Shown piece by piece: positions 1 to 64,000 of a stretch of DNA of 64,000 bases. The translations under genes were made by a program, and so were the position numbers. The DNA is from Chloroflexota bacterium (GTDB lineage: Bacteria > Chloroflexota > Dehalococcoidia > SHYD01 > JACQUQ01). Positions within the stretch are counted from its first letter, which is position 1. Every line of letters starts with the position of its first letter. Where the stretch lies: positions 142-64,141 of the forward strand of contig JACQUQ010000025.1 of the NCBI GenBank assembly GCA_016210175.1. Reading direction: 5' to 3'. The notes below the pieces were generated by a model. It was not told the origin of the DNA, did no database searches, and worked only from the letters and a program-made list of their open reading frames with translations.

Positions 1-2263
1 CCTGCACATGACCGGCATGCCTGCGGAGGTCTGTGGCCGTACTAAACCGCCCATGCCTCCACAGCACGTCCAACTCGTCCAGGCTGGTGATGCCCAGCAA
101 GCTGTCGCCGTACTGGATGGCATGGTCGAGGAACGTAAACGGCCGTTCCTTGGAGAGTGTGGTCAGCCAGAGACTCAGCTTCGCCATCTCCGCGGCCAGC
201 GGGTCGCGGTCCACGCCGTAGAGGCAGTGGTCGGCGATGGCGCGGCGCGCCAGCACCTCGTCGTCGTCCACGTGTGCGGTGTCCGCGGGCAGGCCGGAGC
301 GGGGCAGCGCCTGCGCCTCCTCGACCGCCCACGCCTCCATCAGCCGCTCGGCCAGATAGCGCCCCGCCGCCACCAGGATCGCCCCCGATCCAACGGCGGG
401 ATCGCACACCTTCAGCTTGAGGATGTCCGCAGCCGGGATGAGCCGCCATTCCTCCGGCGTTGCACCATCGGCGGGACCGGGCTTGTAGACCAGCGGTTCC
501 AGGGCGTACCTCACCACCTCGTCGGCAAGCTCCTTGGTGGTGTACTGCGCTCCGGCGTCGCGACGCGCCGACACCTGCGTCACGTACAGGGTGCCAGGCA
601 GGATGACGTACGGCTCGTGGCGCACGTCGTCGCGTAGGTACGGCAGAAACGGGCGCACCCGCTGGGCGAGGGCCACATCGCCACCGCAGGAGGCCAGGAG
701 CCGCTGCTCGCGGTGGGCGTCCACGGCGGCCTCGGCCCGGGAACGCGCAGCCGCCTTCATGCCGGTGGTAACTTCGATCCATTGCTCGAAGGCCGCCCGG
801 CCTTTGGCAAGCTGCGTCTCAGCCTCAGCCAGCAACACCTCTTCGTCGCTCTTGCCCGCAAACCCCAGCACCGTCTCCGATGCGCGCACGCAGCCGTGGT
901 CCAGCAGGCCCTCGTAGACGTGGCCGATCTGCTCCACATCGAGCGTCCGGTAGGAGAGCACGCGGGCCTCCGCGCCGATACGCAGCACCTTGAGTGCGTC
1001 GAGGATGCCCAGCACCGTGCGGTCATCCACCGGCAGCGGCGCGGCCTCAACAGCGCGCCAGTCGCTGCCCCACGGCCGGCCCTCCAGGAAGGGGAAGCGG
1101 TTGGGGTCGAAGAGGCTGCCGCCATAGGCGGGCAGGCGAAACTCGCTGTGGTTCACGCCGCTATGCACGGCACGGAAGAGAGCGAGCAGGCGGTGCCAGG
1201 CAGCGGTGCGCCGCTCCAGGGTCTCCTGGCCGCCGCGGGCCTGCTCGCGCAGCTGGTCGCGCAGGCTGGCGACGGCGTAGCTGCCGGCATACACTGGGTC
1301 GCCCAGGGGGAACAGGCCGCGCTCCTCCGCGCTCAAGAGGAACACCATGCGCATCAGCACCGTGACCGCCGCATTGTAGACTTCGGAAGGCGGCACGCTT
1401 GCCAGCAGACGGCCATCGGCGTCGCGGTCGGCCCTGCCGATGGCGTCCACCAGCAGTTCGAGGGCGCTGCGGACCTGGCGGCCGAGGGTGGTGGTGACTT
1501 CGGCCTGGGCGTCCGCGCTCTGCCGGAAGAGCGCCTCCAGAATGTCGTCCTTCCCAGCGGAGAAGAAACGGCGGGCTTCGAGCAGCGCCACGAAGCCGTC
1601 CAGCAGGACCGGCTCCTCAGCGAACAGGCTGGTCACGAAGGCGCCGGAACCGCTGGCGGCGTCCTTGGGCGCCCACAGCAGCGTCATGCGCTCACCGTCG
1701 CTGAGCAGCGCCAGCGGCACACCGGTGTCCCGGCACGCCCGCTCGGCCTGCTCCAGCGGTGAGGCCGCCCACGCAGCGCGTCCCTGCTGCTGGCGTGGCC
1801 GCCGATCGAAGGGCGTTCCCGCGGGGTACACGAACACGAGCAGGCGGGCAAGCTGCGGGTCATCCGGGCTGACCAGCACCGCGTTGGGGCGCAGGCGCAC
1901 GCCGTGCTCCGGGATGGCGACATCGTACTGCGCCGGGACGCGCTGGTCCTCCAGGAACTCCGCGCCCCATTCGAGGAGATGGCCGAGGAGGAAGCGCCGC
2001 CAAGCGGTCGTCCTGGCCGTCGCGTCGCCCTCGCCATCAAGGAAACTCGCCAACCGCTCCCGGACGAGCGCCCGCCGCTCGGTCTCCAGCCGCGGGATGC
2101 CGGAGGGGAACGCCCGCTTCAGCACCGGCGGGGTGAGGAAGGCGCCTTCGGGTTCCAGCAGGGCCAGCAGGTCGGACGTAGAGGACGTCCGGGCGCTGGG
2201 CGGCGCGGCGAACAACCGCCCCTGACCTGCGCTTGGACGGCGTCCCCGGCGGCCACTGGTCAT
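1..2263 (-). CDS. N6-adenine DNA methyltransferase, type IIG / PglX- or DrmMI-like (N-terminal ~754 aa only; C-terminus lies beyond the window start)
   Basis: Absent from the ORF track because there is no stop inside the window. Manual reverse translation from ATG 2263-2261 (MTSGRRGRRPSAGQGRLF...) stays open to position 1, in the one minus frame not occupied by the listed short minus-strand ORFs. Contains SAM motif I (KVCDPAVGSGAILV, approx 380-420) and QYTTKELADEVV. The start overlaps the helicase stop (ATGA). Confidence 0.75.
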   Translation of the reverse strand, partial: MTSGRRGRRPSAGQGRLFAAPPSARTSSTSDLLALLEPEGAFLTPPVLKRAFPSGIPRLETERRALVRERLASFLDGEGDATARTTAWRRFLLGHLLEWGAEFLEDQRVPAQYDVAIPEHGVRLRPNAVLVSPDDPQLARLLVFVYPAGTPFDRRPRQQQGRAAWAASPLEQAERACRDTGVPLALLSDGERMTLLWAPKDAASGSGAFVTSLFAEEPVLLDGFVALLEARRFFSAGKDDILEALFRQSADAQAEVTTTLGRQVRSALELLVDAIGRADRDADGRLLASVPPSEVYNAAVTVLMRMVFLLSAEERGLFPLGDPVYAGSYAVASLRDQLREQARGGQETLERRTAAWHRLLALFRAVHSGVNHSEFRLPAYGGSLFDPNRFPFLEGRPWGSDWRAVEAAPLPVDDRTVLGILDALKVLRIGAEARVLSYRTLDVEQIGHVYEGLLDHGCVRASETVLGFAGKSDEEVLLAEAETQLAKGRAAFEQWIEVTTGMKAAARSRAEAAVDAHREQRLLASCGGDVALAQRVRPFLPYLRDDVRHEPYVILPGTLYVTQVSARRDAGAQYTTKELADEVVRYALEPLVYKPGPADGATPEEWRLIPAADILKLKVCDPAVGSGAILVAAGRYLAERLMEAWAVEEAQALPRSGLPADTAHVDDDEVLARRAIADHCLYGVDRDPLAAEMAKLSLWLTTLSKERPFTFLDHAIQYGDSLLGITSLDELDVLWRHGRFSTATDLRRHAGHVQ

Positions 2264-5200
2264 CGCCAGCCTCCTTGCGGCACGAGCCAGGTCACCGCAG
2301 CTGGGAAGAGCGTCGTGCGGGTCACGGCGTACCTGCGCTCAATAGCGTCGCGCTCCCGTTCCAGTTCGCCGGGGAGTTCCTGGAGCCGGTTGCGGAGGTT
2401 CTCCCGGTCGCGCTGGGCCTGATCCGTCTCCAGTTCATCGAAGTGCATGATCAGCTGCATGTTTTCCTTGAGTTCCATGTCCTCAAGGCGGCGCTGAATA
2501 TCGCGCCGCAACTCGTCAATCACCGCCTCCAGAGCGGCGCGCTCCTCGTCACGGTGCTGTTGGAGCTGGCGCTCCAAGCCCCGCGCCACCTCTTCCTTGC
2601 GGGCCTCCAGCGCCTGCATGAGCCGCGCTTCGACGTTGGGCCAGAGGGCAGCCAGGCGCGCCCGATCCGCTGGGGCGGCCTCTCCCTCCACCGCCGATTG
2701 CAGCGCCGCATCCGCCTCGCCCACGTTCAGGCGGGCAAAGACGCCGCCGCGGATGCGTCCGCCTGCCTGGATCAGCGCCTCGTGAAGCCGCCGTCCGTCA
2801 GCCCCGGTGACGGCCACCCGCGCGTGCGCCACCACCGCCAGTTCCTCCCGGCGAGCGGGACGCGCCGTGATCCGGGTGACCGCCCGCATCGAAGCGGGCG
2901 CCCAAAGCTCCGAGCGCAGCAGCCGCATGGCGTGCGCGGCAAGGGGGTGTCCGAGATGGACGAGCACGACGTCGTCCCGGCGCTGCGCGGCGATGGCGTG
3001 ATCGAAGGTGATCGGACGGCGGTGACCCTTGAGAGGATGGTAGAGATCGAGCACCGTGCGCGCCCACGAGAGCGTGAGGTCGGGCACCGTAAAGAGCCCA
3101 GGTTCCCCTGCCACCGGCTGCAACGGCCGTTGCTTGGCCAGCGCCAAGCCGCAGGACACCATGCGCTCCACGGTTTGCGGGGAGAGATTCAGCTCCTCGC
3201 GCGAGGCGGTGAGCCTGTCCCGCAAGCGCTCCACTTCAGCCCGCAGGTTGCGCTCCAACGCCAGCGTCCTGCGGGCGCTCTGCCGACTGGCGAGGGCCGT
3301 GTCGTCCAAGGTCCGGCGGCGGCCCAGCATGGCCTCTTCGATTTGCTGCGCCAGCACCTCCCCGGCCGAGCCGAGGTCGTTGCGGATGGTCTCTACTTTC
3401 CGTGCCACCAGCGCCAGGATATCGAGGTCGAACTCCAGGCTGCCGGGTTCCGCGTGCTGGAATCCCGTTGGCACGAAGTGGTGGATCAGCACCTCGGGAG
3501 CGGTCTGGCCGTGGCGGTCCACGCGGCCATTGCGCTGTTCCAGCCGGACCGGCGACCAAGGGATCTCATAATGACAGAGCCGGTGACAGTAGTTCTGAAG
3601 GTCAATGCCTTCGCTGGCGGTGTCGGTGGCAACGAGGATGCGCAGCGGATACTCGGTGGGGTCGGCTTGAAATTGCGCCAGCAATTGCTCCCGCCGGGCC
3701 TCATCCATCGCGCCGTGGACGACGCCCAGGCGCTCCCCGCCCAGTCCCTCGGCGCTGAGCAGTTGCTCGATCCACGCCTGCGTATCGCGGTACTCCGTGA
3801 AGACAATGACCCGCTCGTTGTTCCACAGGCCATCCGGGCGGCAGACCTGCGCGATCCAGTCGATCAGTGCGGTGGCGCGAGCGTCCCGCCGGTATGCATG
3901 CCGCTCCGCCCACTCCCGAAGCTGCTTGAGCAGATCCCGCTCGTCAGCCGTAAGGGAACGCATGACGCGACCGGCAGCGGCCAGCCCGTCCTGGACAGCG
4001 GCGGGCTGCTCCATCCGAAGCTCACTATCAAGGGCCAGATCGTCCGGGGTGAGATCGTCCGCGCCCTGGAGCAAGGCCCGGAGTTCCCGCTCACTCGGTT
4101 CCGGCACGCCCTCATACCGCGCCAACGTCTTCAGATGCTCTTCCAGAGTGTTGCGGAAGGCAACGGTGGACGAGAACATCCGCTTCTTGAGGAGCTTTGA
4201 CACGAACTCCGCGGCGATACGCTGACGTTGGCCGGTGTTGCCATTTGCCCGCGACGCGGCATACTGGGTCAGGAGCCGGTGGGCCTGCCGTTCCTCATCG
4301 GTGTAAGTGACCTCAATGGGAACGATTTCGCGGCGAGCGAACCGGCGCGACCCGTCGGCGTTGGTGATTTCCTCCTTCAGGCGGCGCACCATCACCTGCG
4401 CCAGCGCCGTCTTCGAGGGTTCGACACCGCGGGCGAAACGCTGCGGGTCGAGTAATTCCAAGAGCGCCGTGAACGACTCGGTGTAGCCGTTGTGTGGTGT
4501 GGCCGACAGGAACAGGCGGTGCTCGAAGTGGGGCGCTAGTTCTCGAATGGTTCGCGTGCGCTGGGAGTCCACGGCATATCGCCCGCGGCCGCTGGGGGCA
4601 CAGTCGTGAATTTCGTCCACGATGAGGAGATCGAACGCGCGAGGATACCGGGTGGGATCGTGGCCTGCCAGCGACTGGCGGATCAGCCGCATCCCCCGCG
4701 TATCCTTCAGCCAGTCAATAGAGACAATATTACGGGGGAACGCGGTGAAGACGTTGGCGGCAACGCCTTCTTCGCGCCGGAGGTTCCGTACGGCATCTGC
4801 GTCGATAATGCGAAACTCCAAGCCGAACTTCTCGTGCATCTCCCGCTGCCATTTCAGTTTCAGGTTGGCGGGACAGACGACGAGTACAGTGCGGGCGCGA
4901 TACCGCAGCAGCAACTCTTGCACGACAAGGCCGGCTTCGATGGTCTTGCCCAAGCCGACGTCATCAGCGATGAGGAGATTAGCGCGCGGCATGGAGAGGG
5001 CGCGCACCGCCGGATCAAGTTGATAGTCGTCGAGGGTGATGCCTGAACGGAAAGGGGCCTGGAGAGAGCGGGTGTCCGCAGAAGCGATGGCCCCCCAGCG
5101 GACAGCATCCAGGAACGCTGCATGCATTTCCGCTGCGTCGAAGGCCCCATCGGCTGGCATCGCAGGAAGCGTGCTCGTTTCCAAAATCGCGGTATTCGGC

Positions 5201-5400
5201 TCACATTCCCATGCAACGGTGAGCGCCTCGCCCTGGGCTTCGTCTTCGACGGATGCCAGGGTGATGAGGGTGGCTGGAATGTCTCCGCCGGCGCGAATGA
5301 TGTCCGGGGGCAGCGACGATGGGGCGACATCGGAGACAGCCCAATGCCGCCCCCTCAGCCTCACGATCTGACCAACCTCTGGGGCTCTCGTGCTTGCCAT
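2260..5400 (-). CDS. SNF2-family helicase (DrmD-like / RM-associated)
   Basis: 1046-aa ORF with LIADDVGLGKTIEAG (motif I), LIVDEIHD (DExH), LFLSATPHNG (SNF2 motif III) and a helicase-C region (TDTASEGIDLQ, QRNGRVDRHGQ). Confidence 0.9.
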   Translation of the reverse strand: MASTRAPEVGQIVRLRGRHWAVSDVAPSSLPPDIIRAGGDIPATLITLASVEDEAQGEALTVAWECEPNTAILETSTLPAMPADGAFDAAEMHAAFLDAVRWGAIASADTRSLQAPFRSGITLDDYQLDPAVRALSMPRANLLIADDVGLGKTIEAGLVVQELLLRYRARTVLVVCPANLKLKWQREMHEKFGLEFRIIDADAVRNLRREEGVAANVFTAFPRNIVSIDWLKDTRGMRLIRQSLAGHDPTRYPRAFDLLIVDEIHDCAPSGRGRYAVDSQRTRTIRELAPHFEHRLFLSATPHNGYTESFTALLELLDPQRFARGVEPSKTALAQVMVRRLKEEITNADGSRRFARREIVPIEVTYTDEERQAHRLLTQYAASRANGNTGQRQRIAAEFVSKLLKKRMFSSTVAFRNTLEEHLKTLARYEGVPEPSERELRALLQGADDLTPDDLALDSELRMEQPAAVQDGLAAAGRVMRSLTADERDLLKQLREWAERHAYRRDARATALIDWIAQVCRPDGLWNNERVIVFTEYRDTQAWIEQLLSAEGLGGERLGVVHGAMDEARREQLLAQFQADPTEYPLRILVATDTASEGIDLQNYCHRLCHYEIPWSPVRLEQRNGRVDRHGQTAPEVLIHHFVPTGFQHAEPGSLEFDLDILALVARKVETIRNDLGSAGEVLAQQIEEAMLGRRRTLDDTALASRQSARRTLALERNLRAEVERLRDRLTASREELNLSPQTVERMVSCGLALAKQRPLQPVAGEPGLFTVPDLTLSWARTVLDLYHPLKGHRRPITFDHAIAAQRRDDVVLVHLGHPLAAHAMRLLRSELWAPASMRAVTRITARPARREELAVVAHARVAVTGADGRRLHEALIQAGGRIRGGVFARLNVGEADAALQSAVEGEAAPADRARLAALWPNVEARLMQALEARKEEVARGLERQLQQHRDEERAALEAVIDELRRDIQRRLEDMELKENMQLIMHFDELETDQAQRDRENLRNRLQELPGELERERDAIERRYAVTRTTLFPAAVTWLVPQGGWR

Positions 5401-5552
5401 CGGTGCAGCCTTTCCACCGTAGCCGTAGGTCCAGACGTCGGGGCAGTGCCGGGAACATGCACTATCGCAGTGCCCGCCTGCAGAGTCGCGATCCCGTCCA
5501 TGCCAATCCGACGATAGGTAGCTTCATGGTTCTGGCCTCTTGTCGAGGGCTC

Positions 5553-6221
5553 CTACGCGATACGTTCGACGCACGCCGGGATGTCCAACTTTGGCGAGTT
5601 GACGGCCGTTGAAACCTGATACGCGTCAATCTCCTCCGGGGGGTAGGGCGCCAGCAGTCCACGAAGCAGCGATGGATCGCTCACTGACGGGTCGAGCCAA
5701 AGGTCTTCGTCCTCTGGTCGCAGGATGACCGGCATCCGGTCGTGGATGGGTTCGAGGACCGAATTCGGCGTCGTGGTGATGATGGTGCAGGTGTGCAGCC
5801 ACTCGCCATCCGGCCGTTTCCAGGTCTCCCACAGTCCGGCGAAAGCGAACGGCTCCCCCGACTTTAGGACGAACCGCAGCGGGAGACGCTTGCTGCCCTC
5901 TTTCTGCCATTCGTAGAATCCATCCGCCGGAATGAGGCAGCGCCTCCTGACGAACGCTTGCCGGAAGGCTGGCTTCTCGCCGAGAGTCTCGGATCGGGCG
6001 TTGATCATCCGCTGACCAACGCTGGGGTCCTTTGCCCAGAAGGGCACGAGCCCCCACCGCATAGCCTCAGTGCGCCGCTCTCCATCCTTCTCAATCACGG
6101 TCAGGATGTTTTGGGTAGGGGCAATGTTATAGCGCTCAGTGTTCTCGGAGCTCTGCAAGAGAATGCGGAAACGCAATTGCAGCTTTCTCGCGTCCGTGGT
6201 GAGCGTAAAGCGTGCACACAT
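5553..6221 (-). CDS. SOS response-associated peptidase (SRAP / YedK-like abasic-site processing protein)
   Basis: 222 aa. Starts MCARF (catalytic Cys2). Has the NARSET and FYEW motifs typical of SRAP. Confidence 0.9.
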   Translation of the reverse strand: MCARFTLTTDARKLQLRFRILLQSSENTERYNIAPTQNILTVIEKDGERRTEAMRWGLVPFWAKDPSVGQRMINARSETLGEKPAFRQAFVRRRCLIPADGFYEWQKEGSKRLPLRFVLKSGEPFAFAGLWETWKRPDGEWLHTCTIITTTPNSVLEPIHDRMPVILRPEDEDLWLDPSVSDPSLLRGLLAPYPPEEIDAYQVSTAVNSPKLDIPACVERIA

Positions 6222-6328
6222 AGCATCAGACCTTCATGAAAAGACACACGGCCGGGCCCCAAGGTTCCGGCGTCTCAGCAGTCGCCAATAGCATATACAC
6301 GAACGAACAATGCTGCAACCAGCCGCGA

Positions 6329-9300
6329 TTACCGCCAGTCCTTTGACCTCGGCGGGCTGGCGCTCCCCCTCAAGGCCTCCACCCGCTCCACGACGAGATT
6401 GAACGTGCCGTCTCGCCGGGAAACTCGCCCGGTGACGAGCACGAACGGCTCACGCAACTGGGCCTTGAACTGCCGATACACGCTCAGCCAGAGGATGAGC
6501 GGGACATGCCCGAATTCGTCCTCCAAGGTGAGGAACACTGCGCTGGCGACAGGGTGTTGTCGGCGCACCACCAGCCCCGCCGTCTTGACCACCGCGCCCT
6601 CCGGGAACCGGTCCATCAGGTTGCTCGGCGCCACATCCTCGGCCAGCTGTTCTCTGAGGTGCTCCATGACGTGGCCGCCGGGGTACACGCCCATGGTGCG
6701 GTACTCGCCCTCCATGCGCTCCCACTCAGTCTGTTCAGGAGTGTCCAAGAAGTCCTGGGCGACCTCGAAACGGAGCGCCGCCTGGCCCTGTACCGGGCGG
6801 TAGCGCAGCGCGACCTCCTGCAGCAGGCTCCGGCGGTCGTGCCCGAATCCGTCAAACGCGCCGGCCTCCACCAGGTTCTCCGCGGCGCGCTGTGGCGCTC
6901 CGGTCCGATCCAGGAAATCGGCCACCGACGTGAACGGGACCCCGGCCCGGGCCTGGACGATCCGGTTAGCGAGGGTTTGGCCGACGCCGGAGACATATAA
7001 GAAGCCCAGCCGCAGCGACTCGTCTTCCGGCGTACAGTGCTGCATGCTGCGGTTGATGTCCGGGTTCAGGACGAGTATCCCATGTCGGCGGGCATCCTCC
7101 TTCAGTGTCTCGGGGGACCAGAACCCCATCGGCTGCTCATTGAACAGGCCGATATAGAATTCCAGGGGGTAGTAGTGTTTGAGCCAGGTAGCTTGATACG
7201 CCGTCACCCCAAAGGCGAGGGCATGCGCCTCAGGAAACATGTAGAAGCCGTTGAACTTCTTGAAGATCGTGCGCGCCGTCCGGTCAGGGACGCCTCTGGC
7301 TGCTGCCCCCGCGCGGAACTGCTGCCACCAAGTCACCAGCAGCTCCCGATTGTTCTTCCGGCCGAACGCCCGTCGGAACTGGTCGGCCTCACTCGGACTG
7401 AACCCCGCCACATCGATCGCCAGTTGGTTCACCTGGTCCTGGAAGAGAATAACCCCCAAGGTGCGCTCCAGCGCCCGTCGTTCCAGAGGATGGTCGAATA
7501 GCACCGGCGCCCTGCCCAACCTCCGGGCGATGTAGAGTGCGACGCCGTCGTTCACGCCGACGCCTGGCCGGACGGCTCCTACCTCGTGGGCCATGTCCAT
7601 GAGGTTGCGGGGTTTCAAACGCACCACTGTCTGCATCTGCGCCGCGCTCTCAATTTGGAACACCCCGATCGTGTCGGCGCGATGGATCATCCGGTAGACG
7701 GCCTGGTCCTCGAAGTCGATGCGGGATAGGTCAATGCCCTTCCCATGCCGCCGCTCGATGAGCGCGAGGGCTTCCTGCATCTGCGAGAGTGCGCCCAACG
7801 CTAAGAAATCGATCTTCACGAAGCCCGCGTCATCGATGGCGTCCTTGTCCCACTGGATGATGAAGCGGCCGTCCATGGCGGCGGGTTGCACCGGCACCAG
7901 GTCCATGAGGGGAGTCGAGGAGATCACCATGCCCCCGGGGTGTTGTGCCAGGTACTTCGGGAACCCGTCCAGCTCAACGGCGAGGGCTAGCAGGTCCTTC
8001 CAGCCCGGCGCCTCCACTTTGTCCCGGAAGTCTGGCAGGCTCTGCATCTCCCGCTTCAGGTCCTTGATAGCCGTGTGCTCGACCCGCTTCGCGAGCTTGT
8101 CCAGGTCATCGGGCGGCAGACCGAGCGCCTTCCCCAGATCGCGGATGGCGCCCTTCGTGTCGTAGGTCGCGATCATGCCGGTTAGCGCGGCATGCTCCCA
8201 CCCCCACTTCGCATGCACGCGCTTGATGAGTTCCTCGCGGATGTTTCTGGGGAAGTCGAGGTCGATGTCGGGCACGGTGGTCATGGCGTCTTCGGGCAGG
8301 AAGCGCTCCAAGGAGAGGTTGTACTGGAGGGGGTCGATGTGGGAGAGGCCAATGAGGTACCCGACCAGCATCGCCACCGACGACCCCCGGCCGCGGCCGG
8401 GCAGGCTGTGTTCCAGGGGCGTGCCGGGCTCGCACAGGCCGAGGTCCACCATCACCTGCTGGGCCATCAGGATGATCTCGTGGTAGATCAGGAGGAAGCC
8501 GGCCAGCCCATGCTTCCGGATAAGGCGTAGCTCGTGCTCTAGCCTGAGGCGCACCTTCTCCGGGAAGAGGGGATACCGTCGGCGGACCCTCTCATAGCAG
8601 AGCTTTTCCAGATAGGTGTCCGGGGTGAAACCGGGAGGGACCGGGTAGTCGGGAAAGCGGTAGTTGAGGTCGCGGGTCAGGTCGAAGGTGCAGCGCTCGG
8701 CGATGACCAGGGTGTTGCGCAGCGCAGGTGGGTGGGCCCGGAAGAGACGGGCCATCTGGCTGGGGGACTTGAGGAAGAACTCGGAGTTGGCACGCCGTTC
8801 CCGCTGGGACTCTTCCAAGGAGAGCCTGTTCTGGATGGCGACCAGGGCGTCCTGGACGCGGTAGCGCGAGCGGACGTGGTAGTGGACGTTGTTGGTGGCG
8901 ACGGCGCCGATGCCCAGCCGCTCACCCAACTGCACCAGACCGGCGATGCGCTGGTCGTCGCCAAACACCAGGTTCCGTTGGAGTTCGAGGTAGAAGTTGT
9001 TGGGACCGAACCACTCACGATACCGACGGGCGGCCCGCTCCGCGTCGGCGATGCGCCCCGCAGCGACAAGCTCCGAGACCTCACCCCGCCGGCAGCCGGA
9101 GAGCGCAATCAGACCCTCTGAGAATTCAGCCAGCAGGTCAGGGTTGGCCGCCGGACTCCGGCGCGGGCTCTGGATGTGGGCGTAGGAGAGCAGGCGGCAG
9201 AGGTTGTTGTAGCCCTGGACGTTCTCGGCGAGGAGCGTCAGATGATGGTCTCCCGCTAGGGTGAGCTCGGCGCCGATGATGCCCTTGAGGCCGAGCGCCT

Positions 9301-9472
9301 TTGCGGTCTTCGCAAACTCCATCGCCCCGCTGAGGTTGTCATGGTCGGTGATGGCCAGAGCAGCCAGGCCCAGCTTCCGTGCTTGTTGGACGAGCTCGAA
9401 GGTGAAAGAAGCCCCCTCCTGGAACGAGTAGTTCGAATGGCAATGCAGCTCCGCGTAAGCGTCCTCAGTCAT
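6329..9472 (-). CDS. dnaE2: Error-prone DNA polymerase III alpha paralogue DnaE2 (ImuC)
   Basis: 1047 aa. N-terminal PHP domain (ELHCHSNYSFQEGAS). Pol III alpha core and OB-fold region. Sits downstream of imuB. Confidence 0.92.
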   Translation of the reverse strand: MTEDAYAELHCHSNYSFQEGASFTFELVQQARKLGLAALAITDHDNLSGAMEFAKTAKALGLKGIIGAELTLAGDHHLTLLAENVQGYNNLCRLLSYAHIQSPRRSPAANPDLLAEFSEGLIALSGCRRGEVSELVAAGRIADAERAARRYREWFGPNNFYLELQRNLVFGDDQRIAGLVQLGERLGIGAVATNNVHYHVRSRYRVQDALVAIQNRLSLEESQRERRANSEFFLKSPSQMARLFRAHPPALRNTLVIAERCTFDLTRDLNYRFPDYPVPPGFTPDTYLEKLCYERVRRRYPLFPEKVRLRLEHELRLIRKHGLAGFLLIYHEIILMAQQVMVDLGLCEPGTPLEHSLPGRGRGSSVAMLVGYLIGLSHIDPLQYNLSLERFLPEDAMTTVPDIDLDFPRNIREELIKRVHAKWGWEHAALTGMIATYDTKGAIRDLGKALGLPPDDLDKLAKRVEHTAIKDLKREMQSLPDFRDKVEAPGWKDLLALAVELDGFPKYLAQHPGGMVISSTPLMDLVPVQPAAMDGRFIIQWDKDAIDDAGFVKIDFLALGALSQMQEALALIERRHGKGIDLSRIDFEDQAVYRMIHRADTIGVFQIESAAQMQTVVRLKPRNLMDMAHEVGAVRPGVGVNDGVALYIARRLGRAPVLFDHPLERRALERTLGVILFQDQVNQLAIDVAGFSPSEADQFRRAFGRKNNRELLVTWWQQFRAGAAARGVPDRTARTIFKKFNGFYMFPEAHALAFGVTAYQATWLKHYYPLEFYIGLFNEQPMGFWSPETLKEDARRHGILVLNPDINRSMQHCTPEDESLRLGFLYVSGVGQTLANRIVQARAGVPFTSVADFLDRTGAPQRAAENLVEAGAFDGFGHDRRSLLQEVALRYRPVQGQAALRFEVAQDFLDTPEQTEWERMEGEYRTMGVYPGGHVMEHLREQLAEDVAPSNLMDRFPEGAVVKTAGLVVRRQHPVASAVFLTLEDEFGHVPLILWLSVYRQFKAQLREPFVLVTGRVSRRDGTFNLVVERVEALRGSASPPRSKDWR

Positions 9473-9758
9473 AACTCTGCCGAAACCATTCGCCGGTCAA
9501 AAGGTCGATGAAGACGGTCAGGACCATGCCGTCCTCCAGCAACAGGGAGAGGTACAGACGGGACACACGCACCTCCCGCCACCAGCGGTCATCAACGCGC
9601 CACAGCGAGCGCACCGCTACGATTGGACGGCGGCGGCCTCGCAGCCACACACCGGTGGGCTTGCCGTCGGCGTCCCGGTCCACCTGAATGGGCTGAGGGA
9701 GATTTACGGGAAGGTAGGAGGCAGCAGAATCCTCCGTTCCTCCGGAATCCGCGACCAC
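9465..9758 (-). CDS. Small Trp/Arg-rich protein between imuB and dnaE2 (DUF6504-like, assigned from memory)
   Basis: 97 aa (RSLWRVDDRWWREVRVSRLYLSLLLEDG...TGEWF). Its 3' end overlaps the dnaE2 start by 8 nt and its 5' end overlaps the imuB end by 55 nt. Confidence 0.5.
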   Translation of the reverse strand: MVADSGGTEDSAASYLPVNLPQPIQVDRDADGKPTGVWLRGRRRPIVAVRSLWRVDDRWWREVRVSRLYLSLLLEDGMVLTVFIDLLTGEWFRQSYD

Positions 9759-10888
9759 GGCTGTACGTCCTTCAGTTGATAGATCGGGGGGCGCTTTCCC
9801 AAGATGACCTCAAGCTGCCGGAGCGCCTCTTTGAGCTGGTCCAGGCGGCGTACGTCCGGCAGCAGGCTGCCCTGCCGGGCGGCCTCGCCGGTCATGCCGG
9901 TAAGAGTGAGCGTCAGGTCTTCCACCGGGCCGGGCGGCGGACGGAGCGACAGGAGGTTCTTGAAGGCTGGCAAGGCGCGTCCGGGGTCGCCGACCGGTTC
10001 CTTGAAGGCCACCCGCCGCTCCCAGGCCGGGCGTCGGACAATGGTTCCGGATACCAGGGCGGAGCGAACGAAGCGACCCCGCAGGTCCGGGCGGGCGAAG
10101 AGTTGCGCCGCCAGCGCCTGGAGCGCCAGCAGCAGCGTATCGTGGGCCACGGTCGCGCTGGGGAAGGCCATGGTCGCCGAGCACTCCAGTTCCTGCCGGC
10201 GCGGCGTAAGCGGTCGGCGGTCGGCCCCGCGGGCAAGCTCCCAGATACGCCTGCCATCGGCGCCGAGGCTCGCTTGCATCGAACCCACGCGTTGGCGGGC
10301 GATGTCCTTGACGTGGGTGAGACCAAGCCGCCGCAGCGAGGTGCGCTGCTCCCAGGAAAGGGGCAGCACCTCCAACGGGAAGTCACCGAGGAAGCCTTGA
10401 AGGTCTGCCGGAGCAATGACGCAGTGTCCCGGCTTGGCGCTGAGCGCCGCAGCGTAGGCGGGAAACATGCCCGGCCCGACCCCGAAGCGGGGTCCGAGGT
10501 CTGGGGGGACGGCTCGTTCCAGCGCAGTGAGGAGTCCTGCCCTCCCGCCATACATGTCCTCCAGCCCATCAAGGCCCAGATAGGCGCACCCGCGGTGGGC
10601 CTCCTGCACGATGGGACTGACCTGCTCCAGTTGGGTCAGGACCTCGTCGAACTGCCGCCGGTACAAGGCAACATCCGCCTCGCGTTGCAGTGCAACAGGA
10701 TGGCGTGAGAGCGCCTGTTGGAGCGGTGTACCGGCTGGGATGTCCGTGATGGTGGGCGACGTGTCCAGAACGAGCCGCTTTCGTTGAACCTCCTGAATGA
10801 TGATGACGTCTTCATGGGCAAGGAAGGGGTCTCTGCGGGCTTCCATCCGGAAGGGAAAATGATCGATGAGGACGCACGCCACCAGCAT
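9704..10888 (-). CDS. imuB: Y-family polymerase-like protein ImuB
   Basis: 394 aa. N-terminus MLVACVLIDHFPF is typical of ImuB/DinB-like proteins. AGGAGG lies 6 nt upstream of ATG 10888. A LexA-type box sits upstream and dnaE2 downstream. Confidence 0.85.
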   Translation of the reverse strand: MLVACVLIDHFPFRMEARRDPFLAHEDVIIIQEVQRKRLVLDTSPTITDIPAGTPLQQALSRHPVALQREADVALYRRQFDEVLTQLEQVSPIVQEAHRGCAYLGLDGLEDMYGGRAGLLTALERAVPPDLGPRFGVGPGMFPAYAAALSAKPGHCVIAPADLQGFLGDFPLEVLPLSWEQRTSLRRLGLTHVKDIARQRVGSMQASLGADGRRIWELARGADRRPLTPRRQELECSATMAFPSATVAHDTLLLALQALAAQLFARPDLRGRFVRSALVSGTIVRRPAWERRVAFKEPVGDPGRALPAFKNLLSLRPPPGPVEDLTLTLTGMTGEAARQGSLLPDVRRLDQLKEALRQLEVILGKRPPIYQLKDVQPWSRIPEERRILLPPTFP

Positions 10889-10927
10889 TGGTCGCCTCCT
10901 GATGCCACTCCCACTGGTGTTTCAGCG

Positions 10928-10943
10928 TAGAACTGATGTTCTA
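10928..10943. promoter_or_regulatory. LexA-type SOS box (GAAC-N4-GTTC palindrome)
   Basis: TAGAACTGATGTTCTA is a perfect 16-bp palindrome about 40 nt upstream of the imuB start. It matches the Gram-positive/Chloroflexi-type Cheo-box core GAAC-N4-GTTC. Confidence 0.7.
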
Positions 10944-11238
10944 TAGTTGTCAACGGCTTGACGCCACAATCCCGCGACCGTGCAGGCGTCAGCTGGGGAT
11001 ACAGCCCTCGTCTGTGCCAAGCAGGCAGGTTGGATAAAACGGGTTGGTTGGAGGTTGCCGAACCTTTGGCCAGGATGTTGACAGGAGATTGCGCCCCAGG
11101 AAGATGCGGCATTGACCACGGTGTCCGGACGCACCGCGTTGAATGACCTGACCGACCTGGGGCGGAAAGGCCCCGTGGCGCCGACTGGCCGGAGTGGCTG
11201 GCAGACCGCGTATCGCCTGACGGTTGCTATGCAGTGAG

Positions 11239-11284
11239 GATCGGGCAACCATCGCGCATGCTATTGCGCGATGGTTGCCCGATC
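11239..11284. repeat. Perfect 20-bp inverted repeat with 6-nt spacer
   Basis: GATCGGGCAACCATCGCGCA tgctat TGCGCGATGGTTGCCCGATC. No T-tract on either side. Lies between the imuB promoter region and the helicase terminator. Confidence 0.85.
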
Positions 11285-11319
11285 CCGCGACAGCGATTCG
11301 GCGCAGTTTAGCTCAGTGC

Positions 11320-11376
11320 AAATAAAAAGAACCGGCTCATACAGGGTGGCTGGTATGCTCCCACCCTGTATGAGCC
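11320..11376 (-). terminator. Intrinsic terminator of the helicase gene
   Basis: 16-bp stem GGCTCATACAGGGTGG / CCACCCTGTATGAGCC with an 11-nt loop. On the minus strand it is followed by GGTTCTTTTTATTT. Begins 22 nt after the stop at 11398. Confidence 0.75.
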
Positions 11377-11397
11377 CATCTGTGGGCGGCTCGCCGA

Positions 11398-13680
11398 CTA
11401 CGTATTAAAGAGCGTAAGCTGCTCCGCCGCGACGGGTCTCCGCCGGGGTTTCCGGTGGCGAACCAGTTGGGCCAGTTGCTCTAACGTGACGACCTTCCCG
11501 GTCGCAGACCCATCTACGGGCTTGGACGGCGCTCCAAGGGCGGCAAACAGCGGCAATTCAGCCATTGCCCCGCGGTCAGGCATGGCCGGATGCGCTGTCC
11601 CATTGGAGAGGTCCGCCGCTCCTACCCCACCGTCCTCACACGCGCCAACCGCCAACAACTCCTCGGCCTCTTCCTCGCTGTGCCGAGCGTCGGCGAAGAG
11701 CGCTTCCAGCGATTGGGCGCCGTCATTCGGACCCCCACCAGGTTCCGCCATGCGGCGCGCTAGCGCGAGGTAGACATCCCCACCGTCCCCGTCAAGCGCG
11801 GCAAGCCCCTCTTCCGGCAACTCTCCCTCAATCATCAGCGAGGCCCGCGTCTTGGCCGCTACCAACGCCAGGGCTTCGGCTTGGAGCGTGCCGTCGTAGG
11901 TGAGGAAGGTGACTTCCACCGGCTGCCGCTGGCCGATGCGCCAGGACCGGCGGCTCGCCTGGCGCAGCACGTACACGGAATAATCGACCTCTGCCCACAC
12001 GATGCTGGGGAAGTCGACCAAGTCCAGGCCGGTCTGCACCAACCGCGGATTCGTGACCAGCACATCGATTCCATCCCGCACACGGGCGGTAACCCACTCC
12101 TCACGTCGTTCGGCAGCGACGGTGTCCGCCTTCAACACTGCGACCCGGAACCCTGCTTGCTCCAGCACGGTGCGAAGGCGGGGCGCAATGTCCCGCAGGT
12201 TTGTGTGCGTCACGTACACCAGCACGCGGCGGCCACGCTCCCGCTCCCGCTGAACCATTTCGACCAGGGTCTGCTCCTTGGGATACCGGCGGTTCTCCGG
12301 AAGCGCCGGGGCGTACCCCAGCACCTCACCCGTCTCTCCGTCCACGACCGTTTCCTCCCGCGTGCAGCCGTCCGGATAGGAGAGGAGCGCCTGGAGGTAT
12401 GTCCCCAGGAGGCGTTTGGACCCCGCCTGGAGCGCCTGCTGCACGGCCCGCCGCAGATCGGTCGCAAGTTGCGCGTAGCTCTCGGCCTGGGACAGTTCCC
12501 CTGGAACGTCTGCTTCAGCGAGCGGCACGAGGACGACGCGTTCCTGGTAGTCCGGCAGGTGCCCGGCCACGTCACGCAGCCGGAGAAAGACCGTGTTGCC
12601 AATGAGGTGGAACAGCACCGGCGGTGTGACGCCGGGCCGCTCGACCACCCGCGTCGGATAGGTGCGGCGTTTGGACTGGCGTCCATCGTCGAACCGGTCA
12701 TTCGGGTCCCGCTTGGTAATGCGGGCCAGGTAGCCGTATCGCGCCACCCACTTCGCCTCGTCGCCGTGGGCGAACTCGGTGCGGACGGCAGGGCTGAACC
12801 GGTACAGCAGGTGGAAGAGCGTCGAAGCATAGCCGCCCAGCAGCGTGCCGGTGAGGATGAGCGTCTTCGCGCAGGCTTCGGCCAGCGCCGCACCGGCCAG
12901 CCCCTGAGCAGTGCCCCTGCCTTTCAGCTCATGGACCTCATCGGCGATGAGCAGGTCGAAGTGCCCGCGCATCCGCCGTAGCAGGTAGTCGGCCAGCGGC
13001 GCCCGGCGCGGGCCGGTGTGGTCGGCCTCCCAGAGGGCGCCGCCGCAGGCGCTGCACCGCCGCTTCTTCTGCTCAAGCTCGACCAGGTTGAGGGGCACGC
13101 CCTCATCGTCAACAATCGCGGTGAAGCAGGACGGGCAGCAGAGGAGGCGCACGATGGCGCCGGCATCGTCCCGAGCCGCCATCCGGTCCGGGCCGCGTAC
13201 CATCCGGCTAATGGTCGCTGGCCGCCAGCGATAGCCAAGTTTGGCCTGCTCCCGGGAGCAGACCACGAACTGTGCAGGCCCATCCAGGTTGCGAACCCGT
13301 TCCAGGTCCCGGATCGTCCGAACGATGGCCACCTGGGCTGCCGGCACGGTGCGCTCGATCTCCCGGCGCCACTTTCGGACGAGGTGCGTCGGGCACAGGA
13401 CGAACACTCGGCGGCAGCCGGCCAGGTAGGCCGCAGCCGCGCCGATGTAGCTCTTGCCGGAGCCCATCTCGCCGACCAGGACGGTGCCCTGCTGGCGCTG
13501 GATGGAGAGGGCTGTGGCCCGTACCGCGTCCGCCTGGGCGCCCAGCGGCCGCCGCACCAGCCGCTGCAGGTCAAAGCCGGAGGTCCGGCGGGTCTCGGCG
13601 TCGTACAGCGGGGGATAGGTCCGCACGACGGCGTCGGTGATCTCGTCGCGACACTCATCCATTAGTTGGAATAGGTCCAT
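11398..13680 (-). CDS. SF2 (SNF2/DEAD-like) helicase with inserted zinc ribbon
   Basis: 760 aa with VGEMGSGKSY (Walker A), IADEVHELKG (DEVH), LTGTLLGG, and CCPSC...CSACGG between motifs I and II. The C-terminus ends EQLTLFNT. Confidence 0.8.
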   Translation of the reverse strand: MDLFQLMDECRDEITDAVVRTYPPLYDAETRRTSGFDLQRLVRRPLGAQADAVRATALSIQRQQGTVLVGEMGSGKSYIGAAAAYLAGCRRVFVLCPTHLVRKWRREIERTVPAAQVAIVRTIRDLERVRNLDGPAQFVVCSREQAKLGYRWRPATISRMVRGPDRMAARDDAGAIVRLLCCPSCFTAIVDDEGVPLNLVELEQKKRRCSACGGALWEADHTGPRRAPLADYLLRRMRGHFDLLIADEVHELKGRGTAQGLAGAALAEACAKTLILTGTLLGGYASTLFHLLYRFSPAVRTEFAHGDEAKWVARYGYLARITKRDPNDRFDDGRQSKRRTYPTRVVERPGVTPPVLFHLIGNTVFLRLRDVAGHLPDYQERVVLVPLAEADVPGELSQAESYAQLATDLRRAVQQALQAGSKRLLGTYLQALLSYPDGCTREETVVDGETGEVLGYAPALPENRRYPKEQTLVEMVQRERERGRRVLVYVTHTNLRDIAPRLRTVLEQAGFRVAVLKADTVAAERREEWVTARVRDGIDVLVTNPRLVQTGLDLVDFPSIVWAEVDYSVYVLRQASRRSWRIGQRQPVEVTFLTYDGTLQAEALALVAAKTRASLMIEGELPEEGLAALDGDGGDVYLALARRMAEPGGGPNDGAQSLEALFADARHSEEEAEELLAVGACEDGGVGAADLSNGTAHPAMPDRGAMAELPLFAALGAPSKPVDGSATGKVVTLEQLAQLVRHRKPRRRPVAAEQLTLFNT

Positions 13681-13806
13681 TGGTCAAGTCCCTCGGAGGA
13701 GATAGCACACGGAGGAGCGACGCATCGATCCGCAGGTCCCGGTCGGCCACCAGCACCTTCTGGTGCTGGCGAGGTGGAGCGCTATACAACACATGGTAGA
13801 CTCTCC

Positions 13807-16149
13807 TTACGTTTGGTCCGAGTCAGAGCGCAGAAGCTCGCTCGGCGGAAGCATGGGCAGGAGGCGCGGCCCCCGCTGGCGCGGCGCGGGGCCGCCGTCT
13901 GGCGTGGGGATGTCGGCGAGTCGCGCTAGGAGTTGCTCCAGGGCGGCGACCCCATCGTCGACCGCCGCGCGTTCGTCCTCCGTGAGGGGAATCTCCTGGC
14001 GGTAACGCAGCAGGTTGGCCTTACCTTCCAGGAGTTGAGCTTGGCTGGAGCCCTTGGGCCGGTAGAACGAGCACTTGGCGCAGGCCATCCGGTGCGGGCA
14101 CTGGTCAAAGAACTTGTAGGTGCAGTAGCCGTGGCCGAGGTCATAGAAACGCCACGGCTCTCCCTTTGCTGCCGCTCCGCTCTCCACGACCCCCTGGTCG
14201 ATAAGCACTTCAATAGCACGTAGGTTGCGGGCAAAGTAGCCAGCGTCAGCATACGCTTTCGCCAGCCGCGTCGGCGCCACCTTCACGTAATGCAGCGTCG
14301 CTTCGGGGTCCCGGTGGCCCAACCACTCCATGAGCTCCAGGAGCGACATCGGTTCTTTGGCATTGGCGAGCTGGGAGGCGATTGTCGACCGGGCACGATG
14401 GCTGGTGATATTGCCGCGGGCATCCCGCGTCGGCACTCCCGCCTTGCGGCACAGCAGCGGGATGAGCCGGGTGTTCAAGTACCCTTCCCCGAGTTGCCGC
14501 CCGCGGTAGGCGAAGAGGAACTGCACCGTCTCGTGCGTCTTCGGGTCGATGGCGGGAAGCTGAGTCGGGCGGGCACGCTCCCAGACCGCGATGGCTTCGC
14601 CGACGACCCGATCGACGGCCTTGGTGAACGAGGTAGAGGTCTTGTTCACCGGCACATCCAGCCAGCAGACGGCATCCTGGGGCAATATGTCGGTCGTCCC
14701 GGCGATGGTCACGTCCTCACGCTGCCAGCGTATGCAACCAACTCGAAGGCGACGTAATTCGTTCCAGCGCAGCCCGGTGAAGAGCCAGGCGATTACGAGC
14801 GCCCGAACCAGGGGCAGCGGATACGGAGCGCTCTTGCCGCGGTACAGTGCTGGCAGGTCATCGACGGTCAGGTTGAGTCCTGCCCAGAGGAGCTTTGCCC
14901 AGATGTCGTCAGCGATGACGCGAGGCTTGGGTCCGAGCAAGGACTTGATGCTCGGCGGCGTGGCGAAGGTGCGGCGAGGATCGAAACGGCGGGCGAACCA
15001 GTTCCACTCCTGTCCATCCCGGAAAAAGACCCGGAGCGCAGCGAGATGTCGGTCCTTCGTCGCCGCGCCGAGTGGTGCGCCCCGCTGTGTCGAAGAGGGG
15101 AGCGTCGGCGCCTGCGTGTCCTCACCCACGACCATGCGGTCGACCGCGGCCACATATGCCGCCGCCAGCTCTCGCGTCCACTGGTCGGGCGCCGTCACGT
15201 CAGGATGGTTCGTGGCCAGCCACCGACCGGCACGGAGGAGATAGTACCCGATGATGCGCCGCACTTTGGGCGTGAGGGTTGAGGTCGCATACCAGCGCTC
15301 ACACCACTGTCCCCAGGCGGTGGGGACGTTCCCCGGCGCCTTCAGGTCCAGCAGTCCTCTCCCATCGCTCCTCGCGGTGCTGACCGCCGACGGCGGCAAA
15401 GCGGACGCAGGGAAGACGCCGAGTTTGACCAGCGCCCGCGCCACCAGCCCGACGCCGAGCCCAAGATACCAGGGCAGGTCCTGCTCGCCCATCACGGCGG
15501 CGACCGTCGCGGGCGTGATGTCCTCGAAACGGGGGCTGCCACTGACCAGGAGCAGGGCCGCGACTACGTTCGGCAACTCCCGTTCGGTGAGCCAAGTGCC
15601 GTAGCCCCAGGAGCGGGCTTCGCTGCGGATCGCGTCAAGCGCTGCCGAAAATGGGCCAGCACCGAACACCTTCACGGCCAGCGCCCCGCGCTGGACTCCC
15701 CGAAAGCCAACGTGGAGGTCGTGATAACCGCACAAGAGGTAGCCTACCACCAGGGCGTACTGGAGGTACTGCCGGGGGTGCCCGGCGTAGCGCCGCAGCA
15801 CGTCTCGCCAATCCTCAGCGGTCCAGCTCCAGTAGGCGGTCTGGCGTTCCAGCATCGCTCGATTGAGGACGGAGTGTACCGCGACCCGCGTCGCCGGGCG
15901 CGTCTCGGCCCAGGTCAGCACCGTCTGCACGGGTTCCCTGAGCCGCCGCAGATCGCGAGAGATCGGCTTCGGCCACGCCGCACCACGGGACCTGGTCAGG
16001 CGCAGCCGTTCGATCTCCGCGAGCGCACGTCTTTCCGCCGAGGTGAGCTGCGGGCTGCGGTCGTACGACTCGAGGTCGAACGGCCATGACCAGGGTCGGC
16101 CCGACAGTTGCCCCACCGGGAAGGGATATCCCTCGTGTGCGCTGCTCAT
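13807..16149 (-). CDS. Large tyrosine recombinase (Tn554 TnpB-like)
   Basis: 780 aa. Catalytic region has SHRARSTIASQL and WLGHRDPEATLHYV. Cys-rich C-terminal extension (GYCTYKFFDQCPHRMACAKCSFY). The start overlaps the stop of the upstream recombinase (ATGA). Confidence 0.85.
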   Translation of the reverse strand: MSSAHEGYPFPVGQLSGRPWSWPFDLESYDRSPQLTSAERRALAEIERLRLTRSRGAAWPKPISRDLRRLREPVQTVLTWAETRPATRVAVHSVLNRAMLERQTAYWSWTAEDWRDVLRRYAGHPRQYLQYALVVGYLLCGYHDLHVGFRGVQRGALAVKVFGAGPFSAALDAIRSEARSWGYGTWLTERELPNVVAALLLVSGSPRFEDITPATVAAVMGEQDLPWYLGLGVGLVARALVKLGVFPASALPPSAVSTARSDGRGLLDLKAPGNVPTAWGQWCERWYATSTLTPKVRRIIGYYLLRAGRWLATNHPDVTAPDQWTRELAAAYVAAVDRMVVGEDTQAPTLPSSTQRGAPLGAATKDRHLAALRVFFRDGQEWNWFARRFDPRRTFATPPSIKSLLGPKPRVIADDIWAKLLWAGLNLTVDDLPALYRGKSAPYPLPLVRALVIAWLFTGLRWNELRRLRVGCIRWQREDVTIAGTTDILPQDAVCWLDVPVNKTSTSFTKAVDRVVGEAIAVWERARPTQLPAIDPKTHETVQFLFAYRGRQLGEGYLNTRLIPLLCRKAGVPTRDARGNITSHRARSTIASQLANAKEPMSLLELMEWLGHRDPEATLHYVKVAPTRLAKAYADAGYFARNLRAIEVLIDQGVVESGAAAKGEPWRFYDLGHGYCTYKFFDQCPHRMACAKCSFYRPKGSSQAQLLEGKANLLRYRQEIPLTEDERAAVDDGVAALEQLLARLADIPTPDGGPAPRQRGPRLLPMLPPSELLRSDSDQT

Positions 16150-17189
16150 CGGAGCACCTCCGCCGCCATCCTGGCCCTCCAGGCGTGGATGGTGGCCATG
16201 CCCCGCTCCAGCTTGGCCGCCAGGTCTCGTCCGCTCAGATGGATATACAGGAGCGTGGTCTGCGTCGTACGATGGCCGGCAAACTCGGCGATCTCATGGA
16301 GCGCCCAGCCCGCCCGGGCCAGGTCCGTCAGGCACAGATGGCGGAGGGTATGCGTTGTGAACTGGGGGACGCCGGCCCGCTCGGCGATGCGCTCCACCAC
16401 CTTGGTCCAGGTCCACAAGGAGATGGGCTGGCCACGGTTGCGCTGGGACTCGGACACGAAGAGCGGTCCCCTGGCCTGGGTACGGGCATGGCGCTGCTCC
16501 AGGTACGCCATGAACAAGGCCGCGGTGGCGGCCGAGTAGGGAATCACGCGCTCCCGCCGGCCTTTGGTTCGCTCCGCTCGGATAGAGAGCAGTCGAGCCG
16601 ATGGATCGATGTCTCCAGTCGTCAAGGTGCAGACCTCCTGACGGCGGAGCCCGGCGTCATACGCCATTGCCAGCATCAGCCGGTTCCGCAACGGCTCGGT
16701 CCGTGCCGCCTGCAGTATGGCGTGCCACTGCTCGTCAGTGGGAATCCAGGGAAGCTTACGAAAGCGCGCGAGGAGGCCTCGCTCCTGCCCGCCGAAGCTC
16801 TTGCCCGGGGTGTACCGCCCGCGTCCGACCGGGTTGTCGGGCCGCAGACCTTCTTCCATCAAGTAGTCGTGGTAGAGACGCACCGCCGTCAATCGCTGCT
16901 GCAGGGTGGCGTTCGCCAGCCCTCTGGTCGGTTGAGCAACACCACCGCTTCTCGCGCTTGGATGAGCGCGGGTCGCTAGGTCGTTCACGTAGGCAGCAAT
17001 GTGTGCCTTGCTCACCTCGGTAGCAGAAACCTCACAGCGGGCACTGAATGCGAGGAAATCCTCGAGTGCATGTCCATAGGCGGTCACCGTGGCTGGAGCG
17101 AGGCCCAAATTGGCCTGGATGGTCAGCCAGGAGCGGGCGTACTGCTGCCGAGTTACCAGGGGATAGCGGTCCCAGCGGGGTTCCGGCAT
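16146..17189 (-). CDS. Tyrosine recombinase (XerC/D-like, Tn554 TnpA-like)
   Basis: The real start is taken at Met244 of the 590-aa track ORF (MPEPRWDRY...), with AAAGGAG 7 nt upstream. The catalytic C-terminus has HTLRH and FAGHRTTQTTLLYIH. The upstream part of the track ORF is antisense to abiEi. Confidence 0.85.
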   Translation of the reverse strand: MPEPRWDRYPLVTRQQYARSWLTIQANLGLAPATVTAYGHALEDFLAFSARCEVSATEVSKAHIAAYVNDLATRAHPSARSGGVAQPTRGLANATLQQRLTAVRLYHDYLMEEGLRPDNPVGRGRYTPGKSFGGQERGLLARFRKLPWIPTDEQWHAILQAARTEPLRNRLMLAMAYDAGLRRQEVCTLTTGDIDPSARLLSIRAERTKGRRERVIPYSAATAALFMAYLEQRHARTQARGPLFVSESQRNRGQPISLWTWTKVVERIAERAGVPQFTTHTLRHLCLTDLARAGWALHEIAEFAGHRTTQTTLLYIHLSGRDLAAKLERGMATIHAWRARMAAEVLR

Positions 17190-17223
17190 GAACGGACTCC
17201 TTTCTGCTCTAGATTTCCTGTCC

Positions 17224-17265
17224 AACAGAACCTCGGGGCTTATGAATATCTCCCGAGGTTCTGTT
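17224..17265. promoter_or_regulatory. 14-bp inverted repeat in the divergent integrase/abiEi promoter region (candidate AbiEi operator)
   Basis: AACAGAACCTCGGG N14 CCCGAGGTTCTGTT. It ends 15 nt before the abiEi ATG and is followed by TTATACT. Confidence 0.6.
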
Positions 17266-17279
17266 ATACTGTACCCACT

Positions 17280-17888
17280 ATGCGACGCCTCCACGACTAC
17301 CGTGCTCTCCTCCAGCGGGCCATGCGTGGCCGGGTGTTCACGGTCCGCGAGGCAGTATCCGCGGGCATCCCGCGGCATGCCATCTACGCCCTCTGGCACC
17401 GCGACCAGCTCGTCCATGTCGGACACGGCCTCTTTGCCATGCCGCGTCTGGACCTGGGTCAGCACGAAACGCTGGCGGAGGCCGCTAAACGGGTCCCGAA
17501 CGGGGTCATCTGTCTGCTGTCGGCTCTCGCCTTCCACGGTCTGACCACCCAGAGCCCGCAAGACGTCTGGATGGCGATTCCGGAGAAAGCGTGGAAACCG
17601 CGCACCGATTCCCTGCCGCTGCACGTCGTTCGGTTTTCCGGCCCGGCGTACCGCGAGGGGGTCGAAGAGCATCGCGTCGGCCGCATGCCGATCCGGGTGT
17701 ATTCCCCGGCGAAGACGGTGGCCGACTGCTTCAAGTACCGCAACAAGTTCGGGCTGGAGGTAGCGCTGGAGGCGCTGCGCGACTACTGGCGCCAACGCCG
17801 TGGCTCGCTCGACGAGCTGGTCCGGTACGCGGAGGTCTGTCGGGTCGCCAACGTCATGCGGCCGTACCTGGAGGCTCTCGTTCAATGA
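17280..17888 (+). CDS. abiEi: AbiEi-family type IV antitoxin
   Basis: In-frame ATG 17280 of ORF 17001..17888. Sequence MRRLHDYRALLQRAMRGRVFTVREAVSAGIP...HVGHGLF is typical of the AbiEi N-terminal wHTH. The stop overlaps the abiEii start (ATGA). Confidence 0.85.
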   Translation: MRRLHDYRALLQRAMRGRVFTVREAVSAGIPRHAIYALWHRDQLVHVGHGLFAMPRLDLGQHETLAEAAKRVPNGVICLLSALAFHGLTTQSPQDVWMAIPEKAWKPRTDSLPLHVVRFSGPAYREGVEEHRVGRMPIRVYSPAKTVADCFKYRNKFGLEVALEALRDYWRQRRGSLDELVRYAEVCRVANVMRPYLEALVQ

Positions 17889-18802
17889 GCACGAACACGC
17901 CAAGGAACATCGTGGCATCGGTCCGCGAGCGACTGCGGACCCTCGCGCGGCAGCACCGCGAAGATTTCAACTTCACGCTGATGCGCTATGCCAATGAACG
18001 GTTCCTCTACAGGGTGAGCCAGTCCGCGTATCGACAGGACTTCGTCCTGAAAGGCGCAATGTTGCTTCCGCTCTGGGGAGCAGATATCGCTCGTCCCACC
18101 CGCGACATCGACCTCCTCGGATTCGGCAACCCCGCCGCCGAGCAGTTGGGCCGGGTGTTTAGCGACATCGCGGCGCTCCCCGTCGAACCAGATGGGATGG
18201 TGTACCATGCCGATCACCTCACGCTCGAACCGATCCAGGGCACCCAGGACTATGGCGGCGTCCGGGTGCGGATTCCTGCCAACCTGGGCAATATGCGGCT
18301 GCCGGTCCAGCTCGACATCGCTTTTGGTGACGCCATCACCCCGGCCCCGCAGGAAGCAGCGTACCCCACCTTGTTGAGTCTCCCTGCTCCCGTGCTGCGG
18401 ATGTACCCATTGGAGACGGTGGTAGCCGAGAAGTTCGAAGCGATGGTGCGCTTCGCCCTTGCCAACAGCCGGCTGAAGGACTACTACGACCTGTGGAGCC
18501 TGGCCCGGACGCAGGCGGTCGAGGGCGCATCACTGGTGGAGGCCATTGGGAACACCTTCGTCCGAAGGGGCACGCCCGTTCCGGTCACCGTGCCGACAGG
18601 TCTCAGCCCCGGCTTTTATGACGATGCTGCAAAGCAACGCCAGTGGAACGCCTTCCTGAAACGGGTCGCTCCGGTTGAGCCGCCGACGGAGCTTCGCCTG
18701 GCTGTGGAACTCCTCACTGCTTTCCTCATGCCTCCTGCTATCGCGGCGGTCACGCAAAACGAACCACCAGGGCGGTGGCGCCACCCGCAGGGTTGGCAGT
18801 AA
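17885..18802 (+). CDS. abiEii: AbiEii/AbiGii-family nucleotidyltransferase toxin
   Basis: Starts at Met99 of the track ORF. MSTNTPRNIVASVRERLRTLARQHREDFNFTLMRYANERFLYRVSQS...FVLKGAMLL...RPTRDIDLLG are signature motifs of the family. Confidence 0.85.
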   Translation: MSTNTPRNIVASVRERLRTLARQHREDFNFTLMRYANERFLYRVSQSAYRQDFVLKGAMLLPLWGADIARPTRDIDLLGFGNPAAEQLGRVFSDIAALPVEPDGMVYHADHLTLEPIQGTQDYGGVRVRIPANLGNMRLPVQLDIAFGDAITPAPQEAAYPTLLSLPAPVLRMYPLETVVAEKFEAMVRFALANSRLKDYYDLWSLARTQAVEGASLVEAIGNTFVRRGTPVPVTVPTGLSPGFYDDAAKQRQWNAFLKRVAPVEPPTELRLAVELLTAFLMPPAIAAVTQNEPPGRWRHPQGWQ

Positions 18803-18822
18803 ACGACGGACTGTGCGGTGCG

Positions 18823-18890
18823 CCCACCCGCAGACCAATGCTGCCAAGCCATGTGACTCCGCGGGTGGGTACCCTACGACACCCACCCGC
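18823..18890. terminator. Alternative hairpins between convergent abiEii and the methyltransferase
   Basis: CCCACCCGC (18823-18831), GCGGGTGGG (18861-18869) and CCCACCCGC (18882-18890). The middle copy can pair with either flanking copy. A fourth, related copy (GCCACCCGCAG) lies inside the abiEii 3' end. Confidence 0.45.
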
Positions 18891-18925
18891 CGTATTCCAA
18901 CTAACTTATAGAAACTCGGAGAGTT

Positions 18926-19993
18926 TCACGCCGCTGCGCCTCGCAGGGCGGCGTCCGGTCCGGCGGTATCGCCCTGCTCGACGACATCGAATGCGCCGGA
19001 GTCCAGGTCGAGGACCACTACGGACGTGCGCAGCACCTCACGCTGGATCTCGGTGTTCTCGTCATCGCTCTCGACGGGGACCAGCTCTTTGCGCGTGCGG
19101 CCTTTGACCAGCACCCGCCGCCCGCCTTGCTGCAGCACGACGTTGTTGAGGAGGCCGGCCGCGATAAGGAGGGCAAGATGGCCGCGTCGCAGCGGCATGA
19201 GGGGCCGGACCGGCCGTTCGGCGGGCGGCCATAGCTGTTCAGCAAACGCGGGCTGGACCCAGACCCCGCGCCGTCGGGCCTCCTGCGCTGCGAGCGCGGG
19301 GTCGAAGGCCAGCGGCGCAAAAAGGACATCGGTCCGCGGCAGCGCCGGCGCGACCAGCGGCGGCGTTGCCGGGCCATCGGGCAGCGGCGGCAACGCCCGG
19401 ATGCTCCACGACTCCAGTTGCGCCTGCGCCTCCCCGTCAGGTATGGCCTGAGCCTTCTTCACGGCCAGCAGCACCATTTGCTGAAAGGCGGCGAACTCCG
19501 GGTCCGGGAAGCGGTAGACCCGGAAACCGGTGTAATGCGCCGCCAGATAGCGTGCCGAGACGGCGAGCCGTGCCTGCGGGATGACGAACACCAGGACCCC
19601 GCCCGGACACAGCGCCCGTGACAGACTGGTGAGGAAGGCATGCTCGAGCCGGCGTTTTTCGTCGTCATAGTCGTAGGGCGGGTTCAAGTACAGGCACGAA
19701 AACGCGCCGTTGGCCAGCCGGACGGAGAACGCGCTGGTGGCGAGGAGGTGGTCAAGCCGGGCCCGGCACGCCTCCGCCCGCTCGTCGTTGATCTCGATGC
19801 CGTAGCTCTCGCCACCGAGGGCCTGCGCGAGGGCGGACACCGGCTCGCCGGTGCCCGCGCAAGGGTCAAGGAGGCGGACAACGCGCCTCCGGTCAGTTGG
19901 CGTGGCCGCATGCAACAGGTGACTGAGCGCGGTCACCACACGCGGCGGCGTGGGGAAGAACCCCGCTACGGCCTGACTTTCGAGGCGAGACAT
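18926..19993 (-). CDS. Orphan SAM-dependent DNA methyltransferase (N6-adenine type, NPPY)
   Basis: 355 aa with LLDPCAGTGEP (motif I) and YLNPPYDYD (motif IV). No adjacent endonuclease was recognised. Confidence 0.8.
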   Translation of the reverse strand: MSRLESQAVAGFFPTPPRVVTALSHLLHAATPTDRRRVVRLLDPCAGTGEPVSALAQALGGESYGIEINDERAEACRARLDHLLATSAFSVRLANGAFSCLYLNPPYDYDDEKRRLEHAFLTSLSRALCPGGVLVFVIPQARLAVSARYLAAHYTGFRVYRFPDPEFAAFQQMVLLAVKKAQAIPDGEAQAQLESWSIRALPPLPDGPATPPLVAPALPRTDVLFAPLAFDPALAAQEARRRGVWVQPAFAEQLWPPAERPVRPLMPLRRGHLALLIAAGLLNNVVLQQGGRRVLVKGRTRKELVPVESDDENTEIQREVLRTSVVVLDLDSGAFDVVEQGDTAGPDAALRGAAA

Positions 19994-20128
19994 ATCGTTC
20001 TACCCCCCAGTCTCAATTTGATCGTACATTGGGGCGGTTGGCGTTCGGCCATCCGCAGCGGTGCAGCGCTCCACTGAGAAATTCATGGCTCCCCTGTTGT
20101 CGGTTCAACCTCGGCTGCCAAACTTGTG

Positions 20129-20157
20129 TTGACAGAGAGCGCGCGGTCTGCTAAGAA
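20129..20157 (+). promoter_or_regulatory. Sigma70-like promoter candidate for the Xre/RES pair
   Basis: TTGACA, 17-nt spacer, TAAGAA. Lies about 60 nt upstream of GTG 20217. Confidence 0.4.
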
Positions 20158-20216
20158 GAAAGAGAGGCTCCCGTTTCCGAGTATTCCGGAGCCACCCTGT
20201 CCCAGGAGGACTGCTC

Positions 20217-20582
20217 GTGCATGCGACTTCTGCTTCGCTGCTCGACATGACGCCCCGCCAGGCGCTGGCCGCCTTGCAGGAGGGGATGGGCTTATCTGAA
20301 GAGGAGTTGGCGGAAGCCCTGGGGACCAGCCGCCGGACGCTGCAGCGCTGGCGGGCGGGGACTGCGTATCCGCAGCAGTTGGCGCGCCAGCGGCTTGCCG
20401 GACTGCTGCACCTGCAGCAGCGGGTCCGAGAGACCTTCGAAGGCCCGGATGCGGTGCGCCAATGGTTCCACGGTCAGAGCCGCTATCTCGGGGGCATTAC
20501 TCCTGCTGAGGCCGTGCGTGTCGGGCGGCTGGACCGAGCGGAAGCAGCCCTGGAAGCGCTCGACTCCGGCATCTTCCTGTAG
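20217..20582 (+). CDS. Xre-like antitoxin with DUF2384 toxin-binding domain (ParS/MbcA-like)
   Basis: 121 aa. GTG start with AGGAGG 7 nt upstream. HTH-like N-terminus. C-terminal WFHGQSRYLGGITPAEAVRVGRLDRAEAALEALDSG is typical of DUF2384. Confidence 0.8.
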   Translation: MHATSASLLDMTPRQALAALQEGMGLSEEELAEALGTSRRTLQRWRAGTAYPQQLARQRLAGLLHLQQRVRETFEGPDAVRQWFHGQSRYLGGITPAEAVRVGRLDRAEAALEALDSGIFL

Positions 20583-20594
20583 GGTTGCCGCCGC

Positions 20595-21152
20595 TTGCCT
20601 GCGCCCTCCGGCTGGAATGCGCGAACGGCCATTGCCAACGTCCATCCAGGACCGTGGAGCGGACCGGCCTGGCGGTTTCACCGTCGCACCTACGCCGCCA
20701 CCGACTCCGGCGGCTCACTGGTGGTGTCGGGCCGGTATCACCGTGCGGCGGACCAGTTCCCACGGTCCCAGGTGTGGGCGGCGCTCTACCTCGCGCTCGG
20801 TCCTGAAGTCTCCCTCGCCGAGGTCCTCCGGCACTTCACTCCTCCGCTCTTGCCCCAGCTCAATGAGTACCGACTGAGCGAACTGGCAGTCGAGCTGGGG
20901 GCCGTCCTGGACTGCCGCGACGCGGCTGCCCTCGGCCTGTCTCCAGGGGCCCTGGTCCGGGACTACGACTTCACGCTGACACAAGAGATCGCCGCGGCGG
21001 CGATTGCGCACGGGGCGGAGGGAATCCTGGTCCCATCAGCGACGGCGCTGGGCGATAATCTGGTGGTCTTCCCGGCACAACTTCGCAGCACCTCCAGGCT
21101 GACCGTGGTCGGTGGCCGGGACCCGCGCCTCTATGTTCCCCGCCCGGAGTGA
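20595..21152 (+). CDS. RES-domain toxin (ParT/MbcT-like NAD+-targeting enzyme)
   Basis: 185 aa with WRFHRR, SGRYHR, ALYLALGPEVSLAEVLRH and ILVPSA, which fit the R-E-S signature. The TTG start 13 nt after the antitoxin stop is uncertain. Confidence 0.8.
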   Translation: MPAPSGWNARTAIANVHPGPWSGPAWRFHRRTYAATDSGGSLVVSGRYHRAADQFPRSQVWAALYLALGPEVSLAEVLRHFTPPLLPQLNEYRLSELAVELGAVLDCRDAAALGLSPGALVRDYDFTLTQEIAAAAIAHGAEGILVPSATALGDNLVVFPAQLRSTSRLTVVGGRDPRLYVPRPE

Positions 21153-21399
21153 AACCCGATGGCATTCAACCAAGGGCTGACTGGAGGAGTGGCTGGTAGG
21201 AGCAGGGATGCCATGGCATGAGGTGGGAAGCGCCGCGCGATTGCTTCCCCGACGGCGGGGGTCCGCGGCCAGCCATTTGCGAGGACGATCCAGAGACTGA
21301 GTACAGGACCTGCAGCCGGGCAAAGCCGCTCGCCGGCGCTACTGGGACACCGGCGCCGCGGCGTTCCCAGCAGCAGGAGACCTGTTCGACGTCGTGCAG

Positions 21400-22059
21400 C
21401 TACCGGGGAAGGCCGGCCCCCGGTCCCGGATCCTTGGAGTCCCCCTCGGGAATATCGATAACTCGCCGCTGGATGGCCTCCGAGATGTCCCTCCGCAAGG
21501 CGTCAGGATCTGGTTGACAGCGATACGCGCTGATCCCCTCAGCCTCCAGTGCGACGGCTTCGCCGGCCTGGAGCGCCCGCTCCCAGAGCCACTGGCGCCA
21601 GCTCACGTGCAGCGGCAGGTCCACCCGCCGGTCCAGGAAACGGAAGTACAGCAGCGACGTCTCCTCCTCCGTGCGCGGCAGGAGCAGGAACGTGTCGAGC
21701 GCCGCCGCATGGCGGGCGGCTTCGGGCAGCAGGACCCATTGATGACCTGCTGCCGCTGGCAGGCTGGCCGCATAGCTGCGCCAGGCCCGCGGCCCCTCCG
21801 GGGCCAGGGCGCAGAACTGGACCTGTCCGGTGGCCTCACGGCTGAGGGTCGCGAGTTCGCCCTTCAGGAGCCGCGCCCACACGGCCTTGAGCGCCTGCTG
21901 CGATCCAAGCAGCGAGACGAACCACAGACGCATGCGGCGAGCCGCCGGATCAGGGTCGGGTTCCCAGGCGAAGGCATCGACACTCGCACTGAAGCCTCCG
22001 GCCTGGAGGAGCGGCAGTGCGCTGGCGTCAGGAACGGAGACCATCAGCGTTCGCCCCAT
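21400..22059 (-). CDS. Hypothetical protein downstream of the E1-like gene
   Basis: The frame is open from 22266 but overlaps the E1 gene above 22136. First ATG below that is 22059 (no clear SD), so the start is uncertain (22059-22131). No recognisable domain. Confidence 0.5.
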   Translation of the reverse strand: MGRTLMVSVPDASALPLLQAGGFSASVDAFAWEPDPDPAARRMRLWFVSLLGSQQALKAVWARLLKGELATLSREATGQVQFCALAPEGPRAWRSYAASLPAAAGHQWVLLPEAARHAAALDTFLLLPRTEEETSLLYFRFLDRRVDLPLHVSWRQWLWERALQAGEAVALEAEGISAYRCQPDPDALRRDISEAIQRRVIDIPEGDSKDPGPGAGLPR

Positions 22060-22135
22060 AGCCACCAGAGCAGGATGCGTCGGTTCGGCATCGGCTTCCT
22101 CCAGGTGAAGGAAAAGATATTGTGTGGCGCCGCCA

Positions 22136-23008
22136 TCATGCCCGCCGCGCCGGGGACACGACGGCGTTGATATGCAGCCCCGCAATTCCGGCCACCGTCT
22201 TCGGGTCAGCCGGGACACAGCGCAGCGTGCCGTCGTCGAGGTCAAAGTAGCTGGCCATCCAGCCACAGTTCCCGGCGAGGAGCTTTTCGACGTAGCTCGC
22301 CATGACCGCCGCCACGACCTGGTTGATCGTCGGCCCCTGGGCGCCCTCGGCTACCGCCTCGGCACAGTCCGGTTCCGGGTGAGGCTCCGGCGGCGTGTCC
22401 AACAGGTCGGGACGTTGCAGGCTCGGCGCCGGGAGCGCACGACAGATGGTCAGGTCCGGCAGGAACGCGCCCCGAAGTCCGTCCGGCTGCGTGACGTTCC
22501 CAAGGAGCACCTGACCGGCGTTGCTCCCGTTGCCCCCGTCCAGCCACCACACGGACTGTGGGGGCGGACGGTAGGCGCCGCTCCAGGACCGGTCCTCCAG
22601 CGTCGCCGCGATGGCCCGGCGGGCGGCGGCGTTATCCACGCAGCCCACCAGCAGCCGGAGCCGGCTGCTGGCATTGCCAAACACCTGGGCGTGCAACTCC
22701 CGGTTGTAGGGCGTGACCGCATAGCCGACCTCCCGGCCGAAGCGGCGCGCCAGGCGCTCCGCCAGCACCTCCGCCTTGAAGCGGCCCTCATCGGCCCGGT
22801 CGAATGCCTGTCGTGCGACGTTGTGCGGCTCGACTCGGTCCATGTCCACGAGGCAGAGCTGCGCCGGCCTTCCGATGAGGAGGCGGCAGACGGCCTCGGC
22901 GAGGAAGCCACCGGTTCCGCCGCAGCCGACCAGCACAATCGTCGCGTCGCGCTCATAGCGGACCGGTGCGAACCCGGCTATGGGAACTGGGTCGATCACA
23001 TACCTCAT
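22136..23008 (-). CDS. ThiF/E1-like adenylating enzyme (PRTRC ThiF-family component)
   Basis: 290 aa. Rossmann motif IVLVGCGGTGGFLAEAV. Directly follows the JAB gene. Confidence 0.85.
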   Translation of the reverse strand: MRYVIDPVPIAGFAPVRYERDATIVLVGCGGTGGFLAEAVCRLLIGRPAQLCLVDMDRVEPHNVARQAFDRADEGRFKAEVLAERLARRFGREVGYAVTPYNRELHAQVFGNASSRLRLLVGCVDNAAARRAIAATLEDRSWSGAYRPPPQSVWWLDGGNGSNAGQVLLGNVTQPDGLRGAFLPDLTICRALPAPSLQRPDLLDTPPEPHPEPDCAEAVAEGAQGPTINQVVAAVMASYVEKLLAGNCGWMASYFDLDDGTLRCVPADPKTVAGIAGLHINAVVSPARRA

Positions 23009-23029
23009 CGTGGTCTCCCTCTCCCTTCC

Positions 23030-23623
23030 TCACCGTTCCAGGTTGGCGTCACGGAATGCGCCGCGCCTCCCGTCGAAGACGGCGCCCCACGGCAGGGGAA
23101 AGAAGTAGCCGTAGACGCCGACCCGCAGTGAGACTTCGGGCCGGTCCTCATCGAGCCGGCCGAGCACGCCGTACAGACCAAATCCCTGCTCATCGGCGTC
23201 ATCGGTTGGACTGAACACGGCAGGGTACCGGTGGTGGGAGTGGACCGCCAGCACGACGTCCGGGAACCGCTCGTACAGCACGTTCATGGACCCGGCGATC
23301 TGCCGAGGCGCCACGAGCCGGTAGCCGGAGCCTTCATGGTGCGTGACCGCGAGGAGCAGTTCCTGCCCGCGTGCACTGAACAGCCGGGCAGCGGCGGTGA
23401 TGTCCTCCCAGACCGCCTGCGGGATCCTCCCACCGCGGAGGAAGAACCGCGGCCCAAGGGGCGGCAGCCCGCGGACCTGCGCCAGCGCGACGGGCATGCG
23501 TACCTCCAACGCGTCATTTTCGGTGACGAGATACAGTCCGTCGCCGGCCAAGACATAGTCGTAGGCGTCGCCGCTCCGCGGCGGGAGCCCGTCACGGGCG
23601 ATGAGATAATCGACCAGGGGCAC
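23030..23623 (-). CDS. JAB/MPN+ (JAMM) metallopeptidase (PRTRC protein A-like)
   Basis: 197 aa. HSHHRYPAVFSPTD matches HxHx7Sx2D exactly. Upstream Glu in THHEGSG. GTG start 2 nt after the E2-like stop. Confidence 0.85.
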   Translation of the reverse strand: MPLVDYLIARDGLPPRSGDAYDYVLAGDGLYLVTENDALEVRMPVALAQVRGLPPLGPRFFLRGGRIPQAVWEDITAAARLFSARGQELLLAVTHHEGSGYRLVAPRQIAGSMNVLYERFPDVVLAVHSHHRYPAVFSPTDDADEQGFGLYGVLGRLDEDRPEVSLRVGVYGYFFPLPWGAVFDGRRGAFRDANLER

Positions 23624-23625
23624 GG

Positions 23626-24363
23626 TCAGCTTCCCAGGCGCAGGGCGTCGGCAACGCGCAGCTGCGGCACCAGGTCATCCAGCGGGTACGCCGGCGCCCC
23701 GCGCAGCTCGGCCCAGAGCTGCCCGATGTCATCGGGGCGCCGCTGGGATTTGCCTCTGGCGGTGTCGCCGGTGGCGGAGAAGTGGGAGCGGAAGAAGTCC
23801 TCCGGGATCTGTGCGGGGTCGGCAGGGAAGAGGTGCGACCCCGGGCAGACCCGGCCGGTCGGGAAAACATTGTACGCCGGGCAATGGTACAGCTGGTCTT
23901 CGACGCTGCGGGGCCGCGCCCTGGCCGCGAAGACGTAGGGCGCCTGCCGGCCCGGCGAGGAGATGAACACCAGCCCGGGCATCGGCAGGCGAAGGCGGCG
24001 GGGCTGGGCGTCGTAACGTTCCCGCAGGCGGACTGTCCACACCCGCGGTTCCCGCCAGAGGGCGATGCGGACACCGCTTGCCGTCTTCGCCCACCAGAGG
24101 GCATCCGGCGGCAGCAGGCCAGACGCGAGGTCCAATTCCCCGGCCAGCGCGTGGGCCACGTCCAGCGCGGATACGAGCTTCGTCCGTACCACGCCGCCCC
24201 CATAGTCGTGGACGACGACGCTCTCCTCGTGAAAGTCAAGGCGCAGGCGGAGCGGGTCCTCCGCGATGCCAGCTTCAGCGGGCAGGACCCACCGGTAGGG
24301 CGACTGGCCCGGACTCGTCGTGGGCGATGGGGACGACGCCGTCCTCGGTGATTTCGCAGGCAT
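23626..24363 (-). CDS. E2/UBC-like protein (PRTRC protein B-like)
   Basis: 245 aa. YHCPAYNVFPTGRVCPG resembles the HPN...C active-site loop of E2 enzymes. ATG 24363 has AAGGAGG 4 nt upstream. It overlaps the upstream gene by 89 nt. Confidence 0.65.
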   Translation of the reverse strand: MPAKSPRTASSPSPTTSPGQSPYRWVLPAEAGIAEDPLRLRLDFHEESVVVHDYGGGVVRTKLVSALDVAHALAGELDLASGLLPPDALWWAKTASGVRIALWREPRVWTVRLRERYDAQPRRLRLPMPGLVFISSPGRQAPYVFAARARPRSVEDQLYHCPAYNVFPTGRVCPGSHLFPADPAQIPEDFFRSHFSATGDTARGKSQRRPDDIGQLWAELRGAPAYPLDDLVPQLRVADALRLGS

Positions 24364-25144
24364 ACAGCCTCCTTGTGCGTTCGTAGGTCAGGTGAGCATC
24401 GCGGCCCAGCGCCGCATCCAGCAGCGCGCGGAAGCGGCCCGGCAGGTCCTCCTCCAGCCACGCGGCGAGCTCCGCAATGCGGTCCAGGATCCCCTTCGCC
24501 CGCTGCCACTGTTCGGCGAGTTCGTGGAGATTGGCGAGCGTCCACTCCGCATCCACGACTTCCATCTCGTCGTCAAGGTCGAGGAAGACGGAGTTGGTGT
24601 CGCCCCAGAGCCAGTCGGCGAACGCCGCAGCAGGCGCGAAGGGGGTAGCATCCAGCCGCTGATGGAGTTCGGCTGGCGCGAGTCCGCCGTCTGGAATCTC
24701 CAAGAGCAGGGAACGTGGAACGTGGGCTTCGCAGGCGTCGAGGATTGGGATGCGGGTGTCGCCGCCGGCGAACGGCTGCTCACAGAGCGCCAGCAGGAGG
24801 AGTTCGCCGGGCCGCAGGCTGGTGTCGTGGAAGCGGTCGTACGACCAGCCGTCGCGGGCGAAGGGGATCCCATAGCTCACCACCGCGTCGTAGTCCTCCA
24901 ACTGGCAGCACGGGAAGTAGTCCCGCTCCACCCGCTCCAGGAAGGCCATGACGCGGGCAATCTCACGGCCGGCTCCGGTCTCCTGGACAGCCAAGATTTC
25001 GGCTGCTGCGTCAGGGAAGACCTCCTCCACGATGCGGCGGAACGCCAGGTACGCCTCATGACGCTCCAGGAGGGCTGCGACGGACACCGGCTGGACCGGC
25101 GTCCGCCGCAGCGCCTGACCCAGAGCGCGCAGGCTGACGGTCAC
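24275..25144 (-). CDS. Hypothetical protein (position of PRTRC protein F)
   Basis: 289 aa. GTG start overlaps the Ubl stop (GTGA). Acidic, with no motif I can name. Confidence 0.6.
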   Translation of the reverse strand: MTVSLRALGQALRRTPVQPVSVAALLERHEAYLAFRRIVEEVFPDAAAEILAVQETGAGREIARVMAFLERVERDYFPCCQLEDYDAVVSYGIPFARDGWSYDRFHDTSLRPGELLLLALCEQPFAGGDTRIPILDACEAHVPRSLLLEIPDGGLAPAELHQRLDATPFAPAAAFADWLWGDTNSVFLDLDDEMEVVDAEWTLANLHELAEQWQRAKGILDRIAELAAWLEEDLPGRFRALLDAALGRDAHLTYERTRRLYACEITEDGVVPIAHDESGPVALPVGPAR

Positions 25145-25548
25145 CGCACCGGCAAGCGGCGCACGGCCTCCACCGCCTGTTTGGTGGCCCGTGCGTAGCC
25201 CTGCGCTTCCGCAACCGCCAGGTTCAGTTCGGGCTGCCGGGCTGCCGCGGCGTCGGGGTCCAGGTCGCCATGCTCGTCCAGGAGTTCGGCCGCCAGTTCC
25301 AGGATGCGAAGCCGTTTCTCCGGGACCCGGCGGATGATGCTCACCACGTCAGGCCGGCCGCGCCTGCCCTTGGTGCCGATGCGCCGCCTGAAGATGTGGA
25401 GGGTGTCGTCGCCCCGCTGCTCCTCGCGGGTCTCGGCGTTGGCCAGCTCCGGGAAGAACTCGGTCAATTGCTTGCGGATCTCTTCGGTGGAGAGCTTGGC
25501 GTCAGGGTCGGGAAACTCCCGCCCGTCATAGACAAAGATGCGCACCAT
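25141..25548 (-). CDS. Ubiquitin-like protein (PRTRC protein C-like) with a 74-aa C-terminal extension
   Basis: 135 aa. GGAGG lies 7 nt upstream of the start. Residues 1-61 (MVRIFVYDGREFPDPDA...HIFRRRIGTKG) have the length and pattern of small beta-grasp Ubls ending in Gly. Residues 62-135 are extra. Confidence 0.65.
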   Translation of the reverse strand: MVRIFVYDGREFPDPDAKLSTEEIRKQLTEFFPELANAETREEQRGDDTLHIFRRRIGTKGRRGRPDVVSIIRRVPEKRLRILELAAELLDEHGDLDPDAAAARQPELNLAVAEAQGYARATKQAVEAVRRLPVR

Positions 25549-25574
25549 CGCAGGACCTCCTCTGGCCGAGGTTT

Positions 25575-26150
25575 CTATCCAAAAAGGGAAAGCTGGTCGG
25601 ACGACGCTGCCCGCCCGCCCGGCTTGGGAGCAGGCGGAGTGGTGGGCGTGTCGGGCGTCGGGTTCGGGTCCGGCACGGGAACGGGGCTAGCGGACTTGCC
25701 CTTACCCCGACGCTGCTCCGGTGAGGCGGTGGCGGGCAGCGTGGAGGGATAGCGCGGCTGCACCTGCCAGCGCGCTGCAGCGTCAGCGAACAGACCGGGC
25801 ACTTGGTCGAGAGCAGCCGACAGGTCAGTGACCTCGACGGACCGCAGCAGCGGATCGCATCCCTCCATACCCACCGCCAGCACTGCCCGGTAGCCTATCC
25901 CAGCCTCCGGCTGGAGGGTGATAACGAGCTTGATCCCGCGCCGGGATTCGGTCGTTGTCGGGACGGCCGGAGTCGCCGTCGGCGCCTCGGCCATGGGCGG
26001 AACCCCCTGCTCCTCCGCGGGAATCCCTTCGTTACGGGTCACGCCGCGGTGCACGGAAATGGGCGACTGCGCGCAGCCGCAGCCGTCAACCGGCTGCGGC
26101 GCCTCGTCACTCGTCAGCAGGCGCTTGCCCTGCTCCTCGGGTGTGTCCAC
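25575..26150 (-). CDS. Pro/Ala-rich protein ending in a beta-clamp-binding-like peptide (PRTRC protein E-like)
   Basis: GTG 26150 has AAGGAG 7 nt upstream (alternative ATG at 25994). The C-terminus is ...GGRAASSDQLSLFG. Confidence 0.6.
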   Translation of the reverse strand: MDTPEEQGKRLLTSDEAPQPVDGCGCAQSPISVHRGVTRNEGIPAEEQGVPPMAEAPTATPAVPTTTESRRGIKLVITLQPEAGIGYRAVLAVGMEGCDPLLRSVEVTDLSAALDQVPGLFADAAARWQVQPRYPSTLPATASPEQRRGKGKSASPVPVPDPNPTPDTPTTPPAPKPGGRAASSDQLSLFG

Positions 26151-26257
26151 GAATGGTCTCCTTCTCGAGTGCGGGGCGGACGTTACCCCATCTGCTGGAT
26201 AATCGCCGCCCCGCACGTCGTGCTTTAGGCTGCGGCCGCCTCAGCTGTGACTTAACC

Positions 26258-26401
26258 CATAATGTGGCCGTGCTGGAAGCATAACTTGGCCGCACTGGGT
26301 CTTTGGGCAGGCTCCGTTCCCCGGGGCCTGGACGAACTCACGCGGTCTCGCTGGAACCATAACCTGGCCGCGAGTCGCGATGGGCATCATAAGCTGGCCA
26401 C
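26258..26401 (+). repeat. Four direct copies of the end-binding motif CATAAnnTGGCC(G/A)C at the tnsAB-proximal end
   Basis: Copies at 26258, 26280, 26358 and 26388. Two are embedded in a 22-mer GCTGGAA(G/C)CATAAC(T/C)TGGCCGC (26272-26293, 26350-26371). Confidence 0.8.
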
Positions 26402-26473
26402 AAATTACCCTCCTCTACCTACCTGTGTTAGCATCAGAGCATTCGGCTACTCGCCTTACTGGAGGAGACCGCG

Positions 26474-29164
26474 ATGCTCAGCAACGACGAACTGGCCGCG
26501 CTCTGCCTGCGCCTCGGTCTCTCGGAGCAGGCCAAGGCGGTCGTCGCGTCGGTCCGCTCGGCGCCTCCGTCCCGCAGGGTACGCGGCGCCGCGGGCAATG
26601 TTACCGTTCGCTATCCCAGCCGGAAGATGGGCGTCACCATTCAGGCGGAGAGCCACCGCAACGAACTGGCCGGCATCTACGAGAAGGAACACGACCCTGG
26701 GACGCTGGAGTTCTACGACCAGCCACCCCCGATCAAGCTCCGCTACCAGGCCAGCAATGGTCGGGCCGTGGGTGTCCTCCACACCCCCGACTACTTCGTG
26801 ATCCACACCGACGCGGTCGGGTGGGAAGAATGGAAGACCGAGGCCGAACTGCTCAAGCTGTCCGAGAAGATGCCGAACCGCTACCGGCGCGACGAGGAAG
26901 GCCGCTGGCGGTGCCCGCCGGGCGAGCGGTACGCCGAGCAGTTCGCCTTTGTTTACCGCGTGCGCTCTTCGGCCGAGATCGATTGGGTCTTCCAGCGCAA
27001 CCTCCTGTTCCTTGAGGATTTCCTCCGCGGCGATTGCCCGCCTGTGGGCGAGCACGCTGCCGTAGCGCTCATCGCGCTCGTGACGAAACGGCCCGGAATA
27101 CGGCTTGACGAGCTCCTCGGGCAGGTGGAGGGGGCCAGCAGCGACGATATCTACACGCTGATCGCCACGGATCGGCTCCACGTTGACCTGCGGGCCGCGG
27201 CACTCGCCGAGCCGGAGCGCGTGCTGGTGTTCCGCGATGCGGAGACGGCCCGCTCCCATGCAGTGATCGCCCCGGCAGCTTCCCTACCGCCGGGTGGCAG
27301 CGGTGGGAGCCTGACCCTCGCCCCCGGCGCACCCGTCCTCTGGGATGGCCAACGCTGGACGGTCATTAACCTCGGGCGGAATCTGACCGCGCTCCTTGCC
27401 GAAGACGCGACCCTGGTCGAGTTGCCCAACGCCACGCTCGCAACTCTGGTCGGCCAGGGCAAGCTGGTCGGAGTGGCCGGCCCAACGCCGGCAAGCATCA
27501 GCGCCGCGGCGCGGGAGCGGCTTGCCCAGGCTGGCCCCGACGACCTCCGTGAGGCCAACCGTCGCCACGCGCTCATTGCCTCCATGCTGAGCGGGGACGC
27601 CGCGGCCGCGGCGGCGACGCCGGCGCGCACCCTCCGGCGCTGGCTCGGGCGGTGGCGCCAGGCCGAGCGCACCCATAACTGCGGCTATGTCGGGCTCCTG
27701 CCGCAGCAGCGCCGGCGCGGCAACCGCACGCGCAAGCTCCCGGAGGCAACCCTGCGACTGCTCGACGAGTTCATCGCCAAGGACTACGAGACGCTCAAGC
27801 AGAAAGGCAAGTTCGCGGTGTACGCGGCCTTGATGCGCACGTGTGAGGAGCAGGGGAGCACCGTCCCGAGCTACAAGACGTTTATCCGCGCCGTGAACCG
27901 GCGCCCGCGCCAGGAGCAGATGGAGCAACGCCAGGGAAAGCGGGCTGCCTACCAGGCAGCTGCCTTCTTCTGGGAACTGGCGCTCACGACGCCGCGCCAT
28001 GGTGACCGGCCCTTCGAGATCGGTCACATCGACCACACCCAGCTTGACATCGAGCTGGTCTGCTCGCGCACCGGACGCCCTCTCGGCCGGCCCTGGGCGA
28101 CGTTTCTGACCGACGCCTCTTCCCGGCGGCTGCTGGCCGTCTCCCTCACTTTCGACCCGCCCAGCTACCGGAGTTGCATGATGATCCTACGGGAGTGCGT
28201 ACGCCGGCATCAGCGGCTGCCACAGACCGCGGTGGTGGATGGTGGCGCCGAGTTCGAGAGCGTCTACTTCGAGACCTTGCTGGCCCGGTACGAGTGCACC
28301 AAGAAGACCCGACCCAGCGCCCAGCCCCGCTTCGGCTCGGTCTGCGAACGGCTGTTTGGCACGACCAATACCCGCTTCATCCACAACCTCGTCGGCAACA
28401 CCCAGATCCGCCAGAAGGCCCGCCAGGTGACCAAGAGCGTCGACCCCAAGCAGCACGCTTGCTGGACGCTCGGTCGGCTCTCCACGCGGCTCTGCGAATG
28501 GGCCTACGAGGTCTACGACACCATCGAACACCCGGCCCTGGGGACCACGCCCCGCGAGGCCTGCGCGGCCGGGCTCGCCCAGAGTGGCTGGCGACCCCAG
28601 CGACGCATCCCCTACGACGAGGATTTCCGTATGCTCACTCTCCCAACCACCCAGAGGGGCACCGCCCGCCTGCACCCCCGTCTCGGGGTGAAGGTCAACT
28701 ATCTCTACTACTGGTCGGAGGCATTCCTCGACCCGGAAGTGCACGGCGCCCGCGTGCCGGTGCGCTTCGATCCCCTCGATGCGGGGCAGGCCTACATCTT
28801 CGTGAAAGGCCGCTGGGTCCGCGGCATCTCGGAGCACCGCGCCTGCTTCGCCGGGCGATCGGAGCGGGAGATCCAGTTGGCGACCGCGGAGTTGCGCCGC
28901 CGCCACCAGCGGCACGGCCAACAGTTCACGGTCACCGCGCGCAAGCTGGCCGACTTTCTGGCCTCGCTGGAGGCCGAGGAGGCCCTGCTGGAGCAGCGTC
29001 TGCGTGATGCCGAGGCCAAGGAGGTCATCCGCAACGTTGCGGATGACCAGCCATCCCCACCCACGGCGCCCGAGCGTGCAAGCGCAGCAGGGGCAGCAGC
29101 GCGGCAACCCGCCGAAACGTCCGGGCGGAACGGCGTCGCGCTGGTCATCTACGAGGACTATTGA
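26474..29164 (+). CDS. Fused TnsA-like endonuclease / TnsB-like DDE transposase
   Basis: 896 aa. GGAGGAG upstream of the start. The N-terminal ~190 aa (IQAESHRNELAGIYEKEHDPGTLEFYDQPPPIKL...HTPDYFV...WEEWK) look like the TnsA restriction-endonuclease fold. An rve/Mu-type core follows (FEIGHIDHTQLDIELV...). Confidence 0.8.
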   Translation: MLSNDELAALCLRLGLSEQAKAVVASVRSAPPSRRVRGAAGNVTVRYPSRKMGVTIQAESHRNELAGIYEKEHDPGTLEFYDQPPPIKLRYQASNGRAVGVLHTPDYFVIHTDAVGWEEWKTEAELLKLSEKMPNRYRRDEEGRWRCPPGERYAEQFAFVYRVRSSAEIDWVFQRNLLFLEDFLRGDCPPVGEHAAVALIALVTKRPGIRLDELLGQVEGASSDDIYTLIATDRLHVDLRAAALAEPERVLVFRDAETARSHAVIAPAASLPPGGSGGSLTLAPGAPVLWDGQRWTVINLGRNLTALLAEDATLVELPNATLATLVGQGKLVGVAGPTPASISAAARERLAQAGPDDLREANRRHALIASMLSGDAAAAAATPARTLRRWLGRWRQAERTHNCGYVGLLPQQRRRGNRTRKLPEATLRLLDEFIAKDYETLKQKGKFAVYAALMRTCEEQGSTVPSYKTFIRAVNRRPRQEQMEQRQGKRAAYQAAAFFWELALTTPRHGDRPFEIGHIDHTQLDIELVCSRTGRPLGRPWATFLTDASSRRLLAVSLTFDPPSYRSCMMILRECVRRHQRLPQTAVVDGGAEFESVYFETLLARYECTKKTRPSAQPRFGSVCERLFGTTNTRFIHNLVGNTQIRQKARQVTKSVDPKQHACWTLGRLSTRLCEWAYEVYDTIEHPALGTTPREACAAGLAQSGWRPQRRIPYDEDFRMLTLPTTQRGTARLHPRLGVKVNYLYYWSEAFLDPEVHGARVPVRFDPLDAGQAYIFVKGRWVRGISEHRACFAGRSEREIQLATAELRRRHQRHGQQFTVTARKLADFLASLEAEEALLEQRLRDAEAKEVIRNVADDQPSPPTAPERASAAGAAARQPAETSGRNGVALVIYEDY

Positions 29165-29165
29165 G

Positions 29166-30359
29166 ATGCCGACCGTACCAGGCTTCCCGCGTGAGCTTCT
29201 CGCCCAGCCCAGCGCAGCGCGCTTGGCCCACTTCGTGGGCAAGGTGGTCGCCCATCCGCGGCTGAAAGCGGTACACCACGCCCTGCTGAACGCCATCCGC
29301 CAGCCCATGGGCGCGCCCCTGGTGCTCGTCGTCGGTCCGACCGGGGTCGGCAAGACCACGCTCCGCCTCCGCATCGAGCAGCAGTTGATGGAGGAGGCGC
29401 TGCCCGATCTGGCCCAGGACCCCAGCCGTATCCCGGTGGTGGCGGTAGAGGCAGCGGCCCCCGAGTCGGGCCAGTTCAACTGGAAGGATTACTACACGCG
29501 CGCCCTGATGGCGCTGGACGAGCCGCTCGTCGCGCACAAGGTCGACTACGCGACCTGGGGCCTCCGCCGCGATGGCCGCGGGCGCATCGCGATTAAGCGC
29601 GGCGCCGCCACGCCGGAACTGCGCCTGGCGCTGGAACAGTGCCTGCGCTACCGGCGGCCGGCGGCCTTCATTGTGGATGAGGCCCAGCACCTCAAGAAGA
29701 TGGCGAGCGGACGGCGCCTGCTCGATCAGATGGATACGCTCAAGTCCTTGGCGGCCATGACGGGCACGGTGCACGTGCTGGTGGGCACCTACGAGTTACT
29801 CGGCTTGGCCAACCTCAGCGCGCAACTGAGCCGGCGCAGCATCGAGATCCACTTCGGGCGCTATCAGGCCGAGTCTGCCGACGATCTCCTGGCCTTCCAG
29901 AGCGTCGTGCTCACCTTCCAACGCCACCTGCCCCTGGCCGGCGAGCCCGACCTCATTGGACAGTGGCAATACCTCTACGAGGGTTCCGCCGGCTGTATTG
30001 GGGTGCTCAAAAGCTGGCTAAACCGTGCGCTGGCGGCGGCCCTGGACCTGGGCGAACCCACGCTCACGCGGCGGCGCCTGGAGCGACAGGCCGCACCCGC
30101 GCGCAAGCTGATCAGCCTGGTCCGCGAGATCAAGGAGGGCGAGGAAGCGCTGCGGGACGACGCTCGGGAGCGCGACCACCTGCGTACCCTCCTGGGGCTG
30201 GAGGACGGACCGGCCCCGTTTGGCGCGGCGAAGGCGAACGCGGCGGCCAGCATGGAGCCGGCCGCGCGGCGTCCCCGACGTCCCGGTGGTCGTGCTGCAC
30301 AGCGGCGGCCGACGCGCGACCCGGTGGGTCAGGGGAGGCCTGAGCATGGACCTGCGTGA
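29166..30359 (+). CDS. TnsC/TniB-like AAA+ transposition ATPase
   Basis: In-frame ATG 29166, 2 nt after the tnsAB stop. Has LVLVVGPTGVGKTT (Walker A) and FIVDEAQHL (Walker B). Confidence 0.85.
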   Translation: MPTVPGFPRELLAQPSAARLAHFVGKVVAHPRLKAVHHALLNAIRQPMGAPLVLVVGPTGVGKTTLRLRIEQQLMEEALPDLAQDPSRIPVVAVEAAAPESGQFNWKDYYTRALMALDEPLVAHKVDYATWGLRRDGRGRIAIKRGAATPELRLALEQCLRYRRPAAFIVDEAQHLKKMASGRRLLDQMDTLKSLAAMTGTVHVLVGTYELLGLANLSAQLSRRSIEIHFGRYQAESADDLLAFQSVVLTFQRHLPLAGEPDLIGQWQYLYEGSAGCIGVLKSWLNRALAAALDLGEPTLTRRRLERQAAPARKLISLVREIKEGEEALRDDARERDHLRTLLGLEDGPAPFGAAKANAAASMEPAARRPRRPGGRAAQRRPTRDPVGQGRPEHGPA

Positions 30360-31740
30360 CCTCGTGGTCTACGAGGAATGGGACGTGGCGCCGCCGGCGG
30401 TCCCGCCGCGCGGCCGCCTGTTCCCGTTGGCGCCGGTCGGGATCGGGACTCCGGAAACGGAGTGCTTGACGAGCTATATCACCAGACTTGCCGAGGCCCA
30501 TGGCGTCCTCACCCGAGACCTGGTCGTTCACGAGCTTGCCGGCTTTCTGGGGCGCGCCCACCTGGCGCAGAGCCGCAATCTGGGCCTGCTGTCGGCCTTC
30601 TGGCGCAACGAGACCCGCGCGCTTAACGGTACCCGGACGCTCGCGCACAACATGGTGCAAGGGCTCGAAGCTTTGACGGGGCGGCAGGGGCTGCGCTTTC
30701 TGACGCTCCTGACCTGGACCGAGGTTTTGCCAGTCCAGCAGCTGCAGCGGCGCAGTCGCGCCTGGTGTCCCCATTGCTACGAAGAGTGGCGGCAGGCCAA
30801 GCAAACGGTCTACGAGCCGCTGCTCTGGTCCTTGGCGCCCGTGACTATCTGCCCGCGCCATCGCCGGCTCCTGCAAGGGATCTGTCCCTACCCGGACTGC
30901 CGGCAGCGTTCACACTGGCTCTCCGCCCGGTCACGCTGTGGCTACTGTGCCCGCTGTGGCCGCTTTCTTGGCAGCTCAGTGGCGCCCGCGGCCGACGAGG
31001 GTGATAGCCTGACGGAACAGGAGGCAATGGCGCGGATCTGGGTGGCGCACGCCGTGGGAGAGCTCATTGCAGCCGCACCCGGCTTGGGCTTTGTGCCACG
31101 ACGAGAACAGATCGTGGACGCCATTACGGCCTCGGCGGAGCGGTTGACCGGCGGGAATATCAGCGCCTGGGCCCGCAAGCTGGGCATGGCGGTGCTGACG
31201 GTGTCGAACTGGAGGTGGAAAGAGGCGCGACCATCCCTCTGGCTCCTACTGCAGGTCTGCGCTCGTCTGGGGACGACACCGCTTGGCTTTCTGACGGGTG
31301 AGGCCAGCCAAGTGAGCGGGCAAGCGGTACTGCGGCACGAGTTGGCCCATCGCCCGCCGCGGGTCCACACGGTGGTCGACCCCAAAGTGGCCCGCCGCGC
31401 CCTGGAGCAGATCCTCGCCGGCGACGAGATGCCGCCGCCATCGCTCCGCGAGGTCGGTCAGCGGCTGGGGCTGACCTACGCTACCTTGCGTCACCATCTG
31501 CCCGAACTGTGCCGCGCCATCTCCGAGCGGTATCGCAACTATCAACTGGCCCAGGCCGCCGAGACCAGGCGACGGCTCTGCCAGGAGGTGCGCGAGGCAA
31601 CGCTGCGGGTTCACGAGCAGGGGGTGTTTCCCAGTTCCTACCGCATTGAAGCGCTCATCGGCCGACCCCATGCGCTCCGACATCGGCCAGCCAGAGAGGC
31701 GTGGCGCAAGGCGTTGCGTGAGTTGGGCTGGCAGACGTGA
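30346..31740 (+). CDS. TniQ/TnsD-family target-selection protein
   Basis: In-frame ATG 30346 (MDLRDLVVYEE...). TniQ N-domain (ETECLTSYITRLAEAHGV). Cys clusters WCPHCYEEW, CPRHRR, CPYPDC, CGYCARCG. Confidence 0.8.
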   Translation: MDLRDLVVYEEWDVAPPAVPPRGRLFPLAPVGIGTPETECLTSYITRLAEAHGVLTRDLVVHELAGFLGRAHLAQSRNLGLLSAFWRNETRALNGTRTLAHNMVQGLEALTGRQGLRFLTLLTWTEVLPVQQLQRRSRAWCPHCYEEWRQAKQTVYEPLLWSLAPVTICPRHRRLLQGICPYPDCRQRSHWLSARSRCGYCARCGRFLGSSVAPAADEGDSLTEQEAMARIWVAHAVGELIAAAPGLGFVPRREQIVDAITASAERLTGGNISAWARKLGMAVLTVSNWRWKEARPSLWLLLQVCARLGTTPLGFLTGEASQVSGQAVLRHELAHRPPRVHTVVDPKVARRALEQILAGDEMPPPSLREVGQRLGLTYATLRHHLPELCRAISERYRNYQLAQAAETRRRLCQEVREATLRVHEQGVFPSSYRIEALIGRPHALRHRPAREAWRKALRELGWQT

Positions 31741-31767
31741 CGCAGGACCATCGCCAGCCAATCGTCT

Positions 31768-31804
31768 GCTGGAAGCATAACGTGGCCGCTGCGGCCACAT
31801 TATG
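31768..31804. repeat. Two head-to-head end-binding motifs at the tniQ-proximal end
   Basis: GCTGGAAGCATAACGTGGCCGC, then t, then GCGGCCACATTATG. This forms a near-perfect 14+1+14 palindrome. Confidence 0.75.
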
Positions 31805-31811
31805 GGTTAAG

Positions 31812-32948
31812 CTACACCTGAGTCTGGCGCTGCATGAGCGCAGCGTCATAGAGGGGCATGATGACCCACAGGTCGCCAGCCTCCGGCTGCCCGGTCTGCC
31901 GAACGACCACCGGCGCCTGGGGACTGGTCCAGGCCATATCCAGGTGCGGGCCGCTGGCTGCGTCGAGGAGGTCGGCGAGCAGCCTGGTGTTCAGGACGAC
32001 TGCCCCCGGTTCCCCCTCGACCCGAACAGCGATCTCAGAGTGGGCATCGCCGACGTCATCGCCGCGGGCGTGAAGATGCAGCCGGCCAGCCTCGGCATCA
32101 AGCCGCACGGGCCGCGCTTCGCCCGCACCGAAGAGACTGGCGACCCGTACCGCCTGGCGAAACGCGGTGGTCTCAATGGTGACGCGGGTTGTCCACTCCT
32201 GCGGGATCACGCGTTCGATGTCGGGAAAGCGACCGTCCATCAGCTGGGTGAAGAGCGTTGTCTCTTTCACCCTGAGGTAAAGGCCCCGCCCATCCGGGGT
32301 CGGAACCAGCCGGGCGGCCTCGCCGCCATCCAGCAGCCGGCCAAACTCGACCGCGGCACGAGCGGGGACAAGAAGCTGCCGGGTGGCGCCGACCGCTTCC
32401 GGCACCCGCGAGCGGGCCAGGCGGAAGCTATCTGCGGCGGCAAGGCTGAGCCCCTCGGGTCCGAGGTCGAACAGCACGCAGGAAAGCACAGGACGGCTCT
32501 GATCGCGGGAGGCCGCGAAGGCGACGCGGGTGATCGCATCCTGGAGCCGCTGCCCGTCAAGCTCAAGGGCCTGCGCATCATCGGCCGCGGGAAAGACCGG
32601 AAAGTCCTCCGGGTCCGCGGTGGCCAACGCCGCCTGGAATCGGTCACACACAGCGCGTACACGCTGCGTGCCGGAATCAAGCGTGAGGCGCAACGGCTCT
32701 GCGGGGAGCTGGCTCACGTATTCGCTGAGCAGGCGCGCCGGAATAGCGGCTCGACCGGCGGCCGCCACGTCCGCGGCCAGGGTGATCGTGACTCCGAGTT
32801 CGCCGTCCGCAGCCGTGAGACGCAGACGGCTGGGCTCCGCCTCGAGCAGCACCATCTGGAGAATTGGCAGGGCTGCCTTGGCCGGTGTTATCCGGGCGAC
32901 CAGGCGCAGTGCCCGGCCCAGGGTCGATTGGTCAATGGTCAGGTCCAT
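31812..32948 (-). CDS. dnaN: DNA polymerase III beta sliding clamp paralogue
   Basis: Start at Met14 of the track ORF (MDLTIDQSTLGRALRLVARI...) with AAGGAGG 6 nt upstream. 378 aa with typical three-domain length and pattern. The last codon and the TAG stop lie inside the transposon end. Confidence 0.85.
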   Translation of the reverse strand: MDLTIDQSTLGRALRLVARITPAKAALPILQMVLLEAEPSRLRLTAADGELGVTITLAADVAAAGRAAIPARLLSEYVSQLPAEPLRLTLDSGTQRVRAVCDRFQAALATADPEDFPVFPAADDAQALELDGQRLQDAITRVAFAASRDQSRPVLSCVLFDLGPEGLSLAAADSFRLARSRVPEAVGATRQLLVPARAAVEFGRLLDGGEAARLVPTPDGRGLYLRVKETTLFTQLMDGRFPDIERVIPQEWTTRVTIETTAFRQAVRVASLFGAGEARPVRLDAEAGRLHLHARGDDVGDAHSEIAVRVEGEPGAVVLNTRLLADLLDAASGPHLDMAWTSPQAPVVVRQTGQPEAGDLWVIMPLYDAALMQRQTQV

Positions 32949-33063
32949 CGAGAACCTCCTTGTGGTTGCACGGGAGCATGGGGGCATCCCGGAGGGCGCG
33001 ACAGAAGAGCGTCAGCAGTGGGGATTCCCCGGCTGTCTTGCGGCCAATACGATCTCCGTCTGG

Positions 33064-33585
33064 CTACGCCGTCGCCTTTTCGCCGGGAGAGAAGATCATC
33101 GCTCGGCGTCCGAGCGCTGCCGCGACGTGGTTCTGATAGGCGCGCCGTGCCCGGATGGCGCCGCGGGCAGCAGGGTGGATCATCTGCAGGTGGCCGATGC
33201 CCTCCCGGACCAGGGTCCTGTGCACCGCCTGTCCGAGGCCTACGATGATCTCCCCCGCAGCCACGAGGGCTCGAATCCGCTCCAGCGCAACCTCGTCCAC
33301 GGTGAGCGGCTCTCCGTCGCGGTGGACATTGAGGTAAATCTGTTGCATGGGGTCGAGCCCCAGGACACGGAGGGCGTCGTACAGGGTTCGGGCAGCCAGC
33401 CGGCCGTCCTCCCACTGTACGCCGAGAGCGATGGCCCGGCGTGAGCGGCGGTCGCCAACAAAGACATACCGCCGTCTACCCGAGTCCATGCTGGTGCTGC
33501 CGCGGCCGCGGGTGGCCTGAGAGGGTGCTGGCGGCACCTCAGTCCTCTCCCGCCGCCGGCGACGAGGCATCGTAGATTCCGGCAT
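33064..33585 (-). CDS. Hypothetical protein
   Basis: 173 aa. GGGAGA lies 5 nt upstream of ATG 33585. Basic N-terminus. No confident family. Confidence 0.5.
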   Translation of the reverse strand: MPESTMPRRRRRERTEVPPAPSQATRGRGSTSMDSGRRRYVFVGDRRSRRAIALGVQWEDGRLAARTLYDALRVLGLDPMQQIYLNVHRDGEPLTVDEVALERIRALVAAGEIIVGLGQAVHRTLVREGIGHLQMIHPAARGAIRARRAYQNHVAAALGRRAMIFSPGEKATA

Positions 33586-33600
33586 ACTGATCTCCCTGGG

Positions 33601-34482
33601 TTACGCGACAAGCTCGTCCAGGCGGTTGACCCGCTTCGGGTACGGCAGGCTTGGAAGTCCCACGCGGACCGCCCTCTTCGCCGACCGTCGGCCGAGCTTG
33701 AAGAGGTAACGATGGTTCCCGGGATGGCGCAGACGCCGAACCCCGGCGGCAATGAGGGCACGCGGAAGCCACTCCGAGGGGTCCGCACCACGCCGGGGCG
33801 GTGCGCCGAACTCGCGCAGGAGCTGCTCCACGTAGGCGTGTCCCGAGTCGAGGGCACGGAGCTTTGCAAGCGCCCGCTCATTGAGCACCCGCCCGTCGGG
33901 GAGGACGAGCACGGTGCGGGGCGTCCCGCGCCCGGCGTAGACCGCGTTGGTCGCCTGATAGATCACCCCGATGTGGCCGGGGAAGACTAGCCGGCCGGTC
34001 GCGTCATGGCGGGCGACTGGATCGGAGAAGCTTACCACCCCTCGGATACCTTCGCCGGCGGCCAGACGGAACACCTGACCGAGGAACCAGCTCTCGGCAT
34101 TGGCAGGCGCACGGTCCGCCAGCACGAACCGCCCCAGTTCAAGTGACTCGGAGAAAGGCTCCAGGTCAGGGAAGGGACCGGTCAGCACCGCCCGCTGGAC
34201 GGGGACGCTCAGGACGGCGACCCCGAGCAGCGCGCCCCACCGGTCCCAGAGGCCGTACCGCAGGCGGCTGGCGACATAGCTGCCAGCATAGTGGTGGCGT
34301 TCCACGTACGCTTTGGCGGTCCGGTCGTCGACCGGAGCCACCTCGTACTGGCTCGCATCGAACCCGCCTTCCGAGCGGTGCCTCCACCGTGGCTGGCCGT
34401 CCTGCCAGCGCTGGCACCAGTCGCTCGACGGGGACACCTCCGGAGGGGTGAGGTCAAGGGGAAGCTGTCGAGGCAGGGACAC
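33601..34482 (-). CDS. GNAT-fold, Mom-like DNA-modification protein (tentative)
   Basis: 293 aa. AKAYVERHHYAGS...YGLW..GALLGVAV, LELGRFVL..APANAESWFLG, VSFSDP and GHIGVIYQATN match my memory of the phage Mom / acyltransferase-like family. GTG start. The N-terminus carries RQLPLDL. Confidence 0.4.
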   Translation of the reverse strand: MSLPRQLPLDLTPPEVSPSSDWCQRWQDGQPRWRHRSEGGFDASQYEVAPVDDRTAKAYVERHHYAGSYVASRLRYGLWDRWGALLGVAVLSVPVQRAVLTGPFPDLEPFSESLELGRFVLADRAPANAESWFLGQVFRLAAGEGIRGVVSFSDPVARHDATGRLVFPGHIGVIYQATNAVYAGRGTPRTVLVLPDGRVLNERALAKLRALDSGHAYVEQLLREFGAPPRRGADPSEWLPRALIAAGVRRLRHPGNHRYLFKLGRRSAKRAVRVGLPSLPYPKRVNRLDELVA

Positions 34483-34651
34483 TATCTCGGGACGCGCGGA
34501 CGCCTCGCTTCAGTAGCCACCCTTTCTGTACTCAGAGAGCGAGCGCCGCACATCGGCGAAGCGGGTTCGCACCCGGTCCCGGCGTGCAGATCCGGCAGGT
34601 CGGCCGGAACCAATACCGAGCCCCAGGTGCGTGCGACGAGGGCGTGCGGGG

Positions 34652-35053
34652 CTACGGCTCCCTGCATGTGGGACATGGGTGGGCCATCGCGATGGCCTGG
34701 GCCCGAGCGATCGCTTTCCGGCTGCCCACCGGATACCGGTACATCGCCACGAGAGCGCCGTGGCCGCAATCCGGGCGCTGCACTTCCTGCATTCCCGTGA
34801 AGCGCCCGCGCCGCTGCCGACGGGTCGCACGGACGCGCGTTGGCGCTTCCTCACGAAAGCCGTCGATCAGGGAGCCGGGTGGAATGCGCTCCACCGTGAG
34901 CGCCTCCAGACCGTACCGCTCAAGGGTGCTCGCGATCAGCTCCCCCAGGTGGGTGCGGCATGTCTCCGGGTGCAGCAGCGCCGGATCCGATGGCACCAGG
35001 CGGAAGTCAGGCGGGTCAGCACAGGGAGGGAACCAGCAGCGGGCCGCGATCAC
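34652..35053 (-). CDS. Cys-rich hypothetical protein
   Basis: 133 aa. The start overlaps the radical-SAM stop (ATGA). Has CWFPPC near the N-terminus and HPCPTC at the C-terminus. Confidence 0.5.
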   Translation of the reverse strand: MIAARCWFPPCADPPDFRLVPSDPALLHPETCRTHLGELIASTLERYGLEALTVERIPPGSLIDGFREEAPTRVRATRRQRRGRFTGMQEVQRPDCGHGALVAMYRYPVGSRKAIARAQAIAMAHPCPTCREP

Positions 35054-35736
35054 GGCTGCCCGCTCCGGGCGTATCCTTCGTCAGCGGCGAGCGCCATCGC
35101 CGGGTTTGGGATGAGCCGCTGGTTGCGCGACCCACGCCACTCGCCCGCGCCTGTTGCCCGTGACCGAACGAATGGCCCATCGACAAGCAGGTCGGTGAGG
35201 CGAAGGACCTCATGCACCTCCGGTTCGCGCCGGCGGGCGAGGGCCTCAAGGGTGTAGCCGCTGTAGACGACGGTGTGGATGCCCGCCGCCTTGAGCTCGC
35301 GGAGGAGCGCCGCCAAGCCCTGCGGCTGGAACAGCGGCTCGCCCCCAAGCACCGTCACCCCATCCCTTGGGGTGCCCGACGGGTGCAGGAGGGCGGTCAC
35401 GACGTCGTCTACACTGAGCGCCACACCCCCGTCCGGGTCGTGCGTCTCCGGCACGTAGCAGCCAGGGCAGCGGATCGGGCAACCCTGGAGTTGCAGCACG
35501 CTCCGGCACCCCGGCCCGTCGACGACCGAGGCGTGGTAGATGCGGGCCACACGCAGCGTCGGTCCGGGCGTGTCCGTCGCTGCTGGTAGGGGCGTCGCGA
35601 CCAGCGGCCGCCCGCAATTGATCTCCCGCCCAGCCGGGAGGAGGTCGCCAGCGAGCGCCAACGCCTCCTCTACCGTGAGCCCTTCAAGGACTACCTTGCC
35701 GCTGGTGGGATCAAGGACCCAGGTGAACTCCGTCAC
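35050..35736 (-). CDS. NrdG/PflA-type radical SAM activating enzyme with N-terminal extension
   Basis: 228 aa with VVDGPGCRSVLQLQGCPIRCPGCYVPETH (CX3CX2C), LGGEPLFQ, YSGYTLEAL and LLVDGPFV...RGSRNQRLI. About 70 extra N-terminal residues. Confidence 0.8.
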   Translation of the reverse strand: MTEFTWVLDPTSGKVVLEGLTVEEALALAGDLLPAGREINCGRPLVATPLPAATDTPGPTLRVARIYHASVVDGPGCRSVLQLQGCPIRCPGCYVPETHDPDGGVALSVDDVVTALLHPSGTPRDGVTVLGGEPLFQPQGLAALLRELKAAGIHTVVYSGYTLEALARRREPEVHEVLRLTDLLVDGPFVRSRATGAGEWRGSRNQRLIPNPAMALAADEGYARSGQP

Positions 35737-35933
35737 TAGCCGCCCCTGGGCCGGGTCTGCGTCCGGACCTGCGGCCGCACGTAATACTCCGAGGTGTTCT
35801 GCTCCTGCCCGGGGTCGCCGAGCAGTTCCCTGGCGATCTTCGTGATATCATCGCAGGCCGGGCCGATGATGCCCTTCACTTGCAGTTCCAGCTTGCCCGT
35901 CGCAGGGTCGATCCTGAACTCGATTTCCGGCAT
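35736..35933 (-). CDS. DUF2997-like small protein
   Basis: 65 aa (MPEIEFRIDPATGKLELQVKGIIGPACDDITK...). AGGAGG lies 5 nt upstream of the start. Confidence 0.65.
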   Translation of the reverse strand: MPEIEFRIDPATGKLELQVKGIIGPACDDITKIARELLGDPGQEQNTSEYYVRPQVRTQTRPRGG

Positions 35934-35942
35934 AGCGCCCTC

Positions 35943-36338
35943 CTAGAAGCGGACCTGAATCTTGATTACGCTGCCCTCAACCGTCCGTCGAGCGGTGCCG
36001 CGCACCCGCCGCGCCACTTCCTGGACCACCTGCTCGCTGTAGGCGGTCCTGAGCTTCACCAGCAGCTGCCCGCTGTGCAGTGCCCGCTGGTCATACTCTG
36101 AGATGACCGGCACATACCCTTCTGGCGTCCGGCTGAATCCGATATCGTTGGAGGCGGCGCCCAGGAAGCGGCGGCGCACCACGATCTCCGCGGTTTCGGG
36201 CCGACGGTCACCCTGGTAGCCGAAGAGCGGGAGCGCTTCTCCTTCCTCGACCTCGGTATAACCGAGGGCAGCCAGCGCGGCCAGGAGCAGCCGCCTGTCT
36301 TTCAGCACGTAGTCCTGGAACATGAGGTATTTGCTCAT
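35943..36338 (-). CDS. DUF1257 (Ycf35-like) protein
   Basis: 131 aa (MSKYLMFQDYVLKDRRLLLAALAALGY...). GAGGAG upstream of the start. Sits between the AAA+ and DUF2997 genes, as in the conserved trio I recall. Confidence 0.65.
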   Translation of the reverse strand: MSKYLMFQDYVLKDRRLLLAALAALGYTEVEEGEALPLFGYQGDRRPETAEIVVRRRFLGAASNDIGFSRTPEGYVPVISEYDQRALHSGQLLVKLRTAYSEQVVQEVARRVRGTARRTVEGSVIKIQVRF

Positions 36339-36349
36339 GGCTCTCCTCG

Positions 36350-37957
36350 CTAGAATTCCATCAGCCGCTCACCGTCGGCGGCCGGCTTGCCCCGCACGGC
36401 GTCAATGGCCAGGTGCTCCTCCGCCCACCGGCGCAGCTCGTCGATCTCTTCGCGTTTCACCTCGCTCGTCGGCCGAATCGAACGGACCCGCCGCAAGATA
36501 TCCGCAGTCGTCAGGTCTCGTGCCCCGTCCATGAAGCTGTCCAGGAGCCCCGCTTTGACCGCTGCCTCGATCTCCGCGCCGGAGAAGCCATTGGCCGCCT
36601 CGGCCAGCTGCTCCAGCTCGAACGCCAGCGGGTCGCGGCCGCGCTTGGCAATGTGGACCCGGAAGATGTCGGCCCGATCCTCCGGGGTGGGCAGGTCCAC
36701 AAAGACAATCTGGCCGAAGCGTCCCTGCCGGGTTTGCTCGGGTGCCAGCTGCCGCACATCATTGGCCGTCGCGAAGACGAAGACCTCCTGTTGCTCGGCC
36801 ATCCAGTTCAGCAGGGCGCCGATGGTCCGCGCGGTCTCCCCTGCATCGGACTGAGCAGAAGACCGCAGGCCGCCGACGCCCTTCTCGAATTCGGACAGCC
36901 CGAGCACCGCTTTGAGCGTGGTGGCAATGGCGAGCGCCCGCCGGATGGACATGGCCGCCGAGCCGATGATGCCGCCTCCTTCGCCCATGACGGCGCCCAT
37001 GTCGAGATCCAGGAGCGGGCGGCCGAAAATCCCGGCGGCGATCTTCTTGCAGAGGTCCTTGCCACAGCCGGGCAGACCGACCAGGAGCACCCCCTTGGAG
37101 GGCTCGACGCCATAGGCGCGGGCAGCCGGGCTGAACGTGGCCGCTGCCTGCTGGAGCAGCGTCCGCAGGCTCCCGTAGCCGCCCAGATGGTCCACCGGCT
37201 CCGGATGGCTGTAGGAAAGGCTGCCGCTGCGACGGATCACCGCACGCTTCTCGTCAAGGATGAGCGGTACTGCCTCCGGAACGATACCGCGGTGGGTGAT
37301 CGCCGCTTTGGCGAGCGCATTCTCGATTTCCGTCTCCGTCAGGCCAAGGAGCGCCTGCGCGAGCTGCTCGCGGGTGCGTTCATCGACCTGAAGCGTCACG
37401 TCCGGGTTCTCGGCCAGGCGATCCAACTGAACATCGAGCAGCTTCGTCACCTCGCGCTCGTCCGGCAGCGGCAGGTCGATGCTCTTGATCTCTTTTTCCA
37501 GCGCGGGAATCTCCGGGAAGCTCGGTCCGACGAGCAGGACCGTGACCGCGCGCGTCTTGATCTGCCAGGCCAGCTCTCGCAGCCGCCGGACGAGTTGCGG
37601 CTCCTCCTGGCCGAAGGGGGCCAGGTACGGCGCGTAGTCACAGAGGATGTACAGGCCACGGTCGGCCTCGGCGATACGGTCGAGCACCGATAGAGGGTCC
37701 TCGGTATCCGGGACGAGCCGTTCTCCTTCGTGCGGTCCCAGGCCGGGACCGGCGACCTGACGGAGACCCTGCGTCCTGCTCCACAGGTAGAGCCCCTTCG
37801 GCTTATGCCGTTCGAGCTGGGCCACCGCGGTCATCAGGCGGCGGAACCGTACTTCCTCGAAGGTGGCGACGCTGATGAGGGGGTAGCGTGCGCGGATCAG
37901 GATGTCCAGCTCACGCACCAGCGCGTCCAGTCCGAAGGTGTCGCGTGATTGTGTCAT
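36350..37957 (-). CDS. Ycf46-like AAA+ ATPase with atypical Walker motifs
   Basis: 535 aa. AAGGAG upstream of the start. Has GVLLVGLPGCGKD (Walker A with Asp in place of Ser/Thr), VLGLSEFEKG (Walker B with Ser-Glu in place of Asp-Glu), FATAND (sensor 1) and GRFGQIVFVDLP. Confidence 0.8.
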   Translation of the reverse strand: MTQSRDTFGLDALVRELDILIRARYPLISVATFEEVRFRRLMTAVAQLERHKPKGLYLWSRTQGLRQVAGPGLGPHEGERLVPDTEDPLSVLDRIAEADRGLYILCDYAPYLAPFGQEEPQLVRRLRELAWQIKTRAVTVLLVGPSFPEIPALEKEIKSIDLPLPDEREVTKLLDVQLDRLAENPDVTLQVDERTREQLAQALLGLTETEIENALAKAAITHRGIVPEAVPLILDEKRAVIRRSGSLSYSHPEPVDHLGGYGSLRTLLQQAAATFSPAARAYGVEPSKGVLLVGLPGCGKDLCKKIAAGIFGRPLLDLDMGAVMGEGGGIIGSAAMSIRRALAIATTLKAVLGLSEFEKGVGGLRSSAQSDAGETARTIGALLNWMAEQQEVFVFATANDVRQLAPEQTRQGRFGQIVFVDLPTPEDRADIFRVHIAKRGRDPLAFELEQLAEAANGFSGAEIEAAVKAGLLDSFMDGARDLTTADILRRVRSIRPTSEVKREEIDELRRWAEEHLAIDAVRGKPAADGERLMEF

Positions 37958-38031
37958 GGAAAATCTCCTTTGGTGCGAGAAGGCCCGCCGCCCGAACGGG
38001 GTCGGGGGCGGGCCACACGCCCGCTCGGGCG

Positions 38032-39300
38032 CTAGATCTCAAGCGCACCCATGCGGTGCGGCTCGGTCAGGTCCCGCGCGTCGGCGTAGCAGAGCTCGAT
38101 GATGTCGCCGAGCACCTGGTCGATGGGACCAGGATTCCGCTGCTTCCTGCCCGCAGGCCGGGTGGCGAGGCTCTGCAGCTCAGCGATGAGCGTCTCCAAC
38201 TGCTGGTCGGACTGCCAGTTCATCAAACGGAACCAGCGCGCCAGCTCCCGCGCCCGCTTTGCTGACGTACCGTGTAGGTATCCATGCTTCTGCAGCGACG
38301 TGCGCATGGCGGTAGCCGCCTCGAAGATGGCAGCGTGGAGCTGCTTGGCCCCTTCCTCCAGCGGGCTCATCGCCTCCTGGAGACGTTCCTTCGCGGCCTC
38401 GACCTTGAGCCTGCGTAACCGCTCTTTGACCTCCGCTTCCCGCTGCCGCTCCTGCTCTTCCGCCTGAAGCCGCCGGCGAATGCGCTCCTCCTCGGCCCAG
38501 AACTCCTCCTGGACCAGGTGCTCGCGGGCTTCCTGACGCCGCCGTTCCAGGCGGAGCTGCGCCTCAGCCTCGTCCAGTTTGCGGCGCTCCTCGCGGGCCC
38601 GGCGCTGCTCCTCCAGCATCTCGCTGCCGAGCAGGATGACCCCGACGCGATAGCCCAGGGTCAGCTTCCGCTGCAGATCCTCCGGACCCGGCAGGGCAGC
38701 GAGGACGCCCCGCAGCACCGCGTCCTGAAAGCCCTCGGGAATGACGTGGCCTGTCGCCTCCAGCCGCCGGGCAGAGTCAGCAGCGAGCTGGAGGATTGTC
38801 GCGATGACCTCTTCCCGCACGGCATCGTACTGTTCGAGCACGCTCTCCTTGGCGCTCTCCAGCGCTGCCCGTGCGGCGTCGAACTCGCTCTCAAAGGCGT
38901 CAAAGGCGCGCCAGGGGATCCAGCGATAGGCCGGTGTTTCGAACAGCGTTTCTGTCAGGCGGAACCGATAGGAATAGCGGTGCAGGGCGGCGTGGGCGCG
39001 GGCAGCGGGCCGAAGCAGCGGAAGCCGGTAGCGGTCCGGCAGCAGGCCGCACCGCGGCGGCCGGAAGGCCAGGTCGGACCCGCGAGGCAGGCTGATGCCC
39101 AGCGCCTGCCAGTCGAGGCGCCGGTCCAGGAGACCGAAGCCGCTGGCATCGACGTTGACGAACACGCCGTCATCTTCCAGCACGGACAGGTCGAACGGGA
39201 GACGCTCGACCTGCTGCGGTTCCGCGCCGACGCGCTCGGCAGCGCGCTCGGCACGGGCTGTTGCGGTATGGTTCATGGGAAGGAGGGACGTATCAAGCAT
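38032..39300 (-). CDS. Hypothetical protein with central Arg/Glu coiled coil (possibly DUF3150-like)
   Basis: Start at Met57 of the track ORF (MLDTSLLPMNH...), overlapping the radC stop by 8 nt. 422 aa. Confidence 0.6.
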   Translation of the reverse strand: MLDTSLLPMNHTATARAERAAERVGAEPQQVERLPFDLSVLEDDGVFVNVDASGFGLLDRRLDWQALGISLPRGSDLAFRPPRCGLLPDRYRLPLLRPAARAHAALHRYSYRFRLTETLFETPAYRWIPWRAFDAFESEFDAARAALESAKESVLEQYDAVREEVIATILQLAADSARRLEATGHVIPEGFQDAVLRGVLAALPGPEDLQRKLTLGYRVGVILLGSEMLEEQRRAREERRKLDEAEAQLRLERRRQEAREHLVQEEFWAEEERIRRRLQAEEQERQREAEVKERLRRLKVEAAKERLQEAMSPLEEGAKQLHAAIFEAATAMRTSLQKHGYLHGTSAKRARELARWFRLMNWQSDQQLETLIAELQSLATRPAGRKQRNPGPIDQVLGDIIELCYADARDLTEPHRMGALEI

Positions 39301-39928
39301 GGGTAAGACCTCCCTTATGCTCCTGCTGGCTCCCCCGGGGCAGGGTCGGACCGGGCGCGGATTGCTTGTCACCTGCTGGCGCAGGGTCAGCGCCGGGCGG
39401 GGTATAGAGGCCGCGCTCGCGGAGACTGACGTAGCCGTCACCACCGATGACCACGTGGTCGAGCACATCGATACCCAGCAGATCGCCTGCGCGGGCGGCC
39501 TCTGCGGTCATTCTGATGTCGTCGGGCGAGGGAGTCGGGTCATTCGAAGGATGGTTATGTACCAGCACGACCGCCGCAGCGCCGGTGCGAACGGCCTCCC
39601 GGAAGCAGTCCGCCAGTCGGACCACGGCAGCATTGAGGCCGCCCTGGTAGACCAGGCTGGTACCCATGACCTGGTTTCGGGCATCCAGCAAGACCACGCG
39701 CAGCTGCTCCTGAGCGAGATCGGTCAGTTCCGGCCCGAGATAGGCGGCGATGTCAGCGGGGTTCCGTACCTGCTGGCGTTCGGCATGGACTGTCAGTCGG
39801 GCGATCTCATAGCGTCCGGAAAGCTCACCGAGGAGCCGCAGGTTTTCCCGCACGAGATGGAGCAGCGTTGCCGCATCGGGCGGGAGCAGGCTGACCTGAC
39901 GATCGTCCGGGTCGGTCGTGCGTCTCAC
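39293..39928 (-). CDS. radC: RadC-like JAB-domain protein
   Basis: 211 aa. VLVHNHPSNDPTPSPDDIRMT is the RadC JAMM-like signature. GTG start overlaps the upstream stop. Confidence 0.85.
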   Translation of the reverse strand: MRRTTDPDDRQVSLLPPDAATLLHLVRENLRLLGELSGRYEIARLTVHAERQQVRNPADIAAYLGPELTDLAQEQLRVVLLDARNQVMGTSLVYQGGLNAAVVRLADCFREAVRTGAAAVVLVHNHPSNDPTPSPDDIRMTAEAARAGDLLGIDVLDHVVIGGDGYVSLRERGLYTPPGADPAPAGDKQSAPGPTLPRGSQQEHKGGLTHA

Positions 39929-40209
39929 GCGGCCCGATTCCGGCGGGCAGGGGCAATGTCCCAGGCCACCGGAGCGTGATAGCGGTCGGAGAGGCGGCGG
40001 TCAAGGGCAGAGCGAAACCGCGACGCCTGTTCATTACTGTCCGCTGCGTACAGGTCACTCACCTGCCGGGCCAGGACATCGAAGTCCGTGCGGTCGTAAA
40101 ACTGGCCGACATAGGCCACGAAGGTCTGTGCGAGCCGGGCCGGGCTCTTCGTCCGGACGGCAAGATCCAGTTGCTGTGACGGCGACAGCGTTTCATAGAG
40201 CCTGGACAT
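39925..40209 (-). CDS. Hypothetical small protein
   Basis: Start at Met33 of the track ORF (MSRLYETLSPSQQLDLAV...). GGAGG lies 6 nt upstream. Confidence 0.55.
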   Translation of the reverse strand: MSRLYETLSPSQQLDLAVRTKSPARLAQTFVAYVGQFYDRTDFDVLARQVSDLYAADSNEQASRFRSALDRRLSDRYHAPVAWDIAPARRNRAA

Positions 40210-40228
40210 ATCACACCTCCAGAAAGCG

Positions 40229-40258
40229 AGAGCGGAGCCTCGTTTGAGGCTCCGCTCT
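40229..40258. other. Perfect 13-bp stem / 4-nt loop hairpin
   Basis: AGAGCGGAGCCTC gttt GAGGCTCCGCTCT. Lies 230 nt after the ssb stop and immediately upstream of the SD of the next minus-strand gene. Confidence 0.6.
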
Positions 40259-40490
40259 CTATGGGCTGGGTATCCGCGCCACTCAGGCAGCGCGCGGCGG
40301 GCCATCGGGCTCTGCTGCCCGGTTGTCGAGGCTGCGGTACACCATCAGCAGCCTGAGGTGCGGCAGCGTGGGGCTTGCCACCAGGACCATCTCCCTGGCG
40401 CGGGACTCCGAGGCTCGCCAGAAGCGGGGCACTGGTATATGGCACAGAAGCCGTGCCCCTACCTTCGAGAGGCGCAGCGGAAACGCCAGG

Positions 40491-40880
40491 CTAGAACGGC
40501 GTATCATCGTCCCTGGCTTCTGTATCGGTGTCCTGCACACGGGCGTCGGCCTCCGGCCGCCGGTCGAGCAACAGGATTTCCGTGGCGACGATCTCGGCGA
40601 TTCGCCGCTTCTGGCCGTCCCGCTCCTCGCGGGTGCGATAGGTCAGGCGGCCGGCGACATACACCAGGCGGCCCTTCGCCAGGTACTGACCGGCGAACTC
40701 CGCCAGCTTCCGCCAGCAGATGATGTGGTGCCAGTCCGTCTCGGCTTGCGCGCCAGGAGCGGCGGGGCGGTCGGTCGCCAGGCTGAACCGGGTCATGGGC
40801 TGACCATCGGCGGTGAAGCGCATCTCGGCGTCATGACCGAGACGGCCGATAAGATCGACTCTGTTCAGGCTATAGGGCAT
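40491..40880 (-). CDS. ssb: Single-stranded DNA-binding protein
   Basis: 129 aa. OB fold (NRVDLIGRLGHDAEMRFT...WHHIICWRKLAE). Acidic tail ends DDDTPF. GGAGG upstream of the start. Confidence 0.9.
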   Translation of the reverse strand: MPYSLNRVDLIGRLGHDAEMRFTADGQPMTRFSLATDRPAAPGAQAETDWHHIICWRKLAEFAGQYLAKGRLVYVAGRLTYRTREERDGQKRRIAEIVATEILLLDRRPEADARVQDTDTEARDDDTPF

Positions 40881-40937
40881 CGGACACCTCCAGTTCGAGC
40901 AAGGAAAGAACAGGCTCGCGCCTGGCGCCCCGGGGCG

Positions 40938-41144
40938 CTAGCGCGGGGGAAGGCCCGCGACGAAGAGGCGGTCGGCCAGATCGTCGAGCACCTCGACGTC
41001 CATCTGGTCATCCGCGGCGAGCACGGCGAGGTCCGGATCGCCGAGCAAGAGGGCTCGGCCGGCCTCGAGCGCCCAGATTAGCATCGAGCGCTCGTCGTTG
41101 GTCAGCGTGACCAGGTAGGTATCTGCGCGGAGAGCGATCTGCAT
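40938..41144 (-). CDS. Hypothetical small acidic protein
   Basis: Start at Met33 of the track ORF (MQIALRADTYLVTL...). 68 aa. Confidence 0.45.
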   Translation of the reverse strand: MQIALRADTYLVTLTNDERSMLIWALEAGRALLLGDPDLAVLAADDQMDVEVLDDLADRLFVAGLPPR

Positions 41145-41184
41145 CGGGGTATCCTTTCTGCTGGAGGACGACGATCTGAAGAAT

Positions 41185-42243
41185 TCAGGCCGCCGCGAGT
41201 TGGGCCCGACCGACGGCATGGAGCAGGGTAGCGTCGCCATTGGGAAGCGTGGCCAGGTCAGCCACGTCCTTCACGCCGGGGAGCTGTACCACCATCGCCC
41301 GCGGGCCAAGGGCGCTTACGAGGTCCGCCGCCGCGGCTTGCCCAGCGGCGTCGCTATCCAGGGCGAGGTAGATGCGCGGGAATCGGGACAGCGCGCGGAC
41401 GGCGGCTGCGCCAGCGTGGGTACCTACCAGCGCCACAGCCGGCAGTCCCCAGCGCCGCAGCGTCAGCCAGTCGAAGACGCCCTCCGTCAGCCATACACTC
41501 TCAGCCGACGTGGTGGACTCCCAGCCAAGGAGCGGCTTGCGACCAGGCAGGCCCAGGTACTTCGGCACATCGGGGTAGGGCGTGCTGTCGAGGCTGCGAC
41601 CGATAAGCCAGACGGGCTGGCCCGCCCGGATTTCGGGCACCACGACCCGCCCTGCCAGGAACTCCCGGCCATCCCGCCGGACCAGCCCGACGCGTGCGGC
41701 CGCCTGGAGGGGCAACCCGCGCCACCGTAGGTAGCCCGCCAGTTCGTCTCCACTGGCGTAGCCCACGCGATGCCGCTCCAGCGTCGGGAGGTCCAGGCCG
41801 CGTGCCTCCACGTAGGCGAGGGCCCGGTCATCGCTCAGCAGCCGGTTGTGGTAAATCTCGACGGCGGCAGCCAGGCAGGCGCGCTCGTCCGGACCCCATG
41901 CCGGGCTATGGCGCCCGGTCATCCAGCGACGCGGGGCCGGTCGTACACGCGGCACTTCCGGCCGCTCCACCGTGCCCTGGATGCGCGCCACAGCATCCCG
42001 AAAGCCAAGGCCCTCCATCCGCTGGACGAAGCTGATGGCGTCGCCGCCACACCCGCAGCGGAAGCAATACCAGGTGCGGCTGGCAGGGTAGACGGCAAGG
42101 TTCGGCCTGCCGCGGTCCACGTGGAACGGGCAGCGCCCGATGAGACTGCGCCCGCTGGGGCGCAGTTCGATCCCGTAGCGGCCCACAATGTCCTCAATGG
42201 GGTACGCCTCTTTCAGAGACCTGGTGTCGATGCGTGTTGTCAT
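41185..42243 (-). CDS. DNA primase (CHC2 zinc finger + Toprim), no DnaB-interaction domain
   Basis: 352 aa with CPFHVDRGRPNLAVY...WYCFRCGCGGD (CHC2) and a Toprim region (WLTEGVFDW, YLALDSDAAG). AAGGAGG upstream of the start. Confidence 0.85.
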   Translation of the reverse strand: MTTRIDTRSLKEAYPIEDIVGRYGIELRPSGRSLIGRCPFHVDRGRPNLAVYPASRTWYCFRCGCGGDAISFVQRMEGLGFRDAVARIQGTVERPEVPRVRPAPRRWMTGRHSPAWGPDERACLAAAVEIYHNRLLSDDRALAYVEARGLDLPTLERHRVGYASGDELAGYLRWRGLPLQAAARVGLVRRDGREFLAGRVVVPEIRAGQPVWLIGRSLDSTPYPDVPKYLGLPGRKPLLGWESTTSAESVWLTEGVFDWLTLRRWGLPAVALVGTHAGAAAVRALSRFPRIYLALDSDAAGQAAAADLVSALGPRAMVVQLPGVKDVADLATLPNGDATLLHAVGRAQLAAA

Positions 42244-42269
42244 GATGTGCCTCCTTTGAACCGATAGGT

Positions 42270-44138
42270 TCAGGCCGCCCGTTCGGCTCCGCCGACGGGA
42301 AGACTCCGGAGAAAGCGCGACGGATGGCGCGGCACCGTGCGCTCACCACGCCGCCGGCTGCGGCACAGCGTCAGGTATAGACGCTCCCGCGGCCTGGTCA
42401 CCGCCACGTAGGCGACCCGGAGCTCGTCCTCAAGACCGGTGGCCTCCGAGGTCTGGACCAGGAGCGGGCGGTAATGCGGGAGCAGTCCTTCTTCCACACC
42501 GACGACGAACACGGCGCGCCACTCCCCGCCCTTGGCGCCATGGATCGTGGAAAGGACCACGCTTTCGTGATCCTCAGCGGGAGACCCGGCATCCTCACCG
42601 ACCTGGAGGTCGGCAAGCCAGTCACCGAGGTTTGTGGCGGCGTCTGCCGCCAGGGCGCGCAGCACGCCCAGGTGTGCCAGGCGAGCCGCGCCGTCAGGCT
42701 GACCCGCCAGCCAGGAACGGTAGCCCGTCTGGTCAAGCACCAGGTCCAGCGCCTGCGCGGGCCGGAGGTCTGCCGTCGCACGGTGCAGGTCCTCGATCAG
42801 CGACCTGAGGGTGACGGCGCCCGCAACGGCTGAGGCTCCGTATCGCTCCGCTCGGGCGGGCAGTTCCCCGATAGGAGCCGGACGCTTGCGGAGGTCATCG
42901 GCCAGCCGGGCCAGCCGGCGCGGCGGCACGTTGACGATGCGGGCCAGCGCCGCGGCATCCGCCGGCTGGTAGGCCAGGCGCAGGTAGGCGAGGGTGTCGC
43001 GCACTTCCCGCCGAGTGAAGAGGTCGCCGCTGCCGCGCACCCGGTACGGTACACGGCGCTCTCGGAGTGTGGCGGTGAGCGGATACGCCTGCTGGTTGGT
43101 CCGGTACAGGATGGCGACCTCGCCCGGGTGCTGGACGAGGCGCTCGGTGCACAGGCGCTCGATCTCCGCCGCCACAAAACTGGCCTCTGCTCGCTCGTCC
43201 TGGGCCATGTACAGGACCGTGAGATCGCCCGGCGGATTATCCGTCCACAGCGGCAGGCCGTACGGCAAAGCCGCACCGAGGGCGTTGGCAACCTCAACGA
43301 TATGCCCGGTGGAGCGGAAATTCCGGTCAAGGGAGACCACGCTGGCCTCCGGGAAGTCACGCTGGAAGTCGACGAGGAAGCGGACGTCGGCGCCCCGCCA
43401 GCCGTAGAGGGTCTGCCGGGGATCGCCGACGACGGCCAGATTGCGGTGCCGCTCGGTCAGCTGCCGCAGCAGGGTGTACTGGACGGCGCAGACATCCTGG
43501 AATTCATCGGACAGGACGTGACGGTAGGCGTCCTGGTAGAGCCGGAGAACCTCGGGCCGCGCGTTGAAGAGGCGCAGCGGCAGCGCCAGCATGGCAGCGT
43601 AGTCGACGACGCCGCGGCGATGCAGCAGCGACTCGTAGGCTTCGGCCAGAGCGCGCAGTCGCTCAGCAAGCTCTGGCGGCGCGTCGCCGGTGAGCCGGAA
43701 GCGCTCCAGGCCCCTGGCCAGGTCAACGAGCGACTCCTCTTCCAGGTCAATCCCCGCCTCGTCTGCGGCGTGGCGTAGCGCCTCCATCGCTTCGGCATCG
43801 CCGTACACTGCGACCGGGCCGGGACCCAGGCCAAGCTCCTCGCTCCAGTGCCGCACGATGCGCAGCCCGAAGGCGTGGAAGGTCGTCACATCAACATCCC
43901 GGCCTGATGCTCCCAGCATGGCGCCGAGGCGCGTGCGCAGCTCGCGTGCAGCCCTGGTCGTGAAGGTAATCGCCAGGATACTCGCCGGGCTTACCTGACG
44001 TCCGGTTACCAGGTAGGCGATGCGGGCCGCCAGAACCAGAGTCTTGCCGGACCCCGGTCCTGCGACAATGAGGAGCGGCCCATCGCCGGTCAGCACGGCC
44101 TGGCGCTGCTCCGGCGTCAGTCGCGAAAGGTCGAGCAT
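42270..44138 (-). CDS. UvrD/Rep/PcrA-family SF1 helicase
   Basis: 622 aa with LLIVAGPGSGKT (Walker A), VLSDEFQD, FRS and TIHGAKGGEW. Confidence 0.9.
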   Translation of the reverse strand: MLDLSRLTPEQRQAVLTGDGPLLIVAGPGSGKTLVLAARIAYLVTGRQVSPASILAITFTTRAARELRTRLGAMLGASGRDVDVTTFHAFGLRIVRHWSEELGLGPGPVAVYGDAEAMEALRHAADEAGIDLEEESLVDLARGLERFRLTGDAPPELAERLRALAEAYESLLHRRGVVDYAAMLALPLRLFNARPEVLRLYQDAYRHVLSDEFQDVCAVQYTLLRQLTERHRNLAVVGDPRQTLYGWRGADVRFLVDFQRDFPEASVVSLDRNFRSTGHIVEVANALGAALPYGLPLWTDNPPGDLTVLYMAQDERAEASFVAAEIERLCTERLVQHPGEVAILYRTNQQAYPLTATLRERRVPYRVRGSGDLFTRREVRDTLAYLRLAYQPADAAALARIVNVPPRRLARLADDLRKRPAPIGELPARAERYGASAVAGAVTLRSLIEDLHRATADLRPAQALDLVLDQTGYRSWLAGQPDGAARLAHLGVLRALAADAATNLGDWLADLQVGEDAGSPAEDHESVVLSTIHGAKGGEWRAVFVVGVEEGLLPHYRPLLVQTSEATGLEDELRVAYVAVTRPRERLYLTLCRSRRRGERTVPRHPSRFLRSLPVGGAERAA

Positions 44139-44141
44139 GCG

Positions 44142-44474
44142 TTATCCGGCATCGCCCAGCAGTTCCAACCAGCGGAGGTAGAACGCTGCATCGCGCACCC
44201 GCCACAGGCGGTCCTGGTTGAGCCGTCCGGCCAGCAGGCTGCTGATGAGGACGAAATCTGCGTTGGTATCGGTCTCATACCGGGCGAACAGCGCGCCGGC
44301 ATCTGCACAACGCCGCAGACCGGTGAGCAGCGCGTGCACGGCTGCCTCGGCCAGGTGCCTGCTCGGCTCCCGCTGGGGAAGCTCCGCGTGGCCCCGTCGC
44401 CAGAGCGCCACGGTGGCTCGGTCGTACCGGTTCAGGTCTTTCAGTGCTAGCGCCCTCCCATGCGCGCCTACCAT
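44142..44474 (-). CDS. Hypothetical protein
   Basis: Start at Met21 of the track ORF (MVGAHGRALALKDLNRY...). GAGGAG lies 5 nt upstream. Confidence 0.5.
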   Translation of the reverse strand: MVGAHGRALALKDLNRYDRATVALWRRGHAELPQREPSRHLAEAAVHALLTGLRRCADAGALFARYETDTNADFVLISSLLAGRLNQDRLWRVRDAAFYLRWLELLGDAG

Positions 44475-44548
44475 TGATTCTCCTCGCACGCGGCATCGGC
44501 CCCCGGAGCGAACCCCGGGGGCCGATAACCACACAACGCGACCAACGG

Positions 44549-45595
44549 TTAGCGGAGGGGACGCGCCCGCCGGACCTGCCGCTCACTCACCGGAGTGCCG
44601 GCCCGCCAGCCAGGCCCCATCCCGAGCGCGCTGACCACGACGTACGCGCCGTCAGACTGCTCGCGGCCGATAACCGCGCCACAGCCCGGGTCCGGCGCGT
44701 AGCGCAGCGGCTCGCTGATCCCGCGCTCCCGGCAGAGCCGGGCGCAGGCGCGGGCCCACTCCCCGAACACCTGGCGCGCCAGCGGCTCAGGGAGACTGCG
44801 GACCTCAACGGCCTCAAGGCAGGCTATGGCAGCAGTCGGCTCACGCCGGTACTCCCTCCGTGCTGCCCAGAGCGCCTCCTCGGCGACATTGACTTTGACA
44901 GTCAGCTCGCGCTGCGCGATGATGTTCCTCAGGGAAGCGACCTCAGGATCGTCGGGATACTCGCTGGCTACGGGTCCCAACAGTCCCTGCGCTTCCGCCA
45001 ATCGCCCCGCTTCAAGTGCTTCTTTCACCTGGGCGAGGGCTCCGAAGAGTCGCCGGGCCTTTTCTGCTTCGGCGGCTTTTGCTTTCTCCTCCGCTTCCTG
45101 CCGCTGGCGCTCCTCCAGGATCTGCTCCAGATCGAGCTGAGACGCAAGCCGTTCCACTTCCTGACGGCGCTCCTGGGCCAGCCGGGTTGCCGCCGCTTCG
45201 GCCTGCGCCGCCAGCGCCGCAACCCGACGCGCGCTGGCGCGGGCGTCCTCGGCAAACGCGCGCTCCATCAGCCCCTCGGCCTCGCATCGAACCTGCTGCG
45301 CTCGCTCCCGGGCCTGCTCCGCCTCCTGTTGCTGCGCCACCGCTCGGTCGTACCGTTCCAGGTCACGGAGGGCGAGCATCCGCGCCTCCTGGTCCCGGCG
45401 AGCGACGGCGGATAGCGTAGCGCTCGCAGCCTCAAGCTCTGCCAGCAGCTCCGCGAGCGAGCTGGTGGTCTCTTCCATAGGAACTGCATCATCGGGACTG
45501 CCCATCGGTTCGGGGTCCAGCCCGGCCGGAAGGTCATCCAGATTGAGCGCTTCCGCCAGTTCAGCGAAGCTCTTGAGTACCGTAGTCTGCGACAT
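44549..45595 (-). CDS. Coiled-coil hypothetical protein
   Basis: Start at Met18 of the track ORF (MSQTTVLKSFAEL...). Long Ala/Glu/Arg heptad-like region followed by a globular C-terminal ~120 aa. Confidence 0.6.
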   Translation of the reverse strand: MSQTTVLKSFAELAEALNLDDLPAGLDPEPMGSPDDAVPMEETTSSLAELLAELEAASATLSAVARRDQEARMLALRDLERYDRAVAQQQEAEQARERAQQVRCEAEGLMERAFAEDARASARRVAALAAQAEAAATRLAQERRQEVERLASQLDLEQILEERQRQEAEEKAKAAEAEKARRLFGALAQVKEALEAGRLAEAQGLLGPVASEYPDDPEVASLRNIIAQRELTVKVNVAEEALWAARREYRREPTAAIACLEAVEVRSLPEPLARQVFGEWARACARLCRERGISEPLRYAPDPGCGAVIGREQSDGAYVVVSALGMGPGWRAGTPVSERQVRRARPLR

Positions 45596-45642
45596 GACAA
45601 GCCTCCTTCGTGTGCATTGGTCATGATTCGGGATGTGGATCC

Positions 45643-46209
45643 TCATATGATGCTCTGGGCGGCACCTGCACCGTTCGCGTGTGGTGCCAGCGGGTCCGGT
45701 TTGAACGTCGTGAGCCGCGTGCGCTGGACGTCATCCGGCGGCGAGACTCCGAGTTCCACAGGAACCAGTACACTGCCGCCACCCTGCTGGGTAGCGAGAC
45801 CGATGCACTGATCAGCGAGGACCGCCAGCAGTTCGTTGACGTCGAGCCGGCGATCATTCACTTGCAGCGCCAGCCGGACTAGGGCGAAGCGGCTGCCGTC
45901 CGGCCGCTTCCCGACCTGGTAACACCCAGCCAATTGGTGGTCGGTCTGGATCACCTGCTGCACAACCACTGCGAGTTCGGCTGGCAGCGGCGCACCCAGC
46001 ACCCGCTGCATCTGGCGGAGGCCGGTGCGGAGCTCCCACTCCAGGCTCCGTCGCCTGGTCTTGTCAGCCACCAGCACCTCGATCTGGACCTGGCGGCACC
46101 GGCGGCAGAACCCTTGCCAGCGCCGGCAAAGGGCCTGCCAGAGGAGAGACAGCGCGGCACAGAGTCTGCCGTCCCGCCGTCGCCATTGGCTTCGTTTTGG
46201 TCTGGACAT
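45643..46209 (-). CDS. Hypothetical protein
   Basis: Start at Met18 of the track ORF (MSRPKRSQWRRRDG...). Basic N-terminus. Confidence 0.45.
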   Translation of the reverse strand: MSRPKRSQWRRRDGRLCAALSLLWQALCRRWQGFCRRCRQVQIEVLVADKTRRRSLEWELRTGLRQMQRVLGAPLPAELAVVVQQVIQTDHQLAGCYQVGKRPDGSRFALVRLALQVNDRRLDVNELLAVLADQCIGLATQQGGGSVLVPVELGVSPPDDVQRTRLTTFKPDPLAPHANGAGAAQSII

Positions 46210-46232
46210 GGTTCGTCTCCATTCTGAGAAAT

Positions 46233-46265
46233 GAGAAATGCCGAGCACTAAGCTCGGCATTTCTC
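46233..46265 (-). terminator. Hairpin terminator after the recombinase fragment
   Basis: GAGAAATGCCGAGC actaa GCTCGGCATTTCTC. On the minus strand it is followed by ATTTCTCAG. Confidence 0.55.
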
Positions 46266-46408
46266 ATTGCATGGGGTTTGGGAGTGTGTGGATGTTACGG
46301 GCGGTCAAGGGGCATGGTGTTCCCTCCTTTCACTGCTATCAGCGGATGGGCGAGCCGGCGAGGCGGCCGCAACGGGTACACTGGCTGTCACATGCGCGGC
46401 CGGCAGGT

Positions 46409-46783
46409 TTACAGGTGGAGCATGCGCATCCAGTTATCCCTCTGGTGGTCAGGGAAGTCGACAAAGATCACCTGGCAGCCGGCGTGTTCCCACTCCCTGA
46501 GCAGTCTCTCGACCTCGGCGATCTGCCGGGCTACCCGGTCCGGGCTGCTGACGAGCAGGATGTCGATTTCGCCCTGTGCGATGGTAGCCCGGAGCCGGTC
46601 CAGCGCGGGGCGCGCCAGTTGATTGCCGCTGCACCCGTTATCCTGATAGACCTGCTCAGGGGCTACCGACCAGCCCTGCTCGCGGGCGTAAGCATGGAGG
46701 CAACCTATCTGGTCGACCATTGCCTGAGCAGCCGGTTGATCCTCAGACGCAACGCGGGCATAGACCGCGACTCGCTTCGTCAT
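46409..46783 (-). CDS. Serine recombinase catalytic domain only (truncated, possibly inactive)
   Basis: Start at Met56 of the track ORF with AAGGAG upstream. VAVYARVASEDQ (Ala where the catalytic Ser is expected), DNGCSG, RPALDRL, SPDRVAR. Stops after ~124 aa with no DNA-binding domain. Confidence 0.65.
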   Translation of the reverse strand: MTKRVAVYARVASEDQPAAQAMVDQIGCLHAYAREQGWSVAPEQVYQDNGCSGNQLARPALDRLRATIAQGEIDILLVSSPDRVARQIAEVERLLREWEHAGCQVIFVDFPDHQRDNWMRMLHL

Positions 46784-46947
46784 TGGTATAGTCTCCTTTT
46801 CATTCCACCACCCGCCAGCCAATCCACAGATGTCCGTGAGGGGACACCAGGAGTGCGGAGATTGTCCACAGGATTCCGTACGATGGGGGCCCGCAGCCAC
46901 TCTCTGCCAGGTCGTGCTTGAATTAGCGGCGCCGGGCCAGGGGAACA

Positions 46948-47421
46948 TCAGGCGTCTCCGCTATCACGTGAGGGTCTGTCGGTCACCACCGACGCGTCGG
47001 CTGGCAACTCAGCCGCGTTCTGCAGCACCCGAGCCACCGCATCCGGCAGCGAGCGCACGCGATTCGGCCCAAAGCCGGACGAGCGTTCACCGCCAATTCC
47101 GCTGAGTTGGTCCACAATCGCCGCGACCCGATTGCGGGCCGGCGTCGGACCCGGAAGGCGCAGGCAGAGCGAACACAGCCGACCGATGGCTTCAGCCAGG
47201 GCGGCGATATCTGACCCTGCCTTGCCGATATTCAGGAAGACCTCGAACGGCTCACACCCGGCGGCCGCCTCACGGTAGTTCACCGTGACGAAAGCGGTTC
47301 CCAGCGGCGTTTCCGTCCGGTAGGTCGATCCGCTCAGCACTCGGGGCCGCACCAGGAGACCCTCAGCGGTCACCTCAGACTGAGATTCAGTCGGGACGCT
47401 GGGTAGTACGGTGTCCGGCAT
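46948..47421 (-). CDS. TSCPD-domain protein (stand-alone homologue of the class II RNR C-terminal region)
   Basis: 157 aa with [41 protein letters not shown] and VRSLPDAVA. Confidence 0.7.
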
Positions 47422-47653
47422 ACTCCCTCCTCTCGGCGCGGACCGTCAGAACGGGAAGGTCTCCGTCGAAATAACCGTGCTCGACAAGCCAGCGGAGAAA
47501 GAGCAACCGAGCGTGGGGGGTGATCTCTCGGAACTCACCACGCTCATGGCGCACCTTCAGTGCGACCAGCCGCTGGGCCTCCCGCAGCGAGAATCCGCGG
47601 GCGCGCAGGGCCAGGGCTGCTGCCGTTGGCCCCATGCTCCAGAAATCCATCAT
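47387..47653 (-). CDS. Hypothetical small protein
   Basis: Start at Met106 of the track ORF ([14 protein letters not shown]...). GGAGG lies 5 nt upstream. Overlaps the TSCPD gene start by 35 nt. Confidence 0.5.
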
Positions 47654-48066
47654 CCTGCCTCCTTCCGAACCTGCCCGGGTCTCACTGGAAACCGGGCAGC
47701 GGGTAACGACCCCTGGCTCACCGCCAGCAGATGGTGCCAGCATGCCGGGCCAGGCGAAGTGGTCGAGAGCGTGCGGCGAGTCTTCTCCCTCGCTGCCGTC
47801 GTTCTCACTTCGCCGTGATCGGCCTGCTGCCGGATGGCTCTGATCGACAGTACGGGAGAGCACGCTCGTTTCCGATCCAGTACCGCCGCGGCCGAACCTC
47901 GCCGTTGGCCTATTAGGACGCTTGCCGGGAGAGCACGCTCGCGGGCCGCTTCTGAAAGCTGACGCCACATCCCGTCTGGTCCGGGGCAGGACGCAATCCC
48001 CATCGGCTTTATAGGGTAAGCCGACTGCACCACATCAACACTCTCAGCGTAGACCGGCTCGCTTTC

Positions 48067-48103
48067 CGGCCACTTACCGGCCGCTTACCCGCCACTTACC
48101 AGA
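48067..48103 (-). repeat. Three 11-bp-phased GGTAAG(T/C) heptamers (inverted relative to the 53.6-kb array)
   Basis: The reverse complement reads GGTAAGTGGCG GGTAAGCGGCC GGTAAGTGGCC. Related single copies (GGGTAAG / GGGTAAT) lie near 48013 and 48361. Confidence 0.8.
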
Positions 48104-48486
48104 GCAAATTTTTCGGAAATGTCTGGGGAGTGCATCGGGTCGGGGAACAGCCAGGCCCCGCCCTTCGGCACTCCGGCGTGCGGTCGGTGGGACGGCGAAG
48201 AATCGGGGAATTTCCGGAGGCCAGGGGCGGTGGACGACGGAGCCGCATGACCAGGATGCGCGGCCCATCCATGTCCCAAATCAAATCGAGCGTCGGGGAC
48301 GATCTGCCGGGAGGCTAGGCACGATTCCAGACCCAAACGGCGGGGGTTCGGCTGGCTATATAGGGTAATAGGACGTTTGACGCCGTAGCACCGCGGCGCT
48401 AGACTCCGCTGCTAGAGCGAGCGAATACGTGACCCAGGCGTCCCCTCTTACCTTCCCGCCTGGTGTCCATCAGGAAAGGCGTCCAG

Positions 48487-48690
48487 TGGCTGGCTCATAT
48501 GTAGGCTACTTCGATGAGTCTGGTACCAACCCCGAATCAACGGTTCTTGGTATCGCCGAACTAGGAGAAGTTTTCGGTTGAGTGGGAAGATGCCCTGATT
48601 GAATTTGGCCTGAAGGACGACCCTGGCTACTTCCATATGACTGACTTCGAGAATGCGCTATGTGCACCAGATAGCACATGAGACAAATAG
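48487..48690 (+). pseudogene. Decayed DUF3800-like gene fragment
   Basis: GTG 48487 gives VAGSYVGYFDESGTNPESTVLGIAELGEVFG then a stop. A shifted frame continues FSVEWEDALIEFGLKDDPGYFHMTDFENAL then a stop. YxDESG and FHM.DF are DUF3800 hallmarks, from memory. Confidence 0.35.
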
Positions 48691-49534
48691 GATGAATAGT
48701 TATCTTCTCTCTCTCGAGCAGCTATCCAATAGGTTCCTTGAGGCGGCAGCACGGCATTTTGCCTACCCATACTGGTTCATTCTCTCCGTCGGCCACCAGC
48801 ACCTGTATTACCTGGGAGCCGATCATGTTTTCATCCCGGAGCACATGCAGTTCCGCGGCACCGATTTCCTATGGCGGCAGTTCCTGGATCGCACTGAGGG
48901 ACACACCCGCCTGGCACTGATCGAAGGCCGGCTACACCTGGTTGAGGAGGATCGGCGCGCTGCTGTAGCGGACGCCGAGGCCGCCATTCGGAACTTCGGC
49001 GAGTCAGGGTACGTTGCGCATCTGGCCCATCGCGCTGGTGTGTCATGGCATTGCCCGGAACCTTCGGAGGAACGGGAACTCGGGCACCTGAGCCAGCGAT
49101 TTGGTCGGGATGCGACGGCATACCATTACTTCGCTCGCCAGGTCCGCCAGTGGCAGCGGGTGACCAGCGGCGAGACGTTTGACGCCTATCTCTCCCGGTA
49201 CCTCGCGCGCTTCGCGGGCGCCGCAGGGTGGTCCGGCTACGACTTCTCTCTCGATCACATGCGGGCGCTGCACGACGCAGCACACGATCACCCGTTTGAC
49301 CCGGAAGCCTGTCAGTGCTTCGATCTCGACCTCGATCCCGGCAGCAGCCCAGTGAGCTTGGCATCGCTCGACTTTCGGGACACACAGGTAGTTCAGGAGA
49401 TCATCCGCCTCTGGCAGTCAGGCGCCAGCCTCTTCGTCATGTATGGTGCTGCCCATGCCTTTCGCCAGGAGGCGGCGCTTCGCCGATTGCTGCCACATGA
49501 CGAGTTTGAGACGGCGTGGAACGGAACAAACTGA
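48653..49534 (+). CDS. Hypothetical protein (weak resemblance to the TraB/PrgY/ChaN Tiki-like superfamily)
   Basis: 293 aa. The region is visibly lower in GC. Start uncertain (48653 or 48692). LFVMYGAAHA near the C-terminus recalls the GxxH motif of that superfamily. Confidence 0.45.
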   Translation: MRYVHQIAHETNRMNSYLLSLEQLSNRFLEAAARHFAYPYWFILSVGHQHLYYLGADHVFIPEHMQFRGTDFLWRQFLDRTEGHTRLALIEGRLHLVEEDRRAAVADAEAAIRNFGESGYVAHLAHRAGVSWHCPEPSEERELGHLSQRFGRDATAYHYFARQVRQWQRVTSGETFDAYLSRYLARFAGAAGWSGYDFSLDHMRALHDAAHDHPFDPEACQCFDLDLDPGSSPVSLASLDFRDTQVVQEIIRLWQSGASLFVMYGAAHAFRQEAALRRLLPHDEFETAWNGTN

Positions 49535-50144
49535 TTATCTAATAGTCGCTCCCTGTCCTTCGAGACCTCGTGCCTCCGAACTGGTGTATGGAGGTCTCTG
49601 GCTGCCCTCATCCGCCCACCGAGACAAGCTGCCAGTCTGGTCCAACGCACCAGGAATGGTCTGGATTTTGTCGCGATTTTGATACGAATGACCACCGATT
49701 CCCGGCTAACAAAAGCGACCCCGCGGCGTTAATTATGTTCAGGAGTGCGTAGCTACCTCACCGCGGGCAAACAGGTACGACTGCTGGATACCGCTTGCAT
49801 CCGTGGCGCTGGTGGCTCAGACACCTGCCTACGGACCCTCGGCAGAGGCAGTCGATGGAATCGGATTCAGCGGCTGAGGCTGCTCACTCTATACCCACCT
49901 CGGAAGCCCGTGGTGTTCCGCTTCGGTTACCTCACGCGGTCCTCCTGTGTACTCGCGTCCTTCGGCTGGCGGCGCTCATGCTGACTGACCCGGCTGAGCC
50001 GAGGGCGTCTCTCACCCCTTCGCCAACGACCAATCCCAAGCGACCGCGATCCATATGCAGACGGCAGGCGCGCCTGCTTCACGGGCGCGCGCCGTGCTGC
50101 GCCCTGGCGACGGTCCACCACTCGAACATGGCAAGGAGGTAACC

Positions 50145-50831
50145 GTGGCTGCCACGACGCTCTCGCCGGCCCGTGCGCTGCGCCAGCCGCGACACCTGGA
50201 CTGGCGATCTATCTTCGGGGTCTTCCTTCTTCTGGTCGCCACCGGAGGGTCGCTCGCCTTCTGGACGGTCTCTTCCGATACCCGTGCTGTTGTGGTAGCC
50301 ACACGCGACCTCCCCGCCGGAGCGACGCTCTCGGCGACGGACCTTGCTGTGGCGAGAGTTCGGGTAGACGACACGATCTACCACGCATCACTTCCGGCGG
50401 ATGAGCTGACCACAATCGTCGGGAAGCAGCTCGCCGAACCGGTGCATGCACATCAACTGCTGGTCCGGCCGCAGCTCTCCAATCGACCTGTCCTCGCGCC
50501 AAACCAGTTGGCGCTCACGATCGCCATAAGCCCGGAGACGGCGGTTGGGGGACGGCTGCGGCCGGGCGACGCAGTCCAGGTCCTCGTGACCACGAACAAG
50601 GGCAAGCCCGAAGCGCGGTCGTCCGTCGTGCTGCCGCGAGTAACGGTCTATGACGTCGGGTACGACCAGCGCGTGACTGTGGTCAATACGGACGTCGCGG
50701 ATCGTCCTGCGACCCAGGGGCCGGCGAAGTGGTTGACACTGATCGTCACGTCGGAACAGGCGCTGCAGCTGGCGCAGGCCCGTCATTCCGGCGAACTCGA
50801 TGTGGCGCTGCTGCCGCCGGAGCAACCGTAG
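50145..50831 (+). CDS. cpaB: Flp pilus assembly protein CpaB/RcpC-like (SAF domain)
   Basis: In-frame GTG 50145 with AAGGAGG 5 nt upstream. TM segment followed by VVVATRDLPAGATLSATDL (SAF). Confidence 0.8.
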   Translation: MAATTLSPARALRQPRHLDWRSIFGVFLLLVATGGSLAFWTVSSDTRAVVVATRDLPAGATLSATDLAVARVRVDDTIYHASLPADELTTIVGKQLAEPVHAHQLLVRPQLSNRPVLAPNQLALTIAISPETAVGGRLRPGDAVQVLVTTNKGKPEARSSVVLPRVTVYDVGYDQRVTVVNTDVADRPATQGPAKWLTLIVTSEQALQLAQARHSGELDVALLPPEQP

Positions 50832-50837
50832 CGGTAG

Positions 50838-52259
50838 GTGAACAGCATGATGCACACGGACAACGGAACCGGTAACCAGGGAGATCAGCAGGCCACTCGG
50901 CCGATCGGCGACACCCGGCGGCCTGCTCTTCGACTGGCGGTCGGTCTTGGCGACCCCGGGAGGGAGAGCGAGTTCCTGCCGGCGCTCGGTGAGTCCGGAG
51001 ACTTTACTATCATTGAGCGCTGTCTTGCCGCGGAACCACTCCTTGCCTGCCTCCGCCGGGGACAGGTTGACGCTGCACTGGTCGCGGCCGATCTGCACCG
51101 CCTGAGTGGCACAGTCCTTGAGGAATTGGCCCGGACTCGCATCCCACTGGTGCTTCTGACGCCGGCAGCCGAAACGCAGCGGTGGCGCGATTTCCCCGGC
51201 GTCGTGGTGCCGCTCGATGCCGACCCCGCGGCCGTACGCGACGCGCTGCTCGCCGCCGTCCGCGGGGAGCGACCGACGCTTTCAGCTGCCGCGCCGCAAG
51301 TGGAAGTCCCTCAACCCGAGTTGACTCCGGGGATCGACCTCGCAGCGGACACCCTTTCGCTCATTTCCGTAGCAAGCGGACACGGGAGTCCGGGCCGGAC
51401 AACCCTTGCCCTGAGCCTCGCGGCAGCCCTTGGCGCAGTCGCTCCGACGGTACTCGTGGATGCAGATCTCGCCGGACCCAGCGTCGCCGCATACCTGGAC
51501 GCGGACCCGACGCGCAATCTTTACATGCTGGCGCACGCCGAACCCGAGTCTCCGGGAGAATGGGAACGGGCCATTCTGCAGGAAACGCAGCCTCTTGGCG
51601 CCCGCAGTCCCCACGGTGTGGTGCTCTGCGGCGTGCCCAAACCCGACATGCGGGGCGGCATCTCAGCGCGCTTCATGGAGCGGCTTCTTGGCGAACTTCG
51701 ACGACGCTACCGCTATGTCATCGTTGACTGTGGAGCCGACCTCGTCGTCGGTTCGGACGCTGGCGTGCACCGTACCGTGATCGGACTGACGCAGCAGGTG
51801 CTCCTCGTGGCGTCTGCTGATCTAGTGGGGCTGTGGCATGCACGTACAGCCCTGGACACCCTGAAAACGCACCTGCAGATCGACCCTGACCGGGTCGCCC
51901 TGGTGGTTAACCGCCACGACCGCCGCTACCATCACGGACGTATGGAGATTGAATGGACGCTCGGCATCTCCAGCGCGGCCCTCATCCCCTACGACCATTC
52001 GGCGATCCAGCGGGCGGTTGCCAGGCAGCGACCGTTGGTGTGGGACGACCGCAGTCGAGCCGCCCGCGCGGTCCTGGACCTGGCAGAGCGGGTGCATGCC
52101 GGCACCATTGTGCTGCCGCCCGAACCGACAACTGGTGGACAGCCGCGCTGGCGGCAATGGGTATCGGCGCTGCACCTGCCGTGGCCGGGGCGGAACGGGG
52201 CAAGTCCGAAGACAGCGAAGGGAGTTCCGGATGGCGACTACGTCACCCCCGTCGGTTAA
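50838..52259 (+). CDS. tadZ: TadZ/CpaE-like ParA/MinD-family ATPase with receiver-like N-domain
   Basis: 473 aa. Deviant Walker A context ISVASGHGSPGRTTLALSLA. VIVDCGAD. Confidence 0.8.
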   Translation: MNSMMHTDNGTGNQGDQQATRPIGDTRRPALRLAVGLGDPGRESEFLPALGESGDFTIIERCLAAEPLLACLRRGQVDAALVAADLHRLSGTVLEELARTRIPLVLLTPAAETQRWRDFPGVVVPLDADPAAVRDALLAAVRGERPTLSAAAPQVEVPQPELTPGIDLAADTLSLISVASGHGSPGRTTLALSLAAALGAVAPTVLVDADLAGPSVAAYLDADPTRNLYMLAHAEPESPGEWERAILQETQPLGARSPHGVVLCGVPKPDMRGGISARFMERLLGELRRRYRYVIVDCGADLVVGSDAGVHRTVIGLTQQVLLVASADLVGLWHARTALDTLKTHLQIDPDRVALVVNRHDRRYHHGRMEIEWTLGISSAALIPYDHSAIQRAVARQRPLVWDDRSRAARAVLDLAERVHAGTIVLPPEPTTGGQPRWRQWVSALHLPWPGRNGASPKTAKGVPDGDYVTPVG

Positions 52260-53559
52260 CGGACGGCTGGCGGCCCCCGTGGACCGGGCCGCCGAACGGA
52301 CGCTGCGGGAAGAAATCCGAGTGGCAGTCAGCCGCCTCCTGGGCGAGCGGCAGCTCCTCACGCCTGGACGCGAGGACGAGGAACGCATCCGCGCGCTCAT
52401 CCGGGAGCAGGTGGCGGCGTATCAGCGCCGGGCCGCGACGATCAACGCCCCCCTGCTCGTCGAACCTGAGGCCGTCGAACAGCGGCTCTTTAATGGTCTG
52501 CTGCGGCTGGGCATTCTCCAACCGTTTATGGAGGCGCCGGCAGTCGAAGAGATTATCTGCAATGGGCCGAACAGAATCTTCGTCATTGAGAACGGGGAAA
52601 AGCGGCTGGTCCACGACCTCTACTTCGACGACGATGAAGAACTGCGCCAGCTCATCAAGCGCCTGATTGGTCCCCTCGGACGCCGCCTCGACGAGTCCTC
52701 ACCCATGGTTGACGCCCGGCTCCCCGATGGCTCGCGCCTCAACGCCGCCATCCCGCCGGCAACGACCCGCTGGTGCTGCGTCACCATCCGGAAATTCACC
52801 CTGCGCGCGTTCGCGCTCGAGCAGCTCGTCGAGCTTGGCACCCTGACCGACGCGGCCGCGCAGTTCCTTGACGCGGCGGTCCAGGCCGGGGTGAACATCC
52901 TGGTCAGCGGGAGCACCGGCGCGGGCAAGACCACCATGCTCAACTGTCTGGGCGCCTCCATTGCCTCGCTTGATGAGCGGGTCGTGACCGTGGAGGAGGT
53001 GGCGGAGCTCCAGCTTGACCGGCAACTTCCGGACTGCGTCGCACTCCAGGCCCGCGCCGGCAACATGGAGGGCGTCGGCGAGATCCGGATCCGGGACCTG
53101 GTCAGGAATGCCCTGCGGATGCGCCCGACGCGCATCGTCGTCGGTGAGGTCCGCGGGGCCGAGGCTCTGGACATGCTCCTAGCGATGAACACGGGCCATG
53201 AAGGATCGCTGACCACCATCCACGGCAACTCCCCCCGCGACGCGCTGGATCGGCTGGCCACGCTGGCGATGATGGCCGAGGAGCGCTTGTCGGGTGAAGC
53301 GCTGGCAAAGATGGTCGCACGCACCATCGAGCTGGTGCTGCAACTGCAATTTGACCCCCGCACCGGTCGCCGGCGTCTGGTCAGCATTTTCGAGGTGGCC
53401 GGGCTCGAAGGCAACGTGATCACAGGACAGGAACTCTGGCAGCTCGACCCGACCCGTGACCGGCTGGTCTGGACGGGCATCCAGCCGCGATGCCTCCAGA
53501 AAATGGCAGCCCGGGGCGTCGTCTATGCCCCCCCGGCCGCGTTGGAAGATGCCCGTTAG
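52231..53559 (+). CDS. tadA: TadA/CpaF secretion ATPase
   Basis: Start at Met95 of the track ORF with AAGGGAG upstream. ILVSGSTGAGKTT (Walker A), VGEVRGAEA, TGHEGSLTTIHGNS. Confidence 0.9.
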   Translation: MATTSPPSVNGRLAAPVDRAAERTLREEIRVAVSRLLGERQLLTPGREDEERIRALIREQVAAYQRRAATINAPLLVEPEAVEQRLFNGLLRLGILQPFMEAPAVEEIICNGPNRIFVIENGEKRLVHDLYFDDDEELRQLIKRLIGPLGRRLDESSPMVDARLPDGSRLNAAIPPATTRWCCVTIRKFTLRAFALEQLVELGTLTDAAAQFLDAAVQAGVNILVSGSTGAGKTTMLNCLGASIASLDERVVTVEEVAELQLDRQLPDCVALQARAGNMEGVGEIRIRDLVRNALRMRPTRIVVGEVRGAEALDMLLAMNTGHEGSLTTIHGNSPRDALDRLATLAMMAEERLSGEALAKMVARTIELVLQLQFDPRTGRRRLVSIFEVAGLEGNVITGQELWQLDPTRDRLVWTGIQPRCLQKMAARGVVYAPPAALEDAR

Positions 53560-53599
53560 GCGAAGAAATCTGGCAGGAAAATTTTCTTGGGTTGTTCCT

Positions 53600-53675
53600 G
53601 GTAAGTGGCCGGTAAGCGGCCGGTAAGTGACGGGTAAGTGGCCGGTAAGTGAGGGAAGGTAGGGTAAGTAGGGAA
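53600..53675 (+). repeat. Tandem array of 11-bp units (heptamer GGTAAG(T/C) + 4-bp spacer) in the tadA-tadB intergenic region
   Basis: Five in-phase units start at 53600, 53611, 53622, 53633 and 53644. Degenerate copies follow (GGTAGGG at 53658, GGTAAGT at 53663). TAGGGT (53660-53665) is a possible -10 element. Confidence 0.85.
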
Positions 53676-53691
53676 GAAACCTGGTGAGGAG

Positions 53692-54561
53692 GTGCCGACG
53701 GTGATCCCGCTGCTGTTGTCCCTTGCGTTCGGCGCGGGAATCTATCTCATCTATGAGGGCCTCACCGACCCGCGCCTTCCGGCCACACAACCGCGACGGC
53801 TGCGCGGGGTGGAAGAGTTCCTCATCCGCGCCGGGCTGTACGACGTGACGCCGCGGGACTTCCTGATCTTCTCGATCGCCACAAGTCTGGTGGTCGGCCT
53901 CTTTGTGCAGCTGTTCCTCGGATGGGGTATCGTCAGCCTGCTCGCCGCGGGACTGGGGCTGGTGGCGCCCTTTACCTACTATATGCGGCGGCACGACCGC
54001 CGGCGGGCCGCGGTCCAGCTCGCGCTGGTCGAGGCCATTGGCCAGCTCCGTGACGCGATTCGTACCGGACTCTCGGTCCAGGAGGCGCTCGTGGGCCTCG
54101 CCCGCAGCGGCCCGGACACCCTCCGTCCAGAGTTCACCCAGCTGGTCCGCGAAATCCGCCTGCTCGGCTTTGAACGTGCGGTTGCCGCGATGCGTTCACG
54201 CCTGGCCGACCCGGTCTTCGACGTCGTGGCCGCGACGCTGCTGCTAAATGACCGGCTCGGAGGACGCAACGTCAGCCAGGTCCTTGACCGCCTGGCCCAG
54301 GCGACACGCGCCGAGCTGCGCGTGCAGCAAGAGCTCCGTGCCTACCAGGCGCGGAACGTGCTCTCGGCCAGGATCGTGGCCGCGGTGCCGCTGGTGGTTC
54401 TGGTGGCGGTGCGCCAGGTCAACCCTGGCTATCTTACCTTGTTCAATGACTGGTCAGGACAGGTTATGCTGGCCGGCTGCCTGATCAGCGTCGCGGTCGG
54501 CTATGCCGGCATGTTGTGGATGACACGCCTTCCTGGCGAACGGCGGGTGCTTCAGCAATGA
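53692..54561 (+). CDS. tadB: TadB (type II secretion F-family membrane protein)
   Basis: 289 aa. GTG start with GAGGAGG upstream. Multi-TM with the characteristic cytoplasmic domain. Confidence 0.8.
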   Translation: MPTVIPLLLSLAFGAGIYLIYEGLTDPRLPATQPRRLRGVEEFLIRAGLYDVTPRDFLIFSIATSLVVGLFVQLFLGWGIVSLLAAGLGLVAPFTYYMRRHDRRRAAVQLALVEAIGQLRDAIRTGLSVQEALVGLARSGPDTLRPEFTQLVREIRLLGFERAVAAMRSRLADPVFDVVAATLLLNDRLGGRNVSQVLDRLAQATRAELRVQQELRAYQARNVLSARIVAAVPLVVLVAVRQVNPGYLTLFNDWSGQVMLAGCLISVAVGYAGMLWMTRLPGERRVLQQ

Positions 54562-55547
54562 ATCCGATCGGGACGGGCATCGATTTCAGCGCCTTCGATC
54601 CGCGCCTGCTGCTGTGGCCGGTGCTGTTCAGTCTGGGCGCCTACCTGCTGGTGACGGCCCCCTGGCAGCCCATCGGCCGGCCCAAGCCGGATCTGGCCGA
54701 GCGCCTTCGACGGCTTGATGTCGACGAACGCATCCGTGCGGAGGTCGGGCGGCAGGACGTGCGGCCGATCTTCGCCTCTCGCCTGCTGGAAGGGATGCTG
54801 CGTCCGGTGCTGGATGATCTCGGCCGGCTGCTGCGTTCGCTGCTGGGACGGTTCGGCCTCGGGGGCGGCGAGGAGCTTGAACGGAAGCTGCGGATCGTCC
54901 GCCCCGGCGTTGAGCCCTCGCAGTTCTTCGGCGAGAAGGTCGCTTCAGGGCTGGTGGGCTTCGGCGTCTTCCCCCTGATGGACGGTCTGGGGATTCACCC
55001 GTTCGGACCCTGGCCGTTCTGGCTGTGGGTTGCCGGGTTCGGGGCGGGGTTTCTGGCGCCGGACTGGGACCTGGACCGGCGCCTCGCGACCCGGCGCATC
55101 ATGGCGGTCATGGAATTGCCCATCATCCTCGACATGCTGACCATCGCCACCTCGGCCGGGCTTGCGCTTGAGCAGGCACTCGGGCTGGTCGCACGGCAAA
55201 GCCAGGGGGCGGTTGCCCAGGAACTCCGACATGCGGTGCGCGAGATGGCGCTTGGGCAGCGCTCCGTGGTCGAGGCGCTGGAAGCGGTGGCGGAGCGGAA
55301 CGAGGTGCCGGAACTCACGAGCTTCGTTGGGCAGCTACGGGCGGCCTATGACCAGGGCATTCCCCTGGTGCAGACGCTCTCCACGCAGGCCGAATCGCTG
55401 CGCGAACAGAAGCGCCTGCGCATCCTGGAAGAGGGCGGAAAGGCATCGGTCCGCATGATTCTGCCGGTGGCGCTGTTCATCTTGCCGGTACTCTTCGTGG
55501 TGCTGCTCGTCCCGGCGGCGGTCGAGTTAATGCACCTTGGCGGCTAA
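54558..55547 (+). CDS. tadC: TadC (type II secretion F-family membrane protein)
   Basis: Start at Met15 of the track ORF, overlapping the tadB stop (ATGA). 329 aa. Confidence 0.8.
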   Translation: MNPIGTGIDFSAFDPRLLLWPVLFSLGAYLLVTAPWQPIGRPKPDLAERLRRLDVDERIRAEVGRQDVRPIFASRLLEGMLRPVLDDLGRLLRSLLGRFGLGGGEELERKLRIVRPGVEPSQFFGEKVASGLVGFGVFPLMDGLGIHPFGPWPFWLWVAGFGAGFLAPDWDLDRRLATRRIMAVMELPIILDMLTIATSAGLALEQALGLVARQSQGAVAQELRHAVREMALGQRSVVEALEAVAERNEVPELTSFVGQLRAAYDQGIPLVQTLSTQAESLREQKRLRILEEGGKASVRMILPVALFILPVLFVVLLVPAAVELMHLGG

Positions 55548-55618
55548 GGGTCTGTATCGGGTGGTGTCCGGCGCTGCGATGCAGTGCCACACCATCCAGG
55601 AAAAGGGAGGTTAGTGGT

Positions 55619-55846
55619 ATGTGGCTACAACTCATGGTGCGCTATCTCAGGCTCCTGTTCTCCCGAGTCGCGCCGACGGCGGTCCGCCGGATCGGCGGCG
55701 CCCAGGAAGGACAGTCCATGGTCGAATATAGCATTGTTGCGGCCCTGATCGCCGTCGTCGCCATGGCCGCCGTCCAGGCGCTCGGCGGTGGTGTCGCGCA
55801 GGTGTTTACGAACATCCTTGCGCGAATCTCAGGCATAGGGGCATGA
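55619..55846 (+). CDS. flp: Flp-family type IVb pilin
   Basis: 75 aa. GGGAGG upstream of the start. Processing-site motif EG/QSMVEYSIVAALIAVV (G/xxxxEY), preceded by an unusually long ~32-aa leader. Confidence 0.8.
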   Translation: MWLQLMVRYLRLLFSRVAPTAVRRIGGAQEGQSMVEYSIVAALIAVVAMAAVQALGGGVAQVFTNILARISGIGA

Positions 55847-56271
55847 CGACACCAGGCCGCGGGCGACGGGCCGCCGTGCTGTCCGGCAGCGAGCGCGGAC
55901 AGGCGATGGTCGAGGCGGCTCTCGCATTCCCGCTCTTGCTGCTCGTCGCCATCGGACTGGTACAGTTCGCGCTGTTTTACCACGCCCAGAATGTCGTCAC
56001 CGGTGCAGTGCAGGACGGGGCACGGGTCGCTGCCGCCGAGGACCGAACTCTCGAGGAGGGCATCGCTCATGCGAACGCCCTACTCCGCGCCGGTCTCGGT
56101 CGTAGCGCGGGTGAGGTCACCGTCGGCGGCATCGACGGCGGCGATGCTATAGCGGTCGAGGCCCGGGGGCGTCTGCGCACGATCATCCCCTGGGTCGCGG
56201 ACGCTACGCTTCCCCTGTGGGCGAGGTCGGTTGCTAGCAAGGAGCGTTTCCGTGCCGGTCCAGGCGGCTAA
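55843..56271 (+). CDS. tadE: TadE-like pseudopilin
   Basis: 142 aa. RGQAMVEAALAFPLLLLVAIGLVQF is the TadE N-terminal signature. ATGA overlap with flp. Confidence 0.75.
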   Translation: MTTPGRGRRAAVLSGSERGQAMVEAALAFPLLLLVAIGLVQFALFYHAQNVVTGAVQDGARVAAAEDRTLEEGIAHANALLRAGLGRSAGEVTVGGIDGGDAIAVEARGRLRTIIPWVADATLPLWARSVASKERFRAGPGG

Positions 56272-56722
56272 CCGCTGGAGTCAGGAGCATCGAGGGCGAA
56301 CAGGGGGACAACGCGGCCAGGCGCTGGTGGAAGTAGCGCTGGTGGTGCCGGTTCTTCTCCTGCTGGCGTTCGGCGTCATCGGCGTCGGGCGCATTGTGCA
56401 GGCACAAATGGGTGTCAGCGCCGTGGCCCGCGAGGCCGCCCGGGCCGCAGCCCTGGCCAACGATCCTGAGGAAGCATCGGTCCGTGGCATCGGACGGGGA
56501 GACGAGGTCGCCTCCGGGTACCGGCTGACGAATGGTTCGCTCCAGCTGAACGTCGATCCTGGTTCCTTCGCACGGGGAACGGCAGTGCGGGCGATGGCGC
56601 GGTATGAGGTGAGGCTGGAGGACCTACCGCTGCTTGGCTGGGTGCGCTTTCCGGTCGCCAGCGACCATGTTGAGCGGACCGACCTCTATCGCAGTCGCTG
56701 GACCGCTGGAGGCAATCCTTGA
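56252..56722 (+). CDS. Second TadE/TadF-like pseudopilin
   Basis: In-frame GTG 56252 with AAGGAG upstream (track ATG at 56231 is the alternative). RGQALVEVALVVPVLLLLAFGVIGV. Confidence 0.7.
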   Translation: MPVQAANRWSQEHRGRTGGQRGQALVEVALVVPVLLLLAFGVIGVGRIVQAQMGVSAVAREAARAAALANDPEEASVRGIGRGDEVASGYRLTNGSLQLNVDPGSFARGTAVRAMARYEVRLEDLPLLGWVRFPVASDHVERTDLYRSRWTAGGNP

Positions 56723-57186
56723 AGCGACCGGGCCGGTTGTTCTCGCTCGGTGCTAGCTCAGCGCGTGGCGCCCAATCGGGGCAGGTCATCGTCTGGGCGG
56801 CGGTCATGTTGCCTCTGTTTCTCTCCGTCATCGGTCTGACCATCGACGGCGGTATCGCATTCAGCGTGCGACGAGAACTCCAGAATGTGGCCGACGCCGC
56901 AGCACGGGCCGGAGCCATGCAGATTGATGAGCGGATCTACCGCGAAAGTGCAGGAGCGACGCTGGTCCTGGACACCGCGGCGGCCCAGCAGGTTGCTGCC
57001 GAATATGTGGCAAGTCAGGGATCGGGGCTCTCGGCCGTTATCGCGGCGGAACCCCAGCGTGTCATCGTACGGGTAAGCCGCGACATGCAAACGAGCTTCC
57101 TCCGACTAGCAGGCGTTACCACGGTGCGTCTGGATGCGACGGCTCCGGCCAATATTCGCTATGGCATTGAGCGGGCCAACCCCTAG
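56719..57186 (+). CDS. TadG-like (Tad_N) pilus-assembly protein
   Basis: 155 aa. TTG start with GGAGG upstream. GQVIVWAAVMLPLFLSVIGLTIDGG...LQNVADAAARAGA. Confidence 0.7.
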   Translation: MKRPGRLFSLGASSARGAQSGQVIVWAAVMLPLFLSVIGLTIDGGIAFSVRRELQNVADAAARAGAMQIDERIYRESAGATLVLDTAAAQQVAAEYVASQGSGLSAVIAAEPQRVIVRVSRDMQTSFLRLAGVTTVRLDATAPANIRYGIERANP

Positions 57187-57199
57187 CGCGAGGAGTGTA

Positions 57200-57862
57200 A
57201 TGAAGGTAAACGACAGAGCCGATGACACGACTTCCGAAGCGGAGACTCAATCGGAGCCTCGCACGCCGTTCTGGGCTGTTGGCCTCGGTTTACTTGCCTT
57301 CGTTGTAATTGCGCTAGTCCTTGCTTTCATATTCGATAGCGAACTACGGCCGAGTGTTGGTATCGAAACCGTTGCGCCGAACGCAGCCTCACAGAACAAT
57401 GTGCAAGCGCCGGGTAGTGGGACGCCGCCCACGTCTCTGCCGAGCGGTGGGTCATCAACCCCTTCTCCTACGGCCGCGCAAGACGAGAGGCAGGTCATTG
57501 AGCATGCCTATCTCGAGTACTGGAATGTCTACAGTGAGGCTCTGTTCACTTTGGAAGCCAGTCGACTTGAACAAGTTATGGCGGGTCAGGAACTTCAGAA
57601 CGCGATGAAGGAAATTGACGAATTACGGTCCCAGAACCGTGCCGCCAAAATCGACGTGCAGCATGACTATACGATTGTGAACATTGGTCCGAATAAGGCT
57701 GGAGTTCAGGACCGATATTTGAACAAGAGCTATCTCGTGGATGCGACAACCAAGCAGCCGCTACAGTCACCCGGCGAGGGCGAGACTGAAGACATAGTTG
57801 GTCAGCTAGAGAAGCTCGACGGCAAGTGGAAGGTCACGAGTATATCTCAGCGGAGACCGTAG
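57200..57862 (+). CDS. Single-pass membrane protein, unknown function
   Basis: Start at Met23 of the track ORF with GAGGAG upstream. TM segment FWAVGLGLLAFVVIALVLAFIF. The stretch is visibly AT-richer. Confidence 0.55.
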   Translation: MKVNDRADDTTSEAETQSEPRTPFWAVGLGLLAFVVIALVLAFIFDSELRPSVGIETVAPNAASQNNVQAPGSGTPPTSLPSGGSSTPSPTAAQDERQVIEHAYLEYWNVYSEALFTLEASRLEQVMAGQELQNAMKEIDELRSQNRAAKIDVQHDYTIVNIGPNKAGVQDRYLNKSYLVDATTKQPLQSPGEGETEDIVGQLEKLDGKWKVTSISQRRP

Positions 57863-57872
57863 GCAACCTATC

Positions 57873-58976
57873 ATGAGAGCAATTTCTCTGGTCGTCCTAA
57901 CGATCACAATTATCCTGGCTGCCATGTTGCCGTCGTCAGCTTTCGCAGACGACCCGCCGAATGGAGTCTATAAGCCGCACAGAAATAGGCCGGTTGTTGA
58001 AACTCATGTCGAAAGTCGGCCGGATGGCGTCTATGTGCAGATTTCCGTCCGACAGTCAGTGCCAGGTAATACGTCCTCTCAGGACCCGGCTCCCAAGGTG
58101 AGGCAGGCAGCCGCCAGCCACGATGAGGCTCCCAGACCTGCAAGTTCGGCTAGTTCTGCACCCCCGGAACAGGGGAGATATTGGACCGATGCCAGTGGTA
58201 TCCATCACGAGACGGCCCAGGGCCAACGAATCAGCCTGAGACCACCACTGATCAGTTCATCTACCCGCGAGGGGTGGGTCAATGAGCTACAGCGGCACCC
58301 CGACGAGGATCCGTACTTGGTGCAGGTGGACGGGCAGTTCAATGGCGTTGTCTGGATCCCGCGCTCACCCAGCGGCAACAATATACGGTTCGGGCCGGCA
58401 CCGCCTGGGTTGGCGCCGGAGACCATACCCACAGGCGATGGTGAAAGTACGGACCCGCGCGAGGTGGCCCTCAATGCGCTTGGTCACCTGCCGCTACCCG
58501 AGATTGAAATTCGAATGAACCCGCAACTGGGGTTGGTGGCGATGGCCGGATGGTTCTGGGTTGAGGGCTATGATGGTGCCCCTCTTCGCATCTCACGGAC
58601 AGTAGATATTGATGCCGAAGTAGGTGCAGATGTACCGGTAGACGCCGTTCCTGCCGACGATCCCCGCCGTGAAGGCACGTCATTCACTGTCGAGGTCCGC
58701 GTCTGGCCCACCAAATATGAGTGGAATTTTGGGGACGGCAAGAGCCTGGTCAGCCAGTCACTCGGCAAGCGCTACCCGGCCGAATCAGATATTCAGCATA
58801 CGTATGAATACTCTTCCCTGGGACACGCTGACGGCTTCCCGGTACGCCTGACCATCGAGTTCGCGGCCGAATTCCGGGTGGACGGCGGTCCTGCCGAAGG
58901 TTTACCGCCCATTCGCCGCACCTACGAAGCTGGCTACCGTGTGCAGGAGATGCAGGCGGTACTCGCAAGCCGGTGA
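57873..58976 (+). CDS. Secreted protein with PKD-like motif
   Basis: 367 aa. Signal peptide MRAISLVVLTITIILAAMLPSSAFA. WNFGDG motif. Confidence 0.6.
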   Translation: MRAISLVVLTITIILAAMLPSSAFADDPPNGVYKPHRNRPVVETHVESRPDGVYVQISVRQSVPGNTSSQDPAPKVRQAAASHDEAPRPASSASSAPPEQGRYWTDASGIHHETAQGQRISLRPPLISSSTREGWVNELQRHPDEDPYLVQVDGQFNGVVWIPRSPSGNNIRFGPAPPGLAPETIPTGDGESTDPREVALNALGHLPLPEIEIRMNPQLGLVAMAGWFWVEGYDGAPLRISRTVDIDAEVGADVPVDAVPADDPRREGTSFTVEVRVWPTKYEWNFGDGKSLVSQSLGKRYPAESDIQHTYEYSSLGHADGFPVRLTIEFAAEFRVDGGPAEGLPPIRRTYEAGYRVQEMQAVLASR

Positions 58977-58998
58977 CGAGAGCCGGAGGAGTAATGGT

Positions 58999-61900
58999 AT
59001 GGATATGACGAGCCGCTATGACGAAGGGCAGCACCAGCACAGCGTTACTGGACTGGTGGCGCTGGTGGCTGGACTGGCCGTCGGCGCCGTGGTCCTCCAT
59101 GCGCTTGCCGGGCCACCGCATCTACCGTCGGAACTCCCCAGCTGGGATCTGGTCGTAATAACGCTGCGCGGATCGTCCGTACCCTACGAGGCGCTTGCCT
59201 ATGTCTTCACCACCGCGGCCTGGGCTGTCTGGCTCTGGATCGTGGTGTCGATGGCGCTACGCGTGGTGGTTGCTAGCGCGGATGCTCTGACGCACGGTGC
59301 AGCGTGGATGGCACCGCTACGAGCGGTCTCTGACCACATTACGCTGCCGGTCATTCGGAAACTGGTCGACGGTGCGCTTGTTGCACTGTTCATGGTACAG
59401 CTGGTGGGGCGGCCTGCTCCGACTGCGGCAGCGGCCCCGCTCATGCCTGCGGTCGCCGTCGCGGCAGCGGCCACTCCCCGGGACAGCATAATCGTGCAGG
59501 AGGAGCCGCCTGCCAGCGAGCAGGATCAGGCACAGCGAGCGGCAGAGTACACCGTCCAGCCGGGTGATACGCTCTGGTCAATCGCTGAACGCTTCTATGG
59601 CACAGGCTACGAGTATCCGCGTGTCGTCGAGGCGAATACCGGCCAGCTGATGCCCGATGGCCGTCGCTTTACTCAGGCGGGAGTCATCTATCCCGGTTGG
59701 GTCCTGGTCATTCCGCTGCCGAGTGATGCGGTTGAGGAAATCGATGGACAGCTAGTCTACGTCGTGGAAGGCGGCGACACTCTCCGCGGCATCGCCGCCC
59801 GTCTGCTCGGTGCGGAGTCCCGCTGGGAGGAGATCTTTGACCTGAATAAGGGGATGGCCAGGCTCAAGGACGGCCGGGTTCTCACTGAACCGGATCTTAT
59901 CTGGCCAGGTCTCCGGCTGACGTTGCCGCTTCCCAACACCAACATCACCCAAGAGCACGTTCCGGAAGCGGGAGACGGCGGTATGACAGCCGTCGAGACA
60001 GGAGACGGGATAGCACCCGAGGGTCTTCCCTCCCCGGCGACACCGCCCATCGCCGTCGCTACACCGCAAGTGATGGGAGATCCAGAGCCGACAATGGCCG
60101 ACGGGACAGACTCGACGCTCCCCTACGGAGCGGCTGGCCTAGCTGCGGCGGCCGCGGTAGGTGGTGCAGTGCTGCTGGCACGCCGCCGCGCACGTCGGAG
60201 TCTCACTGAACCCCCGGTTCCCAGGGAGCCGGCCCGACAGCCGAGCGAGGATTTTGCCGAGGCAGAATTCGCTCGGACATTTACTCACCATCTCCACGGG
60301 GGTGAGATTGAACCGGCTACTCTGCTCGCTGAACACGCCGTGCGCTTCCTCGCCGAACAAGGCGTACCTGACGTATCCGTCCTGACCGCGCGCCACGGAC
60401 GCAACGCAGCAACGCTCACCCTATCCGTGGGACTGTTCGGGCAGCCGCAGGTGCTCAGTGTTGCACCGGACTTCGGAGCTCGTGTTGGAGGGACAGGTTC
60501 GGCCTCACTGACATCGGACCGGGATATTGCGCTGCACGTGTCAGGTCCGAAGCTTGCTGGACTCCTTACAAGGTCCGGCGACCGTGGCACAGATTCCCTC
60601 TGTCTATTGCCGCTCGGCGTCCTGCCCAACCGTGAAACCTTCTATGCCAACTGGCATGCGATTGGCCATGTCCTCATCGCTGGTCTACCTGGTGGCGGCA
60701 CTGACGTCATCTTGACCAGTGTCATCAGCGCTCTCGCCGCTCGGCGTCAACCCGAGGACCTCGCCCTCTGGACGATCGCGAGTCGGCGAACGCTGCCGTC
60801 CGCCCTTGCGAAGTTCCCCCACCAGTGCGGCAGCTTTGTGGATCCTGATGACGAAGCTCAGGTGGAGCTTGTGCTTCAGGAGCTCCGTGCCGAACTCATG
60901 GAGCGGATGCGACGGGCGGAGCAGGCTGAGTCCTGGAAGCCGGGCTCAAGAGAAGCGCCCGAGATTCTGTTGGTCCTTGGAGAATTGAGTACGCTGCCCG
61001 GTGACAGCGCAATCCTGGATCTTATCGGGGAGCATGGACCGGCCCATGGCATCCGTCTGGTTGCGGCGACAACGGAACCGGCGACCCTTGGCGAGGAGGT
61101 GTTGTCTCACTTCTCCAGCCGACTGGTGCTGCAAACCTGCGATGCCGAAGAGAGCATTCATCTGATCGGGCGTCCCGACGCGGCCGACCTCGGGAGCGGT
61201 GAACTCCTGCTGCGCATCGAAGGCCGCGTGGCAGTGCGGGCGCAAGGGTTCCGGGTGGCACCCGACCACCTTGAAGAGCTCGCAGCGCTAATGTGCGAGG
61301 CTTACGGTATTGCGTCGCTGACCGGAACCTCGCCGCAAGCCGGGAGCGATGCCGCGGCATCGGAACCACCGGCTGAGGCCCAAGCCACGGAGGCCCAAGA
61401 TTGGGGTTTCGATGCCTCTCTCTTCACCCTGAATGAAACGGGGCGCGACTCGCCGCAGCCAGAATTTTCCGGGGACGCTCCATCAGACGAAGCCTCAGGA
61501 ACGGTTGTAGCCGTCGAGGACCGCCCAATCGAGGTGCCGGCAACTTCGTCCCCAGAGCCGTCAGCCGGGCCCCAGCAGCTCAACGGACATCAGGCCCGGA
61601 TGACCATCGAGCCCATCGATTCCGAAGGCTCGGACCGTCCCACGGGGTCTGCTGCAACCGTGGTTGCCGGAGCGGCCAATGGACACCGCGCGAAGATAGA
61701 CGTCCCTCAGGACGGCCACACCGCGGTCGAACTCCCTGCTGGCGAGCAGTCTAGTCCAGCCGCAGACTCACTGTTCCAGGTCTACTGTTTTGGCGACTTC
61801 GAGGTACGGCGCGGGGATGTTGTTATCAAACCGTACCTGGCAGGCCGCTCGGTGCACCGGTCGTTTGAGTTGCTCGCATTTCTTGCCATTCAGCCGGAAG

Positions 61901-62625
61901 GAAGTGTCGACCGGGAACGGGTTTTCGCCGCACTTTGGCCAGAGGGTGGTGAGGAGGGGGGCGCCAACAGGCTATCAGTGACGATGTCTCGGTTGCGTGA
62001 GGTGTTCAAGCTCCACGTCCCGGATCTGCCGGAGCGCGCCATTCGCCTCGACCGAAATGGCATGTGTCACATCGACACCAGCCTGATCTGGTCGGACGTG
62101 CATGCCTTCGTCGCGCTGTGCCGGGCAGCGCCAAAGCTCCCGCCTGATCAAGCGCAAAGTGCGCTGCGCCAGGCGTTAGCCCTGTATCGCGGGGACCTGC
62201 TTACCGGACGAGCAACCCGGCTTTATCAATGGGCTGACGAACGTGGCGAAGCCGGGCTGTCACTCCGCGATGCCTATCGAGAGGAGTACAAGCGCGCCAC
62301 ACTGCGCCTGGCGAAAATCTTGTCCTCCGAGGGTCAGGCACTGGAGGCAGTACCACTCCTGAAGGGCCTGCTCAAAGCTGAACCGACCCTGGAAGACGTA
62401 GTACGCGATCTCTTCTGCTGCTATCAACAGCTCGGGGATCTCAGTTCACTCATCCGAGAGGAGCGGCATCTCCGTGAGGCATTGCAGGAAATGTTCTATG
62501 ATCCCAGGGATCCCAAAGCCGACCCCAGCCATTATCCGCCGGAACCCGAAACGGTGGCGTTGTTCGAGGAAATCCGGAGGGATCTAGAAGCCAGAGTTGC
62601 AACAGTTGCTCGGGATGGTGGTTAG
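58999..62625 (+). CDS. Membrane-anchored LysM x2 / degenerate FtsK-SpoIIIE-like / SARP (wHTH + BTAD) protein
   Basis: Start at Met21 of the track ORF with GGAGGA upstream. TM segments. LysM repeats (YTVQPGDTLWSIAERFYG, YVVEGGDTLRGIAARLLG). FtsK-like block with GLPGGGTD in place of GxxGSGKS, plus GIRLVAATTEP. C-terminal FQVYCFGDFEVRRGD...LSVTMSRLR...ALALYRGDLL matches OmpR-type wHTH plus BTAD. Confidence 0.75.
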   Translation: MDMTSRYDEGQHQHSVTGLVALVAGLAVGAVVLHALAGPPHLPSELPSWDLVVITLRGSSVPYEALAYVFTTAAWAVWLWIVVSMALRVVVASADALTHGAAWMAPLRAVSDHITLPVIRKLVDGALVALFMVQLVGRPAPTAAAAPLMPAVAVAAAATPRDSIIVQEEPPASEQDQAQRAAEYTVQPGDTLWSIAERFYGTGYEYPRVVEANTGQLMPDGRRFTQAGVIYPGWVLVIPLPSDAVEEIDGQLVYVVEGGDTLRGIAARLLGAESRWEEIFDLNKGMARLKDGRVLTEPDLIWPGLRLTLPLPNTNITQEHVPEAGDGGMTAVETGDGIAPEGLPSPATPPIAVATPQVMGDPEPTMADGTDSTLPYGAAGLAAAAAVGGAVLLARRRARRSLTEPPVPREPARQPSEDFAEAEFARTFTHHLHGGEIEPATLLAEHAVRFLAEQGVPDVSVLTARHGRNAATLTLSVGLFGQPQVLSVAPDFGARVGGTGSASLTSDRDIALHVSGPKLAGLLTRSGDRGTDSLCLLPLGVLPNRETFYANWHAIGHVLIAGLPGGGTDVILTSVISALAARRQPEDLALWTIASRRTLPSALAKFPHQCGSFVDPDDEAQVELVLQELRAELMERMRRAEQAESWKPGSREAPEILLVLGELSTLPGDSAILDLIGEHGPAHGIRLVAATTEPATLGEEVLSHFSSRLVLQTCDAEESIHLIGRPDAADLGSGELLLRIEGRVAVRAQGFRVAPDHLEELAALMCEAYGIASLTGTSPQAGSDAAASEPPAEAQATEAQDWGFDASLFTLNETGRDSPQPEFSGDAPSDEASGTVVAVEDRPIEVPATSSPEPSAGPQQLNGHQARMTIEPIDSEGSDRPTGSAATVVAGAANGHRAKIDVPQDGHTAVELPAGEQSSPAADSLFQVYCFGDFEVRRGDVVIKPYLAGRSVHRSFELLAFLAIQPEGSVDRERVFAALWPEGGEEGGANRLSVTMSRLREVFKLHVPDLPERAIRLDRNGMCHIDTSLIWSDVHAFVALCRAAPKLPPDQAQSALRQALALYRGDLLTGRATRLYQWADERGEAGLSLRDAYREEYKRATLRLAKILSSEGQALEAVPLLKGLLKAEPTLEDVVRDLFCCYQQLGDLSSLIREERHLREALQEMFYDPRDPKADPSHYPPEPETVALFEEIRRDLEARVATVARDGG

Positions 62626-62805
62626 AAGGGCTCTGGCAAACAGGTCACCTGCCCATTTCGTTCCCCAGGATGTCTGTAGCCCCCTACGTGTCGGAAGGGA
62701 GATCAAGACTGGCCTGGCGGCGTAGTCGATGACGCTGCTCCTTTTCGCCCGATTCAATGCGAGGGACGGCACGGGCGGGAATTGCGCGCAAGCATCTTAT
62801 CCTTA

Positions 62806-63657
62806 GAGCGTCTAACAAAACCTTGGGGAGTGGTAAGCTTGAAGGATGAGCAAGCCACTCCTGCCCGATGAACTGTGGAGCGTCATTGAACCGCTCTTGC
62901 CGGCGGAGCCGCCCAAGCCCAAAGGGGGACGGCCCCGGCTCTCTGACCGGAAGGTGCTGACCGGTATCCTGTTCGTGCTCAGAAGCGGCATCCCCTGGGA
63001 GCTGCTGCCCCCCGAAATGGGCTGCGGCAGCGGGATGACCTGCTGGCGTCGCCTGCGCGACTGGCAAGAAGCCGGCGTGTGGCAGCGCTTGCACCAGGTG
63101 CTGCTGGACCGCTTGGGTGCTGCCGAGCAGATTGACTGGTCCCGTGCCAGCCTGGACAGCGCCACCGTCCCCGCAAAAAGGGGGGCGAAAAGACCGGTCC
63201 GAATCCAACGGACCGCGGCAAACCGGGCACGAAGCGCCATCTTGTGGTCGACGGCCACGGCATCCCGCTCGCCATAACGCTGTCGGCGGCCAACGTTAAC
63301 GACGGCCCGATGCTGGAAACCACGGTCGATGCCATTGCGCCGATTCGCCAGTGGCGGGGTGGGCGTCGTCGCCGACCGGACCAACTGCATGCGGATAAGG
63401 CGTATGATTCCCGCCGCTGCCGTCGTGCCTTGCGTGCTCGGCGCATCCGGCCGCGGATCGCTCGCAAGGGAGTCGAAAGCAGCGAGCGGTTAGGCCGGCA
63501 TCGTTGGGTGGTCGAGCGCACGCTCGCTTGGTTGAACCGCTTTCGGCGGTTGACGATCCGCTATGAACGGCGAGCCGACCTACACCAAGCCTTTCTTGAC
63601 CTGGGCTGTGCCCTGCTCTGCTGGAACTTCCTCCAGCGCCTGTTTTGTTAGATGCTC
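62806..63657 (+). mobile_element. IS5-family (IS427-group-like) insertion sequence, 852 bp
   Basis: 16-bp terminal inverted repeats GAGCGTCTAACAAAAC (62806-62821) and GTTTTGTTAGATGCTC (63642-63657), with 1 mismatch. Flanked by direct TTA (62803-62805 and 63658-63660). Confidence 0.85.
62846..63651 (+). CDS. IS5-family transposase, two frames joined by a predicted -1 frameshift
   Basis: ORF A is 62846..63277 and ORF B is open to 63651. The slippery run CAAAAAGGGGGG lies at about 63174-63185. After a -1 slip the frame reads [25 protein letters not shown], the usual continuous sequence of this family. DDE region includes HADKAYD. Confidence 0.85.
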
Positions 63658-64000
63658 TTAGAAGGCATGCTCCTGCTCTGGAACTAGGCCATTCGCTGGT
63701 ATCGGCGCCTCACGTGAGCGCATAGCATGGGGCGCCGATACCCTGGAGGCCTTGCTCCGGCACTAATTGGACGACGAAAAGCGGATGGCGCGGTAGATCT
63801 CGGTGTTTTCCTCGGCAGAGCGGGTCCAGCCGCAGTAGGGGCAGGTGGCGGGAGGGGTGTCGTATAGTCCCGGAAGTTCACGATTGGGGCTGGTATATCG
63901 TTATGTGGTCCAAGGCTTGTGCACGATCCTCGAATTCTGCAGAAGTGCGCCAATCGCCTCGGCGGAGTTCATTGGGCAGATCGAGAAACTAGCTCGCGCA

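Follow-up and report, generated by a model that had tools for sequence, protein, structure and literature searches.

A conserved mobile-element module of Chloroflexota and Acidobacteriota that combines an AAA+ ATPase with an activase-type radical SAM enzyme

The five-gene cluster at positions 34652..37957 of the window (the whole stretch of 64,000 nucleotides analysed here) is the local version of a widespread, uncharacterised module, a fixed set of jointly inherited genes carried by a mobile element found in Chloroflexota and Acidobacteriota. Across about 100 related loci, the set consists of a 422-aa coiled-coil protein, an AAA+ ATPase, a DUF1257 protein, a DUF2997 protein and a radical SAM (rSAM) enzyme; recurrence of this order in two phyla exceeds chance. 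We found no published description of the module. Our reading, to which we assign a probability of roughly one half, is that the cluster encodes a protein-directed AAA+/radical SAM machine and not a ribonucleotide reductase (RNR) activase nor, probably, a DNA modifier.

All five ORFs lie on the minus strand, where an earlier note on this DNA had placed them, and the family names proposed there (AAA+, DUF1257, DUF2997, activase-type rSAM) held in profile searches. The genes and their relevant neighbours are as follows.

36350..37957, minus strand: AAA+ ATPase, 535 aa (PF00004; phrog_8638 over its full length)
35943..36338, minus strand: DUF1257 (Ycf35-family) protein, 131 aa (PF06868)
35736..35933, minus strand: DUF2997 protein, 65 aa (PF11211)
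35050..35736, minus strand: radical SAM enzyme of the glycyl-radical-activase type, 228 aa (PF13353, PF04055, PFL-AE match, motifs)
34652..35053, minus strand: 133-aa Cys/His protein (40 homologue clusters; 4-nt overlap with the rSAM gene)
38032..39300, minus strand: 422-aa coiled-coil partner protein, "p478" (Shine-Dalgarno site, conserved synteny)
39293..39928, minus strand: RadC (PF04002, 131 bits)
39925..40305, minus strand: gene of a 126-aa protein, coupled upstream (4-nt overlap with RadC)
33601..34482, minus strand: Mom-family gene (PF25680), a neighbour in a variable slot outside the conserved unit

From the AAA+ gene to the Cys/His gene, the intergenic spacings are 11, 9, -1 and -4 nt, as the earlier note stated, and its view that the genes form one unit is supported. 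Strong Shine-Dalgarno sites had been described for the first four genes. This description fits the AAA+ (GGAG), DUF1257 (GAGGAG) and DUF2997 (AGGAGG) genes; the rSAM site is weaker than that, because its GTG start codon is preceded by AGGGG only. The boundary drawn in the earlier note was too narrow, as it overlooked the 422-aa partner, whose gene immediately precedes the AAA+ gene in 49 of the 52 loci with room for it. The unit reaches further upstream still: the start of the 422-aa gene and the end of RadC share 8 nt; RadC and the 126-aa gene are kept upstream in the Chloroflexota loci. The longest ORF of the 422-aa gene extends to 39468; however, the true start is M57 at 39300, with a Shine-Dalgarno sequence (GGGAGG) 8 nt before the ATG, and the gene call in the collection likewise gives a product of 422 aa (P0312). 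Searches of Pfam, PHROG and the PDB returned no match to this protein.

Module membership was counted in 77 DUF1257-centred loci from species-representative genomes, the denominators being the loci with room for the gene in question. DUF2997 is present in 68/69, the rSAM in 63/69 and the AAA+ ATPase in 57/59, and the gene order was identical in the 8 and 14 loci retrieved with the rSAM and AAA+ queries, respectively. The rSAM is thus a fixed member, not the local extension of an AAA+/DUF1257/DUF2997 trio that it had been taken for. The trio itself does recur elsewhere, as the earlier note stated, in the phages RHph_I4 and RcKickapoo; the DUF2997/ycf35 pair is found in a cyanobacterial cluster (PMC4284462). 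The setting of the module is the replication operon of the element (UvrD, primase, SSB, RadC ... DnaN). Some MAGs carry several copies of the module.

The rSAM matches PF13353 Fer4_12 with 102 bits and PF04055 Radical_SAM with 35 bits. Its closest solved structure is PFL-AE (E 6e-19), in an alignment that spans the DGPGxR motif, which agrees with its earlier assignment to the glycyl-radical-activase type. The CX3CX2C motif, the DGPGxR loop and the GGEP SAM motif that mark the activase superfamily are all present, as is GSRNQR.

35458..35481, minus strand: rSAM CX3CX2C motif (CPIRCPGC), located in the sequence
35503..35520, minus strand: rSAM DGPGCR motif, located in the sequence
35602..35736, minus strand: rSAM N-terminal domain of about 45 aa, a DUF2997 homologue by hhalign
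35605..35619, minus strand: invariant N-C-x-R-P motif of this N-domain, distinct from the DUF2997 motif
35853..35873, minus strand: invariant G-x2-G-x2-C motif of DUF2997 (GIIGPAC), from the family alignment

Scores of the rSAM fall under all curated NrdG and PflA cut-offs (TIGR02491, 106 bits against 126.1; PRK11121, 70.4 against 199). The activase had been credited with an extra N-domain of about 70 aa; the domain exists, and we identify it as a homologue of DUF2997 of about 45 aa. This kinship holds at the profile level only, with an hhalign probability of 96.7% (E 3.4e-10), or 95.1% (E 3e-8) with larger, independent alignments, while four controls reached at most 2.6%. The DUF2997 protein itself exceeds the PF11211 gathering score (41.7 bits, cut-off 24.1). 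The window contains no glycyl radical enzyme (GRE) and no NrdD, as the earlier note had stated, and both are likewise missing from all 105 module loci. A check of the neighbours for an RVxG motif, proposed in the same note, yielded no GRE-type candidate: among ORFs of at least 300 aa in the 105 loci, C-terminal RVxG[YFW] occurred only in one spurious, off-frame match. By comparison, ORFs with this motif are found in 21 of 24 non-module loci that harbor sequence relatives of the rSAM, and these are mostly GRE-sized with a PFL-type motif. The scores under the activase cut-offs, the DUF2997-like N-domain and the lack of a GRE in 105 loci argue that this rSAM is dedicated to the module. With the activase systems PflA-PflB, NrdG-NrdD and GrcA, it shares a small, single-cluster architecture, CX3CX2C, an N-terminal DGPGxR, GGEP and a C-terminal S-x-NQ; it differs from them in the added domain, and in having an AAA+ ATPase and small proteins as partners.

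The ATPase matches PF00004 AAA with 53.7 bits and phrog_8638 along its whole length (E 7e-94). Its best PDB matches are to p97/VCP D2 (E 1e-28, residues 279-520), and it belongs to the classical clade of AAA+ proteins, closest to p97/Cdc48 D2. The N-terminal region of about 280 aa has no fold assignment; the overall architecture may be Ycf46-like, as the earlier note proposed. The canonical pair of Walker motifs, GK[ST] and hhhhDE, is replaced by GKD and SE, each in 56/57 members of the lineage, whereas phage homologues have GKS or GKT and DE. The Walker lysine and the catalytic glutamate are retained.

37055..37078, minus strand: Walker A, GLPGCGKD, with Asp replacing the usual Ser/Thr
36881..36901, minus strand: Walker B, GLSEFEK, with Ser-Glu replacing Asp-Glu
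36353..36370, minus strand: ATPase C-terminal tail, ERLMEF (x-E-hydrophobic in 57/57 full-length relatives)
38035..38055, minus strand: C-terminal tail of the 422-aa protein, RMGALEI, conserved in its family
35994..36008, minus strand: RVRGT loop of DUF1257 with Gly114; in the predicted model it links the long helix to the C-terminal hairpin

A common C-terminal peptide, R-x2-3-[LMI]-E-hydrophobic, is found on both the ATPase and the 422-aa protein. In the family of the 422-aa protein the tail reads [AS]LE[LIVF] in 120/120 members, and ALE[LFIV] in 49/49 loci. Only 38 of 1547 ORFs end in [LMIA][LMI]E[LIVFM], and 36 of these encode the 422-aa protein or the ATPase. The tail also occurs in a third family, which is WGR-like (PF05406, 22.6 bits in one member) and probably DNA-binding; its genes follow the rSAM gene or precede the AAA+ gene in 10 loci. 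Cdc48/p97/VAT unfoldases bind cofactors through short terminal peptides, such as HbYX and the PUB/PUL-binding tails. The module resembles them in its p97-D2-like core and in the conserved extreme C-terminal peptide on the ATPase and its accessories; however, it has a single AAA module, an unrelated N-region, an LE-hydrophobic tail and GKD/SE, and lacks a proteasome and known cofactor domains. The trios of Rhizobium phage RHph_I4 and Rhodobacter phage RcKickapoo have an ATPase of the same full-length PHROG and the two small families in the same order, but with canonical GKS/DE, an unrelated 212-230-aa gene inserted, and no rSAM, shared tail or Gly114, so radical chemistry is not a requirement for the machine to function. 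The AAA core is also similar to that of IetAS (PADLOC IetA models, E 3e-21), but identity with IetA/IteA was rejected: the NCBIfam model "anti-phage ATPase IteA" (NF042959) gives 61 bits against a cut-off of 510 on the generic AAA core only, the N-region and partners are different, and no IetS or other protease is encoded nearby.

The DUF1257 protein exceeds the PF06868 gathering score (32.3 bits, cut-off 22.2). Its AlphaFold2 model (pLDDT 91) had no fold match in the PDB, and the sequence in the window contains neither a Cys nor a metal-site pattern. Gly114 is kept in 76/77 loci, in all 76 proteins of the rSAM lineage, and is missing in 3 relatives without an rSAM; this correlation is confounded by phylogeny, because the 76 proteins form one clade. 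A substrate with RVxG[FWY] on a glycyl-radical domain was not found here: the DUF1257 motif is L/V-x-G-T, unlike the canonical one, and the predicted fold is unrelated to the glycyl-radical barrel.

We propose that the ATPase ring has DUF1257 and DUF2997 together as its core partner, and that the rSAM would dock through its DUF2997-like domain on the surface that DUF2997 uses, most likely on DUF1257. The docked enzyme would cleave SAM, and the hydrogen atom it abstracts would come from one of the proteins in the complex, not from a nucleotide; chemistry directed at protein is suggested because the closest solved relative is PFL-AE and the ATPase core most resembles the p97/Cdc48 D2 unfoldase. 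The best candidate for the radical site would be the invariant Gly114 loop of DUF1257, the alternative target being a client that the ATPase holds. The common tail may act as a docking or recognition tag that recruits accessories, namely the 422-aa protein here and the WGR-like protein in relatives. Because of the replication-operon setting, establishing or replicating the mobile element is the biological role we favour. The non-canonical motif and the fold of DUF1257 speak against a radical at Gly114. Many hosts (Pyrinomonadaceae, Chloracidobacterium, Nitrolancea) are aerobes, in which a stable glycyl radical would be short-lived, and this also counts against the radical. It is a long shot that DUF1257 is a new small backbone-radical carrier at Gly114 whose mark is used or reset by the ATPase and its tagged adaptors. 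If true, this oxygen-sensitive mark would be a switch over the replication or establishment of the element. The putative docking features of the module parts, the DUF2997-like domain and the shared tail, make the mechanism testable.

The cluster could instead modify nucleic acids or nucleotides, with the rSAM and its partners making or installing a modified base on element DNA, with or alongside Mom-type modifiers, as anti-restriction. This idea came from the Mom-family neighbour, which does adjoin the cluster at 169 nt downstream (PF25680, 85.3 bits, cut-off 27.1; phrog_1384, E 1.8e-31); however, just 4 further distinct loci contain Mom, and the slot varies in content or is empty. Genes of a DNA-modification type are frequent in this slot, which adjoins the rSAM gene: relatives have a PAPS-reductase-like protein there (phrog_424, E 7.5e-36) or a weakly TGT/DpdA-like one (phrog_887, E 3.6e-4); these genes and the WGR-like accessory leave room for a link to nucleic acids, and replication genes surround the module. 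QueE-type models match the rSAM weakly (TIGR04349, E 4e-7; phrog_2076), but the glycyl-radical activases fit it far better (E 1.7e-30). The rSAM is partnered by a protein unfoldase and by small proteins, no base-exchange or nucleotide-binding enzyme being among them, and phage trios exist without rSAM or Mom. On balance, we consider base modification quite unlikely. Still less credible, and in our judgement highly improbable, is an ordinary class III RNR activase (NrdG) with its NrdD encoded elsewhere in the genome. NrdG is the best-scoring named model for the rSAM (TIGR02491; phrog_626), but the score is under the cut-off, the enzyme carries the additional N-domain, and its position is fixed in about 100 module loci devoid of a GRE, whereas most of its non-module relatives adjoin one.

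In a conflict system, for defence or anti-defence, proteins of an invader or of the host defence would be sensed or taken apart by the ATPase together with its tail-tagged adaptors, and the rSAM would arm or disarm the system. The matches of IetA and IteA models to the ATPase core, the location of the module on mobile elements and of the trio in phages, the variable neighbouring cargo and the multiple copies in some MAGs are consistent with this. However, the IteA score is far under its cut-off, there is no IetS-like protease, no further PADLOC match was significant, and what surrounds the module is a replication operon rather than a defence island; we regard this role as unlikely. The idea concerns the biological role and is compatible with the AAA+/rSAM mechanism proposed above. 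A redox function seems to us doubtful at best: DUF1257 and DUF2997 would be an electron-transfer or Fe-S-handling pair for Fe-S proteins (ferredoxin Fed7 in cyanobacteria, the rSAM cluster here), and the radical substrate would lie outside the operon. Invariant cysteines, one in DUF2997 and one in the rSAM N-domain, fit this, as does one metagenomic representative (P0211) in which DUF2997 is fused to a region that is flavin-reductase-like by eye; but this fusion is single and may be an assembly artefact, DUF1257 has no Cys or metal site here, and the phage trios have no Fe-S partner. In cyanobacteria, a duf2997-ycf35(DUF1257)-fed7 gene cluster has been reported (PMC4284462), which speaks for the redox function; Ycf46 has been described as a KaiC-interacting member of a stress-induced operon (PMC13683863). 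Both small-protein families are common to the module and the cyanobacterial/plastid cluster; in contrast to that cluster and to Ycf46, the module belongs to a mobile element of non-phototrophs, includes an rSAM and a 422-aa partner with the shared tail, and has the Walker swap.

The fifth gene of the cluster behaves differently from the other four. The earlier note would have given up the unit if its five genes did not co-occur in other genomes; the first four do, and the fifth is missing in most loci. Likewise, in the neighbourhood analysis it suggested, the rSAM is common and the Cys-rich ORF rare, being found in 1/66 species-representative loci plus one sub-lineage. It is nonetheless a genuine gene, with a GC3 of 0.80 and 40 homologue clusters at 62-83% identity, and is a sub-lineage add-on to the module. 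In homologous loci it always follows the rSAM gene, with a 4-nt overlap with the rSAM stop. Profile searches gave no family match for the 133-aa protein, and the PDB no fold match. It carries a CPTC motif, and in the predicted model, confident for residues 80-133 only, C96, H98, C127 and C130 cluster together; the protein may serve the rSAM as an optional accessory that probably binds metal.

The module considered here consists of the 422-aa protein, AAA+, DUF1257, DUF2997, and radical SAM genes. These genes and their neighbors are located as follows.

38032-39300, minus strand: 422-aa protein, coiled-coil partner
36350-37957, minus strand: AAA+ ATPase
35943-36338, minus strand: DUF1257 protein
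35736-35933, minus strand: DUF2997 protein
35050-35736, minus strand: radical SAM protein
34652-35053, minus strand: 133-aa Cys/His protein
33601-34482, minus strand: Mom
33064-33585, minus strand: 173-aa basic protein

The five minus-strand open reading frames between 34652 and 37957 that the earlier note proposed were all recovered, as were the spacers of 11, 9, -1, and -4 nt and every sequence motif quoted for their products. The family names given to the first four were borne out by profile matches: the ATPase matches PF00004 (AAA) and, across residues 11-514, phrog_8638 (E 7e-94); the DUF1257 and DUF2997 proteins match PF06868 (32.3 bits) and PF11211 (41.7 bits), respectively; and the radical SAM protein matches Fer4_12/Radical_SAM, with NrdG as the top named model at 106 bits, under the cut-off of 126.1. 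PADLOC matches to viperin and Cas8c were too weak for use. Strong Shine-Dalgarno sequences had been claimed for the first four genes; they are clear before the first three and weak before the GTG of the radical SAM gene. The 133-aa protein had no family match in the profile searches; its reading frame is a real gene, with a GC3 of 0.80 and 40 homologue clusters at 62-83% identity. No promoter or terminator signal exceeded the shuffled background, and there was no Rfam match and no meaningful repeat in the sequence, which is present only in four groundwater metagenome DNA runs.

Three queries (the radical SAM protein, the ATPase, and a DUF1257 alignment) were run against species-representative genomes and gave about 100 loci, mostly from Chloroflexota (Anaerolineae, Dehalococcoidia, Thermomicrobiales) and Acidobacteriota (Pyrinomonadaceae, Blastocatellia, Chloracidobacterium). 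Using tblastn and purpose-built HMMs, a single fixed order was found: 422-aa protein, AAA+, DUF1257, DUF2997, radical SAM. Components were counted in 77 DUF1257-centered loci, restricted to those whose contig leaves room.

Components found in DUF1257-centered loci with room on the contig
DUF2997: 68 of 69
Full-length radical SAM: 63 of 69
AAA+: 57 of 59
422-aa protein: 49 of 52
133-aa protein: 1 of 66

The 133-aa protein is restricted to one sub-lineage, where it always lies 3' of the radical SAM gene with a 4-nt overlap. Because of these counts and this confinement, the view of the five genes as one unit holds for genes 1-4, which form a core, and the fifth is an add-on. The five-gene extent was also incomplete, as it missed a sixth gene upstream, encoding the 422-aa protein. 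The true start of this gene is M57 at 39300, with a GGGAGG Shine-Dalgarno sequence, and the product as called is 422 aa long. There is an 8-nt overlap between this gene and the RadC stop, and one of 4 nt between RadC and the 126-aa gene before it. The 422-aa protein matched no Pfam or PHROG family. The cultured Nitrolancea hollandica carries a DUF1257 protein that is 75% identical. Scans of viral contigs with the radical SAM and AAA+ queries gave no matches, and a scan with a phage DUF1257 query gave one contig. In a full-text literature search we found no published account of DUF1257 or DUF2997 function, and no description of the module was found in the literature and databases searched.

The nearest solved structure to the radical SAM protein is the pyruvate formate-lyase activating enzyme (E 6e-19), in an alignment that spans the DGPGxR loop and the cluster motif. 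The extra N-terminal domain, put at ~70 aa in the earlier note, can be assigned in part: its first ~45 residues are homologous to the DUF2997 protein, whose gene lies immediately 5' (hhalign probability 96.7%, E 3.4e-10). Larger independent alignments of 58 N-domains and 70 DUF2997 proteins gave 95.1% (E 3e-8), and the controls (DUF1257, the 133-aa protein, the 422-aa protein, and a reversed DUF2997 alignment) gave 2.6% or less. The N-domain lacks the G-x2-G-x2-C of DUF2997 and has its own invariant N-C-x-R-P motif. Glycyl-radical partners were sought as ORFs of at least 300 aa bearing a C-terminal RVxG[YFW] motif. One spurious off-frame match apart, none was found in 105 module loci; such ORFs were present in 21 of 24 non-module loci from the same radical SAM query, most of them the size of glycyl radical enzymes and with a PFL-type motif. 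Because of its DUF2997-like N-domain and the lack of an RVxG[YFW] partner in the module loci, the radical SAM protein is a dedicated member of the module and not an activase alongside a canonical partner. In a Pyrinomonadaceae MAG (locus L008, 1103-5827), an insertion of ~4 kb splits the module's radical SAM gene; by eye, it contains ORFs resembling recombinases and another radical SAM gene, paralogous and full-length, with its own N-domain.

At its C-terminus the ATPase reads E-R-L-M-E-F, and x-E-hydrophobic is the ending in all 57 of its relatives. The tail of the 422-aa protein is R-M-G-A-L-E-I, with ALE[LFIV] at the end in 49/49 loci and [AS]LE[LIVF] in 120/120 family members. The window and 24 related loci together contain 1547 ORFs of at least 70 aa; the ending [LMIA][LMI]E[LIVFM] occurs in 38 of them, and 36 of these are the ATPase or the 422-aa protein. 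Starting from one of the two leftover ORFs, we traced a third family with such a tail (121-163 aa) in 10 Acidobacteriota loci. Its members are encoded 3' of the radical SAM gene or in the space separating the 422-aa gene from the ATPase, and they end in [LI]-D-[AS]-[LI]-E-[LI]; one member reaches the WGR threshold (PF05406, 22.6 bits). The common peptide at the end of motor and swappable accessories suggests one shared site for docking or recognition.

The AAA core of the ATPase is nearest to p97/Cdc48 D2 (E 1e-28). In 56 of 57 lineage members, a GKD Walker A (37055-37078 in the window) is combined with an SE Walker B (36881-36901), whereas the phage homologues retain GKS/GKT and DE. The paired change is fixed in this lineage and looks like a compensated swap of Mg-coordinating residues.

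The DUF1257 model is confident (pLDDT 91) and consists of a sheet, a long helix, and a C-terminal hairpin, with no fold match in the PDB (best E 0.7). Invariant in the lineage are the N-terminal MSKY, D65-x-G-F, Y100, and Gly114, which is located in an L/V-x-G-T loop joining the long helix and the hairpin. Gly114 is present in 76 of 77 loci and missing from the sole relative without a radical SAM gene (L122) and from both phage proteins; this tracking is suggestive, in a pattern that phylogeny confounds. The 133-aa model is confident for residues 80-133 only, a C-terminal mini-domain in which C96, H98, C127, and C130 cluster as a plausible metal site; it too had no PDB fold match. The 133-aa protein tracks the radical SAM gene and not Mom, and its reading as a Com-like zinc regulator of Mom translation was therefore rejected. 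Sequence-profile searches of the PDB with DUF1257, DUF2997, and the 422-aa protein produced nothing but noise. When 1.84 billion representatives were searched for fusions of DUF2997, nearly all matches were stand-alone proteins of 60-70 aa; the others were a few likely chimeras and repetitive giants. Two metagenomic representatives (P0211, P0207) join a DUF2997 segment to redox-type sequence, by eye one flavin-reductase-like and one 2Fe-2S-domain-like; these may be assembly chimeras.

The wider gene order is conserved in Chloroflexota: UvrD-type helicase, primase, SSB, 126-aa protein, RadC, the module, a variable slot, the 173-aa protein, and DnaN. Depending on the locus, the slot between the radical SAM gene and the 173-aa protein/DnaN is empty or holds the 133-aa protein, insertions, Mom (four further distinct loci, and a remnant in L055), or a protein resembling PAPS reductase (phrog_424, E 7.5e-36) together with one weakly resembling TGT (phrog_887, E 3.6e-4). 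The contents vary between loci, and Mom is therefore only an occasional neighbor; its adjacency, which had been taken as a functional clue, cannot support functional inference on the module. The PAPS-reductase-like and weakly TGT/DpdA-like pair recurs beside the radical SAM gene in some relatives (L033 9384-11766, L034 8677-11014, L051 7736-8944) and could be a DNA base-exchange cassette.

We give a probability of about 0.5 to the module being a protein-directed AAA+/radical-SAM machine. DUF1257 and DUF2997 would form the core partner, the radical SAM enzyme would dock via its DUF2997-like domain and take hydrogen from a protein of the complex, and the tail-tagged proteins would serve the ATPase as adaptors or clients. 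Gly114 of DUF1257 is the best candidate for hydrogen abstraction, and a long shot. The earlier note held modification of nucleic acids or nucleotides, or an anti-restriction or defense role, to be plausible. The slot does accumulate DNA-modification-type cargo; that the module itself modifies DNA or nucleotides is, in our view, unlikely. A conflict-system role is possible, if on the improbable side, and is compatible with the mechanism of a protein-directed machine. For the small proteins, a redox-accessory role is quite doubtful. NrdG is the top named model for the radical SAM protein; a plain NrdG is hardly credible for a dedicated member of the module.

To our knowledge, radical SAM enzymes of this type have no known role other than activating glycyl-radical metabolic enzymes. 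A protein-directed machine would couple such an enzyme to an ATPase that unfolds proteins and to two orphan families, of which Ycf35/DUF1257 has been unexplained for decades in cyanobacterial and plastid genomes. The window adds to the module a putative DUF2997-like docking domain, a 422-aa tail-sharing partner, a Cys/His add-on, a fixed Walker swap, and the context of a mobile-element replication operon. The putative docking domain that copies DUF2997, the C-terminal tag shared by the ATPase and accessories, the lineage-wide Walker A/B swap, and the cultured carrier N. hollandica are testable handles. Ycf46 is described in the literature as a stress-induced, KaiC-interacting ATPase of unexplained mechanism (PMC13683863).

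The window is a large integrative element, with a SNF2 helicase, a Pol III alpha-type polymerase, an ImuB-like protein, two tyrosine recombinases, a DUF6094 methyltransferase, a ubiquitin-like cassette, a Tn7-like insertion, and Tad-type secretion genes. Several MAGs have the whole module three times over, on separate contigs or at separate sites (L039/L040/L062, L090/L093/L125, L101/L106/L107, and L103/L111/L124), as would fit a mobile element that proliferates. Group II intron-type reverse transcriptase ORFs lie within DUF1257 (L042 3572-6373, reverse-transcriptase-like by eye) and within RadC (L051 685-2460, called by tool as RVT_1 + GIIM; L051-L054). The 173-aa protein is conserved at its site between module and dnaN in 13 of the loci retrieved, a figure that includes duplicates of one contig; its reading as UDG-like was unsupported, as the matches were only compositionally biased. 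In a Dehalococcoidia MAG (L037 8237-9370), it shares one 377-aa ORF with the radical SAM protein, either a genuine fusion or a lost stop codon. Several unrelated proteins of the element family end in sliding-clamp-binding-like QL[SDT]LF peptides (QLSLFG, QLTLFNT, QLDLFA, QLSLFEHE): in the window at 25575-26216 and 11398-13680 (both minus strand), and in L033 10642-11766, L034 9680-11014, L036 9055-10287, and L037 9377-10129. These peptides parallel the LE-hydrophobic tail of the module, and many proteins of the element may dock on its own DnaN as a hub.
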